Assembly (NCBI GenBank): GCA_964016885.1
Contig: OZ024741.1
Span: forward strand, 287,432,001 to 287,496,000
Length of the DNA: 64,000 nt
Source: Eledone cirrhosa
Taxonomy: Eukaryota
Direction of reading: 5' to 3'
How positions within the stretch are numbered: position 1 is the stretch's first letter; every line of letters begins with the position of its first letter. A program made the translations under genes and the position numbers. The notes under the pieces were generated by a model. The model saw only the letters and a program-made list of their open reading frames with translations. It was not told the DNA's origin and made no database searches. This document shows positions 1 through 64,000 of the stretch, one piece after another.

Positions 1-12094: not shown

Positions 12095-12480
12095 ATTGGC
12101 CGACAAGGTCACTTCAGAAGCTCTCTACTTTCCAGAACAACATCATGAGACTTATGACTGGCAAGGGGCTCAGCGACCGTATCTGTATCAGTGAGCTGCT
12201 CAACATTACCAAACTTAGACCAATTACATCAATTGTCAAGTCAAGAGTACTCAAACTATATGGTCATATAAAAAGATCAACTTGTGGTGTAATTAGGATA
12301 TGCCTGGAAGGAAGGTTGGCTGGTAAGAGAAGCAGAAGCCGGCAGCCAAAACGATGGCTTGATAATGTCAACTTATGGACTGGACTTCATCTTTGCTCTT
12401 TAAACTCTGCTGCTGGTGATCGAACTTTGTGGAGAGATATATCACATGTTAATGCGCAGTCTTCAACTGGCGGAGTTTAG
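12095..12480 (+). pseudogene. RTE LINE C-terminal fragment
   Basis: LKLYGHIKR..LEGRLAGKRSRSRQPKRWLDNV..AAGDRTLWR matches the RTE C-terminal pattern. Confidence 0.8.
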
Positions 12481-13028
12481 AAATGTCACCACCTATTTCT
12501 AGTCTCAAAATCCTTGATACATTTCACAGTCTTCCGCAGAAATCTAGCGAAATTCCTCTAAAATATGATAATATTTATATCTCTCTGTAAGTTTTAAAGA
12601 TGTAACTGTAATATCATAATTATCTCATCCATGAGAGATATTCTTCGTCTCTTTTGTGAGGTTTCACACATTTTGTTTATTTTATGAATTTCCTCTAACA
12701 TTGCTATTTCAATTTTCAATTGAAAAACAAATTTATGTACACATATATCTGAATTGATGTTATATGTCATTGATGAAACGCAAGTAAAATAAATAAATCT
12801 TTTAATTCCACCTAAACCCTTGATTTATTATTTATTGTATATTTACAGTCACACATACACACACGCCCTCCACATATGAACATATGTATATACATATATA
12901 TATATGTGTGTGTGTGTATGTGAGTATGTATGTATGAATGTAATGTATGTGTGTATTTATGTATGTATATATGTATGTATATATATATCTATGTATATAT
13001 GTATTATGTATGTGAATATGTAGGTATC

Positions 13029-13062
<34 letters not shown>

Positions 13063-14413
13063 TGTATGTATGTATGTATGTATGTATGTATGTATGTATC
13101 TACAAGTATATGTATGTATATATGTATGTATACATATATGTATGTACACATATATGTATGTACGTATGTATACATATATGTATGTATGTACGTACATATA
13201 AATATTAATACAAACGTTTGACAGGATGCATTGTTATATTGAAATAACATTGCTGTTTTGAGGAATCATTCATTAATAAAACATAAATAGAATCTCTCGC
13301 CGTCACACCATCCACATACAACAAGGAGCAGATACAAGGCACTTCACAATAAAATACGAAATATTTCCCTTTGTAGGAAAATATAGGAAACATTTCTGGT
13401 CAACACATCTGCACACTACATAATTCCCTACAAAAACGCATGATTAGGATCGATCGACTTTCGTCAAATCGAACCGAGGAAACAATGTTTCCGTTGGTAT
13501 TTCCAATTGCTAATACTATCTATCGGTCACAACTCAAGGTAGAAAGAGAAACGTGAAATAAAGTGTCTTGCTCAAGGACATAACGCATCGCGCGGTCCAG
13601 GAATCGAACTCACAACCTCCCGATTGCGAATCCAATTCTCTTATCAATCAGCCACGCGCCTTCATGCATGTTTAATGATGGAAGTAAGTAAAAGAAACAC
13701 TGTTAATCGTGCCATAGGGGCGCCGTTTTGACACACAGTGTATCTTAAGAATTTTAAATCTGGCAGAGGCTTGATTTCTCCAGGTCAGAACACAGTCGAT
13801 TTCTTCCAGAGAAGGAAAACTGGATATGAAGAATGAGGGAGGGAGAGAGCGAGAGAAAGAGAGAGATAAAGCGAAGGTGGTAAAGAGAGAGGGGAGTGAA
13901 AGCGAGAAGCTAGTAAAGAGAGATAGAGGAAGAATCGACAGCAGTTCTGAACTGGTTTTATATTTATCTACCTTGATCTATTGAAAGGCAAAGTTGACCT
14001 CGGTTGAATTTAAACAAATACCGAAGCATTTTCAATCCAACGCCGCAACGATGTAATATGAGGAATTAGTACTCATAATTCAACAAATTACTAAAATAAA
14101 CTAACAGACAATATCTATATATAAAGTCCAAAGGTTAAAATGCAAATTCAGAATATAATATTTACACGAGTCACCTTGGCCTTATATGATATGAAGAAGC
14201 ACCAACATTATTTCAATATGAGACGATGAAATTCTAGAAACCTTACTGATGGATCTAGGAAGTATACTATTCTACACAACCTTCAAGGAATTCATAATAT
14301 AAAATGAAAGATCCTTGACGAAAAAGTTAAAACTACCACACAGTCGTGATTTCAGCACGCACGCACGCTCGTATACACACACACATATATATATACACAC
14401 ACGCACGCATACG

Positions 14414-14504
<91 letters not shown>

Positions 14505-16439
14505 AAAGTGTTGTTAGCTTAAAGTAAACTGCTTCAACGTAACTTTTTTTACTATGAAAATAGTTTTAAGAAGTTGGACATACAAGCACTTAGTGACAGA
14601 AAAAGTGGAAGTTATCATTTGTGGGAATTGAACTTACGACTGCCGTATCCCTTTGCTTTCGATACTCTAATGCGTGACTGGCCAAATACGTGTCATTTGC
14701 CTTTCATCCTTACAGGGTCGATAAAATAAAGTACCAGTCACGCACTGGGGTCGATTTAATTGACTTTCCCCTCCCAAAGAATTACTGGCCTTATACCTAT
14801 ATAAGAAACCATTATTAAGGCTTATCTATCAGCCATTTGATCTAAACAAAAAATCAATCATAATCAAGACGTGTTAAGCAAATTTCGTGTTTTTTTTTAA
14901 GTATGTTAACTAAAAGTAAGCTGATTCAATATAAGGTTGGGCATGTTGGCCATATAAGCCCGATCCACTCCAGGTCTGAATACAGCAGATTTCTTCCAGA
15001 GAAGGAAAGATAGTAAAAGAATGGAAGTGAGAAAAAGTTATAAAAGAGGAATCCACCCCAGTACTAGACTGGTACATTTTTATCGAATGGATGAAAGTCA
15101 AAGTTGACCTCGGCTGGATTTGAATTCATAGAGCAGAGCGCCAGAAGCACTACTATGAAACCGACGGAAACCAATTCTGCTTTTACTGGTTTGTAGGCTA
15201 AATAAACTATGGCCATCTCTACTTTGAAACGAGGATAAGTTGTTAATCGTTCCTGTTAGGTTAAATAAATGGTATAATAACTGACTAATTCCGAGTTACG
15301 GCGTAGGTGGAGAGATTTAGGTGAAGTAAAAATAAATCAGAAAAATTAGAAAGTTACAAAGTTTTCTGATTTTATTTGGGGTATTTGTATTTTCTTCTTT
15401 TTTTTTTCTTTTCATCATTCAAAATTGGTCACCATCGGAATTTTTCCTGTCACAGAAATTTCAAGAAACATTAATTCTATTACATATATGAAAATAGATA
15501 CCTAAAAGAATCAAAATGAAATTTCAAAAAATAAACACAAAACAAAATCAAACAGAAAATGCCTTCTAATTCTTCACTGACATCAAAAGCCTCCAGTCAC
15601 ATATAATTGACTAAGATAGTCAGATGTTGATTCCTTTATTGGTGTTGCAGTTGTTGGTAGTGATATTGTGTGGGATATGGTGATGGTGACGACGATGGTA
15701 ACTGAGTTTGTTGTCGCATATATTGTTTTATCAGATATTCTAAATACAATATGTGGTTATTTGATCTAATAAAATTATATGTTTCTTTACATTACACCCA
15801 CATATTTTTAAAAAGGACAGAAAAATATAACAAAAGACAAAATGATCATATTGGGATATCATTTCATCATACGCCTGTTGAACCAAGGCAATAACTAGCG
15901 TGAGTTCTTAGATTCCAATACTGGATGAAATGTCCCCAAATTTTATAAAATGGGTATAACCTTGAAATGTCGGATCACCTTCTTTACTGTATATATAGTT
16001 TAACAACTTAATTTTCGAATTTCAAACATCTGGATCGATATAAATGTAAGGAAATATATTGGAAATGAGCCTAGGTAACATGCCATAAGACATTGTGTTA
16101 AGAGAAAAAGAATTTTCACTACGTGTATCTATAAGTATGTATGAATCCGTAATTCTTGCTGGAGTCGTAGCGACATGGGCATTTTAAACCTGGGGAATTT
16201 CTTCCAAAGCAAGAAAGTGGGCGATAGAGAGTATGTGAAAAGGAGATACAGAAGAAGAATTGACCCTATTTCTAGACTGATTTTTTTTTATCGACTTCGA
16301 AAGGATAAAAAGCAAAAATGGTATTGGTGGAATGTGAACTCAGAGCGCAGATAGCCGGAACGAATACTGCAAATTATTCTATCTGATATGCTAACAACTC
16401 AGCCAATTAACTGTTATGCCGATGTGTATTTATACGTGT

Positions 16440-16900
16440 TCATATAATATTGGCTGAAGTTGGGTTGTATTTTCATGTGGACCGTAATGGAAAAGTATCT
16501 GATCGGAATACAATTGTGTTATGGGTAGAAAACCTCGTGTTGATCATTTCAACATTAAAACCCAAATTATCAGTTGATGTGCATACTTTCCAAACACTGG
16601 TGAATATTGAAGCCGTTAGACGGATTGTGACGAACTGTACTGACCGTTCTGCATCAAACAATGGCGTTGCACTTGGTATTTGAAATTTTGTTGTGCAAAG
16701 GATATTGTAACTTGCCTTAATTTTCCTCCATATAAAATGATGATTGAGCAACTACTAAATCTAATGAGAAAGTCTGAAAATAAAGTCTGAAAATATTTGC
16801 AGAAAAATTTTGCAATGTGGACACAAGAAATACTTTTTTCATGAGTGATGAAGCGCATCACCATCGGCCTGTTTGTGTAAATAAGTAAACATTATTCTGT
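16440..16900 (+). pseudogene. Tc1/mariner-type transposase remnant
   Basis: DRNTIVLWVEN..NIEAVRRIV..RSA....ALGI HTH-like region and downstream FMSDEAH (first catalytic D); frames disrupted. Confidence 0.65.
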
Positions 16901-17058
16901 TGATTATACAGTAATCGATAATTTAATAAGCACCTCCTTCACCGTGATCCCGAGATTTAATACACAGGGTGCGTCAATTTTTTGAGGACACCTTTTTCTT
17001 GAGCTCTAACTTTCTTATTACTAGCTTTTTTTTGATATTTTTCAGATAAATAATTGAA

Positions 17059-17280
17059 TTGTTTCTACTTTAGGCACAAGACCAGCAATTTGGGGAGAGG
17101 GGAAATCGATTAAATCGACCCCAGTGCATTACTTTACTGGTGCTTTATTTTATCGACCCTGTAAGGATGAAAGGCAAAGCTAACTTCGGCGAGATTTGAA
17201 CTCAGAACGGAAAGGGCCACACCTATATGCTGCAAAGCATGTTGTCTGACGCTCTACCGATACTGCTAATCCACCGCCCT
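17059..17280 (-). mobile_element. tRNA-derived SINE
   Basis: Same family as 6236-6425, full length. Confidence 0.85.
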
Positions 17281-17598
17281 AATTTTTCAGATAAATAGTG
17301 CCAAACATTAAATTGACTCAACAACTGAAAAGACATCCTGTAATTGTTGCCTTAAAAACACAATATAGTGATACAGCGATATCTTCCGCCTTGAAAGTTA
17401 CTCGATTCTTCGTTGTCAAAGTTAGAAAGGATCTGGAAGCTGCTGACAGGGATCCAACATCGGCAGCCAAGCATTAAAAGTAAAACAGGATCATCTGTGA
17501 CAATGTTATACGATATGTTCACTGAATTTAATGGACCTAACTTTAATGCCCGACATGTATGGTTTCATGGTTTCAACAAGACGTAGGACCACCTATAC

Positions 17599-17984
17599 CA
17601 GGGGTCATCAACTCCCGGCCTGCGAAGAATTCTTGACCGGCCCGCCAACAGGTTTCAATCTTAGGCTAAGCGATCCCTGAAAAAGTGCTCTGAATTATTA
17701 TGGATTAGAATACCAACTAGAGAACACGTCTAGCCACAAGACTTACTTAGCTGAACGTAATCTTTTGCGTGACAATAACAAACAAACTCAGACAGTTAAA
17801 ATCTCATTAAAAAAATTTACCATTTCTGCCTGTATCTTATTTGTAGTAAGGAATGTCATTAAAGTAATATGACATAAAATTCATTGTTCTTCCTTAAATC
17901 TCGCGATTAAGGTAGCTTTCTGGACAGAGCAGTCTGACTGCATTGCAAGGTGGCCTGCACACCCCAAAAGGTTGCCGACCCCTA
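17599..17984. mobile_element. hAT-type MITE
   Basis: Termini CAGGGGTC...GACCCCTA with 8-bp TSD ACCTATAC/ACCTATGC (7/8 match). Confidence 0.8.
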
Positions 17985-18415
17985 ACCTATGCAGTAAAAA
18001 GCTTCATGGGTTTGTTTAAAGAAATCCAATCACATGGACATGATACGACCAACTCTATCTTCTGATATTTCAGCTGATAATTATTTAATTTTGAATCTCC
18101 TTTGAAGGGAAACCTTTCATCAATAAACCGCGTACACTGTATGAATTGAAATCTGGTATTTGACAGGAAAACAGCGGTCGCTGAAGACATAGAGTGACGC
18201 TCACACAGAACTTCCCGGCTTCGCTACAGTTATGTGTGAGTATCTGGATAACAATATTTTACATCATTTCTAAGATTGAATGAACAATTACTATGTTATT
18301 TATGTTTATAGATGACACACATACTTCTGCACTTTGAAACAATAAAATTGGCTAACGTGCTATATTTGCTAACATTTATTTTAATCAAAAACCATCAGAA
18401 TTTTCCTGTAGGCTT

Positions 18416-18507
<92 letters not shown>

Positions 18508-18548
18508 TCTACCCTTGGTGGTATGGTCTGTACCGTAGATAGAACTCA

Positions 18549-18674
18549 ATTGTTTCCGAAGAAGAGGGTCTGATGGAGCCTATATATGAGGTTTGATAGT
18601 AAACAGTTATATAATTGCTATAGATCAAACAATATGTCAATATGATCGACCCTCCGAAACGATCTAAAAACAAT
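18549..18674 (+). ncRNA. Decayed HHR variant (CCGAAGA core, long stem II insert)
   Basis: Stem I ATTGTTT/AAACAAT; stem II GAGGGTC/GACCCTC enclosing about 75 nt; GAAACGATC; cleavage triplet damaged. Confidence 0.55.
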
Positions 18675-18729
18675 GATATGAATAGGTAAAATAACTTGGC
18701 TTTGTTGTTTTTATTTTCATTGTTAATTT

Positions 18730-18796
<67 letters not shown>

Positions 18797-18797
<1 letters not shown>

Positions 18798-19120
18798 CAG
18801 AAAAAAAAAACGAGGAAGTTTCGTTTACATATAAAAAGGATTTATTGTTTATCGGCCTGTTACGCGTGATGTGACAAATTTTTTTTTTTGCCACATGACC
18901 AGTCTGACAAGCATATCGATACTGGAGTTGGGTCCATAAATACGATTGGTTAACTTGAGCCAATCGTCTGCGAGACGCACGTAACAGGCCATACACAATA
19001 AATATTTTTTATATGTAAACGAAACTTCCTCGTTTTTTTTTTCTTCTATTATATATACTCTGCCTGCTCATAGAGTGCTTGATTTGGTACCAACACCAGT
19101 AATTCACTGTACTATCCACT
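18797..19120. mobile_element. Fold-back element with decayed HHR-like motif (18897-18990)
   Basis: Arms about 18800-18868 and 18978-19043; spacer CTGACAA GCA..TGC GAGAC GCACGT A; GAGTGC at 19073, then (TA)n. Confidence 0.65.
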
Positions 19121-19133
19121 ATATATATATATA

Positions 19134-19445
19134 TATGAATGTATGTATAGTATATTTGGCAATATACCGTATGTTTAATTAACAACATTTTGAAGACCTT
19201 GCGCTATCATTTTAAAGTAGTGACTATGTCACTTACTTCTTTTTTCGGCAAAGGAAGGGAGAGAAGCTGACAGATTCTGTTTCACGCTGTTGGTGATCCT
19301 TTGCCGAAAAAAGATGTAAGTGACATAGTCACTACTTTAATATGATAGCGCAAGGTCTTCAAAATGTTTTAATTAAACATACGGTATATTGCCAAATATA
19401 CTATACATACATTCATGTATACATCGCTATTTCAGAGCACCAATC

Positions 19446-19450
<5 letters not shown>
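19134..19450. repeat. Fold-back element (about 120-bp arms) between (TA)n tracts
   Basis: 19134-19255 is the reverse complement of about 19297-19417. Confidence 0.9.
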
Positions 19451-19481
<31 letters not shown>

Positions 19482-19604
19482 GGTAAATATTGATGCAATT
19501 CAATTCAAGCACTCAACGTACTTTTTCCACATAGGAGTGACGGAGTAAATATCGAATAAGTAAAAGCGAAGTAGTTTCAGATGTTCAAGTCCTTTAATAA
19601 TAAT

Positions 19605-19678
19605 GCTGTGATATATATTTCAATGACGACACTGGCCACACTGTTCTGTGTGCGAGTGTCGTGACATCATCAGACAGC
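19605..19678 (-). ncRNA. Type I HHR
   Basis: Minus strand: GCTGT CTGATGA ..ACGACACT..AGTGTCGT.. GAA ATATATAT C ACAGC. Confidence 0.85.
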
Positions 19679-19806
19679 TTGTTACATAATAAGGTTGTTT
19701 CCGAGGCAATCCAAATTGAATCGACATGGGAACGGATGAAGTTCGTGCTTTTGGGTTTTTCATCCGTTCCCTTGTGAGTACCAATTCACCCCCACCGGTC
19801 TTCTTA

Positions 19807-19902
<96 letters not shown>

Positions 19903-20157
19903 TATATGGACTGCATACAGGATCAATTACCACTCAGGCAAATTTTTACTTCGAATTTGGTGATAATAACGTGCGGTTTAATGTACGGTTTATAGGCCCA
20001 ACAATATAGTGCTTATATTTTACTTTAAGGTGATCAAACGGTTGACAAAACAAAATGTGTGTATGTATCCATTTATTTATCCATCCGTACATACATACAT
20101 ACATCATACATACATACATACATTCATACATACATACATAAATACACACATACATAC

Positions 20158-22574
20158 TAGAGTTCGCTGACCATTCTCGATGTTCTTTCAGTGGAAGTGG
20201 GAGGAATTTCAGCAAAATTGTTGGTGAGCTGTTTACTGTTAGATTTAGCTGGCCATTCTCGTTGTCTGTCAGTGGAGGTGGGGTGGTTGTCTACAAGGGC
20301 TGTATTTGTAATATCACTCAATTCCGTTAGATGTATCAATTTACATCTAATGATACGTTTTGCCTGTTCATTTAAATGCTTTGGAGAAAAGTCTAATTCT
20401 GGGTGTTTGGAGTTCCATAAAGTTTTTAGCCTTTGCATAAAACCGAACTTTTGGGGTTCAGATTGTTTGTATGCTTCATATAATTCCAATAGCCTGCCAA
20501 AACATCATGTATTAATTATATACTGGGTGCCTTAACCTGTTCTTACAGGATCACTGTGCTACCAACAACATCATAACACCTGAGCAAGCTGGTGAAAAGA
20601 GGGAGGTGTGGGGTTGCATGGATCACCTACTAACTAATAAAATGATTCAAGAAAAAATAACAAAGAATCGCAGAAACATGACTGTGGTGTGGCTGGACTA
20701 GCAAAAAGCATTTGATAGTGTACCTCATAGGTGGATTGTTAAGGCTTTACAGTTAACCAAAGTCCCACAACCACTGGTAGCTGCTGTTGAACGTCTGATC
20801 AAGAACTGGTACACCAATTTGATCCTTAGAGGTGAGAAGGAGCAAGTTAAGACTGATAAGATACATTACCAGAAGGGCATCTCTCAGGGTGATAGCTTGT
20901 CAGTGCTACTCTTCGTTCTCTCACTAAATCCACTATCTTACCTACTCAGGAAACAAGGTGGACAAAGAAGTGCGTCCAGAAGTATCTCCCATCTTTTCTT
21001 TGTTGATGACCTAGAGTTGTATGGGCCAAATATCAATAACATCAAGAAACAATTGGACCTCATTACACAATTTTCGACAGACATCAAAATGAAATTTGGT
21101 GAGTCCAAGTGTGCATATTTGGCAGTAAATCTAGAGATGAACGACCTGACAATACAACCTCTACAGTCAGGTGACAACTACAGATATCTTGGACAGGATG
21201 AGAATGTCAGATATGATGGACCCATAAATAAGGAGAGAGTTGAATACCTCAGAAGAGAAAAGAAAATATGGTCATCAGAACTGTCAGCGTACAACAAATA
21301 TATTGCCCACAATACTTATGCTGTGCCAATTCTAACGCCAATAATTGGCCTGCTGAACTGGTCATTGCAAGAACTAAGTGAGATGGATGTTAGAACTCAC
21401 AAACCTCTCAGTGTTACTGGAAACTTTAACATCAATGGTGATGTGGATAGGCTATTCTTCTCACCCAGGGAAGGTGGTCGGGGTCTAAAATCCATATTAA
21501 CATCATATGAGACCCGGATAGTAACACTGAAGCAACATCTTCAACAGAGGAAAAAGGTTGGCAACCATCTTGCCCAGGTTTATGAGCATGAAAAATAAAA
21601 TATCATTAGAATAGCGACTGATCTGGAGGAGAGATATGGAATAAAGCCTGATATAAATCTCTCACACAGAGAAATCGGAAGATCCTATTCAATGTTCAAA
21701 CAAGATGAAAAAATTGACCAATTTACAGAAAAAGTTGTGCATGGATACTTGAGACGTAAAACACAGACCATAGAGGGGATAAACCACTCAAAAACCTGGC
21801 ATGGAGTTCCGACAAGTTTATGACATCACACCTTGAGGGATATCTCTATGCAATACAGGAACAAGATCTCCCTACCAAATATATTCTGCACAAAAGGGGA
21901 GGGCCATCAGCTGAGAATAAATGTAGGCTATGTGAAACAAAAATCGAGGATGTAAGCCACATTGTTGCCAGCTGCGAAAGAATGTCATCTCGCTACTACC
22001 TCCCATGAGACACGATGGGATAGCTAGAACCATCTGCAACGCACTTTGGAAAACAAAATTAACAACAAACGAGGAAGAATATATTGAGACAGATGACACT
22101 AAGGAATACTGGTGGAACCTGAAAATAAAAACTGCCACCAAATTAAAGCACAACCGGCCTGATATTGTTGTTTGGGACCACACATTGAAAACGTGTTCTG
22201 TTGTGGAGATCAGCTGCCCACTTGGTGTAAACGTTGTCAGAAAAATACAGGAGAAGGAGGACATCTACGGACCATTGATGAGGAGTTTACAAATCCAGTA
22301 TCCAAGATACACCTTTAGCTTCATACCCATCATTATTGGAGCTACGGGTTATATACCAACCCGCTTGGACCAAAGTATGACTGAACTTGGATTTGCGGAC
22401 AAAGAGCACAGCTCCCTAATTCATAGTCTACAAATGGCTGCGATAGCTGGCACCTTCAACATTTGCAAAACATTCTTGTGATTCAAGGGATGACAATTTC
22501 TTTTTTTTTACAACCTTACCACCAAGAAGGTGGCCGGTCAAAAAAATATACTGGAAATTAAGAGAAAGAGATAA
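20158..22574 (+). mobile_element. R4/Dong-type non-LTR retrotransposon (RT + CCHC + restriction-like endonuclease), disrupted, in (TACA)n
   Basis: KAFDSVPH, GISQGDSLS, FVDD, CRLC..H...C, RHD, RPDIVV, VVEISCP; stops and frameshifts; 20158-20510 is an N-terminal piece in opposite orientation. Confidence 0.9.
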
Positions 22575-22589
22575 CATACATACATACAT

Positions 22590-22977
22590 GGTGGCTGCCA
22601 ACTCGTTTTCGAGTACGGCCACTACTTTATATCCATGTAGGAGAACCCCTACCATTACGCTGAACGAGTGTGACTTTTTAGTCCAGCCAGCGACTTGAAA
22701 ACTCTGGTACAAACACTACACTTGTGACAATTATTGACACATAGTGCTGGGCCCATGGTACCATGTGACGACAAGTGCAGAGAGATCTCCAGATATAAAG
22801 CAATGCCTGTGCCGTGAAGCTTTTATAGTGAGCAAAGGCACTGCACAAAGCCAGTCCCACTCTCTTAACCAAGATGATATTTACCAAAAAGAAGAACAAG
22901 TCAACATCATTGGATACCATCAGGGTTGCAGGTGTTATATCAGAGTTTTCCTTCTCCTAGAATTCTGCCTTGACAAA
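22590..22977 (-). mobile_element. Short RTE-derived non-autonomous element (truncated copy) in (TACA)n
   Basis: Near-identical to 24133-24726 and 61949-62555. Confidence 0.8.
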
Positions 22978-23060
22978 CATACATACATACATACATACAT
23001 ACATACATACATACATACATACATACATACATACATACATACATACATACATACATACAT

Positions 23061-23806
23061 AGGGATGCAGGCAAAACACCTAGATGTGATAACAATTGCA
23101 GACTCTGCAGAACTAACATCGAGGATATCACCCATATCATCAGCAGCTGTCCAAAGATGTCATCGCGGTACTATCTACCTATGAGGCATGATGTAGTGGC
23201 CAAAACACTGTACGATGCAATCCGTAAAAAAGAGAGCCCCGATAATAAACACATTAAAAACTACAGCAATGTGGAAGACATCCATGTACATAATATGAAA
23301 GAGTACTGGTGGAATGTTCCAGTAAAAACCCCAATAAAATGCAGGCATAACAGACCAGAAATTATGATATGGGACAGGGAGAAGAAATCATGCACAGTGG
23401 TGGAAGTTAGCTGCCCAGCAGATGCCAATATAATATCAAAGATTAGCGAAAAGGAGAATATTGATTCAGGAACAGGAACAGAAAGAACACATCTAGTTAG
23501 GAAATTACAAGTACAATCCATCAATGGAACAGTAAAAATATGTAAAACATTCCAAAAACTTTGCATCTAATAACTGCATATACACATGTACAGATACAAA
23601 GCATATACACATGCACACATACAACTCAAAACATCCACATCCACACATACAATAACATCCATATCTACACATGCAGGCATGCATACATGATCTACCTAGT
23701 TGATGTTGTGTAAATTCCAATGAGAGAGTCTTGTGTCTATGTTAGAAACCGACTCTCTCTCTCTCTCTACTGGCAAAAGTTTGTGAAATTATAAAACCAG
23801 AAGAAC
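23061..23806 (+). mobile_element. 5'-truncated R4/Dong-type element (RLE + 3' UTR)
   Basis: CRLC..IEDITHIISSC, RHD, RPEIMIWD, VVEVSCP; bounded by (TACA)n. Confidence 0.85.
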
Positions 23807-23820
23807 ATACATACATACAT

Positions 23821-24116
23821 AACAAGTACAATCCATTAATGGAACAGTAAAAATATGTAAAACATTCCAAAAATTCTGCGTCTAATAACTGTATATACAC
23901 TTGTACAGATACAAAGCATATGCACATGCACACATACAACTCAAAACCTACACATCCACACATACAATAACATCCATATCTACACATGCATGCAGATATG
24001 CATACATATCTACCTAGTTGATGTTGTGTAAATTCCAATGAGAGAGTCGTGTGTCTATGTTAGAAACCGACTCTCTCTCTATTGGCAAAAATTTGCGAAA
24101 TTATAAAACCAGAAGA
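23821..24116 (+). mobile_element. Second 3'-end copy of the same R4/Dong element
   Basis: Diverged duplicate of about 23507-23806, bounded by (TACA)n. Confidence 0.85.
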
Positions 24117-24132
24117 ACATACATACATACAT

Positions 24133-24726
24133 GGTGGCTGCCAACTCGTTTTCGAGTACGGCCACTACTTTATATCCATGTAGGAGAACCCCTACCGATG
24201 CGCTGAACAAGTGTGACTTTTTAGTCCAGCCAGCGACTTGAATACTCTGGTACAAACACTACACTTGTGACAATTACTGACACATAGTGCTGGGCCCATG
24301 GTACCATGTGACGACAAGTGCAGAGAGATCTCCAGATATAAAGCAATGCCTGTGCCGTGAAGCTTTTATAGTGAGCAAAGGCACTGCACAAAGCCAGTCC
24401 CACTCTCTTAACCAAGATGATATTTACCAAAAAGAAGAACAAGTCAACATCATTGGATACCATCAGGGTTGCAGGTGTTATATCAGAGTTTTCCTTCTCC
24501 TAGAATTCTGCCTTGACAAAGGCTAAGGGGTCATCTCTCCCGGTGATTTTGGATGGCCATTGACTCTTAAGAGCTCCTTTGCCCTTTGACAGGTTTTGTT
24601 TTTAGTCCTGCAGGATGTCCAAAGTCACCCTCCTCACCAAGAAACCTTGGTGGGGTTGCCAGTTTAGTCGCCAACGACCCGACCATGGGACAGGTTGTAC
24701 TGGGATACATGTTACCAGTAGCACCA
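24133..24726 (-). mobile_element. Short RTE-derived non-autonomous element
   Basis: Minus strand: UTR-like head with GAAGGAAAACTCTGAT, C2H2 finger HKCSVCTRVFKSLAGLKSHT, tail GGCAGCCACC(ATGT)n. Confidence 0.75.
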
Positions 24727-25158
24727 TACATACATACATACATACATACATACATACATACATACATACATACATACATACATACATACATACATACATG
24801 TACTTACACACACACATACATACATACAGATATCTTATGTGTATATATATATATAACCATGACTAACCCCACTGAAACGTTTCGTGAAATAGTCTTTTTA
24901 AGACTATATAGAGCATTTGTAGATTTTTCCAAATTGAAGGATAAGTATTTACTCTTAATTTTATTCTGAGTTAAGTTTCTATTGGTTTTTTTCCCTGGAT
25001 TACACAAAATCTGTGGATAACATTTCTGTCTTGGCTTTTTTTTGAATTGGGATTCAATTATTTTCCCATATCTTACGTTAAATATTTTCCATCTTGACGT
25101 AATAGTCACTTATATGTATGAATTACTGTTGGCTTCTTGCTCACATTAATTTCTCTAT

Positions 25159-25230
<72 letters not shown>

Positions 25231-25363
25231 GTGAGGTTTTTTTTTACAAAATGAAAAATAACTGAGGTGTCCTACACGAGTGAAAGTATAAAGAAAAAGA
25301 GATGAAATCGAAAATGCAACTGAAGTCTTATTTTTTTTTAAAAATATATATATTTATTTGGTT

Positions 25364-25401
25364 CCTTTACCGGTTTCGCAGTTCTTCTGCTTTTCAAAAG
25401 G
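25364..25401 (-). ncRNA. Type I HHR, U3-A8 core variant, in PLE pseudo-LTR
   Basis: Minus strand: CCTT TTGAAAA GCAG AAGAA CTGC GAA ACCGGT A AAGG. Confidence 0.85.
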
Positions 25402-25462
25402 TGAGTTGAGATGGAGGGTCTGTGGTTTTTCTCTCATCTGGTTGGTCTCTGAATGTTACTTG

Positions 25463-25708
25463 TTTTATATGGAAAAAGTGGCTCGAAATTCCAGGTTTTT
25501 CGAGAAGTAATTTGATTGGTTTGTCAATAATTATAATAAATTTCGCGCCAGTTCGCGTTACAATAGTTCTTCAAATAAGAGAGGGGGGATTTGTCACAGG
25601 TTGTTTTTTTCATATATATGAGTGTTTGAATTTCTTTTTACTTGAAAAAAGGAGGCTCACGAAGGCTTTTTTGGGGTTGGTTATGAATGAAATTTGGCTG
25701 TCACGTGA
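25463..25708 (-). promoter_or_regulatory. Putative pseudo-LTR Pol II promoter (E-box, E2F-like, CCAAT, TATA)
   Basis: TCACGTGA 25701-25708, TTTCGCGC 25541-25548, CCAAT 25515-25519 (minus), TATAAAA 25463-25469 (minus); the same motif types are retained in diverged copy 51140-51330. Confidence 0.5.
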
Positions 25709-25912
25709 ACAAGTTTTTATTACATTTTTGCGCCCTTATTTGGAAAACTATTCTGTAGTCTTTATAGTGAATGTTATGACAATGGAGAGATAGTGGTCAA
25801 GAGAAAAGGGATTGGGAGAAATGTTCTGGTTCAGTGAATATGGCCAGCTCGCCGGGGTGTTTCTATTGAGACTGAAGATATGTATGTTTATTTGTGTGCT
25901 TGTGTGTGTGTA

Positions 25913-25990
<78 letters not shown>

Positions 25991-26473
25991 TATTGGAAGA
26001 TGATTCTATTAGTAGAGATGGGGGAGGGAGTTGTGTGTGTGTGTGTATATGGGTGTTATGTGTGTGTGTGCGAGTATGTTAAGATGGAGAGAATATATAT
26101 TTTGTGTGTGTGTATATATATATGTGTGTAGGAAAGTGGTTCTATTAGTAGAAATGGGGAGGGAGTTGTAGGTGTGGGGGTTGTTATGTGTGTGTATGGG
26201 TGTTATGTGTGTGGGAGTATGGTTAGCATGTTAAGATGAAGAGAATATATATATATATATATTGTGTGTATGTGTATGTGTGTGTGTAGGAAAGTGATTC
26301 CTTTAGTAGGAATATTTTTGAATGAACATATTTTCCTTACTTTTTCGTGTTTGCTGTTGTATTGCCAGTGCAAACGTATGTTAAGGTTTATTTAGTTCGG
26401 GTTTTTATTTTCTAAAGTAGAAGGTGTTATGTGTGTGTGTGTATGTCATATTGTGGTGTTGACATAATGTATA

Positions 26474-28742
26474 TTAAACCTTATTTAATGTTGGTCTATA
26501 TTTTTGAATAAACATATTTTCCTTATTTATTCGCATTTGTTCTGTTGTATTGTTAGCGCAAAGGTAAAATGGGAAGACTTGGAATTTGGGTGTCTTATTA
26601 CTTGCGCAAATGTCTAGATGTGCACTTAGTGGTATCTGTCTCGTGGTTGGATCTCGTAATTGTTGGCGATGAACTGTCATTCTGTTTCTGAGTGTGAGTT
26701 TAGTTTGTCCTATATAATCTTCCTTGCATCCTTTACATTTAATGGCATAAATTAGATTTTTTGATGAGCAAGTGAAGTGATTTTTTACAGTAAAATTTTG
26801 TCCTGATTTAAATGTATACGTGTTGCCTTCAATGAGGTGAGTGCAGGTTCCACAATTAGAGCGACCACATTTTTTTATACTTGGTTGTGGGTTTGTGGTA
26901 GGTAATTTGGCATTGGTGAGTAATGTTTTCAGTGATTTTGGTTGTCTTTTGCTTTTGATTATTTTGTGTGTTTCAAGGGCTTTTTTCATTCTTGGGTTTT
27001 GTTTTAGTAGTGGGATGTTATTGTGAATAGTGTTGTAAGCTTCCGCATTTCTTGGGTTGTGTGTTGAGATATATGATAGAATATTGGACGTACCTTGAAT
27101 TTGTTTCTGTTTCCGTAATTCATCAATGCCTATTGCTTTAGCCCTTTCTATTCCATTATTTATTAGTAATAATGGGTACTCTCTCTCAAGTAGAATTTCC
27201 TTTAATTCTTGAAGTCTTTTATTTCGCGTTTCATAATTGGAGACAATTGTGCAAATTCTTCTTGCTAGGTTAAAAGGAATGTTCGTCTTCGTGTGCTTTG
27301 GATGGTTGGAGGTGAATAGCAGATATTGTTTGGAATCTGTTGGTTTGTAGTGTATGTCAGTTTCGATATTTGTGTCTTTTTTTGTGATTAAGATGTCCAG
27401 AAATGGGAGTTGATCTTGGCTGTATTCCATTGTGAATTGGATGTGGTTACTGATGCCGTTTATTAAGTTTTTGAAATCCTTCAGTTGGTCGAGTGTGTGG
27501 GACCAAAGAATGAGGCAATCGTCCAAGTAGCGTTTCCAATTCTCTGATAAATATTTGTGGAAGTTCAATCCGTATTTTGATTTGGACTGTTCATATATCT
27601 GGACTTCTAAGTATGCCATGACTAAGTTGGCATAAGTTGGAGCGGCTTTTGTGCCCATCGCAGTCCCCGATATTTGCTTGTAAGTATTGCCATCGAAATC
27701 AAAAAAGTTGTTCTGTAGGATGAATTTTAATCCCTCGGTGATGAAGCTTTTTTCTATTCTGTCAGGTATCTCATTGGGATATTTCTCTAGCCAGAATCCT
27801 ATTGCTTCTAGTCCGTATTGGTGTGGGATCGTTGTGTAGAGATTCACTACATCGAAAGACACAATAATAGTGTCGTTGTTGACATGTTTTGGGAGGTGGT
27901 TTAAGAGGTCCAGATCGTCTCTTACAAGGCTTGGTATGTTTCAGTATTGGTTTCAGTAGTATGTCTATAAAGTTGCTCAATCTGTGTGTTTCACATTGTG
28001 GGCCCGCTACAATTGGTCTTAATTTAAGGTCTGTGGGGTATTGTGTGTTCACGCAGGCTGAGGTGGATTGTTTACAGGCATCGTTGATTATTTTACATTT
28101 GTGGATCTTCGGAAGTCCGTAAAGGTTGCTGGTTTTGTATTCAAAATTTGTTAAATAATCGCGTTCCTTTTTAGTTAGGTCTTCCTGGTATCGATAAATC
28201 AGTGTGTTTAATTTGGTCATTATTTTTGATTGCTGGTAGTTTTTTACTCTTTCATAGTAATTAGTATTTTGTAAGAGAGAGAACATAGAATTTTTATATT
28301 TTTCAGCCTCCATAATGACAACAGTACTTCCCTTGTCCGCTTCCTTAATTACAATGTCCGTATTGTTTTTTAGTTCATGGATAATCTCCCATTCCCTTCG
28401 ACTTGTGTTGGGTTTGGGTTTAGGTTGCGGTAGTTCATGGTATGGGAAGGTAGCTATGTGATCACAAAATTTGTCCAGAACTCTGTTTCTACCTTTTGTT
28501 GGGTTGTAGCTGCTTTTATTCCGTACAATTGATTCGTCGTTATTCTCCTTGTCAAAGAATTCCTCTGTGAGACGTAATTTTCTACAGAAGTGTGAGATAT
28601 CGTCATTTATCTCGTTGGGGTTAAGGTATTGTGGTGTTGGTGTGAATTTCAGACCTTTGGAGAGAATTTTTACTTGTTGGGCTGAGAGGTTTGTATTTGA
28701 AATGTTAATTATTTTCGGTTTTTCAAAATCGGTTTGTGCCAC
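26474..28742 (-). pseudogene. PLE polyprotein: reverse transcriptase + GIY-YIG endonuclease, single frameshift near 27930
   Basis: IINIS..LSKGLKFTPTP, YGLPKIHK, LRPIVAG, SFDVVNLY, GTAMGT, RYLDD, LPFLD, CGRSNCGTC, LIYAIKCKGC..YIGQT..R...H. Confidence 0.93.
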
Positions 28743-28844
28743 CGGGTGTCGTGAGTCCTGTAGCCTTGGTCTAAAAAATGATTTTTCTGGAATGTTTTTT
28801 CATTGGTATTATTATATCTAATGGTATTTCCCCTATATATATTT

Positions 28845-29927
28845 CTAGGGCGGGTAAAATACCCGAGATCCATGGACGAGTTCTCTCCAGCGGTGTCTGT
28901 CCCTCATTATCGCTGCCATGTCCTGCCACTCCAACAGACCAGTGTCTGTCCTTAGGGCATCAACATACGTTAACCTTTGTCTTCCTCTTCCAGTGTGTCC
29001 ATGTAGGGGCTCCCACAGGAGCACTGAGTGCAATGTCAACTCTGGATGCCGGTGAGCATGTCCAGCTAACCTCAGTCTCCTCTGTGTCACTTTTGAGCTG
29101 ACTTTTGGGAGGCTCCCATACAGTTCTGAGTTTTTCATCCTCAGTGTATACTGATTAATGTTCAGAGCCATCCTCAGCATTCTTGTGTAGCACCCATCTA
29201 CCCTCTGAGTGAGTTTCTTGGTCAGTGTCCAAGTCTCAGACCCGTACAGCAGCACAGACTCCACTACAGCATTACTTTAGGAAGGTCTTTGATTCTGTGG
29301 ACCGTCACTGCCTGATGAAGATCTTATAGGCTTATGGAATCCCCAAGAAGATAGTGGACCTGATATCACTGCTCTACACCAACACCGAAGCCCAAGTCAT
29401 TACACCTGATGGTATGACAGAGTTCTTTGAGATACTGGCTGGAGTGCTCCAGGGAAATACATTAGCTCCCTACCTTTTTATCATCGTAGTGGACTATTGT
29501 ATGCGCCTTGCACTGGAGCAACACCGGGACTCTGGCTTTACTGTAGCGCCGGCTCAGAGCAGGAGAGTTAAGGCGAAAAAGGTATCAGATGCTGAATTTG
29601 CCGACCACATAGTTTTGGTGACAAATACAGTGAAGGAGGCAGAGGATTTGATGCAGGATGTTGAGACTATGTCGATGAGTGTGGGGCTGAGAATGAATGA
29701 GACTAAAACAAAATATCTGGTAGAGAATGTTGAGAAGCCAGAGGGGATCACTAATGTAGGCGGGACGCCGCTAGAATTGGTTGAGGACTTCCTGTATTTG
29801 GGAGAAAAGTTTGGGAATACGGAAGATGATGTGGTTGAGAGGAAGAGCAAAGCCTGGGCGGCGTACCACAGCTTGAGTTCGGTGTGGAAGTCAGAGCTTC
29901 GTAAAGACCTGAAAATCCGACTCTTCA
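28845..29927 (-). mobile_element. RTE LINE with inverted 5' segment
   Basis: 28845-29270 (minus) encodes VESVLLYGSETW..RLAGH..GRGR; 29272-29927 (plus) encodes KVFDSV..GVLQG..FADH..KDLKIRLF, the immediately preceding part. Confidence 0.9.
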
Positions 29928-29942
29928 TATATATATATATAT

Positions 29943-30235
29943 GTGGTTCAGTGATTAGTGTGTTTAGTGCGTTCAGCTCTGTATCGTAAGGTCGAAAGTT
30001 CAATTACCGGCGCCGCGTTGTATTCTTGAGCAAGACAATTTATTTCATGTTACTCCAGTCAAGAATGAGTTGTAGCTATAATCCAAATGCCTCTCACTGT
30101 CGCACTGAACCTCCATGAGAATTATGTTAATGCTACACGTGTCTGTGAAATTGTCAGCCACCTACATATTAATTTCATGAGCAATCTGTTCCGTTGATAG
30201 ACAACTGCAATACTCATCGTCGACATCGACAGAAC
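29943..30235 (+). mobile_element. Diverged tRNA-derived SINE (third family)
   Basis: GTGGTTCAGTGATTAG A-box, AGTTCAATTACC B-box-like; related copies at about 200-440 (+) and 59770-60020 (-). Confidence 0.6.
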
Positions 30236-30357
30236 TACTCTCCATTCCATTCATGTGTGTGTGAGTGTGTGTTTAGTTCGATCGTTGAATCAATCAATCT
30301 GAGCACGGTAAGTATCGAAGCAGTCACACACACACAGACTCTCTCGATATATATATT

Positions 30358-30430
<73 letters not shown>

Positions 30431-30435
<5 letters not shown>

Positions 30436-30622
30436 AAAAGGATCAGGACCCCGACGGCTGAGCTCCGGCCGTTCCGACAGCTAGATCCGGGCTGTCGAAA
30501 CGACCGGAGCTCAGCCGTCGGGGTCTTGACTCATTTCCTATTAACCACTATAATACCCTAAGTATCGAGTACTCTGGTGCGTTATGGTCCACCTGGTTCC
30601 TTACCACACCTTCCTTGTTCTT
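30431..30622. mobile_element. Family D fold-back mini-element
   Basis: Inverted arms around CTAGATCCGG; family D tail. Confidence 0.8.
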
Positions 30623-30705
<83 letters not shown>

Positions 30706-31097
30706 GTGTGTGTGCGTGTGTATATTTATTTACTATACCTATAATGTGTATAAACATTGACACTCTTTTCTTACATTATGTCTCTCTCTACCAAAACTAC
30801 GTCGACACACAGATTGGAGACGCCCACCTTGCATTCATACATCAATACGTAATTTTCTTTGTGTGTGAATATATATATACGTGTGTGTGTATATCTGTGT
30901 GTGTGTGCATGTGTATAGAGGGAGATATGTATATTTGTGTGTGTATATATATGTATATATACATATATATAAACATATCTATACATATATATGCAGAGGT
31001 TATATTTAATTTGTTGGGATTCAACAAGCTTAAACATTTTAGTGGAGTAAATATTCAATATATTAATAAATGGAAGCTATATTTATAAAAGTATAAT

Positions 31098-31163
31098 TAT
31101 TTTATTATATATATTTCAAGGGCAACCAAGGCAAATTTTGGTGCGCTTTCATCAGATAAAATA
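31098..31163 (-). ncRNA. Type I HHR (family C-like)
   Basis: Minus strand: TATTTTAT CTGATGA AAGCGCACCAA..TTGGTTGCCCTT GAA ATATATAT A ATAAAATA. Confidence 0.85.
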
Positions 31164-31257
31164 CAAATTTGTTTTATAAATAAATATTGACATACCCGCA
31201 TAAAGACAACCTTAACGGTTGAGGTTCGCTGGATAGTCTATATATATATATATATGC

Positions 31258-31296
<39 letters not shown>

Positions 31297-31297
31297 T

Positions 31298-31535
31298 AAT
31301 AGGAAAAGAGTCAGGACTCCAACGGTGACTTAGTTCTGATCTAGGTGTCGAAACGCATGGTGCTCAACCGACGGAGTCCTGACTCTTTTCCTATTACCCA
31401 GTGGACCATACGCACCAGAATACTCAATATTTAGGGTAGTAAAGTGGGTAATAGGAAAAGAATCAGGACCCTGTCGGTTGAGCACCAGGTGTTTCGACAG
31501 CTAGATCAGAACTAAGTCACCGTCGGGCTCCTGTC
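31298..31535. mobile_element. Two tail-to-tail family D variants
   Basis: 31298-31400 (+) and 31401-31535 (-); stem II variant GACGGT..GCTGTC GAAAC. Confidence 0.7.
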
Positions 31536-31591
31536 AATACAGGAATTGAACTATCAAGATCGTAGAGGTATGTCATATATCAAATCATACA

Positions 31592-31653
31592 TTTTATCTG
31601 ACGAGGACGTACTGAAAAAACGACACCAGTCCCTCGAAATATATATAATAGAG
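31592..31653 (+). ncRNA. Type I HHR (family C)
   Basis: TTTTAT CTGACGA GGACGTACTG..CAGTCCCTC GAA ATATATAT A ATAGAG. Confidence 0.75.
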
Positions 31654-31697
31654 CATATATTTTGATTACGTGAATGTCTTTATTTGTTAATATTTTG

Positions 31698-31763
<66 letters not shown>

Positions 31764-31770
<7 letters not shown>

Positions 31771-32043
31771 TACAAATATTAATAAAATAGATGTTCTTTT
31801 GATCAATTAAATTTTATTATACATATTTCAGAGGTACAACAGTTCGTCCTCATTTGTCTGATGAGGACGTACTGTTGTAGCTCTGAAATATGTATAATAA
31901 AATTTAATTGATCAAAAGAACATCTATTTTATTAATATTTGTATTTTAATATTAATAACTCTTGAAAATTATTTTTTTGTAGAGTGCTTCCAATCTACTG
32001 TAAAACTCATTCTTTGATGTACTCATTGAATCTTGTTTAACTC

Positions 32044-32049
<6 letters not shown>
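31764..32049. mobile_element. Family C fold-back element with HHR at 31853-31901 (+)
   Basis: Arms 31764-31853 and 31861-31952 inverted; CTGATGA 31858, GAAATATGTATA; GAGTGC 31982; (TA)n both sides. Confidence 0.8.
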
Positions 32050-32086
<37 letters not shown>

Positions 32087-32164
32087 TTCAAAATATTAAT
32101 AAATATATTTCGTTTCTGAATTTGTTTAGCAAGATTCTTTATCTGAAATCGTGTGTTGAAACCG

Positions 32165-32260
32165 ATATTGTTATACTTTGGGAGGGTCATGTTGCCAATA
32201 AGAAACACACGCGCGTGTGTTTCTTATTGGCAACATGACCCTCCCAAAGTATAACAATAT
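32165..32260. repeat. Perfect 96-bp spacerless palindrome
   Basis: Centre CACACGC|GCGTGTG at 32212/32213; arms match exactly by eye. Confidence 0.95.
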
Positions 32261-32351
32261 TAATAAATATAGATATTCACGTAATCAAAATATAACTGCC
32301 AAGACTAGAATTGAACCATCAGCACAGTTGAGGTATGTGATATATCAATTT

Positions 32352-32423
32352 ATATATTTTATCTGATGAGGACGTACTGAAAAAACAGCACAGTACCTCC
32401 GAAATATATATAATAAAATATAT
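32352..32423 (+). ncRNA. Type I HHR (family C)
   Basis: ATATATTTTAT CTGATGA GGACGTACTG..CAGTACCTCC GAA ATATATAT A ATAAAATATAT (11-bp stem I). Confidence 0.9.
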
Positions 32424-33278
32424 TTTGATTACGTGAATGTCTATATTTATTAATATTTTGAATTAATATTAATAACTCCAGAAAACAACTGTTGAGTGCT
32501 TCTAATCTATTGTAAAACTATATTCATTGATTAATCAATGAACCTTGTTTAACTTTTGGTTATATATATATGTGTGTGCGTGTGTGTGTGTGTATGTGGG
32601 TGTGTGTGAATATATGTGTGTGTATCTATGTGTGTATATGTGTATATGCGTGTGTGTTTGTGTCTGTGTATATGCGTGTAAGTAGTACAATATACAAAAA
32701 TATAAAATATACCTTTGTGTTTTCAGTGATTAAACTACATAAAAATATATATTTCAATATGTTAAGTTAATGAGTGTGGAAGCAGACGCAATGCAGCCTC
32801 GTGTCCCTGGAGGTGGGCATTTAAAGTATAGAACTTAGATCAACCGTACATTAAATTACATATTTTTTTATATTTTGGATCTTTTATTGGTTTCACTCAT
32901 TTAACTGCGGCCATGCTGGGTCACCATTTTGATCCCAGTACCTATATTTTCAAAACTGGCTCTTAATCTGTCGATTACTTTTTATTGAATTGTTACGTCA
33001 TTGTGCATAATCACATATGCACTTACACACACACACACGCACACACATATATATATTTGATTCTACTTTTGTCACGAGGCCACCGATTACCCAGTACATT
33101 ACAGGTACTTTATTCTATCGACCCCGTAACGATGAAAGGTAAAGTTTACCTCGGCGGGATTTGAATACATAATACAAGGACGAATGGTTACTCCGTCCTT
33201 ACGTTTATTGGTTGGTGACGCAAGGTTGGATCTGTATCGATCTAGCCCAACTCTGGAATCAAAGGCTCTTCGGACCTC

Positions 33279-33406
<128 letters not shown>

Positions 33407-33409
33407 ATA

Positions 33410-33530
33410 TTAGAAAGTGAGGTTTTTTTACAAAATGAAAAATAACCGGGGTGTCCTACACGAGTGAAAGTATAAAGAAAAAAAGATGAAATCGAAAATG
33501 CAACTGGAGTCTTATTTTTAAAAGAATATA
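33410..33530 (-). mobile_element. Solo 3' end of the PLE pseudo-LTR
   Basis: Matches 25224-25348; abuts (TA)n; followed by a 42-bp perfect palindrome 33533-33574. Confidence 0.9.
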
Positions 33531-33629
33531 CTATAGTATAGAGTATCTGTTCTAGAACAGATACTCTATACTATTTCCTGTCAGCATGGCTTGGCAAGAT
33601 ATTTAGAACGCTGGTTTGAGACCTTTATT

Positions 33630-33667
33630 TCCCTCTGAAGAAGAGATATTATCTCGAAAATTAAGGA
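33630..33667 (+). ncRNA. Minimal type I HHR
   Basis: CCT CTGAAGA A GAGAT ATT ATCTC GAA AATT A AGG, followed by AATAAA. Confidence 0.7.
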
Positions 33668-33825
33668 CATTTAAATAAATCTAAGGTAAAGGACGAACTG
33701 TCAACAATATCTTTTACAATTGCATTCTTTTTTCTATGTCCATACCTGCATTGTTTTGGCTTTATTACACATATTCAAACGTTTATACCTCATTACACAA
33801 TGCTTCAAGTGAACTATAACCTCCT

Positions 33826-33915
<90 letters not shown>

Positions 33916-34086
33916 ATATATATAGCTAAAGATATGACAACATAAACACGGGGATGCAAAAGCACAGGCGTATTAGGATCACGCTTCGGAGGGAGTAGAG
34001 AATATATATGTGCATGTGTCTGTGATTGTGTATATGTGTGTGTGTGCGCGCGTGGGCGTATGTCTGCGTCTGTGTGCGTGTATATA

Positions 34087-34144
<58 letters not shown>

Positions 34145-34185
34145 TTCAAAATATTAACAAAAATAAACATTCGTGTGATCAAGTA

Positions 34186-34252
34186 TATTTTATTATACAT
34201 ATTTCAGAGGTACTGAGCTAACTTTAACAGTACGTCCTCATCAGATAAAATA
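34186..34252 (-). ncRNA. Type I HHR (family C)
   Basis: Minus strand: TATTTTAT CTGATGA GGACGTACTG..CAGTACCTCT GAA ATATGTAT A ATAAAATA. Confidence 0.85.
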
Positions 34253-34510
34253 AGATGATGCATGACATACCCTGACATAGTAGATGGTTAAGATTCAGTC
34301 ATGGTAGTGAATAAGATATGACAAAACTCAATATTTATATACCTTAAGATTGAGACATGAAAAAATGTACATATAATACAGAGGGTGCGTGTGAGAAAGC
34401 TTAAAAATACATAATAGCAATTTACATAACTGTTAGAGATTCAAATAATTTAAATGCTTCCAATCTATTGTAAAACTCACTCTTTGATTTATTCATTGAA
34501 CCTTGTTTAA

Positions 34511-34575
<65 letters not shown>

Positions 34576-34909
34576 ATATATGTATATATGTATATATGTA
34601 TATATGTATGTATATATGTATGTATATATGTATATATATATATGTATATATGTATGAATGTATTTATGTATGTATGTTGGAAAATGAAGGAATCACAAAC
34701 GTAGAAAATAGCTGTATCAACAGTCAATTACTATAAATAGCAGATCAGAATATCGGATAAAATACTCCTATGGCAGGGAAAAGTGGCCTGAAGCCACTTT
34801 TTTGAAAAGAATTTCAAATTATCTACCGCTTTGATTGTGTGTATAGAAGGGTTATCTATCTCGTTATCTATTCGTCTATCTATCTGTCATTCTCCTGCAC
34901 TTTCTCCCG

Positions 34910-35210
<301 letters not shown>

Positions 35211-35464
35211 TATGTATATATATATATATATATATATAAGAACAAAAGATGGTTAAAAGAGTTCCATGTATTTTATTATGCGCATTTCAATACTTATCTG
35301 ATATCTGCATTGCTTTATTGTACTACAATAAAACTCACCTCCTACATTATATATATATATATATATATATATAACGGTATTAAATAAATGGAAACTATAT
35401 TTATAAAACCATATTTATTTGAAAGGTATGTCGAATCTATCTATTTATAAGACTGTTTATATTG

Positions 35465-35530
35465 TATTTTGTCTGAAGAAGGCATAACATATTTTTAATA
35501 TGATATCCCTGAAATATATATAATGAAATA
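35465..35530 (+). ncRNA. Type I HHR inside a fold-back element (about 35375-35660)
   Basis: TATTTTGT CTGAAGA AGG..CCT GAA ATATATAT A ATGAAATA; GAGTGC at 35594. Confidence 0.8.
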
Positions 35531-35656
35531 ATATGGTTTTATAAATATAGTTTCCATTTATTTAATATCGTAAATATACTCCAAATACTTGTTGAGTGCT
35601 TTTATATCAGTTATAAATATTTACTCGTTGTTAACCCAACAATTTAAATAAAACTT

Positions 35657-35710
<54 letters not shown>

Positions 35711-35838
35711 GGATTTACATAACGATATAAGGCAAGGAAGTGATGACAGACTGGGAGATGTATTTATAACCCCTTACAGAAACAAGAGCGACAGAGAAAA
35801 ACAGATAGATAGAGAGAGAGAGAAAAAGAGAGAGAGAA

Positions 35839-35899
<61 letters not shown>

Positions 35900-36061
35900 T
35901 AGGAGGCAAAAGAGGCATAAAAAGCATACATAGTAAAAAAAAAAAGTTGAAAAACAAGGATAACCATAATAGCAGCTAAAAGTTCTGATGTTGAATCTTT
36001 TCGTGACCTCCATGTACATAAAGATCTTGTTTATAGAGTGAGTATATGTGTATATATATAT

Positions 36062-36192
<131 letters not shown>

Positions 36193-36293
36193 TATACATA
36201 TATATATATGCATATATATATATATGCACATATATATACATATATATATATGCATATATATATATGCATATATATATATACATATATATATAC

Positions 36294-36366
<73 letters not shown>

Positions 36367-36472
36367 AACGAGTAGGACCTACTCGTTCCTATTACCCACT
36401 CTACTACCCTAAGTATTGAGTACTTTGGTGCGTTATGGTCCACCTGGTTCCTTACCACATTTCCTTCGTTAT

Positions 36473-36560
<88 letters not shown>

Positions 36561-36561
36561 G

Positions 36562-36592
<31 letters not shown>

Positions 36593-36726
36593 GTATGTAT
36601 CATGGCTTGGCTTCTATATGAATCTGGTATAAATCGGGAGGCAACCATTGTAAAAAACGGTACTCAATACGTTAGTATAGTACAGGTATATTAATTTTAT
36701 TATAGAAATGATTTCTACAGGGTTAC

Positions 36727-37280
36727 ATGTGTGTGTGTGTGTATGTGTGTGTGTATGTGTGTGTGTGTGTGTGTATGTGTGTTTGTTTATGTGTGTGTGC
36801 GTATGTGTATGTATGTGCGTGTTTGTGTGTGTATGTATGTATGTGTGTGTGCCTGTTTGTTTATGTGTGTGTGCGTATGTGTATGTATGTGTGTGTTGTG
36901 TGTGTATGTATGTGTGTGTGTGTGCGTGTTTGTTTATGTGTGTGCGTATGTGTATGTATATGTGTTTGTGTGTGTGTGTGTGTGTGTGTGCGTATGTGTA
37001 TGTATGTGTGTGTGCGTATTTGTTTATGTGTGTGTGCGTATGTATGTGTGTGTTTGTGTGTGTGTGTTTGTGTGTGTGCGTATGTGTATGTATGTGTGTG
37101 TTCGTGTGTGTATGTATGTATGTATGTGTGCGTTTTTGTTTATGTGTGTGTGTGTGCGTATGTGTAGGTATGTGTGTGTTTGTGTGTGTATGTGTGTGTG
37201 TGTGCGCGTGTTTGTTTATGTATGTGTGCGTATGTGTATGTATGTGTGTGTCTGTGTGTGTATGTATGTATGTGTGTGTA
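36727..37280. repeat. Degenerate (TG)-rich compound microsatellite
   Basis: TG/TATG/TTTG/CGTA motifs with loose higher-order repetition. Confidence 0.9.
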
Positions 37281-37519
37281 TTATTAAGATTCCTTCCTGC
37301 TGCCACTCAAAGTTTCGCGGGTCCCCACTAAATACGCATTTTTTTCATCCACTGGAGCTTGCGAAACCTTGTAGCAACAGAAAGTAATCTCAGTAATATA
37401 AGGATTTCTGATTTTGGCAGAAGGCCAGCAATTTGGGGATAGGGGGGAAGTCGATTAAATCTACCCCAGTATATTACTGATACTTTATTTTATCACTCGT
37501 AAAGATGAAAGGCAAAGCT

Positions 37520-38633
<1,114 letters not shown>

Positions 38634-38734
38634 CCATACGTTTGAGTTTGCAAACGAAAAGAACGTACTCAATACCAAAATAGAGAATATAAAGTATTGT
38701 ATAGAAAATATTGTAACAAGAAGCCAACAGTATT

Positions 38735-38773
<39 letters not shown>

Positions 38774-38784
38774 TATAGATATAT

Positions 38785-38950
38785 GTCGAAACGGCTTGAG
38801 CTCTGCCGTCAGGGTCAAACATCTTCCTATTACCCACTCTACTACCCTAAGTATTGAGTACTCTGGTGCGTTATGGTCCATCTGGTTCCCTACCACACCT
38901 CCTTCGTTATATATATATATACATACGCATATATACATATACATATAAAC

Positions 38951-39008
<58 letters not shown>

Positions 39009-39209
39009 CAAAGTAATTGTGGTAAGGAACCAGATGGACCATAACGCACCAGAGTACTCAATACTTAGGGTAGTAGAGTGGAAATTAGGAAAAAGTATGA
39101 CCCCGAAACGGCTTGAGCTCTGCCGTCGGGGTCATACTTTTTCCTAATATATAAATATATAAATTCTCTATACATATCGGGAAGTGACCACATGTACATT
39201 TTATTATAG

Positions 39210-39251
<42 letters not shown>

Positions 39252-39509
39252 TGACCACATGTACATTTTATTATAGAATATATATATATATATATATATA
39301 ACGAAGGAAATGTGGTAAGGAACCAGGTGGACCATAACGCACCAAAGTACTCAATACTTGAGGTAGTAGAGTGGGTAATAGGAACCAGTAAGACCCCGAC
39401 AGCTGAGCTCAAGCCGTTTCGACGGCTAATTCTGGACTCAGAATTAGCCATCGAGTCCAGAATTAGCCGTCGAAACGGCTTGAGCTCAGCTGTCGGGGTC
39501 TTACTGGTT

Positions 39510-39512
<3 letters not shown>
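38785..39512. mobile_element. Cluster of three family D elements (38785-38908, 39007-39146, 39300-39512)
   Basis: Family D tails in both orientations separated by (TA)n; the third copy shows the full 14-bp stem II hairpin. Confidence 0.85.
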
Positions 39513-39548
<36 letters not shown>

Positions 39549-40308
39549 TATAATAAAATGTACATGTGGTCACTTCCCGATATATATAGAGAATTTATAT
39601 ATTTATATGACAGGCTTCTGTAGTTCCCGTCAACCAATTCCATGACTGAGCCTAAAACCACGTGTTTGCGAAGCGAAATACTTAACAGCGCAAACACGCT
39701 TAACTCTTATTAGTTACTTAAACCAAAAGTTAAACTTTTCTGTCCAAGCGGCCGACCCATCGATCGCAGAACCTTGTCAACCCATATCGACTTCTGGCGA
39801 CGTCGAAACTGCCCAAGTCCATCACAACGGCCGATGAGGATGGAGTTCTGTGGCCTTCTTTTGTATATATTTTTTTTTTAAATAATGCTTTAAGGTTTCC
39901 TCTAAAATAATTGTTTTTCGTTTTGTTTTCTTTCCGTACGTTTTCTTGTCCTTTGTCTGTTAATATTTTCCTGCAAAGTCACCTTTATAGATCCATTGAT
40001 TTCTCGGGGTCTATATCAGACACTTATGAGACCCTATGCTGTAAAGTTATATATGATTATCATGTATATAGTAAACAGGTTTACAAAACCGAAACTAAAT
40101 AGTTGGCACAGTCTACTATATGGTCGATTGCCTTAAACTGTGACTGAAATAAAAACATGTAAACACTCATGTACATATTATACGTACACACACAAACAAA
40201 CACATATGTATGTATGCATTCATACATATATTCATATACACTTATATGTATAATACAATATTTATAAATACTTATATGTATATATGTGTGTGTGTGTGTG
40301 TTGATATT

Positions 40309-40345
<37 letters not shown>

Positions 40346-40354
40346 GTATGAATG

Positions 40355-40397
<43 letters not shown>

Positions 40398-40406
40398 GTA
40401 TGAATG

Positions 40407-40440
<34 letters not shown>

Positions 40441-40445
40441 CATAC

Positions 40446-40527
<82 letters not shown>

Positions 40528-40536
40528 ATACATACA

Positions 40537-40645
<109 letters not shown>

Positions 40646-40878
40646 CGACATGCCTGCGTATTTTTGTTGTCATAGCATAAGTAAAAGCTAAAAGCTTACT
40701 TCTTGATGTGTTGCTGCTGTTGTTGATGCTGTTGACGTAGATATTACTGGTATTTTTGTCATCACAGAAACTAGGTATCATAACATAACCTTCTTCCTCC
40801 ATCCTGCATGTAATGTATCAACCTCCAAACCTGTGTTTACTAAAGTTTGCTTCGGAAAAAACCACCGCGAAACAATCC

Positions 40879-40973
<95 letters not shown>

Positions 40974-40989
40974 CAACAGTAGTAGCAAC

Positions 40990-41063
<74 letters not shown>

Positions 41064-41067
41064 CAAC

Positions 41068-41126
<59 letters not shown>

Positions 41127-41135
41127 CTGCAGCAA

Positions 41136-41212
<77 letters not shown>

Positions 41213-41249
41213 ATAGTAGTAGTAGCAACAATAGTAGTAGTAGCAACAA

Positions 41250-41297
<48 letters not shown>

Positions 41298-41496
41298 CAG
41301 TAGCGGGGGTTGTTGCGATTCTATGGTGACGGAGATGTTGGTGGTGGCGGTGGTAGTTATAAAGTGTTGGTGGCGGATATGGGAATCGTGAAGTAGTAGC
41401 AGAGATAGAGACAACAGTCACCGTTGTAGCAGCAACAGGAGCAACAATAGCAGTAGTAGTAGTAGCAGTAGTAGTAGTAGTAGTAGTAGTAGTAGC

Positions 41497-41530
<34 letters not shown>
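40879..41530. repeat. (AGT)n trinucleotide repeat, interrupted
   Basis: About 420 bp (40879-41303) plus a second tract 41450-41530. Confidence 0.95.
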
Positions 41531-41834
41531 ATTGTTACGCCTATTATTTATTATAGACAACAAGTTTCACGATATATATATATGCGTGTGTGTGTGTGTG
41601 CGTGTGCGTGTGTATGTGTGTGCGATACGATGCGCTTCTACATGAATGATATGGGGTGGTGTATGAATGAATGAAAGAATGTGTGTGATTAAGAGGATAT
41701 GTATGCACACATTTATGTATATATGTATATGCGTGTGTGTGTGTATGTGTGTCTGTGTGTGTGTCTGTGTGTGTTTGCGCGCGTGTGTGTGTGTGTATTT
41801 ACGTGTATGTGTGAGTTTGTGTGTGTGTCTGTAT

Positions 41835-41871
<37 letters not shown>

Positions 41872-41945
41872 CATGTGTGTGTGCGTATTTCCATTAACTC
41901 AGCGTGTTTCAATGATAAAATGTGTGATGAGGAGAAAATGTCGGC

Positions 41946-41999
<54 letters not shown>

Positions 42000-42001
<2 letters not shown>

Positions 42002-42184
42002 CGAAGGAAATGTGGTAAGGAACCAGGTGGACCATAACGCACCAAAGTACTCAATACTTGAGGTAGTAGAGTGGGTAATAGGAACCAGTAAGACCCCGAC
42101 AGCTGAGCTCAAGCCGTTTCGACGGCTAATTCTGGAATTAGCCGTCGAAACGGCTTGAGCTCAGCTGTCGGGGTCTTACTGGTT

Positions 42185-42188
<4 letters not shown>
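42000..42188. mobile_element. Family D fold-back mini-element
   Basis: Nearly identical to 39300-39512 and 2511-2694, with a different junction inside stem II. Confidence 0.85.
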
Positions 42189-42261
<73 letters not shown>

Positions 42262-42321
42262 ACTATATATATATATGGACTATACCTAAGTGGACTGCAT
42301 TTAACTATTATTTGTTACCCC

Positions 42322-42410
<89 letters not shown>

Positions 42411-42550
42411 AGTGGCGAAGGGTAGCCTGGAAAGCAGGGCATGCAGTCCAATAGCCATGGCGGAAAGTGGGGTTGTGCAGCCTTACCCCTCCCCCCAATT
42501 CCCTCTAAATGACCCTCCCGGTCAAAGCCGCATGTAGTGCTATCTAGTGT

Positions 42551-42582
<32 letters not shown>

Positions 42583-42777
42583 TATCTTTTTATGAGCCTA
42601 CGATTTAGTAAGCAGTCAAAATTCTGCTTGCCCCAAAGCTGTCGTGTGTTTGTGTGTATGTGTGTGTTACCTTTTTTTGTGTCTATACGTTTTAGTAAGC
42701 AACCGACGCAATTGATCAACCCAAGATTCTATAACGCATACACTGCATGCCTTGCATGCACGGACCCTTTGCCCCTG

Positions 42778-42816
<39 letters not shown>

Positions 42817-42822
<6 letters not shown>

Positions 42823-43174
42823 AAAAAGGGATGAAATCGAAAATGCAACAGGAGTCTTATTTTTTTTTTAAATATATATATTTATTTGGTTCCTTTACCG
42901 GTTTCGCAGTTCTTCTGCTTTTCAAAAGGTGAGTTGAGATGAAGGGTCTGTGGTTTTTCTCAGATGTGAGAAAAACCACAGACCCTCCATCTCAACTCAC
43001 CTTTTGAAAAGCAGAAGAACTGCGAAACCGGTAAAGGAACCAAATAAATATATATATTTTTTAAAAAAATAAGACTTCAGTTGCATTTTCGATTTCATCC
43101 CTTTTTCTTTATACCTTCACTCGTGTAGGACACCTCGGTTATTTTTCATTTTGTAAAAAAAACCTCACTTTCTA

Positions 43175-43176
<2 letters not shown>
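42817..43176. mobile_element. Fold-back non-autonomous derivative of the PLE pseudo-LTR with two HHRs (42892-42929 minus, 43000-43037 plus)
   Basis: Near-identical to 25224-25433; centre TTTCTCA GATG TGAGAAA; (TA)n on both sides. Confidence 0.92.
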
Positions 43177-43211
<35 letters not shown>

Positions 43212-43344
43212 CTAGGGTGTGGACTATAACCCAGAAGAGTACTCGATACTTGGGGTAGTAGAGTGGGTAATATGAAAAGATTCAAGACGCCGACGGCTGA
43301 CATCTGGCAGTTTCCACAGCTAGATCCGAACCAAATCGCCGGTA

Positions 43345-44120
<776 letters not shown>

Positions 44121-44477
44121 TACCGTATTTCCCGGCGCCGAGGACGCTTCGTCCTCGAGGACGCACCCTAATTTTGATAACCAAAATTTTGCGAAAAAAT
44201 AATAAACAACCTTCTAAACCACACTTTACTGTCCCAAGTTTCAAGTACTCGAGTTCAATCCTGATATATATATGTGTTAATATGTGTGTGGTTGTGTGTG
44301 TGTGTGGCTGTGTGTGTGTGTGTGTGTGTGTGTAGCTGTGTTGTGTGTGTGTGTTTGTGCGTGTGTCTGTTTCCACTAACTCGGCGTGTCACATTGTCTC
44401 AGTTAAATAAACTAGTTACAGTTAAGGGGCTTCAATCTACGTAGGCCTCAAAGACGTACGTAACCACACACGAACAC

Positions 44478-44509
<32 letters not shown>

Positions 44510-44512
<3 letters not shown>

Positions 44513-44683
44513 GTAAAATTCCGTTATAACGAATACCATTATAACGAATATTTCATTATAACGAGATTTTTCTCAATCCCAGGCCACACACTCAATGTGT
44601 TGGGTCGATCTTGTTATAAAGAATTTTTTGTTACAACGAATTTTTTTATACCCCGAGAATTTCATTATAACGGAATTTTACTG
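44510..44683. mobile_element. Tc1/mariner (pogo-like) MITE
   Basis: TIRs CAG(G)TAAAATTCCGTTATAA / TTATAACGGAATTTTACTG, TA target, internal TTATAACGA repeats. Confidence 0.85.
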
Positions 44684-44699
44684 TATATATATATATATT

Positions 44700-44892
44700 G
44701 TTTTAATATAGATGAGATTCTACAGGACTAGAACTGTTTCATTCTTTAGAAATCATCAGGAATTCTGATGATTTCTAAAGAATGAAACAGTTCTAGTCCT
44801 GTAGAATCTCATCTATATTAAAACTTTTATACTCTGCAATGTATTGAGTACCTTACTTACTGTGGTTACCTCCGATTCAACCCGGAATAACG
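44700..44892. mobile_element. Family B fold-back element with head-to-head HHRs (44716-44764 minus; 44761-44808 plus)
   Basis: Near-perfect 60-bp arms; ATTC CTGATGA T TTC TAAA GAA T GAAACAG TTCTAGTC CTGTA GAAT; GAGTAC 44846. Confidence 0.88.
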
Positions 44893-45038
44893 TATATATA
44901 TATATATATATATATATTTATTAAAATAACAGATTAAAGTTTAAGCATTATTATATATATATATATATATATAAATATATATATATACACACACACACAC
45001 ACAAATATATATATATATATATATATACATCCGCCCAC

Positions 45039-45084
<46 letters not shown>

Positions 45085-46466
45085 ACATATGTATATATTT
45101 ATATAATATATATGTATCTATGAAAAAGGCTATGGATTTAGGAATGTCGTTTGAAGGTTAGATATCTGTGTTATGGGTCACTGTGTTCTGAGTTCAAACC
45201 TGGCCAGGTGTTCATAAATGAAGGCTGTTACTTCTCTCATTCTCTGTGTATGTTGCGTACCTTCTTTATTTAGGAAGGCCTCTGACCAATCACATTGCCA
45301 CAATTTCACTCTCTATATTTGGTCCGAACGTGGAAGGGCCGAACTCCCACTGTGATCGCCTCCATCTCTCTCGCCCTCCCCATCTCTCTGTATGGTGAGC
45401 TAATGGGGTCCCACGCGCTGGCCTCCCCACAGCCCCGGCGGACAGAATGGAGAAGGCGTTTCCCCGGAGGATGGGTGAGGGAGAGCCTAGTGCTGACACG
45501 GTCCCTTCTCCCTTCAGCTGTCACATCATGGATGTTCTGATGGATCAAGACAATTAGAGACCAGAAGGAATCTATGTCTGCTCGGAACATCATGGCCACC
45601 CCTTAGCGACAGAACGGTATATATATAACGAAGTTATACACAATCTCAGTGGTGGCTATACGTTATTTATTTATATATAGGTGTGTGAGTCTTTGTGTGT
45701 ATGTGTGTGCGTCTGTGTGTATCTATGTGTGTGTCTTGTGTGCCTGTGTGTGTAGCTATATGTGTGTATGTGTGTTTATGTGTGTGCCTGTGTGTGAATG
45801 TGTGTGTATGTGTGTGTGTGTCTGTGTATGTGTGAATGTCTGTGTGTATGTGTGTGTGTTCTAAGGATATTAAGCAATTCCAAACGCAGAAAGTAGCTGT
45901 AAACACAGCCGATTGTTATATATAATAGCTTAGAAAATCGTGTGAAATACTCCTCTGGATGGGAAAAAAATTTACTCCGCCTGTTTGAATTTTACCCACA
46001 AGACATGAGTTGACTTGAGGCTATAATAAATGACATTTACCCCAAATGCCATGCAGTATGATCAAGCCCTGGACCTAATAATCGTTTCTACTTTTGGCAC
46101 AAGACCAGCAATTAGCCAGTGCATTACTGGTACTTTATTTTATCGACCCCGTAAGGTAAAGTTAACCTCAGCGGGATTTGAACTCAGAATAGCAAGGGCC
46201 GAAACTCTATGCGTCAAAGCATGGCGTCTGACCCTCTACCGACTCTACCCTAGACCTAATAATGACTGTGAGGGGAACTTCTTAACCATTCTTCTAAACT
46301 GCGTTAAAAAGGTGGGGATGGTGTTGGTGTTGGCACAAAGCATATTTATCTCTGGTGGTTCTCTATTCCCTATGATTAAATACATACCTCTTTGTGTATT
46401 TCTCTCTATATACTGATTTATAAAGAGCCCGGAATCTATTCCTTGAGCTCATTAAATTATGGGAGA

Positions 46467-46497
<31 letters not shown>

Positions 46498-46544
46498 AGA
46501 ATTTGGCAAAACAGGCCATTTATCGCTCGTATACAGGAAACTAA

Positions 46545-46652
46545 CTGACCAGTCTGCTGATATTTAAAATCTGGCTGATCAGTGGATCTGCTAATATGCA
46601 TATCTGACTGATCAGCCAGTCTGCTAATATACAAATCAGGCCGATCAGTCAC
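46545..46652. repeat. Degenerate minisatellite, about 36 bp x 3
   Basis: Recurring TCTGCT(A/G)ATAT....ATC.G.C.GATCAG. Confidence 0.7.
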
Positions 46653-47016
46653 TGTGTATTTTTGAAAATAGCATATATTTTCACTACCTCTTGTAGTTTG
46701 GCAGGTGAACAGTGAGCTGTACTGATGAAGGATGATATCCTGAAACATTAGTGTCTGCAGTTCTGTTCGCATGCCAACATAAGAGCAAGAATGAAGTGTT
46801 AATTCTACTGACATGGCTATAAAATTGAGGCTTGTTTGCATAATTGAAAACGAATCGAATGTTTTTATTAACATTCGAAAAATTCAGATTACATATATAG
46901 GAAAATGTTTAACCCCGACGGCAGAGCTCATTTTCCTATTACCCACTCTACTACCCTAAGTATTGAGTACTCTGGTGCGTTATGGTCCATCTGGTTGCTT
47001 ACCACACCTCCTTCGT

Positions 47017-47073
<57 letters not shown>

Positions 47074-47114
47074 GTTAGTCCGGGTTGAATCGGAGGTAAC
47101 CACAGATTCCTGAT

Positions 47115-47163
47115 GATTCCTGATGATTTCTAAAGAATGAAACAGTTCTAGTCCTGTAGAATC
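47115..47163 (+). ncRNA. Type I HHR (family B)
   Basis: GATTC CTGATGA T TTC TAAA GAA T GAA ACAG TTCTAGTC CTGT A GAATC. Confidence 0.85.
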
Positions 47164-48128
47164 TCATCTATATTAAAACTATATATATATATATATATAG
47201 TTTTATATACATGTATATATACAGTCAGACAGACACATATGATATTATATGTATATACACATCTATTTTTCTATATCGATACTTATATACATGTATATGT
47301 ATATATATGTGTGTGTGTCTGTGTGTGTGCACATATATCTATATCCACCCGCACGCACGTTCTTGTATGCACGTGTAAATCCGGGTAAACCACTGTGTTA
47401 CTCAGACCTTTATAAGATATCACTTATTATTAGATACCTGAACGACATCAAACAAATGAATGATCCTTTTCTAGCATTCAAAATATTACCGGAAGAAAAT
47501 TCCCATTAGCTGTTTAGCTAAATCTTACATTAAGGTAATAGTTGTTAAATATTCTAGCAATGATTAATAGGGTAGTGTTCACCGAAACAGTTTTGGAACT
47601 CTTTCATGTAATGGACCTAATATTTATCATGCAAACCAATCGATATTCTTCGTCTATTCTTCGTTCAGTGGTCTTTGGTTGGGGACATGCTTAATTATAT
47701 TACGAATTTGCTCACCTTTAAAGCTTTATTATAATAAGAGGCTGCCTTGTCTGAAATGTCTTTACATGCTGACAAATTTGAAATATTCTACTTAGACTAT
47801 TGATAAGATTTCTTAATCGTATAGGTGTATGGTGATACAAAGCTCTTCTTCTTATATATATATATTGTACAAACACTCACACATACAAATATATATATAC
47901 ATATGTGTGTATATATATTTGTGTGTGTGTGTGTGTGTATACTTGCGTTTTTCTTGATGTATCTACGTTTCTACCATTCAGATTTATGTGCTTGATGGTC
48001 CTCTTTGTTTATTCATATATGTATGTGTGTCTCTAGACATAATTATGTCTCTGGTAGACATATTTCCATAAATATTTGCATACATTTATATGATCTTTCT
48101 GAAATTATTGCACTTCCCTGAGCTACAC

Positions 48129-48226
<98 letters not shown>

Positions 48227-51129
48227 ATATACACTCATACGAATGTACATACATACATAGACTTAGCGTCGAATGAAATCCCCATGGCAAAGATGAATAT
48301 TCATTCTTTCATATAATGACTACTAGCCCCTACTAAATGTACTATCAATACAGAAGAAAGGGCGGTTATATTCTTTATAAAAATGCAAAAACAATACCAT
48401 GGCAGTAATCTAATAGGGAAATTTAATTGATAAACAACCCGTGTATTACTGGTACATGTGTCATGGCTTGACAGAAACCAAATATCAGCTAATGTAGATC
48501 GCAGAATTAACCAGAGAAATTCCATTGTAATTAAATCATGACCTTACTAATTCTACAAAAGACCTGGGAGAGAGATCTAGATAGGGAACATGAAATGGAT
48601 GGGAAGATTACTAAGAGAGAATATACCTTCTCTAACTTTACCGCAAAGCAACTCCACTAGCAAGCCTCATTTATTAAGAAGAAATATGTTAAACTAACCA
48701 ACGAACAAAATACAAACAACCCAGTGAAGCTATCCTTCAAGAAGTATGCTAGGAACATGATAGACAATCGAAATAAGAACCAGAACAGTAGCAATGAGAC
48801 ACAGCTACTGCCGCCATTATATGAAAGGACATTAAATACATGCAAACATAGAAATAAATGACGATTACAAACACCTTACATCAGACTTCACGGCAAAATT
48901 TAGTTGACAACACAAGTATAAGCTCCAAGTTCATGGACTTCCAATGTTCTACTATATTGAGTTTCAATATCCATTCACTGATAGTGGAGAATAACAGAGA
49001 GCTATCACAACGAAATCGCATAATCGAAATGGATCACATCAATTCAAAGGAAAATTGACTGTCCATGGAAAAATATCGCCAAGTGGATGCTATCATTAGT
49101 TGCGTAGGTATAATTAGAGGGATAGCTGGCTGTTATTTCAAGGAAGGAGAGCCCCCATAGAGTATGGTGTTGTATGGTCCCGTAACTCCTAAAGGAGTCA
49201 TAGGGGCGCCGTAATAACATACGGCCTTTCTAAGGAATTTTTAAGCCTAGCGGAGCCCATCACTCTCCAGGACAGTACGGCTGATTTCCTTCAGAGAAAG
49301 ATAGAAAGTGAGAGAGAAGAAGTGAAGAAGAGATATAGATGATGAGTCGACCCCAGTACTAGACCGGTTCTTTTTTATCAACCTCGTAAGGATGAAAGGC
49401 AAAATTGACCTCGGCGGCATTTGAACTCAGAGAGCAGAGAACGTCCATATAAAGGCTCCTTTCTTGGTTTTTGCAGTATAACCTGGTGTAATTTATTTCC
49501 ATATTAGGCCTGATTCGCCATATATATGATTAAAGGTATTCCAGCCGTTAGCAACTCATCACGTTTTACACATTGGTCTATATTGTCTATCCTTTCTTTA
49601 TTAAGATGTGAGATTTGGCTACCATTTCTAGCAGGCTGAGCAGCCACGCAGAAGTATCTTCGTTGTTTCGTATGTAATGTAGAATTACAGACGAATGTTA
49701 CGTTATGTTGTTTAGCCCAGACCAATCATAATCGAGTAGACTATGATTAAATGCGTTCTAGCTATAACCGTCTCATCACTGTTTAAGGCATATGATATCC
49801 CGTTTCACATTGTCGAATAAGGAATTATCTAAAACAGTAAAGTGTAGATGGAGAAATAATTAGCTGCTATTTCTAGCAGTTCAACTGACTATGTAGTGGT
49901 TCTACACATGATTTAAGTGTAATGTAGCTCCATATCGGGCGTGATCGACAGATATTATCAAAGGTGTTCAAGTAGTGACGGAACCATCCGTTTAGTGGTA
50001 TGTAGGACATCACCTAACGTGTCATTTCTTTGTTTAGGACAACAGGCTCCAGCAAGTTTTAAATTCTCCATCTATCTCGACAGTAACCCTACGATTCTGC
50101 CATGAATTAAAAGCCGATGGATGAATGGATATGTGAATCAAAATAAAATTCACATCTACGTCTAGCCGATGGGAGTGAATATGCTTCGCTGACGAGACCT
50201 AACAAGAGCGAATCATTTCCGCATCTTTCACAAGTTGACTTTAAAAATAAAATCTATTCCTAATTGCATTGTGTTTACTTTTCAAAAAATCGAAGTAGCT
50301 GATGTTGTTACTTTTAGATTTTAACACTCCTGGAGGAAAATTTTTCTGTTCAAATTAAATAGATAATGTTTGTTAATTGAAGATTTCTAGCTCACTGTAT
50401 GACAATCAACACTTTGCCGTGTACGTATGTATATGTATATGTATGTATGTGCGTATGTATGTTTCTATATACGTATGCTTGTTTTACATGTATGTTTGTA
50501 TGAATGTACGTGTGTTTGTATGTATGCATATATGTATATATATAAATATGCAGTACGTACAATCTGGACTCACACACGCTTTTTTGTTATGACAATACTA
50601 TACATCATTTCACCGCTTTTGTTATTGATGTTATTGATGTTCTTTTGAGAGAATCGTTTTTGAAAATGACTGAAAATATCGAATAATGTACGCCATTTTT
50701 ACCAGTACCACAAACATACTGCTCCATCCACGCACACACACACACGCACACACACTTCTCCGTATAAGACAAGAGCTTAAAAATATGTTAACATGTTAAA
50801 ATACCCCCCCCCCCTTCCACACACACACACACACACGTACACACACATTCCTACTGACCGATTCATTTCCATTATCACAACAATGAACCGAGGTTCAAAT
50901 CCCGCCGAGGTTGACTTTGCCTTTCATCCTTACGGGGTCGATAAAATAAAGTACCAGTAATGCACTGGGTAATTGCTGGCCTTGTGCCTAAAGTAGAAAC
51001 AATTATCACAACAATGAACCACTTTGCTACACATACACACACACACACATATTTGTCTTAATAGACACCTGAACTGTTGACCTCTCAACATGACTGCAAC
51101 TCAATCAAGCCTAAAAGGACACTCTTCAG

Positions 51130-51544
51130 CAAACCTACATCTGGCGCGAAACCAGTTCGCGCTAAAATCAATTTAAACATTCACGTGACTTCTACCGACC
51201 AATCAAAATTGTTTTGACTACAAGAATTTTTTGCAACACGAATTGGCGCGAAATTTATAGTGCTTATTCACGTGACATTCAACAACCAACCAAATTGTAA
51301 TACCTTCTAAGCCACTTTTTTCACATAAAACAGGAACAATTTCCAAAACTTATCAGATTAGAGCAAAAATCACGAGCACTCTATCTCAAAATTATTTTTG
51401 AAAAGCATAAGAAATGCGCAACCGGTAAAAACTTAAAACTAAAACTGAATACTAACTAATACTTATTACTAATTTATACTTATTCCTAATTAAACTATTT
51501 TTCACTGGGAAAAATTTGTCAGCATTTTCTTTTCCTTTTTATTA

Positions 51545-51545
<1 letters not shown>
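51130..51545 (+). mobile_element. Diverged solo PLE pseudo-LTR with decayed U3-A8 HHR (51395-51430)
   Basis: Patchy similarity to reverse complement of 25350-25710; TTT TTGAAAA GCAT AAGAA ATGC GCA ACCGGT A AAA. Confidence 0.75.
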
Positions 51546-51633
<88 letters not shown>

Positions 51634-51643
51634 AGTGTGTGTG

Positions 51644-53710
51644 GTGAGGGCGAAGGTCGTCATTGACCGGACGAGGGAGAAGAAGGCGCTGCATTTGGCG
51701 TCGAAGGGAGAACGCGTCCGGGTCTTCAACGAGGCGCAACTGCAGGAAGCCATCATGCAGGAAAACTGGCGTCAGGGGGACGGCATAGACGCTGACTGCG
51801 ACTCACTGATAAGGAAACTGAAGGAGTGCTTGAGGAAGGCTAAGGTGTGTGCCCGAGGGAGCAGAAGAGAAGAGTCTCGGAGGAAACTATGTAGTTGCTT
51901 AAGAAGAGGGAGAATATGAAGATGACACCTGAAGATCACCTCGAATATTCCCTTCTCAGCAAAGTGATACGTCAACAACTGAAAAGAGACTTCGAGGCAT
52001 ACCGGATGGAGAAGCTCCTGACGGCCGCAAAGGAAAAGAAAAGCCTCAAGAAATGCGAGAGGGACATGACAATGTACAGATCGGAGGTGACGACCATGAA
52101 AAACACAGCTGGAGTACCGGTCAGCGACAAGAGTGAGGTGGAAAAGGTTTGCGAAGACTTCTACACGAAGCTCTTCAAGTCTGCCGGAATGTGCAGCTGT
52201 TGCCATCACTCCAACAGGAAGAAAATGAGCTACCCATCCTTGTCGGTGAGGTCGAAAGAGCCGTCGGCTTGATGAAAAGCGGAAAGGCACCAGGGAAAGA
52301 CGGCATAACATTGGAGGTGTTGAAGTCAGGCGGAGAGCAGCTCTGGAAAATCCTCGCCGAGTGATTCACACACTATCTGGACGAGGGAAGAATACCCTCA
52401 CAGTGGAAAGAGTCGAATACCATCCTGCTACACAAGAAGGGCGATAGAGAAAATCTGAAGAACTACCGACCCATATGCCTGCTGTCTCGCGTGTACAAAC
52501 TGTTCACGAAGATAATCCTGAACAGGTTATCACGTCATCTGGACGAACAGCAACCGAGATAGCAAGCCGGTTTCTGGAAAAACTACAGCACGATGGATCA
52601 CATATTTACTCTGACACAACTGCTTGAGCGAGCAAAAGAGTACAAGATGCCTCTTTGCGTCACGTTCGTAAACTACGAGAAGGCCTTCGACAGCGTCGAA
52701 ATCAACGCAGTGCTGAACTCGCTGCAGAGGCAAGGAGTCGAGGCGCAATACGTTCAACTGCTCAGGGAAGCGAGTTCCGGATGCACCACCGACATAGCTC
52801 TGCTGTCATCACCCGTACGAGTGCCCGTCGAGAAGGGAGTGAAGCAAGGAGATACGATCTCTCCAAAACCTTTCACCGCGTGTCTCGAGCAGATCATCAG
52901 AGGCATTGACTGGCAAGGCGGTGTCAACATCAACGGCGAGATACTTACCCACCTCCCTTTCGCTGATGACATCGTACTCATCGCTGAAACCACGGATCAG
53001 CTTCAGACAATGCTGACGGAGCTCGACATTAAAAGCCCTGCAGTAGACCTCAAGATGAACCGCATGAAAACGAAGTTCATGCGGTCCGACAACGTGCCAA
53101 CTGGTCGAATGGTGGTTGGCGGTGATGAAATAGAGGAGGTGGAGGAATATGTCTACCTAGAACAAGAAGTGAACATGCGCCGAGACATTGAGAGGGAGAT
53201 CTCGTGGAGAGTAAGGGCCGGATGTAAGGCGTTCAACGGCATAAGGGATGTGCTCAAGGGGAGGTTGGACAAGACCACCCGCGCCAACCTCTTCAATAGC
53301 ACAGTTTTAGCTTCAATGTTATATGGCAGTGAAACTTGGGCTACAGCGAAGAGAGAAGAGCAGAGGCTGGTAACGGCTCAAAGAGCCATGGAGAGATCAA
53401 TGCTAGGAATCTGACAGAAGTCCGGCGTGAGGGACGTCATCACGGAATATATGCGCAGCAAGTTCAGATGGGCTGGACACGTCGCCCGATTCACCGATAA
53501 TCGGTGGACCCGCGCAGTTGCCGAGTGGTACCAGCACGAGCGGAAACGACCACTCGGAAGGCCTCCACGAGGGTGGAGTTACGATTTTAAGAATACGATT
53601 GGGAATACATGGATGAGGAAAGCACGATCCAGAGAGGAATGGACGGCGTGCTGTGACCAGCGGCGCTGAAATGACGCCCGACAGACTGGTCGGTGAAGGT
53701 GATCAAGGTG
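51644..53710 (+). mobile_element. RTE-clade LINE, 5'-truncated, several stops and frameshifts
   Basis: KAPGKDG, NYRPICLL, YEKAFDSV, GVKQGDTISPK, FADD, YGSETW, RWAGHVAR, RPLGRP; tail GGTGAAGGTGATCAAGGTGA. Confidence 0.93.
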
Positions 53711-54209
53711 ATATATATATATATATATCAAAATTATTCATACAAATCAATCGAAGCGGAGATATAAGTAATTAATTATGAGTATTATATGGCAGTAGTG
53801 AGGGGGATAGTGTGCTCAATACGTATTAGATGCAAGACAAGTGAACAATGTGAGTAAGCCAGAAAAATAATGTCAAGCATTAATTAGCTTTAACCTCCTT
53901 TATCCAAGCCCTTCTGCCCCTTTTTCTGACTAATTTAATACTCTTTCACCATGTTCTTTATAACCCCCCCCCCCTGTTTAATCATTCTAATTTCAATCTC
54001 TTTCTATATTGTTTTATTTCCCTTTATATTGTTTGACTGGTATATTTAGTAACCCTGTTGCCCTATCCCTTTCGGCCATAGCGCAAATCATTACACCTAT
54101 TTATACCCCATTTAACTCACTCATTTTTATAATTTTTGATTTATGGGGGTCGAGGTCAGTGTTGGAGCATATGTACAAACTTTAGATGTGTCTTTGCATA
54201 TATAAGCTC

Positions 54210-54298
54210 GCATATCTGACGAGATGTCGAAAAAGAGTCGCGCCCTGTCACCTTCATTGTACCCTGAGCTGATCGATATCGAAACAATTGAAACATGC
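54210..54298 (+). ncRNA. Decayed HHR with long stem II insert
   Basis: GCATAT CTGACGA GATGTCGA..TCGATATC GAA ACAATTGA A ACATGC; cleavage-site U lost. Confidence 0.55.
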
Positions 54299-54743
54299 AA
54301 ATAAAGTCTGTGCATATACTTCCTATAGTATCCCTATATTATTTCTTTTTTAGTGTTATTACTTTGGCCTTTTTCCTGCTTTTATACACTCTCTGACTTT
54401 ATTCTTTATATACCCCTTCTTTTAAATCATTAATTTTGATTTTATCTGTAATTTTCTTATTATTATTAACACCCCATTTTCCTTCTTTTAAATATTTTAA
54501 AACGTCTTTAATTATCTCTTATATTTTCTACTTATTTATCACCCTTTCTTCATAGTTATGCCACTTATACCTACTTCTGGTTTCATATTTTCTCCATTTT
54601 TTTTTAAAGGTTAAATTCTTATATATTATTATTTTACTTACATCTCTAATATGTGGACAAGTATTCTTCAGGTTTTACAGTTGTTGTGGTCCCTATTTTC
54701 AGTGACAAGTATTTTTGAATTTTTCTGTTTATTTTTTCTTTTC

Positions 54744-54869
54744 GGCTCCGATGAGGAGACCATATCAAACTTTTCTTTTTATTATCATTTACTATTATCA
54801 ATTTTATAATCGATAATTATCATTTGAATGTGCAGAATACTGATATGGTTCCCGAAACATTTGTCAGCC
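54744..54869 (+). ncRNA. HHR variant (CCGATGA core, long stem II insert)
   Basis: GGCT CCGATGA GGAGACCATATCA..about 73 nt..TGATATGGTTCCC GAA ACATTTGT C AGCC, then ATTAAA. Confidence 0.75.
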
Positions 54870-54970
54870 ATTAAATATATTTGTTCAAGAATTTGGTATT
54901 ACATAATTATATACACACACACATATAATATATATATATCAGATCAAAAGATGGTTAAAAGAGTTCCAAG

Positions 54971-55041
54971 TATTTTATTATGCGCATTTCAAAAACAAAT
55001 ATCATCATGGGATGATATCTGCGTTCTCATCAGATAAAATA
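54971..55041 (-). ncRNA. Type I HHR
   Basis: Minus strand: TATTTTAT CTGATGA GAACGCAGATATCATC CCAT GATGATATTTGTTTTT GAA ATGCGCAT A ATAAAATA. Confidence 0.88.
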
Positions 55042-55230
55042 GGGATACATGATATGAAGCTTAAAAAACACTTGTGAATAGTGAAGTTTTAAATCAACAT
55101 ATGAAAAATAATTTAAGATTGATGTATGACATTGGGAAAAAGTGAGGGGGGGGGGGAAGTGCTACTTATCCGATATTTGCATTGCTTTATTGTGCTACAA
55201 TAAAACTCACCTCCTTCATTATATATATAT

Positions 55231-55316
<86 letters not shown>

Positions 55317-55568
55317 ATATATATATATATATACAAGTTTCTACATAACTTGGTATAATTTAACCCACCATGTTGAAATCTTACAATGAAATGATTCGTT
55401 TGGGAAATGAGATTTTTAATATATCTCATATAAAATAATACACCCAATTATCCACACAATACAATATAGTTAGCACTCCAACCGTTTAATTGTGAATATA
55501 CTCCGGCATTTCCTAATGTTTGTTGAGTGAGTTAGAAATTGGTGAGAGTATCGCTAATAGCTTTCTCC

Positions 55569-55632
<64 letters not shown>

Positions 55633-56082
55633 GTGTGTGTGTGTGTGTAATTACATTAACGTCGTTTTTAATTTTGTATTTTATTATTTATTTTTCCCTC
55701 TATTGCTGTTGTTAACAGTTATAATGAAAACTAGTGTAAATTCTGTTGCAATGTTACTCACAAAGAAACACCGAACAAGATTGTATTTCGATTGGTGTGG
55801 GCTGGGCAGCTGGTGAGGATGGAGTGCGGTAGTGAACCACTGTAATTAATTAAAAACTCCGTATATTCACTTTATTTTATATTAATTTTTTTTAATTAAT
55901 CTAGTTATTTATTTTGTTTATAATTAATTTACTTATTTAATTGCATTTTGGATTAGGTATTGAGGCCCTATTCTACAGTAATGAAATTGTAAGATATACT
56001 CATTAGCTCAAACAAATCTCTCTTTCGATTTTTTTCTGATTATTTTTTTGGTTTTTGTTTTTGTTTTTGTTTTTGTTTTTGT

Positions 56083-56113
<31 letters not shown>

Positions 56114-56307
56114 GTTTTTTTGCTTCCCGATATTTTATTTCTTTGAAAGTCAACAATTGTTTTATATCACTGTTATTAAATTGTTATTTCAGTTTTATTA
56201 TTTTATTTTTATTCGATTACATTTTTTTGTTATTTCATTTTATTTTTACTTCAGTTTTTGCTTTTTATTTTTTTTTTTTTTGGCTGTTCTGCTGATGTTG
56301 TTGTTAT

Positions 56308-56338
<31 letters not shown>

Positions 56339-56342
56339 TCTG

Positions 56343-56374
<32 letters not shown>

Positions 56375-57281
56375 ATTACTATTTTTATCCTAGGTCAATT
56401 TTTATCTAGCCGAGCGATTGTTTAAATACTAATGTTATTGTTTTCCTTTTTACTTCGTTGCATAATTATTTTTTGTTTGTCTTTTTAATGCTACCTGCAT
56501 TAAATATGTTAACACTGGTGTAACGTCTAGGATATCAGACTGATAGACATCTAGGCATCAAATATTGCCTCATAAGTACATATTTAGCTGTTCCACAGAA
56601 AAGAAGTGTTTATTAAATCAGAAAAGCCATATTTAGCTGGCCACAGAAAAAAAATATTTTTTTCAAATCAGAAATCCACATATTTAAAATGGCAGACTGG
56701 CAGATATTCAGACTATCGACAGTATCAAACCATCAGATATTCATAAAAACCAATAGTTAAGGATTCAATTTATAGTGTATTAAAAAAAGTTAACTAGAAA
56801 TAGTTATATGGTGAAGAAAATTAATGTGTTGTTTTACCGCTTAGTCTAACGGTAGAACAATGCCTATGACCTTTTTCATGTAGTTTGAAGACTATTAGGA
56901 GGGAGGAACATATATTCAAACAGGAGACCAGGCTGGAATGCTTGCATCGATAAAACTGACGACCGATTAAGTATGTGGCTCAAGTCAGCCACAGTGAGAT
57001 TTAATTCAGAACACAAAAAAAAAACAGATCAAATACTGCAAAGAATGTCGGATTTCTATTATTAAGAAATATGAACCCTCAATTACTAATTAGGATTTAA
57101 TATTACGGGAGAACATCGAATAAAATGAGTGAATTCTTTAGACATGACGCTAGATTAATCTAACACATTTAGTCTATATAAAAACAATTTAAAATCTTTC
57201 TATATAACCAGGCTGTGAGAATGATATCTATTCCATTCTTCCATAATTTCCAGAAATATCGAGATAGAGAAATGGAGTTAA

Positions 57282-57350
<69 letters not shown>

Positions 57351-57509
57351 CCATAAATGATTATTCATGGTGGTTCTAACTGATCTCACATAGAGTCTCT
57401 GTTCACCCACCGTATGTGAGTGGGTGTTACACATTCAGGAAGTGTGTCGGAATTAACGAAGAATTGTATTTTTATATGCACACTCATAAATATAATATAT
57501 AACTCTCCA

Positions 57510-57545
57510 TTTCCTGAAGAAGGACTTATGTTTGAAACGTCAAAC
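57510..57545 (+). ncRNA. Decayed minimal HHR
   Basis: CTGAAGA A GGAC TTAT GTTT GAA ACGT C; stem I weak. Confidence 0.5.
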
Positions 57546-57929
57546 CCTCTTCTACTTCCTCCTAAGCGGAATACTAATTGGACTTTGTGTCTTTGCATCT
57601 CTGTGTTTGTCGCTATTTCTTGAACTATATATATGTGTGGGTGTGCGTGTGTGTGTTTGGGAGTGTGGGGGGGGGGGGGGGGGGGGGTACTGTATAAATT
57701 CGTGTATCAGAAATTACGTACATGTCTTTTGGGATTTGGCTTTCTTACACCATTTACTAAACAGAAATCAAGATATAAATATAATTTCTGAAATCTCTAA
57801 TTTACTATACATAAACAAACTCTGAGTTTCTTAATCACAAAATAGGGAAAACCAGTTGAATATTGTTACTATGATTTATTAATGCACCATGCGGAAGTAT
57901 GACAGACAGTCGCAGATTATTTTCTTTTT

Positions 57930-58132
57930 GCAGTATTGGTAGAGCGTCGGACAACATGCTTCGCATCATAGAGTTACGCCATTTATTTCTGAGTTCAAAT
58001 TCCGCCAAGGTTACTCTTGCCTTTCATCCTTACGGGGTCGATAAAATAAAATACCTGTCACGCACTGGGGTCGGTTTTTATCGACTCCTCACCCTTTCAA
58101 ATTGCTAGCCTTGTGTCTGAAGTAGAAACAAT
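57930..58132 (+). mobile_element. tRNA-derived SINE
   Basis: Same family as 6236-6425; other copies or pieces near 14690, 33061, 37412, 46083, 49345, 50891. Confidence 0.85.
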
Positions 58133-60164
58133 TATTTTCTATACGCACATTGTTGATATGTGTTTTGTTCTCCTTAATAAGCTCTCAAACACATGTTTTA
58201 TGCCAGAAAATGCATTTGATACATTTAGAGTACAGATAAGATAGTGTGTACATGTCAGTTGTCCGGACTATGTTATGTATTTCGTTATTGCTTTTCATGA
58301 AGTTTAATATGTGTTGCTACAGGAGATGATTGAATGAATAAATTAGAATTATAGATATAGAGAATTGCAAGCTCATTAACATAGGTTAACGAAATATTAA
58401 TTATATTAATAATTCTCATGTATCCATTTAATTACCTCCAGGAAAAGATATATTTACACGAAGTTTCATGTGATTAATTACAAGGAAAATATATAAAGTT
58501 TTCTTTAAACATTTGGATACCTGATTACGGTTGACTTGGGGCTAAATACTAACAACAGCTATAACAACAAAAACAATACCATCTACAGCAATAGCAACAA
58601 CACATTAACTATGCAAGATTTTTTCATTCAAAATACATAATATAGATTTTCTTTTAATTTCTCCATTCCACCAGTAAGGCGACTTCCGTCCGAGTCCTAC
58701 TATACTCATTATTTTATTTTATTTCATATACTGTCTATATCGGAAAATTACTTCACTTTGTTTAAAGAAGAAATAAGATGTATGCAAAACGTACGACTCT
58801 TCCCGGCTGAAAATAGATTTTACAATATTTCTTATTCTCTGTTAATGATTCCCAAATGAACCAGCAGTCATATTAATTATTGTTGAAGTACATAACTTAA
58901 ACATCACTTATACTTTATAATTCTCTAGATAAATGTATTCCTGGCGGATAGAGAGTATTTGTGTACACCATTTTGTGAAGATGTTAACCAATAAAACCGA
59001 TAACACACGTAGCAATCTAATGCAAAAGATTCATTATATAATCACTCGAATAACTCAATATAACAACTAAACATCTTCAACTGTTATTGTAATAGTTCTT
59101 GGTGTTTAACCATAGATCATAGCTGATCGAGCAGTTATATGATCAAAGACATTCCAGTCATGAGCTTCCCATCATGTTTTGTTTTGTATACCAGAGATTG
59201 CATTATCTAATCTTTCTTAATATTCAAAGTGTAGGGTTTTAAAAGTATTTGGCTGCTATTTCTAGCATGTCTAGCAAATATCTAGAGGTGTCCTCATTCA
59301 CTCGTCTAAAGGTACTCGGTGATTGCTTCTTGCTTTTAAATGATGCCACACACATTAAGATCTTAATGTTAAGACAAAAGGCCCACAATAATAGAAAGAA
59401 TACCAACTACTTTAAATACTAGTCTGACATGGTCGACCGGGTTTCAAAGGTTTTGCAAATAAACTATTGAAAAAACAATCTGAGTTTTCATGAATGAAAT
59501 AGATATTCTCTTGTCTACTACTCCTCCGGACTAATAGGAGTCATTTAGGTGAAGGATTTGATAAAACACAAGTGTATAGCTGATTTGAACCACATAAAGG
59601 CCCCAAAGTGCTATAGAATAGCAAAACCTGAGCGGATCGTTCTAAACAGCATGAAACTATGCAACGTTCATGAAAACGAAACATTGTCTTGTGTAACGTA
59701 TCTGGTGTCTGGTGTATAATATGATGGACGCAAAATGTTCCAACGACTAGTGTTTTTGGTGGTTCGATCAATGGCATAACCTGCTTGTGAAAATAACGTG
59801 CAATTAGCTGAGTCTCTCACAGACACGTGTCCCCTTAACGTAGTTCTCAGGGGGATTAAGCGTGATACAAAGTGTGACAAGGTCCTTTGAATTTCAGATA
59901 TGAATAATTTTTGCAACTGAATAACATAAGAACACAAAGCTGAAGAACACAAAACACTGCCGGGAACCGAGGTCACGACCTTACGATCATGAGCTGAATA
60001 ACATGACAACTGAGCCAGGCTTGAGTGGTGAGTATTGCAGAGATCTTTCCCATGATAAAAAGAGCCTTTATATGATGAACGATAAATTCTTATGTCTCCC
60101 ACTCACTTCTGAAATAAATAAAAAATCTTCTCTAGATAATTTATACATATATTATAGTGTGTGT

Positions 60165-60600
60165 CATCATCATCATCATCATCATTTTACGTCCACTTTT
60201 CCCTGCTCGCAAGGGTGGGACGGGTCCTATTCAGCACAGATCTCTCCACTTGTCACGGTCCTTCGTCATCTCTTCTGTGAGCTTCGGCGATCTGAGGTCT
60301 GCTCTCACCACCTCCGCCCATGCTTTTCGTGGTCTACCTCTACTGCGTCTTCCTTCTACTGGGATTCCTTGGCACTTCTTTACCCAGCGGTCATTCTCCA
60401 TGCGCATCACATGTCCATACCATCTCAGTCTTCTCTCCTGCACACCACAACTTATCCCTCTTATACCCAGTTTCTCTCTCAACTCATCTATGCTTGGTCG
60501 TTCACGCACATTGACATTGCACATCCAACGGAGCATGCTTGCTTAATTTCTCTCCAGTCGTCGCATATCTTCTGTAGTTGCTGCCCATGTCTCAGTACCA
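60165..60600 (-). mobile_element. RTE LINE 3' fragment with (ATG)n tail
   Basis: MLRWMC..RRLRWYGHVMR..EG.RSRGRPRKAW..DRDKWR. Confidence 0.9.
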
Positions 60601-61119
60601 CTTTGCACTGAGTGTCGCACGAGGTATTTTTTTCCCTCGTATGATATTTAGTTACCTAATTTACCTCTAGGTTTGTTGCATATAATTTCTATCTCCTGTT
60701 GAGATCCTTAGGATTATCTGTTACAAACACAAATTTTACGGCGAAACTGACTACTTCTGTAATCTGTCCAGGAGATTAATAGTTATTGAAACGGTTTGTA
60801 CATTTTAATTCAATTTTTAAATATATTTTCCGTTTGCTTCATAGATTATATTCTTCATACCAAGGTAGTTTTCCAGCCCTCGTAATTATAAACACACATT
60901 ATAAGAAGCAAAGAAAATTTCAGTAAAAGATTTTCTGGTGGAAATTCAGGTAAACTCTGGGTGTACATCCAATTTGAAAATCCAACGAACGTGTGTGTGT
61001 TTGTGAGTGCATGTTGATTGATTGATTTTTTAAGACATTTTGCTCGGTTACTATTTTCTTAAAGGATACCTATTAATAAATAGTACAGCCAAAATAAGTA
61101 AATAACTTAAGTCCTCAAA

Positions 61120-61600
61120 ACAATGGTTACATGGTTCAATCTACCATTTGGTAGCAATGAGGATCTCAATCCTCTTGGGAAACTGCTTAAATTCAATTGA
61201 GATTCATTTCCGACATGTACGCAAGTATGATATACTATTTATCAAAATCAACGCTGAGTATATTCTGTTGCCTTCTGCAGTGTAGGAACAATAATAGCAA
61301 TAATACAAATGACAATCAGAGAACAATTAGCGTTGAGAACTCTTATGGTGCGAAATGTAGTTTCAACAAATCACACATTGAGGGGTGAATAACTGATGAT
61401 TAAATGAACAAGATAGAGAATTTATTAAGCAGTCATTTCCTGAATCATTCTAGCAACTTACGCCTCTTCCCAACCAAGTGTTATGTAATGGCCTTATCTA
61501 AATACATCTGGCTACTGAAGGAGAAAAGTGACAACAGCATCAATGAAGAATGGCTAGTTGTACAATGACAAATGCTACAGAAGAGGAGCAAAGGTATGTC
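61120..61600 (+). pseudogene. Highly decayed PLE fragment, second lineage
   Basis: VTWFNLPFGSN, IHFRH/HFP-like segment and LSKYIWLLKEK across broken frames, in the expected order. Confidence 0.5.
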
Positions 61601-61948
61601 AAAACTTAATATATTATCACTGTACAGTGTTTGTAAGTGTATAACAGAAAATTTTGAAATCGGAATATTTGTTTAGGTGTAGGAAACAGAATAATATTGG
61701 GTGTATCAAAATAATTTTTGAAATAGGATGATTAGATTTAATCAGTGAAGCCCAGATATCCTGGAAACTGTCCATTAAATATCCCAAAGCAAAATATCCT
61801 AAAAACATACATACGTACGTACATACATACACACATACATAGTTACATACATTCGTATATACAGGCATACACACATGCATACGTACATACATACATACAT
61901 ACATACATACATACATACATACATACATACATACATACATACATACAT

Positions 61949-62555
61949 GGTGGCTGCCAACTCGTTTTCGAGTACGGCCACTACTTTATATCCATGTAGG
62001 AGAACCCCTACCGATGCGCTGAACGAGTGTGACTTTTTAGTCCAGCCAGCGACTTGAAAACTCTGGTACAAACACTACACTTGTGACAATTATTGACACA
62101 TAGTGCTTTACCTTTGGTACCATGTGACGACAAGTGCAGAGAGATCTCCAGATACAAAGCAATGCCTGTGCCATGAAGCTTTTATAGTGAGCAAAGGCAC
62201 TGCACAAAGCCAGTCCCACTCTCTTAACCAAGATGATATTTACCAAAAAGAAGAACAAGTCAACATCATTGGATACCATCAGGGTTGCAGGTGTTATATC
62301 AGAGTTTTCCTTCTCCTAGAATTCTGCCTTGACAAAGGCTAAGGGGTCATCTCTCCCAGTGATTTTGGATGGCCATTGACTCTTAAGAGCTCCTTTGCCC
62401 TTTGACAGGTTTTGTTTTTAGTCCTGCAGGATGTCCAAAGTCACCCTCCTCACTAAGAAACCTTGGTGGGGTTGCCAGTTTAGTCGCCAACGACCCGACC
62501 ATGAGACAGGTTGTACTGGGATACATGTTACCAGTAGCACCAAGTGGTGACCTGA
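61949..62555 (-). mobile_element. Short RTE-derived non-autonomous element (longest copy) in (TACA)n
   Basis: Near-identical to 24133-24726. Confidence 0.8.
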
Positions 62556-62798
62556 CATACATACATACATACATACATACATACATACATACATACATAC
62601 ATACATACATACATACATACATACATACATGATGGCTGCCCCCTTGTTATCGAGTATGGCCATTGCACGAGAAAAAAACCCATAATAATAACAATAATAA
62701 TATTAAAAACAACAATAATAATAACGAGAACAACAATAATAATATACATATATATATATACACACACGCGCACACACATAAAGATATCTACACACACA

Positions 62799-62887
<89 letters not shown>

Positions 62888-62894
62888 ACACACG

Positions 62895-63428
62895 ATAGCA
62901 ATTAACAGCGCTGCGATCGAATGTGGCTTTTTAGCCCAGCCAATAATCTAAATGTCTTGCACAGAGTTGGCAACCAAAACATTCACTGGGAATAGTCGGC
63001 TGTGGTTGGAGTTAATGTACTTTTGCATGTCGCTTGAGTCCTCCTGCTGATTTACATTCTCTACCACATGCTTGGCAACCATGATGAGTAGCATCTCCAA
63101 CAACAGCCTGGTAGTCAACCACTGGTCTTACTTTATGACTGCGAAGATGACTTTCGAGACCAGCTTTGCTTAGGCAGAGTCTCGTACAGACGCTGCATGT
63201 CAGCACCATAGGAGGACCCTCGCCGTCTGGAAGTGCAACAGCAATGCCCTTCCTCCATCCGCTTTACTTTCTCGTATGCGATTCGAGATGCCTCAAAGGC
63301 AACTTTTACCTCATATACAGTCTTTCTCCATTTATTACGATCAGCAGCAATATTTTCCCATGTATCAGCAGAGATGTTAGCGCCTTTCAAAGAGGCTTTC
63401 AAGGAATCCTTATACCTCTTTTGGGTTT
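62895..63428 (-). pseudogene. RTE LINE C-terminal fragment with two C2H2 fingers
   Basis: [23 protein letters not shown]; CSVC..LESHLRSH; CQAC..LKRHAKVH. Confidence 0.85.
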
Positions 63429-63520
63429 ATGCATACATACATACATACATACATACATACATACATACATACATACATACATACATACATACATACATAC
63501 ATACATACATACATACATAC

Positions 63521-64000
63521 CTGATGTATAAGATGTATACAGCGTGCCTCAACCTATTCCTCCAAGATCACTGTGAAAATAATAACATCATCACAGATGA
63601 ACAAGCAGCTGGAAAGAAAAGGGTTTGGGGATGTGCTGAACAACTCCTAATCAACAAAACTGCGATGTCGGAGGTGCGACAACTTAGGAGGAATATGACT
63701 ACAGTCTGGCTGGAGTACAAGAAAGCTTTCGATTCTGTTCCCCACTCTTGGATGATAAAGGCCCTCCAACTTGCTAAAGTCCCAGACATTATTGTCAGAG
63801 CCATAGAGAGTCTGTCTTCTTCTTGGGCTACTATCCTAAGGTAAAAGACAGAGAGGGAGGACTCTATTTTCACTGATAAAATAAAATATTGCAGGGGTAT
63901 ATTTCAGGGGGACAGTCTCTCTGTGATATTATTCATCTTGTCATTAAACCCCTTGTCCTTTCTGCTCAAGAAATGTGAGGGATACACCATTGGCTCACAG
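63521..64000 (+). pseudogene. R4/Dong-type RT fragment in (TACA)n, runs off window
   Basis: EQAAGK..GCAEQLLINK..YKKAFDSVPH..GIFQGDSLS; homologous to 20520-20960. Confidence 0.9.

Follow-up and report, generated by a model that had tools for sequence, protein, structure and literature searches.

A hairpin-shaped, promoter-less insert made of two head-to-head copies of a hammerhead-bearing PLE end in Eledone cirrhosa, and twin priming as its candidate origin

How the end of a PLE comes to be present twice, head to head and without an ORF, is the question that is raised by the insert located at 42817-43176 of the window, i.e. of the whole stretch of 64,000 nucleotides of Eledone cirrhosa DNA that was analysed. 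The window is AT-rich, animal-type DNA, packed with (TA)n tracts, and its repeats have been searched for with masked BLAST, since (TA)n dominated the unmasked whole-window output. The insert comprises 355 bases and is hairpin-shaped, being composed of two head-to-head copies of a hammerhead-bearing PLE end, and both of its ends are located within (TA)n; the stretch 42817-43113 matches its own reverse complement with 95.3% identity over 297 nt, and its fold reaches -236 kcal/mol (z -32), a stability that is equalled by none of 100 shuffles.

The left (TA)20 target tract (42780-42819), whose last TATA also matches the internal TATA of the element at its second end site, is followed by the short, tail-less arm (42820-42962, minus strand), an inverted copy of PLE 25291-25433 that ends at TTTCTT^TATA, which we refer to as “site 2”. 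The junction CA-GATG-TG (42961-42968, plus strand) holds the 4-nt loop GATG at 42963-42966 and a CA/TG microhomology of 2 bp, and it coincides with the predicted start site of the PLE promoter, which carries an Inr-like CAGAT. The long, tail-bearing arm (42961-43174, plus strand) corresponds to PLE 25440-25225 and extends between the predicted +1 and the 3' terminus of the PLE, which we refer to as “site 1”; the 67 nt between site 2 and site 1 constitute the “tail” (43110-43176, plus strand), which occurs in the long arm only and carries the right arm past the mirror into the second (TA)n tract (43175-43208), a tract that is shared with a B-type copy facing the insert tail to tail. Aligned over its full extent, the long arm (42961-43179, plus strand) matches PLE 25440-25220 (minus strand) with 96.8% identity over 221 nt, both sharing the terminus CACTTTCTAA, followed by (TA)n, and the short arm matches PLE 25288-25433 with 95.9% identity; the sequence-only reading, which had described a long arm nearly identical to the PLE 3' end, with the same (TA)n terminus, and a short arm that is its inverted copy, is borne out by these alignments.

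The two arms differ from each other in 6 of 143 columns and from the PLE in 5 and 7 of 144 columns, alleles that do not discriminate. The differences between the arms bear on the explanation that a palindrome arose at the DNA level after insertion, that two opposite insertions were joined by a central deletion, or that the structure is an artefact of the assembly or of the reads. Nested insertions do gather in the (TA)n tracts of the window, and such tracts are fragile and hard to assemble, but next to these points we have to set the diverged arms, a mirror that stops at an element-specific site and flanks that are unmirrored, and we regard an origin of this kind as very improbable.

The partner element is located at 25220-28800. 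Its coding region (26474-28799, minus strand) is split over two frames (27771-28799 and 26474-27940), with a break near 27900, and comprises an RT, a CX4CXXC linker and a GIY-YIG endonuclease; in 26477-27940, the Pfam family GIY-YIG is found with an E-value of 6.5e-7, over its cut-off, and RVT_1 with an E-value of 1.9e-6 and 28.2 bits, slightly below the cut-off of 29.6. The protein has 349 homologues, with the best named relative in Octopus bimaculoides (76% identity over 66% of the query), and the linker cysteines C358, C363 and C366 are invariant in all 18 sequences compared. An RT followed by a C-terminal GIY-YIG domain, with CX2-5CXXC in the linker that joins RT to EN, is the organisation of an EN+ PLE, and the linker motif is described as a mark of the Neptune/Nematis clades (PMC8557442); by this motif, as opposed to a tree, the partner is a putative Neptune-type PLE. 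At about 28845, its 5' end adjoins another LINE fragment, with a short run of TA between the two, and broken LINE-like RT fragments are located at 28845-29989, 52563-53414 and 20702-22481.

The 3' end of this PLE, from the predicted start to (TA)n (25220-25440, minus strand, hammerhead core at 25397), represents the family from which the fold-back derives. Beside the ORF start of this PLE copy, a second, 5' copy of it is absent, i.e. the direct repeat of a pLTR is missing, and the name “pseudo-LTR” is therefore our inference from the promoter, the hammerhead and the position; what had been called the PLE's own pseudo-LTR is a bona fide PLE end by its RT and GIY-YIG ORF, the repeat itself being unseen.

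Elsewhere in the window, the PLE finds matches only at 42.8-43.2 kb, 33.4 kb and 51.2 kb. The second short copy (33406-33574, minus strand) retains the last 111 nt (94.6%) and is capped by a perfect 42-bp palindrome (33533-33574), with another turn position; a turn at its hammerhead cleavage site was considered and set aside as not significant (p=0.23). The sequence that is joined to this palindrome is unmatched elsewhere in the window, and short copies are capped on their 5' side by the perfect palindromes of 42 bp (33533) and 96 bp (32165-32260). The third match is a diverged, unfolded solo relative (51140-51546, plus strand; 69% over 212 nt), in which the promoter and the hammerhead are kept and whose 3' end aligns to site 2, with p=0.01 in a window chosen post hoc and p=0.23 in a wider one.

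The alleles at this locus speak neither for nor against an origin from two templates: the short arm and the 33.4-kb copy share the allele at PLE 25323, both arms share one at PLE 25300 that is absent from the PLE and from the 33.4-kb copy, and all four combinations occur. An element that is palindromic, non-autonomous (MITE- or SINE-like), of single origin and copied as a unit would account for a long inverted repeat with MITE-like (TA)n ends, and its read-through RNA would retain the tail. Such a unit is nevertheless hard to reconcile with a single copy in the window, with the missing promoter and with an inverted repeat that is not terminal, since the one-sided 67-nt overhang and the one copy with this junction in 64 kb are unlike a MITE or a palindromic DNA transposon; we give it only a slight chance.

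A descriptor scan has revealed 11 hammerhead-like motifs in the window, against none or one in each of 20 shuffles. The identical U3-A8 motif occurs at 43004(+), 42925(-) and 25397(-), with predicted cleavage after 43033, 42896 and 25368; the sequence-only reading had placed it in both arms, and the descriptor finds it there. In the short arm, the minimal type I hammerhead occupies 42892-42929 (minus strand, core from 42925), and in the long arm it occupies 43000-43037 (plus strand), with a helix I of 4 bp, a helix II of 4 bp and a palindromic helix III (ACCGGT). Rfam gives no match at gathering score and no hammerhead at E<=10 on 25200-25700, and the ribozyme call therefore rests on our own descriptor and on covariation: between the 51-kb relative and the PLE hammerhead, one compensatory change occurs in each of helices I and II (two lineages, with 26 of 500 shuffles as high), and the relative has GCAA in place of GAAA. 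Two copies cofold as the double-hammerhead form at -20.3 kcal/mol. The motif resembles the minimal hammerheads of PLEs that were described by Cervera and de la Pena (2014), with U3-A8, a short helix I, G10.1-C11.1 and a dimer-needing palindromic helix III, and differs from them in lacking the extra base after position 9, G10.1 directly following the core (PMC4209133); in the same source, the U3-A8 variant and a low activity are reported, and PLE hammerheads are mostly single motifs, with opposite-strand pairs 100-700 bp apart.

As the two hammerheads of the insert are on opposite strands, any one transcript holds a single sense copy, and read-through of the insert would bury the hammerheads in a 146-bp duplex; for these reasons, they are unlikely to work in cis. 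Two further observations concern local motifs. A single-copy C3-G8 hammerhead at 46714-46765(+), with helices I, II and III of 8, 5 and 4 bp, could fold as a monomer. The antisense of hammerhead helix I (42927-42934, plus strand, and the mirrored minus-strand site in the long arm) reads AG/GTGAGT, a perfect 5' splice site, which may be due to chance; PLEs carry introns near the pLTR.

The position of the turn is best approached from the PLE, where a predicted Pol II promoter (25463-25550, minus strand) that is absent from the insert comprises an E2F-like TGGCGCGAAA (25550), CCAAT (25519) and TATAAAA (25469). Counted from the first T of TATAAAA at 25469(-), the C of the CAGATG at which the long arm begins (25440) is at 29 nt and the following A at 30 nt, which is the usual spacing from TATA to initiator. 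The turn had been placed about 30 nt past the TATA motif, and the measurement agrees; the spacing is kept in the 69% relative at 51 kb, where the E2F-like word, a TATA-like word and CAGAT at 30 nt (29 in the PLE) are retained. The segment 51142-51330(+) conserves the E2F-like word, CCAAT and TATA together, with two E2F-like words and two CACGTG boxes in all, and such a word could couple PLE expression to the cell cycle.

Outside the window, 40 PLE-like loci were fetched, and in all four that were inspected a hammerhead follows the ORF; L010 has TATA at -38 and an Inr-like TCAGTC at -11, L003 has TCAGAT at -12, and L001 and L002 are less clear. L010 resembles a single complete tandem unit of 3.97 kb, in which TATA, Inr and hammerhead precede the ORF start. 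These 40 loci are animal-type PLE-like RT sequences within contigs of bacterial MAGs, most likely through host contamination; none of them holds a head-to-head pLTR fold-back, and their few self-inverted matches are short or of low complexity. Because the spacing from TATA to CAGAT is kept in the 51-kb relative and similar motifs occur in the outside PLEs, the long arm most likely ends at the 5' end of an RNA, as far as the motifs of one locus can indicate, and the template RNA was most likely left uncut by its own ribozyme, as for the anole PLE in vitro. A 5'-terminal RNA stem starts exactly at the predicted +1 (42962-42992, plus strand) and is kept at 51355-51386(+); a stall of the RT at this stem is unlikely, as the arms pass through the stem to its 5' side.

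A turn at such a 5' end would suit the mechanism that the sequence-only reading had implied, in which the TPRT cDNA, having reached the RNA 5' end, folds back via CA/TG, copies itself and joins the left (TA)n. At this locus alone, the loop that derives from the long arm, the 2-bp register and the TATA microhomology speak for it, as does the PLE 25300 allele that the arms share. Other features of the same locus speak against it: the short arm crosses a 10-nt perfect (TA) match at 43048-43057, to stop at a 4-nt match at 43110, and the cDNA end holds a stabler 8-bp hairpin, whose register was not the one used at the junction, although this last point counts against end-joining too. On these and on the comparative grounds that follow, we consider such a simple snap-back improbable.

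The comparison has been extended to the fold-back families B, C and D, labels that follow the mapping made in this analysis and may differ from earlier definitions. Masked self-BLAST of the window returns 19 fold-back matches, to which the family mapping adds further asymmetric cases; junctions and arm reach have been placed by split alignment and by reading of the alignments, as automatic loop calls fail at large asymmetry. Separately counted, the two-arm loci also number 19 (one of family A, 10 of B, five of C and three of D) and occupy 3618 bp, or 5.7% of the window; they are few, come from a single window and have been partly scored by eye. Left out of this count are a complex B locus (31312-31533), copies with a single arm, the two perfect palindromes (32165 and 33533) and the fold-backs without a reference at 7365, 10931, 18799 and 19138. 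The complex B locus (31295-31535 in wider limits) has tail-to-tail arms and two more short inversions, suggesting repeated template switching. The four long fold-backs without a reference extend over 7365-7822, 10931-11240, 18799-19119 and 19138-19448, three of them with a one-sided extension of 35-87 nt, and the descriptor finds no hammerhead in any of them. Family B may correspond to the octopus SINE “Twofold”.

All 19 loci have exactly one tailed and one tail-less arm, a regularity that speaks against an artefact or a rearrangement of the DNA. The tail-less arms end at fixed positions: in family B, seven of 10 stop exactly at TTCC^TAT and the others within about 7 nt; in family C, four of five stop in one column; in family D, all three, together with a single-arm D copy, stop within a few columns. 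The same ends are used by unfolded copies (D 31600 and, probably, 51546), which also speaks against a simple snap-back. The tails measure 67 nt in A, 79 in B, 66 in C and about 89 in D (65-90 nt overall), against 30-40 nt in print. Those of B (42002-42080), C (44825-44890), D (31952-32040) and 19045-19119 begin with TAT...ACTC, followed 12-22 nt later by GAGT, whereas of these features the A tail shows just the initial ACTC; this similarity among unrelated families was noted post hoc, and the paired motifs possibly represent a common protein-binding hairpin.

The junctions, by contrast with the arm ends, are variable. Three B copies that are 99-100% identical have three different junctions, and the C copies 44762 and 47100 also differ in theirs; the fold is thus made anew with each insertion, which tells against a palindromic unit of single origin. 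Accordingly, the name “mini-element”, if it is to mean a unit that spreads, does not suit an insert that has no promoter and belongs to a class in which near-identical copies turn at different places. The idea that the turn marks the RNA 5' end remains plausible at the A locus and does not hold generally: in B, the junctions are spread over about 55 nt, and each of them is located downstream of a hammerhead core that is retained by no B copy in the window; in D, the turn is located within helix I or far upstream, with unfolded D copies reaching 70-150 nt further upstream. In family C, all five tail-less arms stop 0-9 nt upstream of the core, which is compatible with a start site there. The proposed direct link from this locus to B, C and D is likewise not supported as stated: these families share only its anatomy, i.e. 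hammerhead parts, ends in (TA)n or other simple repeats and one tailed and one tail-less arm, but no sequence is shared between the PLE and B, C or D when they are compared in the window.

The 5' reach of the two arms discriminates further between the explanations. The tail-less arm is at least 5 nt ahead in 11 of the 19 loci, the tailed arm is far ahead in one, and seven are ties or differ within 7 nt; sign tests give p=0.006 (11 of 12), p=0.039 when three doubtful loci are removed (8 of 9) and p=0.12 when the three small leads of the tailed arm are included (11 of 15). Because a cDNA cannot template sequence beyond its own end, a simple snap-back of the tailed cDNA is impossible in those 11 loci and cannot be the general rule; the term “fold-back”, understood as a mechanism, fails for the same reason, the tail-less arm being often further 5' than the arm from which it would have been copied.

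The same bias is expected under the self-primed hairpin of Arkhipova et al. (2013), in which the 3' end of an antisense RNA, or of a free first strand with the tail, folds back and is copied into a long hairpin, which the endonuclease cuts in a staggered manner, at site 1 and site 2, in the course of integration. It has been published for head-to-head pLTRs with palindromic junctions (PMC3846280), and the tail has been ascribed to resolution by the endonuclease (PMC8557442); it predicts fixed ends, a loop that belongs to the tail-less arm, as in the 11 loci, and arms that share alleles, as in family B, where six of 10 loci show no differences between the arms, several of them over very short overlaps. 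The perfect 42-bp and 96-bp palindromes (33533 and 32165) also look self-primed. On the other side of the balance, the tailed arm reaches further at 35374-35660 (by more than 100 nt) and at 42817-43176 (by 4-6 nt), and an antisense template gives no cause for a turn at the sense start site. The locus at 1666-1798 is also left unexplained by it: the arms differ in 4 of 23 columns, the tailed arm having one difference in 89 to copy 36380 and the tail-less arm one in 23 to copy 39116, and these arms of two subfamilies imply two templates or a later conversion. We consider the self-primed hairpin unlikely on balance, though it accounts for most of the facts that our own account explains and is the least unlikely of the alternatives to it.

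In our view, the simplest account of the insert is twin priming, i.e. reverse transcription from two start sites followed by head-to-head joining of the cDNAs, to which we assign a probability of roughly 55%. The account proceeds from the observed anatomy, homology, fixed arm ends, variable junctions and arm-reach bias to a start site, an RNA and enzyme steps that we infer as follows. The Pol II promoter in the PLE 3' end would start a short RNA at about PLE 25439, in which the 5' stem, the minimal hammerhead, the tail and read-through sequence would follow in this order. The PLE protein, by analogy with the anole PLE, would bind the uncut RNA and nick both strands of a (TA)n tract, and each nick would prime reverse transcription, one from site 1 at the end of the tail and the other from site 2 at its start. 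At 42817-43176, both cDNAs would have reached the RNA 5' end, and their 3' ends would have been joined head to head via a microhomology of 1-2 nt and then filled in, giving (TA)n, tail-less inverted arm, junction, tailed arm and (TA)n; the insert is thus probably a promoter-less, dead-end copy of a short RNA that was begun inside the PLE end. The inserts of families B, C and D would have been made likewise, each from its own unseen PLE partner, with the junction wherever the two cDNAs stopped.

Several of these steps have counterparts in the Poseidon PLE of Anolis carolinensis, whose protein nicks and extends both strands, starts reverse transcription at two sites flanking the tail on an uncut RNA template and is predicted to dimerise (Frangieh et al. 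2024, PMC11167929). The AT-rich target is common to both systems, as the two tail-bounding starts, the uncut RNA and the extension of both strands would be; Poseidon belongs to another clade and has its tail in the ORF start, as opposed to the non-coding tail found here, and the available text of that study does not tie two-strand extension to inverted inserts (PMC11167929). Twin priming also has evidence against it. Frangieh et al. find the start site to be equal between the strands (PMC11167929); the tails, of 65-90 nt, exceed the 30-40 nt in print; none of the 40 outside PLE-like loci shows such a fold-back; at 42817-43176, the tailed arm is the one that is 4-6 nt further 5', which fits a snap-back equally; the arms share private alleles in most loci, and two templates are demonstrated at one locus only; and central deletions after insertion could mimic the arm-reach bias. 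A more elaborate version, in which a PLE insertion involves two RNAs and two RTs, with the hammerhead serving mainly as a module for RNA dimerisation that pairs two templates through its palindromic helix III and a dimeric protein priming both nicks at the tail-bounding sites, is offered as a speculation that we think is more probably wrong than right.

Twin priming was reportedly described for L1 by Ostertag and Kazazian in 2001, with primers from the two target strands giving a 5' inversion and a microhomology joint. L1 inversions reportedly come without duplication and with a second primer placed anywhere, unlike the present inserts, where the arms overlap and the second start is fixed.

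Much of the anatomy is already published: pLTRs that are inverted head to head, with or without a tail, solo pLTRs and pairs of hammerheads on opposite strands. In the account of Arkhipova et al. (2013), the 5' pLTR occurs in an inverted form, 37 bp shorter than the direct one with which it overlaps and optionally extended by a tail of 31 bp; solo pLTRs are reported as well, as are palindromes of 18 and 38 bp where pLTRs have their 5' ends (PMC3846280). Craig et al. (2021) extend the description to PLEs in general, with an inverted copy that is truncated at its 5' end and a tail, and regard the origin of these structures as open (PMC8557442). The insert, with its head-to-head inverted end copy and its short, microhomologous junction, has the form of such an inverted pLTR; it resembles those of Pen2a, Pen2 and Pen3a of Adineta vaga in the overlapping, shorter inverted arm, the palindromic junction and the tail on one arm, and the Adineta vaga PLEs also have, as here, pLTRs with TATA and Inr, solo pLTRs and AT-rich targets (PMC3846280). 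Unlike the Adineta vaga PLEs, as they are described in the available text, the insert has neither an ORF nor a direct pLTR pair but just two arms, excludes the promoter, turns at the predicted +1 and has a one-sided tail of 67 nt where 30-40 nt are described for PLE inverted pLTRs, and inserts of its kind are dense here (19 loci, 3618 bp, 5.7% of the window).

A likeness also exists to the animal non-LTR retrozymes, short non-coding hammerhead sequences that derive from PLE pLTRs and include dispersed monomers (bioRxiv 10.64898/2026.07.22.740005; see also PMC7229834). Retrozymes, as the available text presents them, are head-to-tail tandems with at least two same-strand hammerheads and a circular RNA, whereas our insert is head to head with one hammerhead per strand (43004(+) and 42925(-)) (bioRxiv 10.64898/2026.07.22.740005). 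Among the titles and abstract openings of the literature searched, which holds few subscription papers, we found neither twin priming for PLE inverted ends nor solo head-to-head pLTRs in octopus. A dense two-arm form that lacks ORF and promoter, a turn located at a predicted +1 and evidence from the arms for two primings were seen neither there nor in the cited text. Taken as a whole, the sequence-only reading was right about the origin of the insert and probably right about the start site at this locus; its link to B, C and D was overstated, and its mechanism was probably wrong.

The making of tandem and inverted PLE ends is a named open question (PMC8557442), and in the anole in vitro study the steps after RT initiation are unvalidated (PMC11167929). 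The structure as such will not surprise a PLE specialist; what it offers is a way of making that mechanistic question testable with one genome, as short, ORF-less head-to-head inserts assemble easily and would permit a genome-scale test of twin priming against the self-primed hairpin and the snap-back from arm ends, junction sides and arm alleles alone. Through the A-family locus, hairpin repeats that would otherwise be anonymous are tied to a real PLE, and a predicted start site is marked to the base. In octopus annotations, such repeats may be listed as SINE, MITE or unknown; one recent annotation counts 893 unclassified SINE families among recently active insertions, and the terms hammerhead, ribozyme and palindrom do not occur in its main text.

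The host group has unusually many perfect dsRNA-forming loci (PMC5625713). The inserts, if read through, would give duplex RNA of 50-150 bp, and a tie between them and this richness in dsRNA is put forward as a hypothesis. If the reading with two RNAs and two RTs is true, the hairpin repeats of octopods, of which thousands are expected, would record starts, stops, template pairs and transcription starts, and they would be a major source of long double-stranded RNA in the host.
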